Part shown: piece by piece, positions 1-45,774 of the stretch | How the letters are laid out: each line of letters opens with the position of its first letter | How positions within the stretch are numbered: position 1 is the stretch's first letter | IMG/VR virus record: IMGVR_UViG_3300002092_000070 | Location: 1 to 45,774 of that record | Origin: a virus | Lineage: Duplodnaviria; Caudoviricetes | Direction: 5' to 3' (one strand) | DNA length: 45,774 bases | Translations under genes and position numbers: made by a program | The notes under the pieces: generated by a model | What the model saw: only the letters and a program-made list of their open reading frames with translations | Databases searched by the model: none | What the model was told of the DNA's origin: nothing

Positions 1-150
1 CCGGCGGAACCGGAGCATCCGGCGGAACCGGAGCATCCGGCGGAACCGGAGCATCCGGCGGAACCGGAGCATCGGGTGGCACCGGAGCATCGGGTGGCAC
101 TGGAGCATCGGGCGGAACCGGCGGCACCGGTGGCACTGGAGCATCGGGCA
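1..150 (+). repeat. 18-bp tandem repeat (GGCGGAACCGGAGCATCC and variants) encoding GGT-GAS collagen-like triplets
   Basis: Directly visible tandem array, degenerating towards base 150. Confidence 0.95.
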
Positions 151-425
151 ACCCCAGCCCGTTCGCGGACTCGGTGTACGCCCAGCCGGGCCTGACGCTC
201 ATGGTTCATCAGTACGACCGTGCTCCGCTGACCGCAGAGTCGTACCTGACGGCCATCGCCACCCCGTCCTGCTCCGCTGTCGCCGCCGAATTTTTCTCGA
301 ACGAGCGGGCACAAGCTACCGGCGTGCAGAACCCCAGCACGACCCGCGCCGAGATCACCAACAACAACGACGCATACGTCAACTTCTTCGACTCCACGTC
401 CATCAACCGCAACTACACGGGCTAG
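1..425 (+). CDS. 3' end of collagen-like (Gly-X-Y) structural protein, 5'-truncated by the window
   Basis: Frame starting at base 3 reads (GGTGAS)n...GNPSPFADSVYAQPG... and is continuous with ORF 174..425; stop TAG 423-425. Confidence 0.75.
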   Translation, partial: GGTGASGGTGASGGTGASGGTGASGGTGASGGTGASGGTGGTGGTGASGNPSPFADSVYAQPGLTLMVHQYDRAPLTAESYLTAIATPSCSAVAAEFFSNERAQATGVQNPSTTRAEITNNNDAYVNFFDSTSINRNYTG

Positions 426-438
426 GACGCATGCCGTG

Positions 439-471
439 ACCCCCGGTGCCGCCATCATGGGGTGCCGGGGG
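439..471 (+). terminator. GC-rich hairpin without U-tract (possible terminator or processing site)
   Basis: CCCCCGGTGCC...GGTGCCGGGGG stem with G-U pairs between two genes. Confidence 0.45.
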
Positions 472-498
472 GACGACGGCTGACCAGAGGAGGAAGCG

Positions 499-1473
499 GT
501 GTCGACTAACTATCCGGGCGGCGTTGACCAGTTCAACGAGCCGAGCCAGCCGGAGAGCACCGCCCTGTCTCAGGTCGGTGCACAGGCCACGCCGGGCCGC
601 AACCACGTCGAGCACCACCGCGATCTCGGCGACGCGGTGCAGGCACTGCAGTCTTACGCCGCCCAGCGCGGGCACAACCATTCCGGCGACAGCAACGACC
701 CCACCAAGGGCGGCAAGCTGGCCCAGGTCAACACCCACGAGGGTGCCGACACCGACACGGCGGCGACCGCGATCCACCACACCCTGGGAACCGGTGGCTA
801 CCAGGCCGCGCCGGGCAACCACACCCACGACTACGATAGCGGCTCGATCCTCAACGCCCCCTACATCCGGTGCACGTCCTCGACCCGTCCCGCCTCCCCG
901 ACCTCGGGTTTGACGATCTACGAGACCGACACCAACCGGATGCGGGTCTGGAACAACTTCGGCAACGGCGACCGGTGGAACATCCTCCCGACGGCGACGA
1001 TCCCGATTGTCCGGCTGGCCCAATCGTCCAACCAGACGATCTCGTCGTCGGGAACCCTGGTCGAGTGGAACGAAGAGATCGAAGACAATTTCAACTACTT
1101 CAATCCGGCCAGCAAGACCAGCATCGTGGTCGCCGAGCCGGGCCTGTACCAGATCGACGCGGCACTGCAGTGGAGCGTGAACTTCATCCCCGAGATCGCG
1201 ACCGTGGTGTTCTGCGTCAACGGCCAGGAGACGATCCTGCGCAACTCGGGGCTGCAGTCGCGCCCCGGCCTGCTCAGCCTGCTCGGGGTCGTCGTCAACC
1301 CCGACTTCTCCCAGACCCTGGCCATCTCCGGCAAGCTGCGGGTCAATATCGGGGACACGATCTCCATGAAATGCCGGTACGGCGGTTCGGCCATCGGTGG
1401 GGTGATCCAGACCTACTTCGATCTGGCCTCCAGGGTCAAGTCCCGCCTTGAAATGCACTATGTAGGCCCGTAG
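499..1473 (+). CDS. Virion structural protein (324 aa), His-rich N-terminal part, C-terminal beta-sandwich (C1q-like) region
   Basis: GAGGAGG RBS, GC3-biased codons; HxH motifs typical of fibre proteins; 'IVVAEPGLYQIDAALQW' segment. Confidence 0.7.
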   Translation: MSTNYPGGVDQFNEPSQPESTALSQVGAQATPGRNHVEHHRDLGDAVQALQSYAAQRGHNHSGDSNDPTKGGKLAQVNTHEGADTDTAATAIHHTLGTGGYQAAPGNHTHDYDSGSILNAPYIRCTSSTRPASPTSGLTIYETDTNRMRVWNNFGNGDRWNILPTATIPIVRLAQSSNQTISSSGTLVEWNEEIEDNFNYFNPASKTSIVVAEPGLYQIDAALQWSVNFIPEIATVVFCVNGQETILRNSGLQSRPGLLSLLGVVVNPDFSQTLAISGKLRVNIGDTISMKCRYGGSAIGGVIQTYFDLASRVKSRLEMHYVGP

Positions 1474-1495
1474 CCCGAGGAGAGCCATGACAGAA

Positions 1496-1645
1496 TTAGG
1501 CGAGAAGGTGAAAGGCTCCCCGTCGGCGACGCACCAGGTTGCGAGAACACTCTTTACAACGACGCTTCCCGCCGTTGACGTAGGTGTTCTCGGGGCTGTA
1601 CTCGTGGCCGACGGGACAGTCGGGGTAACCGGGAATTTCGCGCAT
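1496..1645 (-). pseudogene. Internally deleted NUMOD4/HNH homing endonuclease remnant (49 aa)
   Basis: Hand translation MREIPGYPDCPVGHEYSPENTYVNGGKRRCKECSRNLVRRRRGAFHLLA*: NUMOD4 start joined to the same C-terminal Zn-finger type as the HNH at 2659; TAGACT -10 box 6 nt before the ATG. Confidence 0.7.
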
Positions 1646-1647
1646 GA

Positions 1648-2652
1648 TTGGAGTCTATAATTACGGAGCCAATTTACGGCCCAGAGGTCTACAGTCAGAA
1701 ACTCATCAGCCAAGCCAAGGCCCGCAAGTTCGTCAGTCAGAACGGGCGCGGGTATCTTTCCATCGGCATCGTCGACCGGGCCAGCAAGGCCGTCGACCCC
1801 GACACGGGCACCATCGCCCTGAAGGTGTGGCTCGACGAGCTGGACAATTCGACCCCCGACCCGCGCGGCACCAAGATCATCGACATCGCCGCCGCCGATA
1901 TCACCCGCGACGACAAGGGCAAGTTCCGCTACGACATCGGCCCCGAGCACACCAACCGCCGGGGTCTGCTGACCGTCGAGTGGAGCTACACCGTGGCCGG
2001 TGTCGACTTCACGTTCCAAGACGACATGCAAATCTTGGAGCAGATGCCCAACTACGAGAACCTCAACGACACGACGAAACTCATGGTCGAGCAGGCCTCG
2101 TGGTTCTTCGCCGACCTGTTCGACTCGACGACCGGCGGGCCGTGGCTGGGCGAGAACTTCCAGACCCACTTCGACTACGACCGGATGGCGTTCCTGCTCC
2201 GGATCGCGACGATGAAGTTTAACGTCATCGGCTACCCGGTCACCCACTACGGGGTCTCGACCGGCGACTCGGCGATCCCGAAGAACTTCCACGACCTGAT
2301 GCTGTGGGGCACCAAGCTCGAAGCGATGCGTCACCTGATCACCAGCTACACCGAGATTCCCGACTTCCGCAATATCGCCACCACCTACACCGACCGGCGC
2401 GACTACATGACCCGCTGGCAGGCGGTACTGCAGGAGGAGAAGCCCGACTACGAGAAGGCCGTCAAGATGAGCAAGCGGAGCCTGCTCAAGCTGGGCCGTG
2501 GCTCGATCCTGGTCGCCGGGGGCATCTACGGCGGCGGTGCACGAGGGATGTACATCCCCGGCCTGTTCACAGCGATGACTAGGTCGATGCGCTTCTACCC
2601 AGCCGCGCCGTCAGTGAGCTGGGGCGCGCAGGCCTTCGGGCAGCCGTGGTGA
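1648..2652 (+). CDS. Probable head-to-tail adaptor/neck protein (334 aa; TTG start uncertain)
   Basis: Long ORF with phage-like codon bias located before the tail genes; function inferred from position. Confidence 0.6.
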   Translation: MESIITEPIYGPEVYSQKLISQAKARKFVSQNGRGYLSIGIVDRASKAVDPDTGTIALKVWLDELDNSTPDPRGTKIIDIAAADITRDDKGKFRYDIGPEHTNRRGLLTVEWSYTVAGVDFTFQDDMQILEQMPNYENLNDTTKLMVEQASWFFADLFDSTTGGPWLGENFQTHFDYDRMAFLLRIATMKFNVIGYPVTHYGVSTGDSAIPKNFHDLMLWGTKLEAMRHLITSYTEIPDFRNIATTYTDRRDYMTRWQAVLQEEKPDYEKAVKMSKRSLLKLGRGSILVAGGIYGGGARGMYIPGLFTAMTRSMRFYPAAPSVSWGAQAFGQPW

Positions 2653-2658
2653 TGACTC

Positions 2659-3204
2659 ATGGCCCGCATTGACCTTCCCAGGAGTTATGCTGTTTTGATG
2701 ACAGAGTGGCGACCAATAGCCGGATACGAAAACCTTTACGAGGTCAGCGATGACGGGCGCGTGCGCTCGCTCCCCAAGACTCGCAACAATCGTCACTACC
2801 CCATGAAGGAACTGAAGCAAGTCGCGAACCGGTTCCAGAACGGTCGGCTGCGGGTCACCCTCACCAAGGACGGCGTGCAGACCCAGCACCGTGTGCACCG
2901 GCTTGTGGCTAGGGCATTTCTGGGAGAAGACCCCCGCCACGTTCTTCATCGCAACGACGACCCGACCGACAACCGGGTGGAAAACCTCTACTACGGCGAC
3001 GACAGAGATAACTCTTTCGACGCTGTCAGGAATGGTCGGCACCCGATGGCGAACCGCACCCACTGCCCCCAGGGACACGAGTACACCCCCGAGAACACGC
3101 ACCTGACCAAGAACGGTGGTCGTCGGGTGTGCCGGGCCTGCCTGCGGATTAAGTCCCAGGCTAGGCGTGACCGCGAGAGGGGAACACATCATGGCCAGGG
3201 TTGA
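2659..3204 (+). CDS. NUMOD4-HNH homing endonuclease (likely start 2698)
   Basis: EWRPIAGYENLYEVSDDGRVRS (NUMOD4), VHRLVARAF...HRNDDPTDNRVENL (HNH), C-terminal CPQGHEY...CRAC Zn finger. Confidence 0.92.
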   Translation: MARIDLPRSYAVLMTEWRPIAGYENLYEVSDDGRVRSLPKTRNNRHYPMKELKQVANRFQNGRLRVTLTKDGVQTQHRVHRLVARAFLGEDPRHVLHRNDDPTDNRVENLYYGDDRDNSFDAVRNGRHPMANRTHCPQGHEYTPENTHLTKNGGRRVCRACLRIKSQARRDRERGTHHGQG

Positions 3205-3787
3205 CCTCGTCGAGCCTTACGCAATTCGACTTGCGAGGGAATCTGTCAGGGATAGTCTACGCTCCCACGGCGAGGAGTGCATCCTGCTGCACATGTACCA
3301 CGCCAACGAGGTGCAGGACATCCAGCCCCGGTGCGCGATCTGCTTCGACGATGTCTACAAGCAGGGCAACCGCTACGACTGCCCACGCTGCTACGGAACC
3401 ACCTTCGACGGCGGTGTCATGCACGCCTACCGGGCCTGGGCGATCTTCACCGACGCAAACGACGCGGAGGTGTTCGGCAAGCGGGGCCTGTGGCACCCCA
3501 TCGCCTCCTCGGTGCAGACCGAGAACAGGCCCGACATGTGGCAGCGCGACTACATCATCCGGGTCGCGAAATGGTCGCAAGATCACCGGGTCGAAGAGGT
3601 CGACTCGATCTATGTCATGAAGCAGGTCGTCAACGAGAGCCTGCGCACCGGGGCGATGCACGCACAGACCGTCTACGACACGATCAGCCAGAGATGTGAT
3701 GTCCAGGCCATTGCCGAAAACATGCCAATCAGCCTATTTCCGGTTAAAGGAGTGAAGTTCGACCGATTCGATGGGAGGCCGAGATGA
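3191..3787 (+). CDS. Probable head closure/neck protein with two CxxC motifs
   Basis: ATG at 3191 after GAGAGGGG; CAIC...CPRCYGT motif; position in head-tail region. Confidence 0.6.
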   Translation: MARVDLVEPYAIRLARESVRDSLRSHGEECILLHMYHANEVQDIQPRCAICFDDVYKQGNRYDCPRCYGTTFDGGVMHAYRAWAIFTDANDAEVFGKRGLWHPIASSVQTENRPDMWQRDYIIRVAKWSQDHRVEEVDSIYVMKQVVNESLRTGAMHAQTVYDTISQRCDVQAIAENMPISLFPVKGVKFDRFDGRPR

Positions 3788-3966
3788 TGGCGACTAAATC
3801 CGCCACCGCCCGCGCCAGCATGGAGCGGGATGTCACCGAGGCCCTGCTTCGGCTGAAACTTGCACGCGCACAACGTGATCGGAAACAGGTCGATCTGTGC
3901 GGGAAAGAATTGGATCGGCTCCTCGACAAGATGGTCAAAGAGCTGGGGATTGGGGCCGAGTCATGA
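3784..3966 (+). CDS. Hypothetical protein (60 aa)
   Basis: Overlapping start/stop coupling with neighbours, GGAGG RBS. Confidence 0.65.
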   Translation: MMATKSATARASMERDVTEALLRLKLARAQRDRKQVDLCGKELDRLLDKMVKELGIGAES

Positions 3967-4367
3967 GGATCATCCGCGCCCGCCAGATGGTGGAGATGCT
4001 GTCCCCCTGGCGTAAGACCGCCGGGTGGGCCGACTGGCAAAACGACGACTCCCCCGGATTCCCAATCGACAAAGCCCATCTGGAAAACGGTCACCGGCTG
4101 TCAGTCGGTCAATCGTTTTTGACTCCAGGCGCGTGGGGATACAACATCTACGGCCCAGCCACCGAAGAAAACGAATGGCCCCAGGTTGCCGAATCCCCGG
4201 TACACAACGTCAACGGCAAAGAGCGGCACGAGAACCTGACCCGTGAGCAGGCCCGTGATGCCGCCGAGAAGCACTACGAGAAGCTCTTCCCCATCGGCAC
4301 CGACACCGGCAGCCACGACTCCGGTGTCGACTACTCCGACCTGAGCAAGTTCATGGGGGAGCTGTGA
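3963..4367 (+). CDS. Hypothetical protein with N-terminal leader MRIIRARQMVEMLSPWRKTA (candidate internal virion protein)
   Basis: ATGA overlap with the upstream stop; leader similar to the gene at 40278-41084. Confidence 0.7.
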   Translation: MRIIRARQMVEMLSPWRKTAGWADWQNDDSPGFPIDKAHLENGHRLSVGQSFLTPGAWGYNIYGPATEENEWPQVAESPVHNVNGKERHENLTREQARDAAEKHYEKLFPIGTDTGSHDSGVDYSDLSKFMGEL

Positions 4368-4819
4368 CCCGTGTCCCGGCACCGGCCCCGCTGGCCGACC
4401 TGATTGCCCGCAAGGCCGTCCAGAACGCCCGCCAGGATTTACGGGGCCGGGGCTGGAAGTCCTCGGGTGCCCTGCAGCCGTTCTCGGACACGGGCAAGGT
4501 CGGTATCTCCTCGACCCTGAAATACCTGCTCAATCAGAACGAAGGCTTCGGGCCGTTCGTCATGTGGTGGGTCAAGAACCGCACCGTCCCGCTGGCCTGC
4601 AAGGTCGGGGACGGGCCGCATTTCCGTAACGGCAAGAACGTCGGCACCGCCGGATACGTGGACATCCCCCATAAGGGCCGGGTGTTCAAGCCGATCCGGT
4701 GGCGGCATCCGGGCCTGAAGCCCAAAAGGTTTATGGAGAAGGCGATCAGCCAGGCCATCAAGGACTCGCGATCCGAGACCCAGAAATCTGTCATGTCCAG
4801 CCTGAAGGGTGAGTCATGA
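4364..4819 (+). CDS. Basic neck/tail-completion protein (HK97 gp10-like)
   Basis: C-terminal RHPGLKPKRFMEKAI motif typical of this family; GTGA overlap. Confidence 0.6.
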   Translation: MTRVPAPAPLADLIARKAVQNARQDLRGRGWKSSGALQPFSDTGKVGISSTLKYLLNQNEGFGPFVMWWVKNRTVPLACKVGDGPHFRNGKNVGTAGYVDIPHKGRVFKPIRWRHPGLKPKRFMEKAISQAIKDSRSETQKSVMSSLKGES

Positions 4820-5568
4820 CCCAGTGGTTCAACGACACCGTCCCCAGCCCCGATGCCGCGAAGAAGCCCAACGCCCCGTTCCCCGGCGCGGGTGGGGCGG
4901 GGATGATCGAGACCGTCAAGCGTGCGGTGATGAACGCCCTCCGCGAGGCACTCTCCGGCACCAGCCTCAACCACCTGGTCAATGGCACCGAGGTGACCAT
5001 CGACATGGAATACCCCATCGAGAAGGAGAGCTACCCCGGCATCTGGGTGCAGTTCTCGTTCAACGAGATCACCCAGGCCGGGATCGGCCACGAGCTGCTG
5101 ATCCGCGAGGTCGTCGCCGAGGCGACCGGCAACACCCCCGAGGTCGTCAACTGGGAGCCGATACGGGAGTTCCAGTTCAAGGGCCGGGTCACGCTGACCA
5201 TCGTCGCCCTGACCTCGCTGGAGCGCGACCGGCTGGCCGACTCGGTGATCACCATGCTCGCCTTCTCCCGGCCCCCGGAGACGGTGATCAACAACGCCAA
5301 CGAGGACACCAAGCAGTTCCGGCAGCTAATCACCAGCCTCTCGGAAAACCCCTATGTGTCGATCAGCATCAACCACGACCAGATCGTGCCCGGTGGCCAG
5401 GCGATGACCACCGGCGTGCCCTGGGACGAGGAGATTCCCGGCTACGAGGACACCTACTCGTTCGACATCCTGGGCCAGACCAACATCGTGTTCAAGCACG
5501 ACGGCACCTACAGCCTGCGGAATATCGTCGAGACCCCGGTGATGGTCACCCGGTACGACTGGCAGTGA
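4816..5568 (+). CDS. Probable tail terminator/sheath stabiliser
   Basis: Immediately upstream of the sheath gene; 250 aa; 'YPGIWVQF' segment. Confidence 0.55.
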   Translation: MTQWFNDTVPSPDAAKKPNAPFPGAGGAGMIETVKRAVMNALREALSGTSLNHLVNGTEVTIDMEYPIEKESYPGIWVQFSFNEITQAGIGHELLIREVVAEATGNTPEVVNWEPIREFQFKGRVTLTIVALTSLERDRLADSVITMLAFSRPPETVINNANEDTKQFRQLITSLSENPYVSISINHDQIVPGGQAMTTGVPWDEEIPGYEDTYSFDILGQTNIVFKHDGTYSLRNIVETPVMVTRYDWQ

Positions 5569-5571
5569 CGA

Positions 5572-5606
5572 CCCTGTGAAGCCGGACTGGCGCACCAAGA
5601 AGACGT
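5572..5606 (+). promoter_or_regulatory. Putative phage late-promoter motif CCCTG-N16-CACC-N2-GAA
   Basis: Same CCCTG-to-GAA/TAA spacing seen at 24426, 36069 and (minus) 41133. Confidence 0.55.
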
Positions 5607-5629
5607 AGAGGGAATGGAAAGGGCCGGTA

Positions 5630-7318
5630 ATGGCAATTGACTTCACCAGGTATCAACCGCCGGGCATCTACACTGAAGATGTCGGGGGGCCGCAGCTGGC
5701 CGTCCGGTCGTCGGTACCTACCGCCGTGGCGATCTTCGGCACCAGCGTCGGCTACCGCACCTTCCGCGAGTCGATCAAGATCAACGCCGACGGCACCGAC
5801 GGCCTGCCCAGCCTGAACGATACCCTGACCAAGACCGGGGTCAAGGTCGTCACCGGCCTCCCCGTGGTGATCGCGGACGGGAACGTCTCGCTGGCCGCGC
5901 CCGGATCGACGATCCACGGTATCGCGACGGCCAGCCCGACCTCGCCCGCCAGCGATGTCTCGGTCTCCAACAACAACCTGGTCTACCTGGGTGCCCAGAC
6001 CGACAGCACCCAGAACGGGCTGTACAAGTTCAAGGGCGCGTCCACCGCACTGGAAGTGGTCGTCGACAGCTTCAAGGTGGTCAACCCCTCCACCGGCACC
6101 GCCTACATCAACGGCCTCGACTACGTCATCATCCGGGTAAGCACCAACAACACCCCCGACAACGACCGCGACGACCTGTACACGATCAAGCGGGTCGAGC
6201 GGGGTGCCGGGGTCGGCATCCAAGAGGGCGATGTCGTCCAGATCAGCTACCGCTACACCGGCGTTGATCGCAAGAGCACCACGCACGGCGACTACTTCGA
6301 TGTTTACGCCTATTACGACTACGACGATGTCCGCGACCACTACGGGGAGCCGTTCGACGCGAACGGTAACATCCAATCCGAGGTCACCTTGGCCTCAAAG
6401 TTCGCGTTCATCAACGGTGCTACGACCGTCTTGACCTGTGCCGTCGACACCGCAGCCCACGTCGCTTTGGCCGACTGCTACCTGGACGCGCTGAACAAGT
6501 TCCGCGACGAGCCGCAGCTGGCCGTCCTCGTCCCGGCGACCGGTCAGAACTATATCTACGAGCTGGTCAAAGAGCACGTCAACGCCCAGTCGAACAACAA
6601 GTACGAGCGTCGCGCGATCCTCGGCATCGACGGCACCGCCAGCGTCGTTGAGACCGCCACCCGGCAAACCTACGCCGAGGGACTCAGCGACGAGCGGATC
6701 GCCCTGATCAGCCCGACCAAGTTCGGTTACTTCGCCCCGGAGCTGAACAAGGAAATCGTTCTCGGTGGCCAGTACATGGCCGCAGCGGTCGCGGGCAAGG
6801 CGGTCTCCCAGATCGCGGCGATGCCTTTGACCCGCAAGACCATCACCGGATTCTCCGGCCCGGCGGAATCGCCGATCCAGCGCGAGGGCGAGAAGAACCT
6901 GGAGTCCCAGAATGGACTCATGGTCGTCGAGAAGACCCCCCGCAACCAGATTCAGGTGCGCCACGGGGTTACCACCAACCCGACCGAACTGCTGACCCGC
7001 GAGTGGTCGATCATCGGCCAGCGCGACGTGATGGTCTACCGCATCCGCGACTACCTGGATGCCGACGGCCTGATCGGCATGCCGATCTACGACACGACCC
7101 TGATCCAGGTCAAGGCCAGCGCGGAGTCGGCCCTACAGTCGCTGATCCGCGACCAGGTCATCGTCGGCTACCAGAACCTCAAGGTTCGCCAGCTGGCCAC
7201 CCTGCCCGACGTGATCGAGGTTCGGTACGAGTGGAAGCCCGCCTACCCGCTCAACTACATCGTTGTTAGATATTCTGTCGCCGTCATGACCGGCGACGTG
7301 ATCCCGTCAACTGGCTAA
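5630..7318 (+). CDS. Contractile tail sheath protein
   Basis: N-terminal YQPPGIYTED motif; C-terminal HGVTT...REWSII and YEWKPAYPLNYIVV; 562 aa; followed by tube gene. Confidence 0.9.
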   Translation: MAIDFTRYQPPGIYTEDVGGPQLAVRSSVPTAVAIFGTSVGYRTFRESIKINADGTDGLPSLNDTLTKTGVKVVTGLPVVIADGNVSLAAPGSTIHGIATASPTSPASDVSVSNNNLVYLGAQTDSTQNGLYKFKGASTALEVVVDSFKVVNPSTGTAYINGLDYVIIRVSTNNTPDNDRDDLYTIKRVERGAGVGIQEGDVVQISYRYTGVDRKSTTHGDYFDVYAYYDYDDVRDHYGEPFDANGNIQSEVTLASKFAFINGATTVLTCAVDTAAHVALADCYLDALNKFRDEPQLAVLVPATGQNYIYELVKEHVNAQSNNKYERRAILGIDGTASVVETATRQTYAEGLSDERIALISPTKFGYFAPELNKEIVLGGQYMAAAVAGKAVSQIAAMPLTRKTITGFSGPAESPIQREGEKNLESQNGLMVVEKTPRNQIQVRHGVTTNPTELLTREWSIIGQRDVMVYRIRDYLDADGLIGMPIYDTTLIQVKASAESALQSLIRDQVIVGYQNLKVRQLATLPDVIEVRYEWKPAYPLNYIVVRYSVAVMTGDVIPSTG

Positions 7319-7366
7319 CTGAATACCAAGTCGCATAAAACATCTAGTTTGAGGAGGTGACCACCG

Positions 7367-7834
7367 GTGGAGTCAAAAACCAGAATTGGTGGAGCCGGGT
7401 TTACCACCATGACCTTCCGGGGCACCCGGTTGGCCTATCTGCAGACCCTGCAGGACACCCCACCCCAGCCGGTGGCCGGTGCCCAGGTCGTGCAGGCCAT
7501 CGACGACTCGACTCCCCAGGAGATCGTCACCTCGCTGGCGGTCGGCGCGGGCACTTTGCGCTGCACCTTCTACGAAATCTGGAACACCCCGGTCTGGGCG
7601 CAGCTGCCCGGCCTGGAGCAGACCAACACCCTGCTTGAAGTTCTCAACCGGCAGCTTCAGATGGGCGAGGTTTCGTGCCGGAAGCTCATCAAATCCCCCT
7701 CGGGAATGATGCGCGCCCGCGTCTACCACGGCTGCGTGCTCACCGACATCGACGAGGGCGAGCAGGTCAACATCGGCACGATGACCCTGCCCAAGACCAT
7801 CACCATGCAGTACATCAAGACCACCATCGTCTAG
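7367..7834 (+). CDS. Tail tube protein
   Basis: 155 aa directly after sheath; 'RVYHGCVLTDI' C-terminal motif typical of myovirus tubes. Confidence 0.8.
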   Translation: MESKTRIGGAGFTTMTFRGTRLAYLQTLQDTPPQPVAGAQVVQAIDDSTPQEIVTSLAVGAGTLRCTFYEIWNTPVWAQLPGLEQTNTLLEVLNRQLQMGEVSCRKLIKSPSGMMRARVYHGCVLTDIDEGEQVNIGTMTLPKTITMQYIKTTIV

Positions 7835-7842
7835 GAGCCGTC

Positions 7843-9546
7843 ATGTCGATGCCCATACAGCGGCAAAGTGAGTCGTTCGGCATCTTCGACGACGGCCCAC
7901 GGTACGCCCGCGATAAGAGCAGCTACGATCTGCCCAAAGGTCTTGCGGCACTGATCAATACATCCGGGCCGCGTATTCATGCCGGGCTGCACAACACCCG
8001 CACCGCCAACGATGGTTGCGAATACTGCGGCAAGCCCGGACACGACTGGCAGGCCCACCCCGAAGCCCATCGCGATGTCGCAGATTGGGAGCGCGAGAAG
8101 GCCGGAATGGAGTTTCCGTTCGGTGATCACACCGAGAGCGGGTACCCGTCCGAGGACGACCACGACGGTTCGTACTGGCCGGGCAAGCAGGGTTCTCGGC
8201 TGGCGGTCAACACCGACGGCATGAATCCCGACAACCACGCCTACCACACCGAGCTTCCTGTCGACGGCCCCGGCCCTGGCCGGATATGGAACCCCGACTT
8301 CCGCGAGTACGAGCCGTCCGAACGGGACGAGCGCGACCAGGAGGGAGTGGCCGAAGACGACGAGTCGGGCTACAACTGGGGGCCGGAGCCTGAGCAGCAC
8401 TACGGTGCCCTGGCCGAGGACTTCAGCGGCGGCGACGAGGACGATCCGGATTGGATTCGCGCCAACGACCCCCGCCAGCAGGAGCACAACAAAAAGCGCG
8501 GCGAAGAGGTCGCTCATTCCAAAGAGCTTTTCGGGAGCCGCCTCCCTTTTGATCGCGCCGCCACCGCGCGGCGCATCGTGGGCGGGCACGACGACCTGCC
8601 GCCCCTGCCGAGCGACTTCCATATCCCCGACAGCCCTGAGGGCCAGCCAGACCGTAGCCCCGGCTGGCTGCACCGCCAGTTCGTCTCCCCTCACAAAGGG
8701 GTGTGGGACATCCCCGAGCACGAGCTGGATGATCGCTGGAACAAGGTCTACGACACCCTTGGCTTCAGCCCCAAGACACGCGAAGAGTGGGAAGCCGGTC
8801 GGCACACCGACAACCCGAGCGACAAGTGGGACGGTGGCCTGGACGGCACTTTCGGCGGTGGGGTCAAGGATTATCTGACCCGCGCCCCCATGTCGAAGGA
8901 CGAGTACGCACGGCACCGTGAGGACAGCCAGAATCGCGCTAAGGGCATTGCAGACGGGCTGTGGGGCGCAATGTACCCGCCCGAAGAAGAAGAGGGCCGT
9001 AAGGCCGTCCAGAACGTGGACACCGTCAATAAGCTGATGGACAACGGCTGGCAGCCCGAGCACATCAAGTACGACGAAGACGACCAGCCGTATGGCCACT
9101 ACCAGCACCCCTCGGGCTGGAGCGTCACCGATCACGGGGGCATGTACAAGGAAATCGGGCACGCCGCCACCCCTGGCGAGTCGCACGACGTGATCAACAC
9201 GAGCCACAACATCGACGGTCAGGATTATCACGAGCCGTTCGGCCCGGCAGATGCCCACAACTTCATCGAGAACCAGCTCCACGGTGACCCCGAGGAAACC
9301 GGCGGGACGTTCCAGTACCTGACCCAGAACGACCCCCGCATCAAGAGGTACAAGCCCCGGCAGGCCGCTGTTGAGATGCAGCCCTTGCTGGGTGGCGGCT
9401 ACCAGATCGGTCACCGGGTCAAACTTCCGTACCACGGCAAGCAGATACCCGGCACAGTGATCGGGTTGACCGGCCCGAATACCCAGATTCGTTGGGACGA
9501 TGGACAGTATTCCACCGAGGAGCCTCACAACATTCAGCTCCTCTAG
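7843..9546 (+). CDS. Acidic, D/E/H/W-rich modular protein (567 aa) with C-terminal SH3-like domain
   Basis: AGGAG RBS before ATG 7843; C-term YQIGHRVKL...GTVIG...QIRWDDG. Confidence 0.75.
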   Translation: MSMPIQRQSESFGIFDDGPRYARDKSSYDLPKGLAALINTSGPRIHAGLHNTRTANDGCEYCGKPGHDWQAHPEAHRDVADWEREKAGMEFPFGDHTESGYPSEDDHDGSYWPGKQGSRLAVNTDGMNPDNHAYHTELPVDGPGPGRIWNPDFREYEPSERDERDQEGVAEDDESGYNWGPEPEQHYGALAEDFSGGDEDDPDWIRANDPRQQEHNKKRGEEVAHSKELFGSRLPFDRAATARRIVGGHDDLPPLPSDFHIPDSPEGQPDRSPGWLHRQFVSPHKGVWDIPEHELDDRWNKVYDTLGFSPKTREEWEAGRHTDNPSDKWDGGLDGTFGGGVKDYLTRAPMSKDEYARHREDSQNRAKGIADGLWGAMYPPEEEEGRKAVQNVDTVNKLMDNGWQPEHIKYDEDDQPYGHYQHPSGWSVTDHGGMYKEIGHAATPGESHDVINTSHNIDGQDYHEPFGPADAHNFIENQLHGDPEETGGTFQYLTQNDPRIKRYKPRQAAVEMQPLLGGGYQIGHRVKLPYHGKQIPGTVIGLTGPNTQIRWDDGQYSTEEPHNIQLL

Positions 9547-9561
9547 TCGAGAAGGAAAGTC

Positions 9562-10125
9562 ATGACCCCTAGTGCAGAACCCCAAGTAGAAGACATCCCG
9601 GTCGACCCTGCGGTCGACCCCGACCTCGTGCCACCCACACCGCCCGGCCCCGACCGTTTTGTGGTCGAACCCGACCCCGAGCTTGAAGAGTCCGCGCCCG
9701 CACCCGAAGAGGTCAACGTCACCGTCCTGACCGACGACGAGCGGCGCGACTTCGCCTCGCTGATGACCTGTGGCCGTCGCTCCAAGACGATCACGGTCAT
9801 GGGCCACCCGGTGGTCATCCAGACGCTCACGACCGCCGACGAGATGCGGATCGGGCTGTTCACCAAGCAGTACCTGGAATCCCAGATGGGCTTCCAGCGG
9901 GCCTACCAGGTGGCCGTGTGCGCCGCCGGTGTCCGCGAGGTGCAGGGCCAGCCGCTGTTCTCCGCTTTGCGGGAGACCACCAGCGACGACGAGGTCTTCG
10001 ACAAGAAGGCCGAAGAGGTCAAGAAGTTCTATCCCATCGTGATCTCCCAGATTTACCAGGGGATCATGGACTTGGAGCGCGAGTTCGCGGAGCTGGCGAT
10101 CAAGCTGGGAAAACTTTCCGGCTAG
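9562..10125 (+). CDS. Tail assembly chaperone (short form)
   Basis: Before tape measure; slippery site near its 3' end. Confidence 0.85.
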   Translation: MTPSAEPQVEDIPVDPAVDPDLVPPTPPGPDRFVVEPDPELEESAPAPEEVNVTVLTDDERRDFASLMTCGRRSKTITVMGHPVVIQTLTTADEMRIGLFTKQYLESQMGFQRAYQVAVCAAGVREVQGQPLFSALRETTSDDEVFDKKAEEVKKFYPIVISQIYQGIMDLEREFAELAIKLGKLSG

Positions 10126-10490
10126 ATGTCATCTCCGAATCCGAGATACGTCTAGCCTTCCACCAGGGGCTGCTCAGCCAGCGCGACCTCAACGGCTTCC
10201 AGAAATGGGCCTTGCGGTATGTCATCGACATGAACCGGCGCATCCAGCTGCAGGACACCGAGGACATGCTCCAGCGGCAGACCTGGTATTTGGAGCCGGG
10301 ACGGTATCAAGACCTGTTTCTGGCCGGACACTTCGACAGAGAACCTCTGACCATTGCCGGGAGGGATGTAGAAGAAGTAGTAGACGATGTCGACGAGCTG
10401 GACGCTTACTTCGAAAACCTGGAAAAACGGCGTTCTATGACCGGGGCACAGGTGTTCGACTCGATGTCTGACGAGACAGGATGGATGTGA
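9562..10490 (+). CDS. Tail assembly chaperone, frameshifted long form
   Basis: Join of 9562..10113 with the -1 frame of ORF 9918..10490. Confidence 0.8.
10107..10113 (+). other. Programmed -1 ribosomal frameshift site G GGA AAA
   Basis: In-frame XXXYYYZ heptamer; the -1 frame is open to 10490 (…GKTFRLDVISE…). Confidence 0.88.
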
Positions 10491-10491
10491 C

Positions 10492-12804
10492 GTGACCAGT
10501 CCCGATAACGGAGGTTTCGACTACACCGACGACTCGGTTATCGCTCGGGTCTCGGTCGATGTCCCCGAATCGGCACTGTCCGACATCACCAAGCTGTCCG
10601 AGGCGATGGCCGCGATGCGCAACCAGCTCGCTGCGGTCGCCGATGCCCAGGAGAAGTGGCTCGGTTTCGTCGGCCAGATGCCCGACCTGATCGACGGCAC
10701 CAACGAGGCGATCCAGAAGCAGATCACCCTGCTGGAGCGGCAAAGCTATCTCCAGAGCGGGGGAACCTTCACCGGGGCCGCTGGGGCCTACGCAGGCGGT
10801 GGTGGCGGTGGAGGCCCGGCGGGCTACTCGACGGCGGCAGCCCCCGGATACGGTGGAGGCCCCTGGCAGGGCGGAACCCCCGGTATGGGGATCGGTGCCG
10901 CGACCGCGATGATGGGCGGCGGCATGAACCGCGCCGAGGTCAGCGAGCGCGCGGCCAGTATCGCCGAATCCAACCCCGGACTCGAAGCCAACATCGAGTC
11001 GGCTCGCGGCGACGGCGGTGCGGTCAACCCGGCATTGGCGGCGGCGGCTGGTGCGGGTGCCACGGCGGTGGCTCGCAAATTTGGTTTAGGCAAAAAGGAC
11101 ATCGGCAACGCCAGCCCCCAAAAAACAGGCGGCGACCGCAACAGCTCCGCGCCCCCCGGCAAAGATGGTGCGCCGATCACCTCCCCCGACCAGAATACGC
11201 CCGGCGATCCGAACGTCAACGAGACCGACGATGTCAAACGGGAAAATCTCATCACCCAGGTGCTCAACGAGTTCAAGGGCGGTAAAGATGGCCGGGCCAT
11301 GAGGATCGGGGGTCTTCTTCTCAGCGCGGCGGGTCGTCAAGTTTTCAACAGGGGAAACGGTGCCGGTGGCCCGGCAGACCCCAATGACGCGGCGGCGGGC
11401 AGCGGCGGCGGCACCAGCAGCGGTCTTCTCGGTGGCCTTGGTTCGATGGCCAGCAGCATCATCAAAAGTCCGGCGGGCATGGCCGCTGGCGGGCTGGGAT
11501 TAGGTGCCCTGGCCTTCAATAAGGTTCAGGACATCGGCGAGCGGGTCACCGATTTCCAGCAGCTCGGCTCGGTGCAGGGCGGCGACTACATGACCGGCAT
11601 GAAGTACGAGGCCCAGGCCCGGATGATGGCCCTCAACCCGTTCATCACCACCCAGCAGGCCCGCCAGGCCATGCAGATGGCCCTCAAGGAAGGTTTCCGG
11701 GGCGACAACTACGACACCGTCAACGACTTCATGATCTCCAACTTCAAGGAGCTGGGCATCTCGATGGGCCAGTCGATGGAATTGATGAAATCTCAGGTCA
11801 AGGGGATGGGCGAGAACGACTCCGAAAAGGGAGTACGCAAGGGCCTCGATCAGACCCTGAACACTATGAAAGAGATGTCCAAAGAGGGCGGGCTATCGCT
11901 GCCCGAACGGGTCAACCAGATGCAGCAGATGAGTTCGGAGCTGTCCGCCCAAGGGTTTGGCCCCGAGGCCATCAATCGTGCGGTGCTGGGCACCCAGGAG
12001 GGCCTGGGCGACTCGATGGCGTTACGCGAGAGCGCGGGCCGGATCACCACCCAGACCACCGGCTCCAGCATGCTGATGACGCTGGCCGCACAAAAAGCGG
12101 GGGTGACCGGCATGCTGCCCAACGCCCTGCCCGCCGCCCTGGAGCGTGCTGGCCTCGACCCCGACGAAATCCGCGACATGGCGGCATCGCAGATCGCCGG
12201 ATATGTTTCCGGGTACCCCGACCCCCTGAACCGGATCGCCGGTTTCCAAATGTTGATGGGCCAGTACGGGGTGGAGCTGACCTTCCCCGAGGCCGAAGCC
12301 CTTTACAACAAGGTTTCTGGTGGCAAGGCGTTGCCGTCCCAGCAGGCCAACAACAAGGTCGCCCGGCAAGGCAAGACCGAAACCGGCGGATCGTTTGCGG
12401 GTCGGGGCGGTGGTCGAACCTCGTCGAGTGCAGCCGATTCCGACTGGACGAAGAACCACCCCAGCTACAGCCCGTCCGAGAACGCCGCCGGGGTGTCGGA
12501 AAACTTTGATGCGGCGGGACGCGGCGGCTCCAACTTCGCCGGAACTGGCCGTCCCCCGGTTCCACCGCCGTCGTCCCCGCAGCCGGGAACGGTCATCAAC
12601 AGCAGCGGCATGGTCACCGGCAATGTCACGATCACCGTCGACAAAAACGGCAATGTCACCGCCCCGGCGACCATCCAGCTGACCGGCACCCAGAAGTCGT
12701 CGTATGCCGGTTACGGCTCAAGCCAGTTGAACAACGCTCCCCCCGGCGACCCCAGCTACAACCACTCGTGGAACTCGTTCCCGGCACCCGGAGGCGGCGG
12801 ATAA
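10492..12804 (+). CDS. Tape measure protein (770 aa)
   Basis: Follows the frameshifted chaperones; Ala/Gly/Met-rich helical composition. Confidence 0.75.
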   Translation: MTSPDNGGFDYTDDSVIARVSVDVPESALSDITKLSEAMAAMRNQLAAVADAQEKWLGFVGQMPDLIDGTNEAIQKQITLLERQSYLQSGGTFTGAAGAYAGGGGGGGPAGYSTAAAPGYGGGPWQGGTPGMGIGAATAMMGGGMNRAEVSERAASIAESNPGLEANIESARGDGGAVNPALAAAAGAGATAVARKFGLGKKDIGNASPQKTGGDRNSSAPPGKDGAPITSPDQNTPGDPNVNETDDVKRENLITQVLNEFKGGKDGRAMRIGGLLLSAAGRQVFNRGNGAGGPADPNDAAAGSGGGTSSGLLGGLGSMASSIIKSPAGMAAGGLGLGALAFNKVQDIGERVTDFQQLGSVQGGDYMTGMKYEAQARMMALNPFITTQQARQAMQMALKEGFRGDNYDTVNDFMISNFKELGISMGQSMELMKSQVKGMGENDSEKGVRKGLDQTLNTMKEMSKEGGLSLPERVNQMQQMSSELSAQGFGPEAINRAVLGTQEGLGDSMALRESAGRITTQTTGSSMLMTLAAQKAGVTGMLPNALPAALERAGLDPDEIRDMAASQIAGYVSGYPDPLNRIAGFQMLMGQYGVELTFPEAEALYNKVSGGKALPSQQANNKVARQGKTETGGSFAGRGGGRTSSSAADSDWTKNHPSYSPSENAAGVSENFDAAGRGGSNFAGTGRPPVPPPSSPQPGTVINSSGMVTGNVTITVDKNGNVTAPATIQLTGTQKSSYAGYGSSQLNNAPPGDPSYNHSWNSFPAPGGGG

Positions 12805-13511
12805 TGGCATTTGCTAAGTATGAATTCCCACAGGTGTCGTCGCCGCTCACGACCGACGAGCGCGGGATCGCGACGATCTCGCATCCGGAGGTGGGTAGCT
12901 TCCGGTTCCGTTCCAACCCCAAAGAGTTCAACTGGAACTACACCCTGACCAAGAGGGTCGACCAGACCTACGGTGGCCGGGTCATTCAGCTTTTGGGCAC
13001 CCGGATCGACGACTTCACCTTCAAGGCCGACTGCGGTGCCGGTCGGTGGGAGTACATGAACCGGGTCGCGAAGTTCATGCGCGACATCATGATCCGTCAG
13101 CGTGGCGGCAAACCGGCCACTTTTGAGTACACCACACGCGGCTGGAAGTTCAACGCCTTTGTGGTCGCGGTGCCCTTCGCCGACGCTGTCGAGGAGGTGC
13201 TCCGCGAGTTCGACGTGTCGCTGAAGGTGCAGGAAGACGTTTCCGGTGTCATGAGTAAAAACACCCTCGGTGCCGAGCTTCGCCGCCTGCAGGACGGCAT
13301 CGGCTTCCGCCGGTCGAAGTACAACGACCCCGTCATCAACAACCACCCGGACGGCATTTTCGGCATCGACATGGGGCCGATCACCGACCCGGTCGGCAAG
13401 CAGTACAACGCCATCACCCAGAACAATTTCCTGCCCAACGGTGTCGTCGCCAACCCGGTCGGCCAGGCCGTCGGCCTGGTGAACAGTCTTATCGGACAGA
13501 ACGGAGGCTGA
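12804..13511 (+). CDS. Tail tube initiator/baseplate protein (probable)
   Basis: TAATG overlap; 'FRFRSNPKEFNWNY...QTYGGRVIQ' typical of post-TMP myovirus proteins. Confidence 0.6.
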   Translation: MAFAKYEFPQVSSPLTTDERGIATISHPEVGSFRFRSNPKEFNWNYTLTKRVDQTYGGRVIQLLGTRIDDFTFKADCGAGRWEYMNRVAKFMRDIMIRQRGGKPATFEYTTRGWKFNAFVVAVPFADAVEEVLREFDVSLKVQEDVSGVMSKNTLGAELRRLQDGIGFRRSKYNDPVINNHPDGIFGIDMGPITDPVGKQYNAITQNNFLPNGVVANPVGQAVGLVNSLIGQNGG

Positions 13512-13513
13512 CA

Positions 13514-13687
13514 GTGGCCGATTTTGTGAGCAACTGCCCGGTGTCGGGGCCGCGCAACGTGGGCTGGAAGCTGGCCTGGGATATCGGTGGGATGGGTTGG
13601 AGCTACGAGTGGGGCATGTTCTATGCCGTCTCCGGTCAAGACGATACGGTCGGCTTGCGCCCGCCGGATCAGCGGTCGGGGGCCTGA
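13514..13687 (+). CDS. Small Trp-rich baseplate-region protein (57 aa; absent from ORF track)
   Basis: GGAGG RBS, GTG start, fills the gap exactly: MADFVSNCPVSGPRNVGWKLAWDIGGMGWSYEWGMFY…. Confidence 0.65.
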   Translation: MADFVSNCPVSGPRNVGWKLAWDIGGMGWSYEWGMFYAVSGQDDTVGLRPPDQRSGA

Positions 13688-13690
13688 CCG

Positions 13691-14326
13691 GTGTCTAAGC
13701 TCATCATCAAGGGGCACAGCGGCTACCGGTTTGAGCTGAACATCGTCCAGTTCCGTTCCCCGATGTCCGCGTCGATCAGTTCGGCCCAGACCCGAACCAT
13801 GATGCACCACTTCCCGATCCGGGCCGGGCAGCCCGACATCCAGTTCACGGCCCAGTTCAAGTCGATCTCCGACAAGCACGACTTCCAGAATTTCGTCCGC
13901 GACCACCAGCGCAACGCGCTCAACGACAAATACGCCTCGGATCAGGTCAGCGGAGGAAAGATCACCCTGCTGTGGCCCGAGCGGGACATCGTCAACTGGA
14001 CGGGGTACATCGTCTCGATGCCGATCCGCGAGGCCCGTTTCGATTACGCCCCGAAGGTGACCTTCGGTGTCGCGCTGATGGATTCGATGATGAGCGAGAG
14101 GACGTTTAACGCCAGCCTGGGGAACAGCTTCTGGAGCGTGGTGGGTCAGGAGATCGCGGCCTACATCCCCGACCCCGCCAGTGTGGAAAGCTCCTTCCAG
14201 CTGCCCACCGGCCCCTCGTCGGCAATCGGCGGTGCCGTGAACGCGGCTGGCCAGGCCGTCAACAGCGTCGTCTATCCCAACCCGACGACCGCCGCGACCC
14301 AGATCAGTCCGGGGCTGCCGCAATGA
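13691..14326 (+). CDS. Minor tail/baseplate protein (211 aa)
   Basis: Position and tight packing in operon. Confidence 0.65.
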   Translation: MSKLIIKGHSGYRFELNIVQFRSPMSASISSAQTRTMMHHFPIRAGQPDIQFTAQFKSISDKHDFQNFVRDHQRNALNDKYASDQVSGGKITLLWPERDIVNWTGYIVSMPIREARFDYAPKVTFGVALMDSMMSERTFNASLGNSFWSVVGQEIAAYIPDPASVESSFQLPTGPSSAIGGAVNAAGQAVNSVVYPNPTTAATQISPGLPQ

Positions 14327-17187
14327 CCTCACCCAACGCCAACACGAGCACCTCGATCAACGGCATCCCGTCACCGTCGAAGGCCCAGGCCGAGGCAAAT
14401 GTCCTCACCAACATCGACCCGACCAGCCCACCGGCGATGAAGACCTTGGTCTACTCCCCGGATGTCCGCATCTTCATCGCGCGGGGAAGCAAGCAGTACG
14501 ACGTGTCCGCCGACGTGGTCGCCTGGTCGATCCGGAGAGTCGAAAACCAGGTCTCTTCGGCGGTGTTCCGTTTGTCGAACAAATCCACCGATGCCTCGGG
14601 CAAGAAGCTGCGCTACAACCAGCTCTTCGAGCGGATGGATCGGGTGGTCATCTGGCTCAAGCGGGTCGAGTGGGTGCAGGTGTTCTCGGGCTACCTCGAC
14701 AGCGTCCCCCACGTCCAGCTCTACCCCGGCACGGTCAGCTTTCGGGCCTCGTGCACGTTAAAGCGTCTCATGCACACCTGGTGGGACGCGGGCCTTCCGG
14801 CATCGCAGGCGATCTTCAACCAGGCTGGCGAGGCCCAGAAAGAGGAGGCCAACGGCGAGGCATCGGTCGACATGGGCCTGGGTTCGCTGCTGCGCCGTCT
14901 GCTGGTTCTGGTCGGGAACTGGGAGGCGAAGAACATCCATATCCAACGGTTCCCGCTCGGTTTCTTCCAGTTCATGAAACAGCAGCTCGAACGGATGACC
15001 CCCGGCGACAATGCCAATGTCCGCAGCTTCGAGCAGCTGCTCCTGGGCGAAGGAGACATCAGCCTCGGTGTCGGACGCGCGGCCAGTATGCAGCAGGGCG
15101 TGACGATGGGCGGCTACGCGCTGACTCAGCCGGAACGGATGATGGAAGTCATCCAGGCGGTCGACGACATGGGTATGGGGGTCGACACGGCCACGGTCGC
15201 CGCCGCCCAGGGCGTGGGAACCGCCGCGACCGGCGGTAAAGACCAGAAAGACCAGGCGGGCTGGAACGCCTTTGTGGAATTGGGCAAAAACTGGCAGGAC
15301 GCGGCACTCAAAAACGATGCCGCCGTCCACTGCTTCATGGTGATCGCCGCCGAATCGAACTGGCACATGTACGCCAACAACGCCGTCCCCGAGTCGCTCG
15401 GCTACGTCTACGACCCCGGCTTCATCTCCAAAGACGGTTCGTCGGTCGGCCTCTACCAGCAGCAGAACTTCGGCGAGTGGGGAACCATCGCCCAGCGGAT
15501 GAACACCAAGGCCTCGACCCAGATGTTTCTCCAGCACCTGCAACGCTACGACTGGCGCAACATGGATCGCGCCGCCGCCTGCCAGGCGGTGCAGCGGTCA
15601 AAGTACAGCGATGGCTCCAACTATAAAACGCACGAGGCCACAGCCATCGAGGCCGTCCGGGCGATGCGCTCCGGAACCGGCACCGGCGCGGGCGCAGCCG
15701 GTCAGGCCAACGACAATCCCCTCAACGCCGTCGGGCCGGGTGCCACGGTGGTTGGCTCTGTCACCACCCCGGCCATCCCCGGCACCCTGTCAAACCCGAC
15801 CACGGCCATTCCCACCAACAACGGCACCCCCGGACTGTCGGCGACCGGGTCGGCGGTCGGCAAGCCGGTCTACGACACCGGTGGCGCGCTCACCTGCGCC
15901 CTGCAGCAGGTCGGGAAACCCTACGTGTGGGGAGCCAAGGGGCCGGAAAGTTTCGATTGCTCGGGGCTGGTGCAGTTCTCGTACCGCTCTATTGGCTTAG
16001 AGGTCGGTGAGGGAACCTACCAGCAGGCTGCCAGCCTGGAGCGCATTCCGGCCTCCAATCTCCAACCCGGCGACATCATCCAGCCGACCACCGACCACAC
16101 CGGGATGTATGTCAGCCCCGGCATGTGGATCGCCGCCCCCCAGACCGGCGACGTGGTCAGGGTGCAGCCAATCTACTTTCCGCTGGAGACCGCCACCTGC
16201 TTCCGCGCCCCCGGAGCCTCCTACGGTGGCACCGTTCCGGCCCCCTACGACATCGCCCGCGCGATGTCGGCATCCAATGCCACCGTCGGTACCGTCACCG
16301 GCGGACTCAATGGTGTCACGGCGACCGGCCACACCGAACCGATTGCCCGCAACCTTTTCACCTACCAGTTCATGCCTGGGCAGTTCTCGCCGAATGTGTC
16401 GGTCATGCTCGGTGGCCAGCCCGGCGGCGAAGAGAAGGCGTTCATCAACGACGAACCGCTTTTCCAAACCGTGGTCTCTTTCGCCCAGGCCGGGCTGCGC
16501 AATTTCCAGTCCGCGCCGAATGGGGATTTCATCGCCTACTACCCCGACTATTTCGGACTCGACGGCAAGGACGCGGTATTCACCCTCGAAGACATCGAGA
16601 TGAAAAACGTCCAGATCGACCTCAATGACGACGCGATGACGACCCACGTCTACATCGCCGGTTCACAGGGGATGAATGCCAGCAATTCTGGAATCCTGGG
16701 CTGGCTCAATTCCAAGGGTGTCGCGACCGTCGAGAACGAGTGGCTTTTCCGGAGAATGACCGCCGCCGCGCCGCATGTGCCCGGCGAGCTGCTCCAATCG
16801 GGTGCGGAGATCATGAAGAAGTTCGGTGTCCGGCCATTGAGCCGCACCATGACCTCCATTATCGGGGGGCCGATGGAGTTCCTGATGGCGGTGCAGCTTT
16901 TTATGCAGAAATGGGCCGAACAGTATTCGACGGTCATCGAGACGACATTCCTGCCAGAAGTTTTCCCCGGAATGCGTGTCCATCTCGCCCAGCACAATCT
17001 TCAAGTGTATGTTTCTGAGGTAACGCATTCCGGTGATTTCGAGAATGGATTCACGACCACCATGACGATCATGGCCCCATCCAATCCGAATATCAAGAAC
17101 CTGGCGGTGTCGATCTTCAACGCGACCGCCCAGGAGGTTTCGTCTCGCCAAGACCTGCTCCGTAACGCCAGCGAGGTGCCCGGATAA
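14323..17187 (+). CDS. Baseplate hub protein with lytic-transglycosylase-like and NlpC/P60 peptidase domains
   Basis: GKPYVWGAKGPESFDCSGLV…HTGMY (NlpC/P60); IAAES…SVGLYQQ (lysozyme-like); hub-like N- and C-termini. Confidence 0.85.
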   Translation: MTSPNANTSTSINGIPSPSKAQAEANVLTNIDPTSPPAMKTLVYSPDVRIFIARGSKQYDVSADVVAWSIRRVENQVSSAVFRLSNKSTDASGKKLRYNQLFERMDRVVIWLKRVEWVQVFSGYLDSVPHVQLYPGTVSFRASCTLKRLMHTWWDAGLPASQAIFNQAGEAQKEEANGEASVDMGLGSLLRRLLVLVGNWEAKNIHIQRFPLGFFQFMKQQLERMTPGDNANVRSFEQLLLGEGDISLGVGRAASMQQGVTMGGYALTQPERMMEVIQAVDDMGMGVDTATVAAAQGVGTAATGGKDQKDQAGWNAFVELGKNWQDAALKNDAAVHCFMVIAAESNWHMYANNAVPESLGYVYDPGFISKDGSSVGLYQQQNFGEWGTIAQRMNTKASTQMFLQHLQRYDWRNMDRAAACQAVQRSKYSDGSNYKTHEATAIEAVRAMRSGTGTGAGAAGQANDNPLNAVGPGATVVGSVTTPAIPGTLSNPTTAIPTNNGTPGLSATGSAVGKPVYDTGGALTCALQQVGKPYVWGAKGPESFDCSGLVQFSYRSIGLEVGEGTYQQAASLERIPASNLQPGDIIQPTTDHTGMYVSPGMWIAAPQTGDVVRVQPIYFPLETATCFRAPGASYGGTVPAPYDIARAMSASNATVGTVTGGLNGVTATGHTEPIARNLFTYQFMPGQFSPNVSVMLGGQPGGEEKAFINDEPLFQTVVSFAQAGLRNFQSAPNGDFIAYYPDYFGLDGKDAVFTLEDIEMKNVQIDLNDDAMTTHVYIAGSQGMNASNSGILGWLNSKGVATVENEWLFRRMTAAAPHVPGELLQSGAEIMKKFGVRPLSRTMTSIIGGPMEFLMAVQLFMQKWAEQYSTVIETTFLPEVFPGMRVHLAQHNLQVYVSEVTHSGDFENGFTTTMTIMAPSNPNIKNLAVSIFNATAQEVSSRQDLLRNASEVPG

Positions 17188-20100
17188 TGGCTTACGATAC
17201 CGGGTTCTCCCGCCGTTCGGCCTCCGAACGGGAAATCCAGCCGGTCGCCATCATCTCGGTGGATGCCGTCAGCCGCACCGCTATCGGGGCGACCCGCACC
17301 CATCACAGCATCCACATCAACTGCGCCTACGCGACCGGGGACACGATCACCGTCCCGGCGACCGGCGAGCAGTGGTACGTGGAACGCTTCGACGGCGAGT
17401 GGCGGCTCTATGGCCGCATCCCGTTCAACGACGCGACCCTGAACATCACCCCCGAAGAGGGCCAGGTCTCGGTCGGATCGGCCTGGGGGCCTTTGGAGCT
17501 GAACGGCCCCGAGGTGCGGTTCAACAGCAAGGTGTTCCGGCTCAACGGGGTCTACTACCGCGACTCGGGTACGTCCCTGGAGCGATCCACCGATCAGGTG
17601 ACCTGGACGGCGGTCAGCGCGGCCACCGCGACCACCCTGGCCCAGGAGCTTGCCGCCTCGCTGGCCGGGTACCAGGGCGACAGCCAGCTCGGGGCATTGT
17701 CGGCCCTCAAGGATTGGGGTGGCCTGGTACAGACCATCGTCGATAATTTCACTGAGTTCTGGAATGTGTTGTGCCAGAATGTCTTTGTCGGCGGACTCAA
17801 AGACTTAGGGTTTGGCGACACCGATCTTTCGAAGATTGTCGATGGTTTCCAGAACTTTTTGAACTACCTGTTCGGGGTGGTCTTCTGTGATTTTAACGGA
17901 GACCTGACACCACAGACCGTCTTGGCCAGGCTGCGTGACCTGATCGCGCCACTGACCACCAACCCGTTCATCACCGGCCTCCAGAAAATCGCTCAGATTC
18001 TCGGTGTCGATGTCGGCAACCTGCTCAACGACGCGGTCAACGGTGCCACCTCTTTCCTCAAGGTGATCTTCGACATCATCTCCTGCAACTTCACCGACTT
18101 GGCCGCGCTGCTGGTTCCGCAGGGCGGTATGCCGCCGAAGATCGCGCAGATCATCGGCTCTATCGGGGCCGATTTCGGCCCGGCCAACATCATCGCTTTC
18201 CTGTTCGACACGTTCGGATTCTTCGCCGACCCGACCAACCCGTTCGGGGCTTTCATCCTCGGCTTGCAGGGTTTCTTCTCCGCGCTGTTCGGCACCACCG
18301 GGAGCCTGCTGAAGGACGTTCTCAGCGGCGTGGTCAAGTTCTTCCAAATCCTGCTCGGGGTGATCCTGTGCAATCCCGATGCCCTCGCTAAGGCCGAAAC
18401 GATCTGGGGGATCGTCACCGCTAGCGGGTTCGACTTCTTCAACCTTCCCAGCGACCTGAGCGTGCTGTTCCAGCCCGACAAGATCATCGGCATCTTCTAC
18501 CAGATTTTCAAGCCGATTATTGACTTGGAGAATGGTTTTCTCGCGCCAATCCTCAACGCGCTCAAGGATTTTGCCCAATCAATGGGACACGATGTCGTCA
18601 GTCTCCTCGACGGCACAATGGTCGGCATCACCGAGCTTTTCCGGGTCGTGTTCGGCATCCTCACCTGCGGCCTGTCCGATACCGAATGGGCAAGATTGGG
18701 GGGATTCCTCGCCACGGCGACGGCGGGGATTTTGCCCACCGACGTGATCGGTTTCTTCTTTGCGGTGTTCAATCCGCTGCGCGACGCGGTGGGTAATCCG
18801 ATCCGCATTTTCCTCGACAGCCTTCAGCTCATCGCCGAGAAGCTGGGGAACACTGTTGTCGGACTGCTCGACGGGGCATTGATCGGCGCGGTCGAGTTGT
18901 TCAACCTCCTATTGGGCGTGATCGCCTGCCAGCCCGCCAAGCTCGCACAACTAGGCGGTCTGCTTACCGACCCCTCGGTGCTCGGCAAGCTCGGCCTAGG
19001 CGGGCCGCTGGATGCCTTGGCGACCCTCGCCGGGGCGATTAGCGGGCTGCTGGTCAACCCGTTCATCGCCATCATCCAAAAAATCGCCCAGACGCTCGGC
19101 TTCGGCACCGAAAACTTGATTGCCCAGATACTGGGCGGCTCGTCCGCTCTGGTGTACTCGCTGCTCAAGATCATCATCACCGTTTTCCCGCTGGGACTTT
19201 CGACCTGGCAGTCGCTGCTGTGGTTCGTCCCCGACAGCGTGTGGGCCGGTGTCGCCGCCTACAACATCGACCTGAGTTTTCTGGGCAACCTCGACCCGCT
19301 GCTGATCTTCCTCAAGCCGCTAGAGGAATACCTGGGCTGGGCGGCGGGCAGCGCGGCAAACTTCTACGCCAACTTCCTCGCAGTTTTCAACGGGATGGGG
19401 TTCTTGGACGCGAACTTCAGTGTCGAGACTGCGGTTCAGCACCTGATCCACAACATACTCGGCATCGGCGATGTCAACGAGTTCGGACAGTTCGTTGTCG
19501 CCACCACTGCCAGCAGCCTTAGTGGTCTGGCCGACTGGATTACGGCCAATGTCCTCAACGGCGTGACCCCGGCGCAGTTTCTGGCCAATCTGAACGCGGT
19601 TTTCGGCTCGACCAATCCCCTGTCGGCCACCTTCAACCTGGCGACCGCCGCCACTAATTTCCTCTCCAATATCGCCACGCAGCTGCAGGAATGGATCAAA
19701 AACAACGTATTTGGCGGGTTGGCTAGCTTGTCGGCCTGGGTTACCGCCAACCTGCTCGGTGGCCAGACCACCCTGTCGTCGTGGTTCACCACTAACATCC
19801 TCGGTGGCCTGGCAAACTTGTCTGCCTGGATTGCCGCCAATGTCCTCAACGGACTTACACCCACCCAGTTTCTGGCCAACCTGACATCTTTGTTTGGATC
19901 GACCAACCCCCTGTCGTCGGCGTTCGCCGTCGGTCAGGCGGGCAGTAATTTCTTGACCAACATCAGCCTCCAGCTGCTCAACTGGATCACCACCAACGTC
20001 CTGAACGGGATCACGCCCACCGCTTTCCTAAACAACCTGACGACCATGTTCGGGTCGGCCAATCCACTCGCCGCCGGATTTAACTTGACGACCGCCGCCC

Positions 20101-22637
20101 AGGCGTTCCTCACCAATATCGCCACCCAGCTCAACGACTGGATTAAGAACAATATCCTTAACGGACTCACCCCAGCGCAGTTTCTGGCCAATCTGAACAG
20201 CTTATTTGGGTCGACTAATCCCTTGTCGGCCACTTTCAGCGTGGCCACCGCCGCCACCAATTTCCTCGCCAATATCGCCACCCAGCTTTTAAATTGGATT
20301 AAAAACAACGTATTTGGCGGTATTGATCCCAGCACCGTTTTCTCTAACCTCCAATCTTTCCTCGGATTCAACCCACTGAGTTCTTCAATCACCCTCAACA
20401 CCGTTGTCTCCAATTTCCTTCAGAATGTCTTGAAGCTGACCGACAGCAGCGGTTCAATCCTGTCCACACTGATCCCGAATGCCCTTGGCGCGGTTGGTGA
20501 TTTCTTCGCGAACATTGCCACCTTCCTCGGCTTCGATCCGAGAAACTATACGACCGCTAACTTCAACCTCATCACCGTCGTCCCACTGTTCCTCAACAAC
20601 ATCAAAGATATTTTGACGAGCTGGGTGAACTTCTTTGTCCTTGGCGGACACGGGAGCATCGGCGCGTGGGCGCAAGCCAACATCACCGTTCCCATCATCT
20701 CGCAGTTCCTGACCGGTCTGAACATCAGCCCCGCCAAGATCGGCATCACCTCCGACTCCGATTGGGCCAGCGTCAATCTAAGCAAGCTCGGCGACATCGC
20801 GGGCCTGCTGCTGACCAACCTCACTCAGATTCCGGCCAACTTGATCAATGGCACCTTGCCGCCTGCGGTGGTGGGGTCGGTGCCGGTCTCTAACATCTCC
20901 AACGACACGCCCAACCTCATCACCCTCGGTACCTTTTCCGAGTCGGTTAGCGTTGAGGCCGCAGACGGCTGGGTGTGGGACAGCGTGCAGACCGCCACCG
21001 GCAGCGGCGGCTCGACCCGAGTCGCGATCACCTCGGCCAAGAACCGCTACCTGTACTCGCGGCAGGCGGTGCCGGTGGTCAAGGGCGACCGGCTGGTGGT
21101 CAGTGCCGCCATCAAGACTTCTGCGCTCACCACCTCCGGTGGCACGACCCCAATCTCAATTGCGATCCTGCCTTTCGCTGGAGGGGTGCAGAAGACTGAC
21201 GGTTCGGGAAATCCCCTTGTTGTCACTATCGGCAGCGCGGTCGGCAGCAATACGACCTGGACGACCATCGGCAACACCACCGCTTCCCCTTATACCGTCA
21301 CCGATGCCACTTGGACTTCGGTGATCGTGCGGCTGACCGTGGACTCGACCGCGACCGGCGGCAACGTCTGGTGGGACGACGTTAGCTTTAAGAAGACCGG
21401 CGGTCTCATTCAGGGCAACGTCGACTCCCTGAACGCGGCCTGGAACAAAGTGATCGGCGGCTTGACCAACGCCCCCGCCACCACCGGACTCGATTGGACG
21501 AGCCTGTACGGGGCCGCGTATGCGGCTCGCGGCGTGGCTGATAGCGGGTATACATACTCCACCAACACCAACTCCACGCTGTTCAACAACCCGGCGGGTG
21601 GCTCCTCGTTTTACAGCCCCGGCAGCCTGATCACCAGCCTGGCTGGCGTTAAAGCCGACGGCACCTACACGATGACCAACCTGTTGTACTACCTGGCATC
21701 ACAGTTGAGCCAGAACGCCAATGTCGGCGGCACGGTTGCCGATGTCTACAACGCCGCCAGCGGCGCAGGCACGACGCTGACCACTACGGTGCCGACCAGC
21801 GCAATAAGGATTAATAACACCAACAACACCCTGTTCGGTGCCCAGGCCGGTGGCACGGTGCTGACCAACCTGTCCACGCTGATCAGCAGCCTGTCCACCG
21901 TAAAAGTTGATTCCTCAACCGCCGTAACGATGGCGACCCTGCTGGGATACCTGGCAGGGGGTTTGAGTCAAAATATTTACACCGGACAGACGGGCACGGC
22001 GGTTCAGTCCGCCGCCACCCTTGCCGGATCAAATGCCGGTGGTGCCAAGGTCAACATCGACACCGTCAACACCACCTTGTTTGGAAACGCCGCCGGAGGA
22101 AGTACGGTTCGGGTTCAGGTTCTCCCCACCGCCGATATCGGCAAGGCCCTGACGACAACCGGATCGGGCGCAATGCTGATCCGCACCACCACCACAGTGC
22201 AGTCGGTTGGTGGCCAGGGACTTCATATTGTCCCCAACAGCTTCTTCAACACCTACAGCACTAAAAGTGCCGATATCAACATAATCAGCGGCAACACGGG
22301 CCTTCAAGTAACTCTCGCCGGATGGTACATGGTAGAGCTGGCCTACAAGCTCAACGCGGTCGCATCTTGGGGCTGGAACTTCACGCCCGTCCTTTACGTC
22401 AATGGCTCTCCGACGAAATACGGCACCGACTGCATGTATACCTGGGCCGGAGTGACCAGTGCCGGTGGCCAACGTCAAGTTCAAAACAGCTTTATCGTCT
22501 ATCTTGCCGCCAACGGATACGTTCAGGCCGGGTATGATGTTGCCCTGGGAACTTATCTCAACGACAACGTACTGGGCGGCGGAACCGCCAGCCAGACGTA
22601 CTTCTCCATATCGCTACTCAACCGCAGTTACGCATAA
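17187..22637 (+). CDS. Large spike/minor tail protein (1816 aa) with amphipathic repeats and carbohydrate-binding-like domain
   Basis: Follows hub; N-terminal spike-like ~140 aa; 52-aa repeats; GNVWWDDVSF motif; C-terminal beta domain. Confidence 0.8.
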   Translation: MAYDTGFSRRSASEREIQPVAIISVDAVSRTAIGATRTHHSIHINCAYATGDTITVPATGEQWYVERFDGEWRLYGRIPFNDATLNITPEEGQVSVGSAWGPLELNGPEVRFNSKVFRLNGVYYRDSGTSLERSTDQVTWTAVSAATATTLAQELAASLAGYQGDSQLGALSALKDWGGLVQTIVDNFTEFWNVLCQNVFVGGLKDLGFGDTDLSKIVDGFQNFLNYLFGVVFCDFNGDLTPQTVLARLRDLIAPLTTNPFITGLQKIAQILGVDVGNLLNDAVNGATSFLKVIFDIISCNFTDLAALLVPQGGMPPKIAQIIGSIGADFGPANIIAFLFDTFGFFADPTNPFGAFILGLQGFFSALFGTTGSLLKDVLSGVVKFFQILLGVILCNPDALAKAETIWGIVTASGFDFFNLPSDLSVLFQPDKIIGIFYQIFKPIIDLENGFLAPILNALKDFAQSMGHDVVSLLDGTMVGITELFRVVFGILTCGLSDTEWARLGGFLATATAGILPTDVIGFFFAVFNPLRDAVGNPIRIFLDSLQLIAEKLGNTVVGLLDGALIGAVELFNLLLGVIACQPAKLAQLGGLLTDPSVLGKLGLGGPLDALATLAGAISGLLVNPFIAIIQKIAQTLGFGTENLIAQILGGSSALVYSLLKIIITVFPLGLSTWQSLLWFVPDSVWAGVAAYNIDLSFLGNLDPLLIFLKPLEEYLGWAAGSAANFYANFLAVFNGMGFLDANFSVETAVQHLIHNILGIGDVNEFGQFVVATTASSLSGLADWITANVLNGVTPAQFLANLNAVFGSTNPLSATFNLATAATNFLSNIATQLQEWIKNNVFGGLASLSAWVTANLLGGQTTLSSWFTTNILGGLANLSAWIAANVLNGLTPTQFLANLTSLFGSTNPLSSAFAVGQAGSNFLTNISLQLLNWITTNVLNGITPTAFLNNLTTMFGSANPLAAGFNLTTAAQAFLTNIATQLNDWIKNNILNGLTPAQFLANLNSLFGSTNPLSATFSVATAATNFLANIATQLLNWIKNNVFGGIDPSTVFSNLQSFLGFNPLSSSITLNTVVSNFLQNVLKLTDSSGSILSTLIPNALGAVGDFFANIATFLGFDPRNYTTANFNLITVVPLFLNNIKDILTSWVNFFVLGGHGSIGAWAQANITVPIISQFLTGLNISPAKIGITSDSDWASVNLSKLGDIAGLLLTNLTQIPANLINGTLPPAVVGSVPVSNISNDTPNLITLGTFSESVSVEAADGWVWDSVQTATGSGGSTRVAITSAKNRYLYSRQAVPVVKGDRLVVSAAIKTSALTTSGGTTPISIAILPFAGGVQKTDGSGNPLVVTIGSAVGSNTTWTTIGNTTASPYTVTDATWTSVIVRLTVDSTATGGNVWWDDVSFKKTGGLIQGNVDSLNAAWNKVIGGLTNAPATTGLDWTSLYGAAYAARGVADSGYTYSTNTNSTLFNNPAGGSSFYSPGSLITSLAGVKADGTYTMTNLLYYLASQLSQNANVGGTVADVYNAASGAGTTLTTTVPTSAIRINNTNNTLFGAQAGGTVLTNLSTLISSLSTVKVDSSTAVTMATLLGYLAGGLSQNIYTGQTGTAVQSAATLAGSNAGGAKVNIDTVNTTLFGNAAGGSTVRVQVLPTADIGKALTTTGSGAMLIRTTTTVQSVGGQGLHIVPNSFFNTYSTKSADINIISGNTGLQVTLAGWYMVELAYKLNAVASWGWNFTPVLYVNGSPTKYGTDCMYTWAGVTSAGGQRQVQNSFIVYLAANGYVQAGYDVALGTYLNDNVLGGGTASQTYFSISLLNRSYA
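19536..20450 (+). repeat. 156-bp (52-aa) and 45-bp (15-aa) coding repeats
   Basis: Trp codons of the repeat unit at 19536, 19692, 19827, 19983, 20139, 20295; unit WI.NNVLNG.TP.QFLANL..FGSTNPLS..F...AATNFL.NIATQL. Confidence 0.9.
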
Positions 22638-22652
22638 GAAAGGGCAAGAAGA

Positions 22653-22898
22653 ATGGAATACACAGTCGGTCACGTCAAGCGCAACACCGTCACCGGCGAG
22701 GTCGCCATCCGCAACATCTTCCCTGTTGGGACGACCCCGCAGCAAATGATGATGGAGTGGCTGTGCGCGGCCCCCAACACCGGGCCACGCAACACCTGGA
22801 CTCAGGAGGTCGAGGGTGCGGATTGGGAAGACTTATACGTCCCCGAGACCCATGTCGCCGAGCCGCTGCCGCCGCTTGATCCCGCACCGCCTGCATGA
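22653..22898 (+). CDS. Small tail-associated protein (81 aa)
   Basis: AAGGG RBS; ATGA overlap with next gene. Confidence 0.7.
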   Translation: MEYTVGHVKRNTVTGEVAIRNIFPVGTTPQQMMMEWLCAAPNTGPRNTWTQEVEGADWEDLYVPETHVAEPLPPLDPAPPA

Positions 22899-24130
22899 GC
22901 AAAATAACTTTCTTCTACTGCACCGGCACAGCCTTCGGTATCTCGATCCTCAACAATGCCCTGAAGGCCCAGGGGCCGCTGAACTACATCTGGGGAGACC
23001 CCTCGGTCAACCCCGATGCCCAGGCCAATGCCAGCAGCTACGTGCCGGGGCTGAACGGGAAGACCTACCCGTGGGACGGCGCGGTCTATAACGACCCGTT
23101 CCCGTTCATGCTCAACCCCGATGTCTGGAACCCGGTACGGATCGCTTACGCCGATGCCGCCCTGACGTTTCTGCAAAACGGTCAGCTTTTGGGAGGAATG
23201 GGAGCGTCCATTGACGACGGTGTTTCTAAAGTAATTGCACAAATAAACGCATTGCCCGCAGGTGCGCCATTTGCAATTGGCGGATATTCGCAGGGTGCGG
23301 CGGTAATGAGTTCCATTTACAATGAAATTCGAACCGGTTCTTTAACCAGCCGGGCATCGTCATTTCTGGGCGGTGTCGTATTTGGCAATCCTCGCCGCCA
23401 GCTCAACCATCGGGGCGAAGTCGGCGGTACCTGGTCGGGTGCCTGGGATGTCGCCGGTTCTTACACCGGAGGACACGGCTCTTTCCCGGCCACCGGGCCG
23501 TGGGCGCGGCTGTCGGGGTGTGACGGCACCAAATGGATTGACTTCGCCGCCCCTCTCGACATCTTTTCCTCGACCGGAGACTCCGCTGTGGGTCAGATGT
23601 GGACAAAGGGCAACGATGCCCTGCTGGGACTGCTATATTCGCAATTCTCCGGTGATGTTTTACTCCAGGCAGTAGTTCAAACTATTTTTCCAGCTTATAA
23701 AAGCGACATTATTGCGGCCATCCAGACGGCATTTGGTATTGGCAACACCATGAACTACCTAATTGACCCTACTGGTTTAATAACGTCAATTTCTGGGGGT
23801 GGGCACACCTTATACCCGGCCCTACCTCCCCCGAACAACACCACCGGCATCATGCCCTCCACTACGGTCACAACCACCACGACCCTGACCGACACCGGAT
23901 CGTCCACCAACGTCACGGGCACGGTCAGCCGCGTCGGGCGGCGCAACCCCACCGGGACGGGGCCGACCACCATCACCCACGACTACCTCAAACCGGTCGG
24001 CGACACCTGCTACCAGGTCGCACTGAAATGGCTGGAGGGCAAAGCCGCCACCTACGCGACCGCGCCGGTCGTGCTCCCCTCCACCGGATCGGTCGGCTGG
24101 TCGACTACACTGGTTCCACCCGCATCCTAG
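22895..24130 (+). CDS. Cutinase/PE-PPE/LysB-like serine hydrolase
   Basis: GYSQG nucleophile elbow, FGNPRR, candidate Asp (PLDIFS) and His (GGHTLY). Confidence 0.85.
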   Translation: MSKITFFYCTGTAFGISILNNALKAQGPLNYIWGDPSVNPDAQANASSYVPGLNGKTYPWDGAVYNDPFPFMLNPDVWNPVRIAYADAALTFLQNGQLLGGMGASIDDGVSKVIAQINALPAGAPFAIGGYSQGAAVMSSIYNEIRTGSLTSRASSFLGGVVFGNPRRQLNHRGEVGGTWSGAWDVAGSYTGGHGSFPATGPWARLSGCDGTKWIDFAAPLDIFSSTGDSAVGQMWTKGNDALLGLLYSQFSGDVLLQAVVQTIFPAYKSDIIAAIQTAFGIGNTMNYLIDPTGLITSISGGGHTLYPALPPPNNTTGIMPSTTVTTTTTLTDTGSSTNVTGTVSRVGRRNPTGTGPTTITHDYLKPVGDTCYQVALKWLEGKAATYATAPVVLPSTGSVGWSTTLVPPAS

Positions 24131-24144
24131 ACAAGGACAACAGC

Positions 24145-24420
24145 ATGAAGCATCTTCGCATCGAGGTCAACGGCATGGAGTACGTCAACGGCGAGTTTGC
24201 CGAGATCACTTTCAACGACGGCCCTAACGGCATCCGGGTCGAGGGCAAGAACGCGCCCGCCGGTGGCGGCGGAAACGGCCTGCTCGACCTGCTGACCAAC
24301 GCCAGCCGCAACCGCGCCCCCGAGGTGTCCGAGCCGAAGCGCGAAAACACACCCCCGCCGGTAGTTGCTTCGCCGCCCCCGGCCTTCGAGGCCGCGCCGG
24401 TCGAGATCATCCACCCCTAG
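24145..24420 (+). CDS. Hypothetical protein (91 aa)
   Basis: AAGGA RBS before ATG 24145. Confidence 0.7.
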   Translation: MKHLRIEVNGMEYVNGEFAEITFNDGPNGIRVEGKNAPAGGGGNGLLDLLTNASRNRAPEVSEPKRENTPPPVVASPPPAFEAAPVEIIHP

Positions 24421-24425
24421 CCCGA

Positions 24426-24460
24426 CCCTGTGGTGGCCCCCTACAGCACCTAGAACTACT
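24426..24460 (+). promoter_or_regulatory. Putative late-promoter motif CCCTG-N16-CACC-TA-GAA
   Basis: Matches motif at 5572. Confidence 0.55.
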
Positions 24461-24474
24461 GAGGAGGGCCGTCC

Positions 24475-24759
24475 ATGTCGTCGTTGGGCTACAACCACAC
24501 CCCTGAAGCCAAGAGCCGGATAGGGGAAGCTTCCCGTGGCAAGAAGTGCCCGGCGAACTGTGGGTTCAAACTCTCCTGGTGCACCTACACCCCAGATTTC
24601 TACCTCCCCGAGTTCGACATCTGGGTTGAGGTCAAGGGTCACCCCAAGCAGGTGGGGAATTGGGCGAAGAAGATGGACGACTTCCGGGCCGAGACCGGGA
24701 AAACTCTGATTCTGGTGTTCCAGAAAGAACTCTCTTCTCGCAAATACGGAGGTGAGTAA
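24475..24759 (+). CDS. Short NUMOD3 + PD-(D/E)xK endonuclease (probably internally deleted homing endonuclease)
   Basis: HTPEAKSRIGEASRGK (NUMOD3); YTPDFYLPEFDIWVEVKG catalytic motif. Confidence 0.75.
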   Translation: MSSLGYNHTPEAKSRIGEASRGKKCPANCGFKLSWCTYTPDFYLPEFDIWVEVKGHPKQVGNWAKKMDDFRAETGKTLILVFQKELSSRKYGGE

Positions 24760-25213
24760 GATTTCTTACAGTCTGGCCATCGCCGATGGCGATCTGGTGC
24801 AGAAGGGTTCCCGCCTCGATGTCGTGTACGGCATCGACAAGCTCAAGCAGGACATCAACTGCTGGATTCAGGAACGCTACGGCAGCGACCGTTTCCATGT
24901 GAACATGGGGTCGACCCTTCAGGAGTTCATTGGCAGCATCGCCAACGAAACGGCCCGCGTCGAGGTGCAGGCCGAGATTTTCCGGGTGCTCCAGAACTAT
25001 CAGGCGACCCAGCTGCGGCGGTTTAAGGAAAACCCCGAGAAAATGTCGGCCAGCGAGCTGCTGGTTTCGATTGACGACATCTCGGTCAAGCTGAGCTACG
25101 ACACCGTCTGGGTGACCCTCAGGCTCCGTAACGGTTCCAACGAGTCGACCACGATCAAGATCGCCAACGGCCAGACCGGGTTCGCTAATCCGACATACCG
25201 ACCCCGGCAATAG
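24752..25213 (+). CDS. Baseplate wedge protein, gp25/gpW-like
   Basis: GIDKLKQDI…ERYGSDRFHVNMGSTL motif; precedes baseplate J. Confidence 0.8.
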   Translation: MSKISYSLAIADGDLVQKGSRLDVVYGIDKLKQDINCWIQERYGSDRFHVNMGSTLQEFIGSIANETARVEVQAEIFRVLQNYQATQLRRFKENPEKMSASELLVSIDDISVKLSYDTVWVTLRLRNGSNESTTIKIANGQTGFANPTYRPRQ

Positions 25214-25229
25214 GCTATAGGAGGCCAAA

Positions 25230-27089
25230 GTGGCAAACACCCCCGATGTGGTCAGCAAGAACATTCTGGCCAAGCTCGCCATCACCGCCCCCGGCTTCTC
25301 GTTGGAGCTGGGCACCCCCGAACGCAAGATCGTGGACGCGGTCGCCGAGGCGATCAGCGAGTCCTCCATCGACCAGTACCTGGTCGGCTCGCTGCTCGAC
25401 ATCGAGAGCAAGGCCGGGCTGGAGCTGGAGCAGTTCTGCGGAATCTTCGGTTTCGGTCGCCTCCAAGGCCGTAAGGCCACCGGAACGGTGCGTGTAGAGC
25501 TGAACACCGCCAACGCTCAGGACATCAACGTCCCGCTCGGCTCCCAGTTCTACACCCGCCAGTCGCTACCGTCCTCGGGCAGCCCCCTATACTTCTCCTC
25601 GACCCAGGCCGTGATCATCCCGGCGGGTTCCTACGTCGTCGACGTTCCGGTCGAGTGCACGGTGATCGGCACGACCGGCAACGTCTCGCCGGACACCATC
25701 GTCTACGTCGGCGACATCCTGGGGGCGACCTCGGTGACCAATCTCCAGGCCCTGACCGGGGGCGTGGATGTCGAGACCGACGACGAGCTACGGCAGAGAT
25801 TCAAGGACACGTTCCTGCGGTCGGTGATCGGCACCGAAGACTGGTATCTGGGCCTGTGCTACACAAACCGCAACGTCTCCAAGGCCGCGTGCTTCGGGCC
25901 GATCAAGAAGTACGCGACCCAGCTGGAAATCCCGGCAGATGTCGACAGCCAAACCCCGTCCATCATCTCGATGGATTCCCTGATCGCCGCCGACATCAAG
26001 TACGCCTGGGGCGGCGACCAGCATGTGACGGCGTTCAAGAACCTCGGCCAGACCGATGAGGTGTTCTTCCGCCGCCACGACGACTACGACTGGATATCCG
26101 GCCCCGAACCGAAGTTCGCCCGCATCCTGGGTGGTGCACTGCTGCCCGGCGACGTGGTCGACCTCGAATTCGAGTACACGACCCGGTCGTCGCGCAACGA
26201 CCCCGATCTCGGGATCGCCAACAAGGTCGACATCTACGTCAACGGCAACGAACCGTACACGGTCACCGAGCGCACCACGCTCGCCGACATCACCCTCACC
26301 AACACCACCACCGACCAGCTGTACGCCGGAAACTTCGCCCGCGTCGGCACTACCGGCGTTCCGCTAGACGGCCACCGGTTCACCCGGCTCGGTTCGACCC
26401 CGGTGGTTTCGTTCCCGTCGATCATCACCCTGACCTCGGTGGTCAACGGCACCCCGATCACCGCCAACTACACCCAGGGCCTGGACTACCATCTGATCCG
26501 GTCGGCACCCGAACTGAACCCCAACGCGACGACCCTGCTGGCCGGTTCACAGTACGAGATCGCCGGGATCGAGTGGATGCCCGATGGCCCGGCGGTCGGC
26601 ACCAGCCTCTCGCTGAGCTACATCTACAACCGGGTGCCCGAGCACCTCCAGGCGGTCATCAAGACCTCCAAGCAGGTCGCCACCGATGTCCTGGTGCATC
26701 AGGCCGGGTACCGGTACATCACGGTCTGCCTGTCGGTCGAGTACGACCGTGGTTTCGTCGTCCAGCAGGTCAACAACGCGATCAACGAGCGGCTCCGGTC
26801 GTATTTCGCCGGACTGCCCTACGGTGCCTGGATCGAGATCAGCGACGTGATCCTGTCCGTGCACCAGGTGCTCGGTGTCGACAATGTCAAGATCACCAAA
26901 TCCACCGACCCCGGCGCGGTGGTCACCTCCGGAAACACCACGACCGAAAACTACGGGATCAAGACCTACGGCGACAGCACCGACCTGACGATGCTCACCG
27001 AGCACCCCTATACCGAAGATTTCAAACTCCGCGACAACCAGCTGCCGGTGTTCCTTGAGGCCATCATCCGCCGGACAGCGAACCGGTGA
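25230..27089 (+). CDS. Baseplate J-like protein
   Basis: ATGTVRV, VECTVIGTTGNV, VTNLQALTGGVDVETDDELRQR motifs. Confidence 0.92.
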   Translation: MANTPDVVSKNILAKLAITAPGFSLELGTPERKIVDAVAEAISESSIDQYLVGSLLDIESKAGLELEQFCGIFGFGRLQGRKATGTVRVELNTANAQDINVPLGSQFYTRQSLPSSGSPLYFSSTQAVIIPAGSYVVDVPVECTVIGTTGNVSPDTIVYVGDILGATSVTNLQALTGGVDVETDDELRQRFKDTFLRSVIGTEDWYLGLCYTNRNVSKAACFGPIKKYATQLEIPADVDSQTPSIISMDSLIAADIKYAWGGDQHVTAFKNLGQTDEVFFRRHDDYDWISGPEPKFARILGGALLPGDVVDLEFEYTTRSSRNDPDLGIANKVDIYVNGNEPYTVTERTTLADITLTNTTTDQLYAGNFARVGTTGVPLDGHRFTRLGSTPVVSFPSIITLTSVVNGTPITANYTQGLDYHLIRSAPELNPNATTLLAGSQYEIAGIEWMPDGPAVGTSLSLSYIYNRVPEHLQAVIKTSKQVATDVLVHQAGYRYITVCLSVEYDRGFVVQQVNNAINERLRSYFAGLPYGAWIEISDVILSVHQVLGVDNVKITKSTDPGAVVTSGNTTTENYGIKTYGDSTDLTMLTEHPYTEDFKLRDNQLPVFLEAIIRRTANR

Positions 27090-27104
27090 CCGGGGTGATT
27101 GGAC

Positions 27105-27212
27105 ATGAAACCCGATCCCCATCACGCGGCCTACATCGGTCTGGTGGTGAGCCTGGTGGCGTTCGGACTCGCGATTGCCGCCCTGGGCGCGGCGGTCAGC
27201 GTGGGGCGGTGA
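27105..27212 (+). CDS. 35-aa single-pass membrane peptide (absent from ORF track)
   Basis: MKPDPHHAAYIGLVVSLVAFGLAIAALGAAVSVGR* fills the intergenic gap. Confidence 0.55.
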   Translation: MKPDPHHAAYIGLVVSLVAFGLAIAALGAAVSVGR

Positions 27213-27216
27213 TCTG

Positions 27217-29721
27217 ATGGCCTCCCAGGCCCCCTTCCCGTTAATGCCGCCGAAGTCCACCGAGCTGCGGATGGCCCACTTCGACGAGAACGTCTACAAC
27301 GCCTTCGTCGGCACCAGCGACACCAACACGGTTCTGTTCAAGTTCCTCGACGCGCTGTGCGGAGATGCCGGTGCCGGTAGCCTCAAAAAAGAGGTGTTCC
27401 TGCAGCGTCTGTCCGGATCGCTGGACAGCATCTACGGCTCCGACCTCGACTACATTTTCGGCAACGTCCGTTTTCTGAGCCGGGCATCTTCCGAAGCCTA
27501 TACCTACGATCCGACGAAAGCGTCGCTGACATCACAGCAATGGGACGAGATTTCGGCTAAGGATGCCCAGTACCGGAGCAGGATTCGGGAGTATTTCACG
27601 GCCTGCGGGCTGGCCGGTACCGCCGACGGTATTCGCCACGCCGTGCACGCCGCGATCAGCTCAGACTGCCAGGTGATGGAAAGCTGGAGATACATCGACT
27701 GCGCGGATGAGGAGACTGAAATCCTCACCCGTTCGGGGTACAAGCATTATTCTGACCTGGAGGAAGACGAGGAGGTTCTTACCCTGAACATGTCCTCCGG
27801 GTTGGCGGAATGGCAGGCCCCCACCAAGATCAACATTTTCCCTGTGGTTAATCACGAAATGCTCTCCGTCGAGATGGGCGGCAGACACTCCTCCTTAACC
27901 ACCATGAACCACCGGTGGCCAGTGAGCAGCAGGGTCAGGCGGTCCGACGGCAGCCGTGGGTATTCCGACATCCGCATCCGCACCTCCGGCGAGCTAACAA
28001 CCGAAGACAGGTTCATCCGGTCCGCTCCGGTGATAGGACTTCCCGAAGTAGCCAAACTCGTCGATTCCCTGGTCGAGCTGGTGGCCTGGTTCGTCACCGA
28101 GGGCCACATTCACGCTCGGACGTCAGTCGTCACCATCGTGCAGTCTCATGCCGTTAATCCCACCAAGGTGGACAGCATCAGAGCGGCCCTCACCGCACTC
28201 ATCGGCCCCGCCGTCGAGGTCTTTGACCGCACCGGTCCGAGAGCAGACCAGCAACCCGCCTGGCGAGAGTGGGTCAGCGAATCCAAGCCAGACATCACCG
28301 TGTTCCGCCTCAACTCGGCGGCTGGGCGACTGCTGATCGCCCAGGCCCCCGACAAAGTAGCCTCAATGGACTTCATTCAGTCTTTGACCCGGTCTCAGCT
28401 CCAGCTTTTCCTGGACACCTGTATCGCCGCCGACGGACACATCCGAAAGGACGGCTACCGATCCTTCGTCCAGAAGTCTATGGAGAGGACCGTGCCGATC
28501 CAGATCGCGGCTACCCTGCTGGGAATCCCCACCTCAATTCAGGAAGGATCGGGTGCCTGCCACGTCCTGAGCCTCTGCGAGCGGGAGAAGTTCGTCCAGC
28601 CCCTCGGGCAGAGCCGAAAGAACGCCGAAAGTGTCCGATACACGGGGACCGTCTGGTGCCCGACAACCCCCAACGGGACATGGTTCGCCCGGCGGCGAGG
28701 TTCCACCTACTTCACAGGAAACAGCTTCGGGATCAGCTTGCCTTTGGGACGATCCGATGGATCGTCTTATGCCGCAACCGAATTGGCCACCGGGCACCAG
28801 GTGTTTTATGGAACCAAAGCCGAAGCAGATTCATTCGTCACCGGCAAGACCGGGTGGCGGGTGCAGCAGATCAGGCCCCGGTCTGAGGTGACCATCGTCC
28901 CCCACAAGACCGACACCACCCCGCGCGAGAACCGACTCCTTCTGGAGATGCTGTCCAAGATCAACACCGTCGACACGGTGGTCACCATCAACCCCAACGG
29001 ATTGAGCGTGCACGCCCCGGTCGCGGTGCGGGCCATCGCCGCCGACTCGACCTACTACCAGGTGGAGAAGATGGTCACCGGGACACCGGTTCTGGAAGAC
29101 CTGCCGACCCCCGAGCTGCTGGCCATCGACCTCGACCCCTCCGAACACTGGCTCAATCCCCGTAGCCCCGAGCTGGCCCCCTACGCCCAGTTCAACATCA
29201 CCCAGGAATACGGCTACTACTACCTGGTCTCCGGTGGCAGCCGGTCGCCCATCGACCAGGTCGATTACGGCATCCTGCAGGACGACGGTTCCACCAAAAC
29301 CGAACCTCCCCTGGACTGGTACGAGCAGACCGAGCAGTACGGGGCCTGGACGGGGTACGACATCGCCGATAGCCCCGACAACTATCCCGGCGGCAAGTTC
29401 GGCCTGACCCCCTCCTCCGCGCCCGCGCTGAACCCCGACCGTTCCCCGTACCATTTCGTCTACGCCAGCCAGGCCGACTACGTGACCGCCCGCAAGGCCG
29501 AAGTGGTCAGGCTCGGCGGCGAGGCCAACGACATCCGGTATCGGCTTCCGGCGCAGAAGACCAATACCTCCAAGAGGGTCTACACGCCCGATCTCGCCAT
29601 CGCCTACACGGCACCGACAAGGGAGTCCACCGTCACCAGTGCCTGGACATCCCGTAAACCGCGCTACGCCAGCTCAGATCAGCGTAACCAGCGCGACCCG
29701 TCCCTGTTTGTGAAGGGGTAG
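27217..29721 (+). CDS. Baseplate wedge (P2 gpI-like position) protein containing an intein
   Basis: Follows baseplate J; 'YRSRIREYF…GTADGIRHAV' gpI-like segment; intein insertion. Confidence 0.8.
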   Translation: MASQAPFPLMPPKSTELRMAHFDENVYNAFVGTSDTNTVLFKFLDALCGDAGAGSLKKEVFLQRLSGSLDSIYGSDLDYIFGNVRFLSRASSEAYTYDPTKASLTSQQWDEISAKDAQYRSRIREYFTACGLAGTADGIRHAVHAAISSDCQVMESWRYIDCADEETEILTRSGYKHYSDLEEDEEVLTLNMSSGLAEWQAPTKINIFPVVNHEMLSVEMGGRHSSLTTMNHRWPVSSRVRRSDGSRGYSDIRIRTSGELTTEDRFIRSAPVIGLPEVAKLVDSLVELVAWFVTEGHIHARTSVVTIVQSHAVNPTKVDSIRAALTALIGPAVEVFDRTGPRADQQPAWREWVSESKPDITVFRLNSAAGRLLIAQAPDKVASMDFIQSLTRSQLQLFLDTCIAADGHIRKDGYRSFVQKSMERTVPIQIAATLLGIPTSIQEGSGACHVLSLCEREKFVQPLGQSRKNAESVRYTGTVWCPTTPNGTWFARRRGSTYFTGNSFGISLPLGRSDGSSYAATELATGHQVFYGTKAEADSFVTGKTGWRVQQIRPRSEVTIVPHKTDTTPRENRLLLEMLSKINTVDTVVTINPNGLSVHAPVAVRAIAADSTYYQVEKMVTGTPVLEDLPTPELLAIDLDPSEHWLNPRSPELAPYAQFNITQEYGYYYLVSGGSRSPIDQVDYGILQDDGSTKTEPPLDWYEQTEQYGAWTGYDIADSPDNYPGGKFGLTPSSAPALNPDRSPYHFVYASQADYVTARKAEVVRLGGEANDIRYRLPAQKTNTSKRVYTPDLAIAYTAPTRESTVTSAWTSRKPRYASSDQRNQRDPSLFVKG
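27700..28722 (+). mobile_element. Class 1 intein with LAGLIDADG homing endonuclease (341 aa)
   Basis: N-junction YID|CADEETEILT, block B TTMNH, LVAWFVTEG and FLDTCIAADG motifs, block F/G VWCPTTPNGTWFARRRGSTYFTGN|S. Confidence 0.93.
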
Positions 29722-29725
29722 CCCA

Positions 29726-32700
29726 GTGGCTAACGACAGCAGCTTCTACTACGACTTCAACTACTCGCTGCCCCTGGTGCAGCTGATCTTGAAAATGCTG
29801 GGCAAGGGCGACGACCCGACCCAGAGCCAGCTGACCGGCGACTCGAATCGGGAATGGTTTGGCCAGTCCAGGGTGGGAACCGACAGCCGCACTGAGTGCG
29901 TGACCGTGAACTTCCGTTTACCGCTGTCGGTGTCGGAGATCAACACCGAGATCGTCCGGATGCCGTGCACGGTTGAGGTCTGGTACCAGGATCGCTCCAA
30001 CAACTGGAGGCCGGTGCTCACCGAGCAGCGCACCCCGATGAAGGTGCGGGTGGATCGCGGCGACACCAAGAGCTGGTACAAGTGGGGGACGCGGTGTTAT
30101 CCCATCGTCGCCAAGAAGGTGCAGCTGCGACTGACCCGGTACGCCGACGGCGTTCTCGACAACATCCCGTACCCGATGGGGGTGCGCAATACCCTGATCC
30201 GGCGCAACGTCTACGACCGCGCCCAGGGCGGATTCTTCGAAGACGAGCTGGACATCATGGGCAACACGGTGTCCAAGTACGTCCGAGACTGGGATGCCTC
30301 CAAAGCCGCCGACGACAACTACACGACGTTTTGGAAGTCGGCTCCGCAGCCCGACCCGGCGGCGGTCGTATCGCTGTTTCTGGACGTTCGGGCCGAGGAC
30401 GGCACCGCCCAGGTCATCGACAAGGTCTACATCGACCCGGTCTATGCCGGGCAGCACCTGAACCTGTATTACAGCTCGGATGCCACTGTCGGGACGCGCA
30501 CCCTGTCGCCGATTACGCTCCCCCCGCCGGTGCCCCTCAATAAGGATCGTCCGACGGTCTTCAACACCGAATGGCGATTTGACCGGGGGCTTACCGACAC
30601 CTCCACCGACCCCGCCGAGTCGCTGTACAGCTGGCCGCTGAACGTCGGTGGTCACGTCGACCAGGATGCCTGGATCGGGGTCTGCTGGAAGCCCGACTTT
30701 GCCTCCACCAACGACCCGAACCTGGCCCACAATCCAACGCTGTTTGCTGCCGCAACACCCGACAGCGACACGGCGAAGCCGGTCTTGATCTACGACCCGA
30801 CTTTGCGGGCCTTTGTTTTAACACTTTTTCACAAAAACAAATCCGGCGATGTCGTCGCCGTCGGCAACTATGTCTCCAGTTCGATCAGCCAGGAGTGGGC
30901 GGCGGGCGACGCGATCAAGATCGTCGCCGGATGGCGATACGGCACCCAGAACAAAGTCTGGATCACCGTCGTCGACAGCCGTGGCCGGGTCATCGCCAGC
31001 CTCGACAATGTGGCCGACGCTCTGCCGAGCGTGGTCAGCTTCGGGGGCACGGCCAGGGTCTCCAATTTCCGGGGCACGATCACCGCCCTGGTGGTCAAGC
31101 TGGAAAGCCACCTGGTGTCCTCTGCCGGTTTCCTGGCCAATCCGGCGGTGTACTGCGAGCCTGATCCGGTGCTGCCCGATAACACCGGCAAGTACCCGGC
31201 GACCACCCTCGACAACGCCATCTATTCGGCACCGTTCCTGACCCGCGAGCACGGCTCCGGCGGCTCCGACCAGTCCCACTTCGAAGACAAAGAGTGGACA
31301 CCGATCTGGCGCGACTACACCGCCGCCAAGGGGATGCTGTTCCTGCCCCAGGCGATTGCGATGAAATACCTGAAGCTGGAATTCACCAATCTCACCGAAC
31401 AGCCCTACCCGATCTACGAGTCGGGCATCGACGTGACCTACAAGGTGTTCCCGGTGTCGATCACCCAGACCTCCAGCATCGGGCCACGTCTCTACACCGG
31501 CACCGGCGGATTCCTGGGGATGGGCACCTTCATCTCGATGAACGGTGTCAGGTCGGTTAACTGGCTTGACCCGACCTCGGTGATGCAGGCCATCGGTGCG
31601 GTGGCCGGGCAGCAGATTCCTCCGGTGGTGATCAACACCGGAAGCCCGTACCTCACCTCCACGCTCCCCAATATGGGGATGACGGCGATACAGCAGTCTC
31701 GAAGCGTGGAAGCGGCCAGCAGCTACGTGTACGCCCGCGACATCATTCAGCCCTACGTTCTCGCCCAAAACCAGTACAATACGATCATCAAAGCCGAAGG
31801 CCTGCAAGCGATTCAGCCTTTCGTTGATATTCCCTGGGAAGAGATCGAAGCCGCCAACCCCGACACCGTGACCAAGGTCAAGTCGACGGGCACGGTTCCG
31901 ATGCGGGGCAGCGACTGGTGGATTTATCCGGGCCAGCAGCTTAAGGTTCCGGCCAGCGTGATGCGCAAAATCACCGACACCCAGACCGTCACCGAACGCA
32001 AACTGACCCTGGAGTCGCGCAGCAGGTTCAACACGACCTGCGTCCACCGCTACGACTTCAAGACCGTCCGCCGGGATTCGGCCATCGCCTACTTCGCCGG
32101 ACTCCGGGAAGTGCAGCCCTACACCTCGACTTTCATCGCCGGGGAGGACTCGCCGTCCTACGATTTTCCCAGCTACACCGGCCAGCACTGGACGCTGGAC
32201 AACATCACCCGCTACCAGAACGACAGCGGCGACAATGGCCCGATCACCGCCAAATACCCCGCCGTCTACGGTGTGGCGACCTCCAAAGACCTTGTCAGCC
32301 AGTCCGAATTCTCCAAGGTGACGTTGTCTTTTCAGGATTCGGGGCTGGCCCGCTCCAACTCGATGTGGGTCGACATTAATCAGACCACCGAGACCGTGGA
32401 CGACACCCAGCTTTCGCCCTACTTCGGTGTCATCCCGTCGAGCATCCCCAAGGGAAACTGGGCCGACGCGCTGGCCAACTGGTCGGACGGCGATGCCGCC
32501 TGGGGTTCGTCCTACGGTCTGGTGTCGATCAATGTCGACAACAACCGCAAGTACCTCGGCAAGCGGGTCGTGCACTTCACCCGCGCCGCCGGTGCCGGGC
32601 AGGCGGGGATCAGCCTCGACCAGTGGCTGAACTTCTCGCCGGGAGCAAAGTTCCGGATCGGTGCCACGTTCTACCGGCCCAAGGCGACCGGCAACAACAT

Positions 32701-34018
32701 CATCCTCCGGCTCAAGCGCAACGACGGCACCATCGTTTTGGAAGAGACCCTGGGAACGCCCCGGATCATCGCCACCTCCAACATCGACATCAATGCGCCG
32801 GGCAGCGTCATCAACGGCACGACCCTGATCATCAACACCCTGGTCTATCTCAACGCCCAGGACGACCCCGGCCAGGACGGCCTGTACCGTTTCCGATCCG
32901 CGACCCTGCCCCTGCAGCCGGTCGCGGTCAGCACCGGCGACTCGGGAGACTCCACGCCGTCGGCCATCGCCAACACCAGCATCGACATCAACTCCCCCGG
33001 TGCCTCCATCGGGGTCACCAGCCCGGCGGTCGGCGACCTAATCTACCTGAGTGCCCAGACCAGGCCCGCCGAGAACGGCCTCTACCGGTTCAAGGGCGCG
33101 ACCACCCCGCTGGTCGAGGTGAACGCCAACGCCTCGGGGACGGTCGACCCCGGCATCTTCAAGAGTGTCGGATACGCGCCCTCGGGCCGGTGGACGAATT
33201 CGGTGACCGCCTTCGCCGAGATTCCCGAAACTCTGTCCAACTCCAGCTTCGACAACACCCTCTTCGGCTGGATTCCGGACGGCGGCACCTGGACGGCGGT
33301 GTCGGACAAGGGCTACACCGGCCTGAAGTCGGCCAAGCTGACGACCAACGGCACCGAGTCGACTTTGGCCACCGAGCCGGTGGAATGCCTACTGAACACG
33401 ACGGTCAGCGCATCGGCGTGGGTCAACTGGAGCGGGCTGACCACGACCGCCGACACGATCTTCCTGCGGGCCGTTTTTTACAACACCGCAGGGGATGTTG
33501 TGTCGATCCCCGGTCTGGACGTTCAGGGGGCCACACAGGTGCCACAGAACGCCTCTACCGGCAGCCTCTGGAATCCGGTAACGACCTCGGTCAAGGTTCC
33601 CGACGGTCTAGGGATCACACAGGTCGCTTTCGAGCTGGTGGTACCCGCCTCGGTCGGCTCCGGCGGATCGGTGTGGGTCGACGACTTCGCCACCGATATC
33701 CCCGGCACCCCGCGCCAGCAGTACACCGCCGAGCTGACCATCGAGGGCAACGAGGAGGAGGAGCTGTACGTCTCCGACCTCTACACCGAGACGACACCGA
33801 TCCGGTACTTCGTCCAGACCGGCAACGTCACCACCGAGAACGGTGAGACCGTCAAGACCTGGAACGACCCCATCGAAGTGACCGACCTCCGGCACACCAA
33901 GAACCAGGCCATCGTGACGACCACCGACCCGGCGAACTCGATACAGGTGCAGACGGTCATCACCACCGACCGGGCCTACGCCTTCGGCTGCAAGATCACT
34001 CCGAACTATCTAAAATAA
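29726..34018 (+). CDS. Large baseplate/tail protein (1430 aa) with carbohydrate-binding-like domains
   Basis: Last gene of structural operon; NSSFD…GSVWVDDF CBM-like region; duplicated ~50-aa module. Confidence 0.8.
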   Translation: MANDSSFYYDFNYSLPLVQLILKMLGKGDDPTQSQLTGDSNREWFGQSRVGTDSRTECVTVNFRLPLSVSEINTEIVRMPCTVEVWYQDRSNNWRPVLTEQRTPMKVRVDRGDTKSWYKWGTRCYPIVAKKVQLRLTRYADGVLDNIPYPMGVRNTLIRRNVYDRAQGGFFEDELDIMGNTVSKYVRDWDASKAADDNYTTFWKSAPQPDPAAVVSLFLDVRAEDGTAQVIDKVYIDPVYAGQHLNLYYSSDATVGTRTLSPITLPPPVPLNKDRPTVFNTEWRFDRGLTDTSTDPAESLYSWPLNVGGHVDQDAWIGVCWKPDFASTNDPNLAHNPTLFAAATPDSDTAKPVLIYDPTLRAFVLTLFHKNKSGDVVAVGNYVSSSISQEWAAGDAIKIVAGWRYGTQNKVWITVVDSRGRVIASLDNVADALPSVVSFGGTARVSNFRGTITALVVKLESHLVSSAGFLANPAVYCEPDPVLPDNTGKYPATTLDNAIYSAPFLTREHGSGGSDQSHFEDKEWTPIWRDYTAAKGMLFLPQAIAMKYLKLEFTNLTEQPYPIYESGIDVTYKVFPVSITQTSSIGPRLYTGTGGFLGMGTFISMNGVRSVNWLDPTSVMQAIGAVAGQQIPPVVINTGSPYLTSTLPNMGMTAIQQSRSVEAASSYVYARDIIQPYVLAQNQYNTIIKAEGLQAIQPFVDIPWEEIEAANPDTVTKVKSTGTVPMRGSDWWIYPGQQLKVPASVMRKITDTQTVTERKLTLESRSRFNTTCVHRYDFKTVRRDSAIAYFAGLREVQPYTSTFIAGEDSPSYDFPSYTGQHWTLDNITRYQNDSGDNGPITAKYPAVYGVATSKDLVSQSEFSKVTLSFQDSGLARSNSMWVDINQTTETVDDTQLSPYFGVIPSSIPKGNWADALANWSDGDAAWGSSYGLVSINVDNNRKYLGKRVVHFTRAAGAGQAGISLDQWLNFSPGAKFRIGATFYRPKATGNNIILRLKRNDGTIVLEETLGTPRIIATSNIDINAPGSVINGTTLIINTLVYLNAQDDPGQDGLYRFRSATLPLQPVAVSTGDSGDSTPSAIANTSIDINSPGASIGVTSPAVGDLIYLSAQTRPAENGLYRFKGATTPLVEVNANASGTVDPGIFKSVGYAPSGRWTNSVTAFAEIPETLSNSSFDNTLFGWIPDGGTWTAVSDKGYTGLKSAKLTTNGTESTLATEPVECLLNTTVSASAWVNWSGLTTTADTIFLRAVFYNTAGDVVSIPGLDVQGATQVPQNASTGSLWNPVTTSVKVPDGLGITQVAFELVVPASVGSGGSVWVDDFATDIPGTPRQQYTAELTIEGNEEEELYVSDLYTETTPIRYFVQTGNVTTENGETVKTWNDPIEVTDLRHTKNQAIVTTTDPANSIQVQTVITTDRAYAFGCKITPNYLK

Positions 34019-34050
34019 AAAGAGAAAAGGCCACCAGCTGGCTGCTGACC
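34012..34050 (-). terminator. Intrinsic terminator for leftward genes
   Basis: Minus strand GGTCAGCAGCCAGCTGGTGGCC hairpin followed by TTTTCTCTTTTT. Confidence 0.7.
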
Positions 34051-34069
34051 GGAGACCTGAGCGCGTAGC

Positions 34070-34774
34070 TCAGTCCTTGTCGAGGTTCCGGTTGTACAGC
34101 AACGGGAACTGGAGCTGGCTGTCCTCGGTGGGCGGGGTGTAGTCGGTCTGGAGCCATTCGTCGGCCTTCCGGCGGCGGTCGCGGGCGGTGTTCTCCTCCT
34201 CGACCGTCCGGTCGCCGGGCAGCACCTTGGAGGCGTAGGCCCGATCCACGTCGGTCGCGACACCGTCAACGGTCACCACGTACACCACATGGGTGTATGC
34301 GTTGCCCGTCCAGGTGTTGATCCGATCCCGCTCCTCGATGGACTCGACGACCGCCTCGGCGGTGTTGTCGATCTCGGTGAAGAACCCGCAGTCGCGCATC
34401 ACCGCCCACCGGATCGTGTCGCCGACGACGATATCGCGGCGCATCACCGACTCCAGCGAGATGCCGGTGTCCGAAAACGCCAGACCGGCGGCGATCTCGC
34501 CGTCGGTGGCCTCCCGCTCGATGTCCTCGGCGAAGACCTTCCTGGCCTTGGCGATGGCCTCGATCATCTCGGGGGCGGTGGCCTTTTCGGCATCGACCTC
34601 GCCGACGGTCGGGGAGCGGCCCAGGTCGGCCTGGAGCCGAAGGATCAGCTTCTCGATCCCGTCATCGAGACGGTCGGCGGGGGCATCGCCCCACAGCATC
34701 TCCGAGCCGTCGGGGTTGAGGTCGCCGAACTGCTGCAGCGACGCTCCGGTGAGGGAAGTCGACCAATAGCCCAT
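34070..34774 (-). CDS. Hypothetical protein (234 aa)
   Basis: Codon bias, RBS (GCAGGT), promoter upstream. Confidence 0.8.
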   Translation of the reverse strand: MGYWSTSLTGASLQQFGDLNPDGSEMLWGDAPADRLDDGIEKLILRLQADLGRSPTVGEVDAEKATAPEMIEAIAKARKVFAEDIEREATDGEIAAGLAFSDTGISLESVMRRDIVVGDTIRWAVMRDCGFFTEIDNTAEAVVESIEERDRINTWTGNAYTHVVYVVTVDGVATDVDRAYASKVLPGDRTVEEENTARDRRRKADEWLQTDYTPPTEDSQLQFPLLYNRNLDKD

Positions 34775-34821
34775 TTTAGTTACCTGCTTTCGTCTGTGGG
34801 TGGGTGGTGGTCATGTATTCA

Positions 34822-34844
34822 ATTGTAGTTTCGGGGTCTGACAA
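34822..34844 (-). promoter_or_regulatory. PafBC/RecA-NDp-type promoter TTGTCAG-N10-TACAAT
   Basis: Minus strand TTGTCAGACCCCGAAACTACAAT fits TGTCRG-N10-TANNNT. Confidence 0.65.
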
Positions 34845-34851
34845 GTTTTCG

Positions 34852-35049
34852 TCAGAAGCCCGGCAGACCGGTGCCGGTGATGTGCACCCGCGTCAGGATT
34901 TCGTAGTGGGCGCGGGGCTGGCCGTTTTTGCGGAGCTGTACCGGCGTGCGGCACTCGCGGCAGTAGGTTTTCCCGGTGTACTTGCCGACGGTAACGCCCT
35001 CACTGGCCGGGCAACGGTAGCGGTATTTCGGGCCGACGGTGATGGTCAA
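34852..35049 (-). CDS. Small Zn-ribbon protein (65 aa)
   Basis: GAAGGA RBS, TTG start, C…CxxC…H. Confidence 0.65.
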   Translation of the reverse strand: MTITVGPKYRYRCPASEGVTVGKYTGKTYCRECRTPVQLRKNGQPRAHYEILTRVHITGTGLPGF

Positions 35050-35087
35050 GGGTGTTTTCCTTCAGTCGTGGGTGGTGGACACCTATG

Positions 35088-35116
35088 ACTATACTCGCGC
35101 TACATGACGATTGCAA
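35088..35116 (-). promoter_or_regulatory. SigA-like promoter TTGCAA-17-TATAGT
   Basis: Canonical spacing upstream of 35049 gene. Confidence 0.7.
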
Positions 35117-35151
35117 CATGGTGAAGAAAAAACACGCCTGAGCATTGGTTG

Positions 35152-35181
35152 TTGACATTCATCCTGTAGACAATGTAAGTT
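35152..35181 (+). promoter_or_regulatory. SigA-like promoter TTGACA-18-TAAGTT
   Basis: AT-rich divergent intergenic region. Confidence 0.6.
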
Positions 35182-35216
35182 TATTATATCACCACCCACC
35201 GACCCAAGGAGCACCA

Positions 35217-35516
35217 ATGGCCCGCAATTACGAGCGCGACGGCAAGCACTACGACTTCGCCGTCCTGACCCACCTGGTCGAAACCGGCGAGGCCACGTTC
35301 TTCGACGGCCCCGGCATCTACGTCCTCAAGACCGAAGACGGCACGGTCGCGGTTCGCCCCCATCAGGTCGTCTTTGCCTCGACCCCGGCCCCGTTCACCA
35401 TTACCGAGGTCGACGAGATCGCCGCCCCGGTCACCTCGACCGACCAGTCGCGCCGTCAGACCTCCTGGGTTTCGGCTGCCGAGCAGGACGAAATCTTGGG
35501 GTATTTCGGTATCTGA
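35217..35516 (+). CDS. Hypothetical protein (99 aa)
   Basis: AAGGAG RBS before ATG 35217. Confidence 0.75.
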   Translation: MARNYERDGKHYDFAVLTHLVETGEATFFDGPGIYVLKTEDGTVAVRPHQVVFASTPAPFTITEVDEIAAPVTSTDQSRRQTSWVSAAEQDEILGYFGI

Positions 35517-35573
35517 TACTTTTCATGCTATAGTCTATGTGTAGCCACCACCACCCAGGAAGGAGCCAGTCAC

Positions 35574-35756
35574 ATGGCGAAGAAGAAGTCCAAGCTCGAC
35601 GGGATCGTCCTGCCGACCCGCAAGATGACCGGCGAGCAGATCGCCGGGATGTTCCACCTGGCCCACCGGTCGGGGGCGATCCCGGCCAAGAGTTCCGACT
35701 CGGTTCGGGGCGGTCGTCAGGCATCGCGCCGGGCGGCGATCAACTCGGGCTGGTAA
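35574..35756 (+). CDS. Small basic hypothetical protein (60 aa)
   Basis: AAGGAG RBS; TATAGT -10 at 35529. Confidence 0.7.
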   Translation: MAKKKSKLDGIVLPTRKMTGEQIAGMFHLAHRSGAIPAKSSDSVRGGRQASRRAAINSGW

Positions 35757-35810
35757 CAGCCCACCACCCTCTTTCTCACCCACCCACCCACTGGAAATGA
35801 GGAGCCACCG

Positions 35811-36047
35811 ATGACCCGCTATCCCAGCAAGGAAGCCCGCGAGATCATCGTGATCGCCAAAAGGATCGGCTGGCGGCACGCCGGGTACACCAGCAAGGGA
35901 CACCCCGTCCTGGTGCACGAGAACGGCGAGACCTACATCCTGGCCGCGACACCGTCCAGCCACCGGAACCGGGCCAATTCCCTGAACATGCTGGAGAAGC
36001 TGTCGGGATGCAAGCTGCACCCGAAAAAACAAAAACAGGCAGGCTAG
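35811..36047 (+). CDS. HicA-like (dsRBD-fold) protein
   Basis: REIIVIAKRIGW…KGHPVLVH…ATPSS.R motif of phage HicA-like proteins; GAGGAG RBS. Confidence 0.7.
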   Translation: MTRYPSKEAREIIVIAKRIGWRHAGYTSKGHPVLVHENGETYILAATPSSHRNRANSLNMLEKLSGCKLHPKKQKQAG

Positions 36048-36068
36048 CTGAATTTTTGGCTGGCATTC

Positions 36069-36103
36069 CCCTGGGTAGTGGTGCCGAACACACCGGAATA
36101 GGT
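36069..36103 (+). promoter_or_regulatory. Putative late-promoter motif CCCTG-N22-GAA
   Basis: Same overall spacing as 5572 and 24426. Confidence 0.45.
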
Positions 36104-36141
36104 GAGCGGCACCGTGCCGAACGGGAGCGAGGTAATCGCCT

Positions 36142-36411
36142 GTGGCGTTGTCCGAGCATTACGAACGAGCCAACGACAGCCTGGTCAAGCGGACCTGCAA
36201 GACCTGCGAATGGTACAAGACCCTACCACCCCATGAACAAGACTTTTTCGACGAGAAGGTGCGCGAGGCACTACTGACGCGGGGCAATATGCAGCGTCTC
36301 CGGCGGGCCGTCCTCTCCGAGGGCCACGAGGTCGCCCGATCCACCTTCCACGGCCACGTCCACGAGCACCACCTGGAGCTGGCCGCTCAACGCAGGGCGG
36401 GGGAGCTGTGA
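36142..36411 (+). CDS. Small CxxC/His protein (89 aa)
   Basis: GAGG RBS; CKTC and HxxxH; coupled to next gene. Confidence 0.7.
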   Translation: MALSEHYERANDSLVKRTCKTCEWYKTLPPHEQDFFDEKVREALLTRGNMQRLRRAVLSEGHEVARSTFHGHVHEHHLELAAQRRAGEL

Positions 36412-37580
36412 GCCTCGAAGATTCCTGGCAAGAGACCGAAGGCTCCGACGACCCCTTGTGGCGGGCCGACTGGCAGGGCGATACCGGCACCATCACCACC
36501 GGCGTTCTCCCGGACGGGTTCGACCCGCACAATTTCGACGAGGTGCTGTCCCGGCTCGGCTACGCGCCCGGCGAGATCGGCATGGAACTGGTCTCGGCCA
36601 GCCGCTGGGAGCAGCGCACCGCCGTCCGCGACGACGACGGGCGCAAGACCGGCGAGATGGTCTCGAACTACCTCAACGCCTACAAGTACAAGGCCGTCCG
36701 CAACGCCTTCACGGTCAATCTCCCGGCCCTCTACGCCCAAGTGAAGACCAGCAGGCCCAGCAAGCGGGAACCCAAGCCCACGGGCCGCTCAGCGGTCGTC
36801 TGCTGGGCCGACATCCAGGTCGGCAAAACTGACCACCTCGGTGGCCTGGAGGAGCTGCTGCAGCGTCTGGAAGACAAGCGGGGCGCGCTCAAAGACTGGC
36901 TCAAGGACGAGGGTGTCGACCACGTCGTCGTGGCCGATGTCGGCGACATCGTCGAGGGCTTCGAGAACGTCTCCAGCCAGGCCCGCACCAACTGCCTGTC
37001 GTTGATGGATCAGATCGACGTTGCCGCGACCGAGTTCTGGCGCACCATCAAGCTGTGCGAGAAGTTCGGGCCGGTCGATGTCCTGTCGATCCCGTCCAAC
37101 CACTGCCAGTGGCGCAAGGGCCGGGGCCTGGTCGGCAAGCCCGGCGACGACTGGGGGCTGCACATCTCCAAGCAGCTGGAGAAGCTCAATATCGAGGCCG
37201 GTCTCCGGGTCGACTTCCACCGGCCCGATTCCGACTGGAACGAGGGAATGACCTTCCCGGTCGGCGGCGGGGTGATCGGCCTAGCGCACGGCCACCAGGC
37301 CAGCGGCCCCAAGGGTGTCGTCCCCTGGTGGATCAAGCAGAAGCACTACGGCAGATTGTGTTGTGATGTGCTGGTGACCGGGCATTTCCACTTCCCGAGC
37401 TTTCAGCCTTCCGGGCGCGATCCGGTGACCGGCAAGTCCAGTTACCACATCCAGGCATCCACCCTCGACAACGGTTCGTCGTGGGTGGCCAACAAAATGG
37501 GCGAAGACGGTGACCCGGCGTTGACGGCGTTCATCATGGATCGGGATGGGTTCGACGTTCGTAGTTTCGCGCTACTGTGA
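36408..37580 (+). CDS. Calcineurin-like metallophosphoesterase/exonuclease
   Basis: ADIQVG, GDIVEG, SNH, HGH, GHFH motifs. Confidence 0.88.
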   Translation: MSLEDSWQETEGSDDPLWRADWQGDTGTITTGVLPDGFDPHNFDEVLSRLGYAPGEIGMELVSASRWEQRTAVRDDDGRKTGEMVSNYLNAYKYKAVRNAFTVNLPALYAQVKTSRPSKREPKPTGRSAVVCWADIQVGKTDHLGGLEELLQRLEDKRGALKDWLKDEGVDHVVVADVGDIVEGFENVSSQARTNCLSLMDQIDVAATEFWRTIKLCEKFGPVDVLSIPSNHCQWRKGRGLVGKPGDDWGLHISKQLEKLNIEAGLRVDFHRPDSDWNEGMTFPVGGGVIGLAHGHQASGPKGVVPWWIKQKHYGRLCCDVLVTGHFHFPSFQPSGRDPVTGKSSYHIQASTLDNGSSWVANKMGEDGDPALTAFIMDRDGFDVRSFALL

Positions 37581-37593
37581 AAGGGCTGGGCAC

Positions 37594-37899
37594 ATGCAGG
37601 TAAGAGTCATCAAGATTTTCGGTCGTGAAGTGATGAGGATCGAAAACCATTACGAGGCAACGGTTTCCGATGTAATCCGGGCGATGATCGAGGCCCGCGA
37701 AGCGACCGAAGAGATTCAGTACGTCTGCGAGTGTAGCTGCGACGAAGAAGAGGATGAAGAAGACGAGGAGAGCGACGAGGACGGTATCCGGGGCCGGTTC
37801 GCCGACATGACCGAGCGGATCGTCTGGGATGCCCGCACCGACGACTACCCGTTCCCCAAGTCGCTGTTCGATCCGAAAGACGAAGAGGAAGAGAACTAA
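37594..37899 (+). CDS. Acidic hypothetical protein (101 aa)
   Basis: AAGGG RBS before ATG 37594. Confidence 0.65.
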   Translation: MQVRVIKIFGREVMRIENHYEATVSDVIRAMIEAREATEEIQYVCECSCDEEEDEEDEESDEDGIRGRFADMTERIVWDARTDDYPFPKSLFDPKDEEEEN

Positions 37900-38387
37900 A
37901 CTTTCTCCACCAGATCAACGTCAGACAATGAGTGCAGGCGATGTTGCGGCAAAGCGTGAGTCGGCCCGTGACCGAGATCGGTCAGGGTGCTGTCGTCAAG
38001 AAGTTCTTCTGCTTTAGCGAAACCGACAAAATTTACAATGTTTTCTTGCACAATAGCCAGAACGTAAATGTCCGCCGGTTCATTTTTTTTCTTGGGGGTG
38101 GCCAATAACTGTCCAGAAGAGCGAGAAGTCGATTTGATGTCGACCCGGATGCCTTCAACAACAAAATCCACACTGCCGCTTCGGGGTTCGATACTCATGT
38201 CGGGATAGGCAGAAAATAGCTTGCCAAAAGCTATCTCCGAAACAAGACCGAGAATGTCCAATTCGATGGCCTGAAGTTTTTTGTCGCGACGCTGATCGGT
38301 CACTTTTGAAGATTGATTAACGCAGCGTCGCATGGTGGCGAGAAAATGAGCAACAGCCATTTCCCCTGAATTTAGCTCAACAATCAT
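37896..38387 (-). CDS. AT-rich PD-(D/E)xK nuclease-like protein
   Basis: SEIAF…GSVDFVVEGIRVDIKST…DIYVL motif; GGAGAGG RBS within the helicase end. Confidence 0.6.
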   Translation of the reverse strand: MIVELNSGEMAVAHFLATMRRCVNQSSKVTDQRRDKKLQAIELDILGLVSEIAFGKLFSAYPDMSIEPRSGSVDFVVEGIRVDIKSTSRSSGQLLATPKKKNEPADIYVLAIVQENIVNFVGFAKAEELLDDSTLTDLGHGPTHALPQHRLHSLSDVDLVEKV

Positions 38388-38389
38388 TT

Positions 38390-40252
38390 CTATTCCTCTC
38401 CGAACAACAGCCATTCCAGGTTGTGGTTCTCATCGCGGGTGTAGGAATCACCATAACTAAGTTCTTCTTGAGTCCCCTGCACTGCTGCGGCGAGTCGTCG
38501 ACGATTTTCGCAGGTCTCCCAGACCCGTTCCTCGACACTGTCCTCGGTGATGAGGACGTAGGCGGTCAGGCCGTCCAGGTGCGAGTCGGCCCGGTCGATG
38601 CGGGCGTTGCGCTGGGCCAGGTCGTCGTAGGAATAGGTGGGGTCGACGTTGATCACGTAGCGGGCCTCTTGAAGGTTCAGACCGTGCGTCCCGGCATCCG
38701 AGGAGCAGAACGCGGTGATATCCGGATCGGCCTTGAAGCGATCCTGAGCCTCCTGGGACTCTTTGGCCGACTGTCCGGTGCCGTAGTGCAGAACGTGCGG
38801 CACCGTCAGATGTGGGGCCAGCCGGAGCAGTCCCAGCTCCGTCCAGTGGCAGAACACGACCGCCTTGTCCTGACCCTCGCGGATGTCGTCGAGAAGTCCG
38901 TTGAGCACCTCGATCTTGGACGAGTGGGCGGCATCGAGGAGGTCGGGCCGTTCGGCCAGAATCTCGGCAGCCTCCGGCGAGCTGGAGTGCCGCAGTGACT
39001 CGGGGTTGATGCACGCCAGCCGGGCCATCAGATAGTGCGGTGCCAGCCCCTCGCCCCGGCTGTGGGCGGCGCGGGCCTTGGTGGTGATCAGGTCGAGCAG
39101 CTCGCGGGTCGCCGGGGTCGCCTGTACCGACACCGGGAGCGTCTCGATGCCCTTGAACTGCTCGCGGACACCGGGATCGGTCTTGCGGACGGCCATCGTC
39201 CGGTCGCCGACCCGGTGGCGCACCTCTTGGAGCTTGGTCAGGTTCCAGTCGTAGGTGGTGAACGAGAACGCCCGTCCGTTCTTGGATTTGATCGGGACGC
39301 TGTTGACCCGGTCGGCGTAGCGTTGGATGAAGTCGGTCTTGGTCGACAGCGGGTTGGCGGTCGGGCGACCGTCGAGCGAGAACACGTCCCTGAATCTCAG
39401 GGGGTTGCCGCCGACGACGGTCGCGCTCATCGGCCACACGGTGGCCGTGCAGGCATCGGTGAGCCGATCCAGGGCCTGGCGGGCCTTGTTCTGGCCGTTG
39501 TCGGTGATCAGCTTGTGGCCCTCGTCGAGCACCCACAGCACCCGCTTGCCGAAGGTCATGTTGGCGATCTGTTCCTCGTCGTGCCAGAGCTTTTCGTAGT
39601 TCATGACGAACACCTGGCGCGATTCGTCGTCGTAGCCCTTGAGCCTCTTGGCCTTGGTGCCGTCGTTGACGACCGCATCCAGACCGGCGGGGGTGACGAA
39701 GGTGCGCCGGAGGTTCTCTTTGAGCTTGCTCAGGGTGCAGGCGATGACCAGGTCGATGTCGCCCGAGTCGTAGAGGGCCTTGGCGGCGGCACCGGAGGTG
39801 AAGCTCTTTCCGGCACCGGCTGACCAGTTCCAGAAGTAGAACCGGTCGGAGGCGTTGGTGCCCTGCCGGGCGCGCTCCAGGGCGCGGTTGAGCGAGAAGT
39901 TCTGAAACGGGCGGAACTCGTAGCCGTCGATGGCCAGCGGCTCCGACCAGCGGTCGATATCGGATTGGATATGGGCGGTGCTAGGTGTCCAGAGGACGTA
40001 GTAGCCGTCGCGCTCCAGCTGGGTGGTGAACCGGCGGGCCAGGTGGAGTTCGTTGAGGATCAGGTGGCGGCTCATCCAGTCGGTGTACTCGCCGTAGAAC
40101 AGGCCGCGCGCGGTCGCGTCCAGCGGCTCGAACTGGAGGTAGCCCCGGTACTCGGGGTGCTCTTCGACCAGGATGATCCGGGCCGGGGGCACGGCTGAGT
40201 CCAGCAGATCGGAAACCCGCTTCTCCACGTCGTCCAGGGTGGGTAACGGCAT
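38390..40252 (-). CDS. SNF2-family (SF2) helicase/ATPase
   Basis: WSAGAGKS, LDEGH, MSAT, GTHGLNLQEA, QRNARIDR motifs. Confidence 0.92.
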   Translation of the reverse strand: MPLPTLDDVEKRVSDLLDSAVPPARIILVEEHPEYRGYLQFEPLDATARGLFYGEYTDWMSRHLILNELHLARRFTTQLERDGYYVLWTPSTAHIQSDIDRWSEPLAIDGYEFRPFQNFSLNRALERARQGTNASDRFYFWNWSAGAGKSFTSGAAAKALYDSGDIDLVIACTLSKLKENLRRTFVTPAGLDAVVNDGTKAKRLKGYDDESRQVFVMNYEKLWHDEEQIANMTFGKRVLWVLDEGHKLITDNGQNKARQALDRLTDACTATVWPMSATVVGGNPLRFRDVFSLDGRPTANPLSTKTDFIQRYADRVNSVPIKSKNGRAFSFTTYDWNLTKLQEVRHRVGDRTMAVRKTDPGVREQFKGIETLPVSVQATPATRELLDLITTKARAAHSRGEGLAPHYLMARLACINPESLRHSSSPEAAEILAERPDLLDAAHSSKIEVLNGLLDDIREGQDKAVVFCHWTELGLLRLAPHLTVPHVLHYGTGQSAKESQEAQDRFKADPDITAFCSSDAGTHGLNLQEARYVINVDPTYSYDDLAQRNARIDRADSHLDGLTAYVLITEDSVEERVWETCENRRRLAAAVQGTQEELSYGDSYTRDENHNLEWLLFGEE

Positions 40253-40277
40253 GATGTGTAGAGACTACAGGACGAGG

Positions 40278-41084
40278 TCAGAAACCCCAGTACGCGGCGG
40301 TGGTGTGATAAGTCTTGTCGCCAATGTCTTGCCATTCGCTATCGTCATCGACGCTGTAGGGAACCTTGATCTGCTGCACCTTGAGAGGGGCTTTTTCGCG
40401 AAGCATGATCTCGTGCTCGTGATCAAAATTTCCTGATCCGGCCCGGCTGTAATTTTCTCCGCGACCGTTCCAGTCCGAATCTAGAAGCAGCGGAAGATGT
40501 GGCCCTTTTCCTCGAAGATCGGAGCCTTCCCCTCGGCCCCAGCCATAATCGTCGCCAATGTCGTAGTCGGTACTGTGATGCTCGCCGACACCACCTTTAG
40601 CGTTAAAGCCGTCGATAATCGCGTCAGCCAGACCAGGGTGGTCAAAATTTCCACCACGGTCTTCGTAGCGCAGATCGGCATCGGGAAACATGCCGGGGTC
40701 GTCGACAGGCTGGCCCTGGCCGTAAGTCATCTGCCACACCCGCCGGAACGCTGGGTCGCTGGTGTTGATCGGATTCCCGCGCCACAACCGAGTCGAGGTG
40801 CCCTTGATTTTTTCCATGCCGGGCAGAGTCTTCTGAGGTAGATGCTCGGGGCCGGTCTCTAGCGTAGGGTCACCCTTGGTCGGGCGGGAAGCCCATTCCG
40901 CCTGTGAGTCGGGATCGCCCTTGATGTTCTTGACGTGCTGCTTGGTCAGCTCGGCGGGGCTGGTGGTCTCTTCTTTCCACCGGCGATCCATGATCGCCTT
41001 GGCCCGGTTCTGAGCCGCAGCGTCGGCGGTGCGCCACGGCGCGAGCATTTCTGCCTGCTCGCGGGCGGTGATAATACGACGCAT
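40278..41084 (-). CDS. Putative R-S-E ADP-ribosyltransferase with N-terminal leader MRRIITAREQAEMLAPWRTA (268 aa)
   Basis: AGGAGG RBS; RLWRG…GEHHSTDYDIG…DHEHEIML in the order of ART motifs. Confidence 0.6.
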   Translation of the reverse strand: MRRIITAREQAEMLAPWRTADAAAQNRAKAIMDRRWKEETTSPAELTKQHVKNIKGDPDSQAEWASRPTKGDPTLETGPEHLPQKTLPGMEKIKGTSTRLWRGNPINTSDPAFRRVWQMTYGQGQPVDDPGMFPDADLRYEDRGGNFDHPGLADAIIDGFNAKGGVGEHHSTDYDIGDDYGWGRGEGSDLRGKGPHLPLLLDSDWNGRGENYSRAGSGNFDHEHEIMLREKAPLKVQQIKVPYSVDDDSEWQDIGDKTYHTTAAYWGF

Positions 41085-41098
41085 AGTGACGGCCTCCT

Positions 41099-41133
41099 GC
41101 TGATTAAAGGCGGTCGAAGCCGGGACGGCAGGG
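41099..41133 (-). promoter_or_regulatory. Putative late-promoter motif CCCTG-N16-CGCC-TT-TAA
   Basis: Same spacing as the sheath-gene motif. Confidence 0.5.
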
Positions 41134-41175
41134 GTGTCGGGTGTTGCGCCCCTAATGACACCGGTGTAACTTATG

Positions 41176-41560
41176 ACGAAGGCCCCCATCATCGCCCTGG
41201 CAGGCTAGGGGGCCTTCGTAATCAACGAGCCGTCTCTCAAAATACCAGATATGGGACTTTTGAGACAAGCGGCTCCCGACAAGCGGGAGGGTAAACCGCC
41301 CCCGGCGTTATGCGGGTGAGTCCGCCGGGTCACCAAACCAACCACTTCCTGCTGTCGCCTGGCACCTAATACGTCCTCGCGGCTGTGCTCACTCCTAATC
41401 GCTCGGACAGGCGGGCTACCCGATCTGCGGTTGCAAACGTGGTGACGGTCGGATCGAAGCCCCTTGGCCAGAAAAGGTCAGGGGGCCAGAGGTGGTGGAG
41501 ACAAACCGTGGGCGGTTCAATGGGAGGTCGGGGCCTGGGAGGTCTCATAGCTTTGCTCAC
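41176..41560. ncRNA. Candidate structured non-coding RNA (~390 nt), strand uncertain
   Basis: At least five stem-loops in an interval without a convincing ORF; + strand TTGCGC-17-TAACTT promoter at 41144-41172. Confidence 0.5.
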
Positions 41561-41622
41561 CACTATGTTTACTACACCGTGTCACAAAAGACATAAGCAC
41601 ATAAGGGTGTAGACTCCTGCAT

Positions 41623-41994
41623 GTGAAGGTCAAGGACGAGGCGCAGTGGGCGCAACAGGCCAGCGAACTGCAGAACACCGACGACGACAGCAGGAAGTTT
41701 CACGATTTCCTGGTGTTATGGCTGGAAGAAGCCGATCAGGCCCTGGAAAAGGGCACTGACCTTACCCCCTACACCGAACTCAGCAAAGCCTTCGAGATTG
41801 CCGAGCAAACTTTGGGGTACCTGTCCATCGAGTGGATCGGCCAGATGATGATGGTCGTCATCGGCAACTGGATTCACGGCGACTCGGTGTGGGAATCGCT
41901 GACCGTGTGGGAGCGGCGGATGGTCGAGCAGTCCATCGCGATCAAGCTCGTCGAGCTGCAGGATCGGGCGGCTCAGGGCACCGAAACGCAGTAG
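41623..41994 (+). CDS. Hypothetical protein (123 aa), likely leaderless
   Basis: TAGACT -10 box 7 nt before GTG. Confidence 0.75.
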   Translation: MKVKDEAQWAQQASELQNTDDDSRKFHDFLVLWLEEADQALEKGTDLTPYTELSKAFEIAEQTLGYLSIEWIGQMMMVVIGNWIHGDSVWESLTVWERRMVEQSIAIKLVELQDRAAQGTETQ

Positions 41995-41995
41995 T

Positions 41996-42024
41996 TTGAC
42001 TTTGTCCCGTCTATAGCTTAATCT
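41996..42024 (+). promoter_or_regulatory. SigA-like promoter TTGACT-17-TAATCT
   Basis: Canonical spacing; followed by ACCACCCAC motif. Confidence 0.75.
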
Positions 42025-42063
42025 GGTATCACCACCCACTGAGACGAAAGATCAGGTGATCAC

Positions 42064-42783
42064 ATGACCAAGGCACTTTCCACCAACGACATCGTCGCCC
42101 TGCTCAAGAAGCACGACAAGAACGTCGTCAAGAGCATCCTCAAGCAGGCCGATGCCGCCGCCGCCCAGGAGAAGTCGGGCAACAATGTCGAGCTGCGTAA
42201 GGCCGCGATGCGCAAGGCCCTCAAGGACTCGAACAACATCGTCCTGACCAAGTACATCGAGGCCGCGAACGACCTCATCCCGCTCGGCCAAGAGCTGTCG
42301 ACCGAGGGCGACGAGATCATCGCCAACGGCCTCAACGAGGAGCAGGTCGTCGTCGCGATGAACCTGTTCCTGAAGGTCAAGCTGGCCACCGAGGGCGCGG
42401 ACGCGATGAAGGACATGGTGCGGTCGATGGTCTTCCGCTCGATGGACTTGGCTGCCGCCGAGCAGGGCGAAGAATTCCCCGAGCACACCAACATGGAGAT
42501 GGACGTGCCCGAGATCGGCAAGCGTTTCTGCCGCGAGGGCGCGGGCCGCAAGGAGGCCGAGTTCGACATGAAGAAGCTGCGCGCCCTGATCGGCGACGAG
42601 GTCTTCTTCGCGATCACGACCGAGAAGGTCGAGGTCACCCGTGTGGTCGACGACCAGGCCCTGTCGGTGGCCATCCTGGCCAACCCCGAACTGATGGAAA
42701 AGATGCGGGATGCCGTGAACCCCGGCGAGTGGAAGTCCGCCCGCCTGATGGTTCGCGACATGCCCGCCAACGAGAAGGAGTAA
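42064..42783 (+). CDS. Hypothetical helical protein (239 aa)
   Basis: Strong codon bias, AGGTG RBS. Confidence 0.8.
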   Translation: MTKALSTNDIVALLKKHDKNVVKSILKQADAAAAQEKSGNNVELRKAAMRKALKDSNNIVLTKYIEAANDLIPLGQELSTEGDEIIANGLNEEQVVVAMNLFLKVKLATEGADAMKDMVRSMVFRSMDLAAAEQGEEFPEHTNMEMDVPEIGKRFCREGAGRKEAEFDMKKLRALIGDEVFFAITTEKVEVTRVVDDQALSVAILANPELMEKMRDAVNPGEWKSARLMVRDMPANEKE

Positions 42784-42786
42784 ACA

Positions 42787-43419
42787 GTGAACAACGCCCC
42801 CGACACCATCGTCGAGGTCGTGGAACACGAGACTGATCGCCCCGCGTTTTCCGACCGGGGCGATCAGCCTGTCCACGAGACACCCGCCGACGACCAGAAC
42901 CACCCGGCCAAGCCGCCCCGCAAGACCCGCAAGCGCAAGCCTTCAGGGGCCGGGAAATCCGCCGATTCGATGACCGACGAGGAGCTGCTCCGCGAGGCCG
43001 GGATCGAACCGATCTTCTCGACCTCGGAGGCCGCAGAGTTCTTCGACAGGAGCAACCAGTGGCTGTACTGGGGCCTGCGCGAAGGTGTGTTCCTCGACGA
43101 GGACGGTGTCGCGATCACCCCCGACCGGGTCGGCGAATCCGACCACGGCAGGCGCAGGTTCACGGTCTCGATCCTGCGCGACATCATGAAATCTTCCTAC
43201 CGGCGGGGCAACCTGTCCGACGAGCAGCTGGCCGTGGTGATGCGCCGGATCAAGCTGGCCGAGGAGCGGATCGAGTGGCGCGAGCGCGAGGGCTGGCACT
43301 ACACCCACCTGGGCCGCAACCGGCACCGGTGGGTCAAGCCCGACCTGACCGCATGGAACAGCAAGGCCGGGGAGTGGAACCTCAAGCCCGGCGTGAAGCT
43401 GCGTAACCACGCCGACTGA
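42787..43419 (+). CDS. Helix-turn-helix (MerR/excisionase-like) DNA-binding protein
   Basis: FSTSEAAEFFDRSNQWLYW…GRRRFT. Confidence 0.75.
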   Translation: MNNAPDTIVEVVEHETDRPAFSDRGDQPVHETPADDQNHPAKPPRKTRKRKPSGAGKSADSMTDEELLREAGIEPIFSTSEAAEFFDRSNQWLYWGLREGVFLDEDGVAITPDRVGESDHGRRRFTVSILRDIMKSSYRRGNLSDEQLAVVMRRIKLAEERIEWREREGWHYTHLGRNRHRWVKPDLTAWNSKAGEWNLKPGVKLRNHAD

Positions 43420-43421
43420 TC

Positions 43422-44567
43422 ATGGCCAATCCCCAGGATTCCATCCGCCAGGTGATCGAGGAGGCGGTCGGCCCCCGCCGCGAGGCCCAGCTGTCGGTGC
43501 TCGCCGCCTCCTCGACCGACCCGCTGCCGATTGCCCGCGCCGATCTGCTGTATCTGTGGGACGAGTACCGCACCGAGATGCTCGACTTCGCGGGGATGAT
43601 GTCCCCGCTCGGCCACCGGCACCCGCCGATCCAGGCGGCGGTCGCCGAACACATGCGGTACTACGGTTTCACGGCCCCTCAGGGCCAGCATGTGCTCCGG
43701 TGGCCGGTGTCCTATGCCGAGGCACTCTCAGCCGCCTTCAGCGGCCCCCAGGACACGCATAAGGTGCTGTTCTGTGAAGGGGAGCGGGACGCGATACGGA
43801 TGTCGGCCCGGCTGGCCGGTGCCGGGAAGCCGATTGCCGTGGTCGACACCGGCTGGCACGACTGGCTGGCCACCGAACCCGGATACGAGATGCTCGACCC
43901 CGACGGCTGGAACGCCGTCTACTGGGGACAGTACGGTGGCCTCCTGCTGTCGGTGGTCGACAACCGGGCCAGGCCGACCCCCGCCGCCAGGGAGTGGATG
44001 CTCTCGGCCCGTACCGCGAAGGTGCCGGTGATTATCGACGAGTCGGTGACCGGTTTCGGGCGCACCGGTGCCCTGTGGGGCCAGGAGCAGGTCGGCCTGA
44101 TCGCCGATTTGACCGTGCTCGGCGGCCCGGTCGGCGGCGGTCTTCCGCTCGGTGCGGTCGTCGCCCCGGTCGACTTCTTCGACGTTCCTATCCCGGCCTC
44201 CTCCCACGCCGGTCACCCCTGGGCCTGTGCCGCCGGTCAGATGACCCTGGAGGCGATCCACCCCGGTGTCCTCGAACACGTCACCGAGTCGTCGCGTGTC
44301 CTCGACAAGGCCCTCACCGGTCTGGTCGGCCAGTTCCCGCACCGGCTCGACGGCCACCACGGCACCGGGCTGTTCAAGGGACTCCGTTTCACCGACCCCG
44401 ACCGCGCCCAGATGTTCCCGCTGGCGGCGCGAAGCCACGGCCTGCACCTGGCCCCGGCGGTCGCCGACACGGTGACGATGTCGCCGATCCTGGTATCGAG
44501 CACCCACGAGGTGACACGCGGGGTCGACCTGATGGCCGATGTCCTGATGTCCTGGGAGGATGGCTGA
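43422..44567 (+). CDS. Class III aminotransferase homologue lacking the PLP-binding Lys
   Basis: YLWDE…LDF…LGHRHP; IIDESVTGFGRTG; ADLTVLGGPVGGGLPLGA. Confidence 0.85.
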   Translation: MANPQDSIRQVIEEAVGPRREAQLSVLAASSTDPLPIARADLLYLWDEYRTEMLDFAGMMSPLGHRHPPIQAAVAEHMRYYGFTAPQGQHVLRWPVSYAEALSAAFSGPQDTHKVLFCEGERDAIRMSARLAGAGKPIAVVDTGWHDWLATEPGYEMLDPDGWNAVYWGQYGGLLLSVVDNRARPTPAAREWMLSARTAKVPVIIDESVTGFGRTGALWGQEQVGLIADLTVLGGPVGGGLPLGAVVAPVDFFDVPIPASSHAGHPWACAAGQMTLEAIHPGVLEHVTESSRVLDKALTGLVGQFPHRLDGHHGTGLFKGLRFTDPDRAQMFPLAARSHGLHLAPAVADTVTMSPILVSSTHEVTRGVDLMADVLMSWEDG

Positions 44568-45027
44568 ACCAGGTCAACCTAGCCGGGAGCGTCCAGAACT
44601 CATGACAGTGTTCGTAGTGCCAGAGTGGACAGAGGACGACGACGTGAGCCAACCCGGCAATATCGACATCGGCCTTCAGTCTGACCAGATCATGCAGCGG
44701 TACCTCGTCCGGCGCATCTACCGCGAGGTCGAGTTCCAGGTCAAGGAAAACGACGGCAGCGTCACGGTCGGCTACATCACCGGCTTCGACGCGAAATGTC
44801 TGCAGATGTCGACCACCCCCGCCCACGCCGCCGACGAGCCGCACAGCGTCCTGATCTTCTGGCCGGTCGCCAAGATCGAGGAGACCGGTCGCCGACTCGA
44901 AGACCTCGAACACGAGCACCGTTCCAAGATCAGAAGCTATTCGCACGCGCTCCGGTCGCAGTGCGAGTCGGTGCTCACCAACCGTGGCTCTCAACAGAAC
45001 AGAAGGCGAGAGACCACCTTTAACTGA
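44560..45027 (+). CDS. Hypothetical protein, possible Sm/LSm-like beta fold
   Basis: GGAGG RBS; 'VTVGYITGFDAKCLQM' segment. Confidence 0.65.
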   Translation: MAEPGQPSRERPELMTVFVVPEWTEDDDVSQPGNIDIGLQSDQIMQRYLVRRIYREVEFQVKENDGSVTVGYITGFDAKCLQMSTTPAHAADEPHSVLIFWPVAKIEETGRRLEDLEHEHRSKIRSYSHALRSQCESVLTNRGSQQNRRRETTFN

Positions 45028-45032
45028 CCGAA

Positions 45033-45054
45033 TGTCGTTGGTTTACGCTATAGT
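45033..45054 (+). promoter_or_regulatory. PafBC-like promoter TGTCGT-N10-TATAGT
   Basis: Spacing matches TGTCRG-N10-TANNNT with one mismatch. Confidence 0.55.
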
Positions 45055-45096
45055 AGTTCTGAACTACCACGACATGCCGAAAGAGGTTGAAGATAG

Positions 45097-45495
45097 GTGC
45101 CTTTCAGCGATACTGACCCCTTAGAGCAGGACATGAACGTGCGGTGCGAGGACATGAGTCCCGACCAGCTCGTGTGCTACATCAAGAGCTACCAGGAGGC
45201 CTTCGGGCTGAACCTGAAGGTCGAAGGGCAGAAGGAGCGGGCCGTGTTCCGCGCCCTCCAACGGCTCTACGGCAAGGCCGATGCCGGTCGTATCGTCAAA
45301 TGGGCGTTCTACCACCACAAGGGCCGGTTCCGCGATGAGCCGGTCGGGTTCTTCATCTTCTCCAAGGGCAACAAGTGGTGGACGGACAAGCTCTACATGG
45401 AGATTCAGGAAGAGATGCGCAAGTCCTCGGCGGCACCTAAATCCTATGCCGCCGCCGCCGCTCAGGCGGGCCTGCGCAGTCTGTCCGACCTGTGA
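45097..45495 (+). CDS. Hypothetical protein (132 aa)
   Basis: ORF with codon bias downstream of promoter. Confidence 0.75.
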   Translation: MPFSDTDPLEQDMNVRCEDMSPDQLVCYIKSYQEAFGLNLKVEGQKERAVFRALQRLYGKADAGRIVKWAFYHHKGRFRDEPVGFFIFSKGNKWWTDKLYMEIQEEMRKSSAAPKSYAAAAAQAGLRSLSDL

Positions 45496-45774
45496 GCGAC
45501 ATCGGCGACCGTATCGACCTGGTGGCCCGAAACCTTGTCTCCGGCCTCAACGCCACCGATGCCGCCGTACTTGATCTGGCTGACCGGGTGGCCGCGTTGG
45601 AGGAAAGGCTCTCGTCCCTTTGTTCCGGTAATCCTGATGTTCCGCTGGCACCGGAACGGGGCAGTAACCCGAACCTGCGTGACCGCATCGCAGCGGCGAT
45701 AGATCAGAAATACAACGAAGAAGCCATTGGACACACCTACGAGGTATGTCTCCATGCCGCTGACGCGGTGATCC
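45492..45774 (+). CDS. Hypothetical protein, 3'-truncated by window
   Basis: GTGA overlap; open to the window end (MSDIGDRIDLVARN…). Confidence 0.6.
   Translation, partial: MSDIGDRIDLVARNLVSGLNATDAAVLDLADRVAALEERLSSLCSGNPDVPLAPERGSNPNLRDRIAAAIDQKYNEEAIGHTYEVCLHAADAVI

Follow-up and report, generated by a model that had tools for sequence, protein, structure and literature searches.

A shared N-terminal leader on unrelated proteins of actinobacterial myophages is a candidate capsid-targeting propeptide

Two otherwise unrelated proteins encoded by a fragment of an actinobacterial myophage begin with the same 20-residue leader (hereinafter leader A), which recurs at the start of diverse proteins across related phages. 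We propose that leader A is probably a tag that targets late proteins into the assembling head and is cleaved by the prohead protease after an alanine. A capsid-targeting propeptide combined with protease punctuation offers the best reading of the sequence patterns described here, from which we infer the packaging, cleavage and injection of the tagged proteins. The DNA analyzed is a single virus contig of 45,774 bp, taken over its whole length (hereinafter the window).

The window is assigned to a fragment of an uncultured, cluster C/AA-like actinobacterial myophage. It has PHROG matches for tail sheath, tube, chaperones, tape measure, baseplate, helicase and aminotransferase, and the order of these genes is that of the cluster C mycobacteriophage ET08 and of Phrappuccino. 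The relatives have genomes of about 150 kb and the window thus corresponds to roughly one third of a genome; the record starts downstream of the capsid genes, with the portal, protease and capsid genes being absent from the 45.8-kb fragment. Judged from the relatives only, the host would be actinobacterial. Other features of the window are a minor tail protein of 1,816 aa (17187–22637), as compared to 489 aa in ET08, with siphophage-type tail domains, and an HNH endonuclease gene (2659–3204) inserted among the neck genes.

The first carrier, P0001 (3963–4367, + strand, 134 aa), begins with MRIIRARQMVEMLSPWRKTA followed by G, and combines leader A with a 114-aa body of no named family. The second, P0002 (41084–40278, − strand, 268 aa), begins with MRRIITAREQAEMLAPWRTA followed by D. 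Copy 1 of the leader (20 aa; 3963–4022, +) ends in the predicted protease site KTA|G, where the homology boundary also lies, and copy 2 (20 aa; 41025–41084, −) ends in the predicted site RTA|D. Both starts are credible: the ATG at 3963 overlaps the stop of the gene at 3784–3966, and the ATG at 41084 has GGAGG directly upstream, with a longer in-frame ORF beginning at 41192. Among the 496 pairs formed by the first 25 residues of 32 window proteins, P0001/P0002 has the top score (61, the next being 38), which none of 20,000 shuffles reaches (shuffle maximum 49); a chance origin of the shared leader is rejected. Past residue 20, the score falls to 31, a value equalled by 678 of 1,000 shuffles; a shared folded domain is also rejected, and the bodies are, by sequence, unrelated. 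The initial annotation had claimed precisely such a common start of about 20 residues on two unrelated proteins with no visible similarity thereafter, and both parts of the claim are borne out, with no sign of a domain running over the full length. A six-frame motif scan finds no third copy of leader A in the window.

The initial annotation had also suggested searching for further tagged cargo with a profile of the leader, and such searches show it to be widespread. A tblastn search with P0002 returns 47 phage records, in 37 of which, by identity bands, the match covers residues 1–23 only; a three-sequence HMM finds two further tagged genes in 40 kb of Tonenili, and scans with the leader DNA pattern recover 21 viral and 25 metagenome stretches. 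In six-frame scans of the relative loci collected, 58 copies score at least 20 against a best reversed-ORF score of 8.7. A 50-sequence profile detects 433 proteins at E ≤ 1 (8,000 candidates scored), and an index-free search yields 199 protein clusters at 50% identity carrying leader A. One leader alone matches 213 cultured records (206 from Mycobacterium, 6 from Gordonia and 1 from Mycolicibacterium), including Bxz1-like phages. The exact DNA pattern, scanned against 185,579 prokaryote genomes, is found only in one 1.7-kb contig and defines no cellular family. Whole or large records contain 2–5 copies.

In the leader, A-R-E-Q, L and P-W are near-invariant. Of 121 proteins examined, 119 have the first copy within 8 residues of the start, and 17 of the 121 have more than one copy; likewise, 145 of the 150 clusters listed among the 199 have a best match that begins no more than 8 residues from the N-terminus. 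Two or three copies are found in certain polyproteins (L019, L024, L071; P0041–P0048), and a Met is retained shortly before 6 of the 18 distinct internal copies, which looks as if tagged genes had fused.

What follows the leader is as variable as the initial annotation had supposed: 144 distinct post-leader sequences fall into 60 single-linkage families. The named domains among them are GNAT, DUF7178, ParB-like, glutaredoxin, zeta toxin, transglycosylase, ASCH and DUF7251. In a Pfam analysis of 91 proteins (87 new ones plus 4 picked for known domains; 19 of 106 new matches, each shorter than 100 aa, were left out), 68 have no match and 11 have a GNAT domain. While P0001 and P0002 are single-module proteins, disparate effector domains are shuffled within one polypeptide in the relatives. 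Thus, Phrappuccino gp195 (L004:28357–34449) is a polyprotein of 2,030 aa that combines a diverged leader and a kinase-like first module with three ART-like repeats, which RTA-type sites separate, and gp57 of the same phage (L002:38600–41866) joins an ART-like to a zeta-toxin-like domain. The tagged genes cluster beside capsid and neck genes.

Among the top database matches, 129 of 141 copies have their first Ala after the W at +3 or +4, P3 being R/I/K and P2 T/E/Q; this count is biased by the inclusion of those columns in the HMM. With an HMM stopping at the W, Ala is found at W+3/4 in 53 of 58 leaders (background 13.8%) and the full motif in 46 of 58 (background 1.1%), the terminal Ala being missing in five. 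The cleavage point after (R/K)TA originally proposed is too narrow, the refined predicted site being (R/I/K/L/H)-(T/E/Q/V/L)-A at W+3 or W+4. Ala-type sites are also present internally in polyproteins and C-terminally in modules, and the motif bounds shuffled cargo modules such as GNAT, ART-like, ParB and DUF7178. Where the first module of a tagged protein recurs inside another protein, the strict motif is present at 17 of 49 boundaries (background 3.4%), and Ala stands exactly at −1 in 18 of 29 internal module copies with at least 45% identity (background 6.5%), these cases sharing ancestry and not being independent.

The pattern [RK][TVQIE]A[AGSN] was read off ET08, with Phrappuccino, E3 and Myrna as hold-outs, and is enriched 5–6-fold in the protease, scaffold and core proteins of the four phages. 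For the core class, defined as large head-region proteins picked by gene position and size rather than by experiment, the observed/expected counts are 22/4.4 in ET08, 23/3.9 in Phrappuccino, 17/2.8 in E3 and 21/3.9 in Myrna. Shell proteins show 3/1.8 and 4/1.2 and non-virion proteins are barely enriched (9/6.0 and 5/5.7), while there is no enrichment in tail proteins (6/5.7, 5/5.8) or in the other proteins of E3 and Myrna (4/4.8, 3/4.2). ET08 gp94 and Myrna gp102, both of them tagged, have no match to the strict pattern, their residue after Ala falling outside it. By these motif statistics, the end of the leader looks like a site of the prohead-protease type.

A prohead protease is encoded by the relatives. 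ET08 gp86 (L005:43857–47717) and Phrappuccino gp53 (L002:34080–36638), listed as ‘hypothetical’ in cluster C and AA records, are by sequence a prohead protease fused to a scaffold: their N-terminal domains match the PHROG head maturation protease (E-values 4e-20 and 9e-21, respectively), and their E3 homolog, gp77, is annotated as prohead protease. Proteins of this type have also acquired foreign modules, such as an L5 gp82-like domain. An alignment of 27 sequences shows an invariant H48 and S-V-S-M-G, and the structural model (pLDDT 86), compared by Foldseek with PDB and viral libraries, has T4 gp21 as its best PDB match (E 6.7e-4), followed by herpes assemblins, and aligns with phage G gp19 at a TM-score of 0.84. 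As modeled, the protease is of the T4 gp21/assemblin β-barrel fold with conserved His and Ser. The major capsid protein of the relatives is phage G gp27-like (matching 6WKK, E 2e-28).

Candidate sites are seen at several places in the head proteins of the relatives: V-(V/L/M)-A near the end of the protease domain, R-x-A-A-(N/H)-DP-x-NDS-x-LFI at the end of the fused scaffold, GRF(A/S)(K/R)(A/S)-S in the capsid propeptide, and RTA-G ahead of the tail of the gp85-type core protein. The first two are comparable to the R and M sites of pseudorabies virus pUL26, whose assemblin is, in the available text of PMC4498786, separated from the scaffold at YLQA-T and presumably at VQA-S; an Ala-specific enzyme of the assemblin fold hence has precedent, and by this analogy the protease of the relatives would be Ala-specific. 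The comparative predictions of the capsid-targeting reading held, in that many further tagged cargos exist, the homology boundary is sharp at the Ala, the bodies have no folded part in common, the relatives have a prohead protease and the motif is enriched in head-core proteins.

We posit the following course of events. The helix R-I-V-T-A-R-E-Q-x-E-M-L-x-P-W would bind the procapsid core or shell, whereupon the prohead protease would cut after Ala in the manner of herpes assemblins. Its cuts would trim the leaders, remove the scaffold and split tandem cargo, and the single domains thus released (acetyltransferases, ART-like, zeta-toxin-like, ParB-like, DUF7178 and many without a named family) would be ejected with the DNA and act early in infection on the host or its defences.

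It is unlikely, though worth weighing ahead of the other alternatives, that only the Ala site matters, with packaging achieved by bulk core co-assembly or DNA binding and the helix being a protease exosite or a cap that holds a toxic domain in check until cleavage in the head. Such a role would fit E3, which has no leader A, yet has cargo modules with the same sites fused into its core proteins gp68 and gp70 (the latter annotated as ‘structural protein’); it would also fit leader B (see below), a different sequence that would do the same job, as well as the potentially toxic enzymes among many of the cargos. However, one 17-residue sequence cannot specifically cap the active sites of 60 unrelated body families, the hundreds of Ala sites in core proteins that stand without the helix argue against its being required by the protease, and the near-invariant residues point to a single fixed binding partner.

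The distribution of leader A further qualifies its role. Beyond E3, it is absent from three of five near-complete uncultured records, some complete relatives with the protease being without it, and from the examined loci of the 85-kb phages L105–L111, which share the protease and capsid family; Phrappuccino has diverged versions only. As the leader matches in only 7 of 14 relatives with the gp86/gp53-type protease, it is not needed for head assembly, and on these sequence comparisons leader A is one route among several that is not essential to the head.

P0002 (40278–41084, −) is one of the predicted cargos. Its residues ~93–263 form an ADP-ribosyltransferase-like (ART-like) module with R, H-W/H-S-T and E-x-E motifs in order (R-S-E type), which are common to the repeats in Phrappuccino gp195 and gp57 and to ET08 gp72. 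The module ends in a second site, HTTA|AYWGF, and this xTA|A end is kept even five residues before the stop. The body has no Pfam match, the Atlas leads (Arr-ms, Tox-ART-HYD1 and PARP) are at 0.88–0.89, below 0.9, and a fold model from 16 sequences is of low confidence (pLDDT 38.7); the motif call and the Atlas leads together suggest an ART-like protein.

P0002 is situated in the replication region on the opposite strand; a non-coding gap at 41200–41600 separates it from the replication genes. Upstream of it is a candidate late promoter (41100–41134, −) consisting of CCCCTGCC, 18 bp and TTTAATCAG, with GGAGG after it; the promoter falls inside the longer in-frame ORF from 41192. The consensus is CCTG(T/C)N, 18–19 bp, (G/T)AAT(A/C)G, and this two-box motif is found upstream of lysin A, gp160 and gp232 in ET08 and of gp53, gp174 and gp194 in Phrappuccino, i.e., ahead of lysin A, virion structural and protease genes. 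A fixed-spacing matrix trained on 11 such non-leader sites also picks ET08 gp77, gp85 and gp94 and includes the P0002 site among its three window matches; another promoter-type site in the window, at 36068 (+), precedes the gene at 36142 and is also found before the homologs of that gene in the relatives G001 and G003. The motif is upstream of 17 of 50 leader genes versus 0.26% of random windows, a test that is partly circular as the regular expression was first noticed upstream of leader genes. A simple AAT..AGGAGG pattern is at chance level in the window (2 versus 1.56 expected) and the loose regular expression, counted genome-wide, does not exceed chance in the window or in G001, so that the informative evidence is limited to the matrix and the upstream-position test. 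Given the late-type promoter motif preceding it, P0002 is likely a late gene despite its place, driven from within the replication region. The candidate late promoter may be read by a phage-encoded sigma factor, Phrappuccino gp130 being annotated as one.

The location of P0002 bears on a further alternative, namely that the leader stays on the protein as a helix that docks it to a partner outside the virion (a phage or host chaperone, a degradation adaptor or a replication/assembly site) and that the proteins act late in the cell. Cargos such as the glutaredoxin and the ParB-like domains could likewise act in the cytoplasm, but we give this reading little credence, as it leaves unexplained the terminal Ala motif with its variable spacing, the enrichment of that motif in protease/scaffold proteins and the fact that tagged genes lie in groups next to capsid and neck genes.

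P0001 lies within the neck/tail operon, and the content of the slot that it occupies differs from one relative to another. In this variable cargo slot (3191–4819, +), the gene at 3784–3966 and P0001 sit between conserved flanks, a homolog of ET08 gp111 (3191–3787) and one of gp113 (4364–4819). At or beside the slot, relatives have other genes: ET08 has gp112, whereas tagged genes are present in G002, G003, L061, L069 and L072. The P0001 body has no match in cultured phages, PHROGs, Pfam or Atlas; it recurs internally in a 1,199-aa polyprotein of the relative G001 and also behind a second leader of unrelated sequence (leader B), MSRHL-ARFRHL-TA, also given as MSRHL-(M/I)A-(R/K)-F/M..xTA. Leader B is carried by P0004, P0007, P0014, P0016, P0021, P0022 and P0024; its HMM finds one additional gene only, in G002 near 25,670, and its exact DNA pattern is found in none of 112 loci. 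Among 22 P0001-family bodies, 10 have leader A and 12 leader B, and on the body tree the label changes nine times, with at least four changes forced by strong branches (shuffled mean 7.5). Both leaders end in xTA/xAA/xVA/xIA at the body start, with one xTS. By these comparisons, leaders A and B are interchangeable and have been swapped repeatedly on one body.

A probable third carrier in the window, devoid of leader A, is the product of 7843–9546 (+), a homolog of DUF7251/ET08 gp117 with 567 aa versus 277 aa. It is enlarged by inserted modules bounded by basic-x-Ala sites (3 motifs versus 0.8 expected), one of which comes after an internal copy of leader A in P0049, P0051 and P0093; another matches a gp85-type core protein. 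The window protein starts with SFGIFDD, which is similar to how the core proteins ET08 gp77 and E3 gp68 begin, and starts of this type are a possible third address motif. DUF7251 carriers adjoin the tail tube gene. This adjacency, together with the one conserved slot among neck and head-completion genes, would suit an ejection rather than a loading signal, read at the portal or tail to order exit or for neck placement; we nevertheless regard this as very improbable, as a signal ending in a maturation-protease-type site would be lost before ejection.

Codon usage clarifies the level at which the leader is conserved. In 57 distinct leaders, third positions of four- and six-fold degenerate columns are 0.33–0.63 conserved, whereas second positions are mostly at 0.75–1.0. 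Synonymous positions are free and residues fixed; therefore, selection acts on leader A as a peptide, and on this evidence it is a portable N-terminal peptide, conserved as protein rather than DNA. Tat signal peptides have a hydrophobic h-region and a small residue at −3. Least credible of all are two readings that we reject, one being that recombination has spread a DNA/RNA cassette made up of promoter, ribosome site and first codons whose peptide is functionless, the other that the leader is a twin-arginine export signal: a promoter and ribosome-binding site often lie directly upstream of the leader and the peptide starts with (S/T)RR and ends in Ala, but the cassette is largely refuted by the free variation at synonymous positions and by the leader copies persisting inside polyproteins, and the export signal by R/I/K at −3 and the lack of a hydrophobic core (mean Kyte–Doolittle 0.1, with three charged residues in the 13 aa before the W).

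Returning to the capsid-targeting reading, a more elaborate form of it is conceivable but rather doubtful. This would be a plug-and-play payload system in which a 17-residue helix, copied from the head’s own assembly contacts, docks any fused protein in the procapsid, after which the Ala-specific herpes-like protease cuts up leader, scaffold and polyprotein, leaving single effectors whose small size lets them pass the tail, with the protease sites doubling as joints for shuffling modules among tagged genes, core proteins and the protease-scaffold. The proposed sources of mimicry are the N-terminal helix of the major capsid protein, RKLSAREKQAKL, and the core-protein tail RxYSxxEQxELI. By likeness to the leader in four genomes (43,000–91,000 windows), the capsid helix ranks 4, 11, 6 and 6, and the gp85 tail 7, 662, 12 and 10; in ET08 the chance of some capsid window ranking that high is ~1.6%, a simple proportion computed post hoc. 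Mimicry is the weak link of this scheme, both likenesses being within the chance tail and that of the capsid helix having been noticed by eye first, and is best treated as a lead. If true, the system would provide a programmable protein-loading tag for mycobacteriophages and bring to light a hidden class of injected enzymes directed against the host or its defences.

The closest parallel to leader A is the capsid-targeting sequence (CTS) of T4, described in the available texts of PMC5694885 and PMC3012670 as a conserved N-terminal propeptide of 10–20 residues on IPI–III and Alt, removed by gp21, which also dices the scaffold. Both are short conserved N-terminal peptides on diverse, otherwise unrelated proteins, and as in T4 the leader ends in a motif enriched in scaffold/core proteins (here by motif statistics only), the prohead protease model of the relatives has the gp21 fold and an ART is among the cargos (Alt in T4 and the ART-like P0002 here). 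However, the T4 CTS has no apparent sequence likeness to leader A, the T4-type site ends in Glu, as does T4’s own cleavage motif, rather than in Ala, and the head is gp23-type in T4 but phage-G-like in the relatives. Furthermore, leader A also occurs internally, with cargo in site-punctuated polyproteins, and the function of the CTS is proven whereas that of leader A is inferred from sequence. The likeness to T4 drawn in the initial annotation thus survives as a modular N-terminal tag but not as homology: leader A would work like a T4 CTS, but site chemistry and head type place it outside the T4 type.

Among other systems, SPN3US has a T4-type protease that cuts after Glu, according to the available part of PMC10052503. 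The inner head proteins of SPN3US/phiKZ, as far as the accessible accounts go, share with the tagged proteins common N-termini on diverged proteins (identical in gp53 and gp54), multiple protease sites and a proposed targeting role, but their propeptides are mostly longer than 100 aa, end in A/S-x-E and are on paralogs, as compared to 20 aa on ~60 unrelated families here. In the herpesvirus pUL26, the protease is N-terminal to a fused scaffold and is cut after Ala at the release site and near the C-terminus, and fold and layout are those of the gp86/gp53-type proteins; in contrast, P3 is basic or Ile and sites are far more numerous here, and the available pUL26 text describes no cargo leader.

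The polyvalent proteins (Iyer et al. 2017), in the available text of PMC5512222, are multi-domain proteins in which domains of the ART, GNAT and ParB-like kinds have been shuffled; packaging and injection are predicted for them, and a solo GNAT among the late genes of mycobacteriophage Alice (gp113) is named there as likely capsid cargo. The shuffled multi-domain cargo of the relatives is of the same kind (PMC5512222 and PMC9503650, in their available parts). The former, however, attributes processing to zincin MPTase domains built into the proteins, and delivery in many cases to fusion with MuF, and the text available describes no common leader or prohead-protease punctuation. The marker domains MPTase, MuF and LPD are not seen in the tagged proteins here, Pfam finding none in 47 + 91 tagged or related proteins (for long proteins, among the best 5 families).

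The concept is known from T4, and leader A would be an unrelated-sequence version of it in actinobacterial myophages. The literature covered, which included few subscription papers, has no virion proteomics or N-terminal data on the tagged proteins no earlier account of such a leader in these phages and no description of protein selection for mycobacterial phage heads; searches for the leader motif and DUF7178 return unrelated papers only. Salifu et al. in 2013 reportedly described the virion proteome of E3, going by the title, which could bear on the packaging claim. The literature has no virion proteome of cluster C, the available text of PMC3029335 included.

With the concept already known, the surprise is moderate, and the proposal is directly testable with phages and a host common in laboratories. 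If right, it would turn ‘hypothetical’ genes in ~200 cultured cluster C and Gordonia records into internal, likely injected proteins with predicted mature starts. It would also predict the cutting rule of the uncharacterized phage-G-like prohead protease, annotate its scaffold and core substrates, and supply a T4-CTS-like tool for loading proteins into a phage growing on Mycobacterium smegmatis. Finally, it would give a searchable handle on a fast-changing arsenal of GNAT, ART-like and zeta-toxin-like domains and many unknown folds, which may counter mycobacterial defences.
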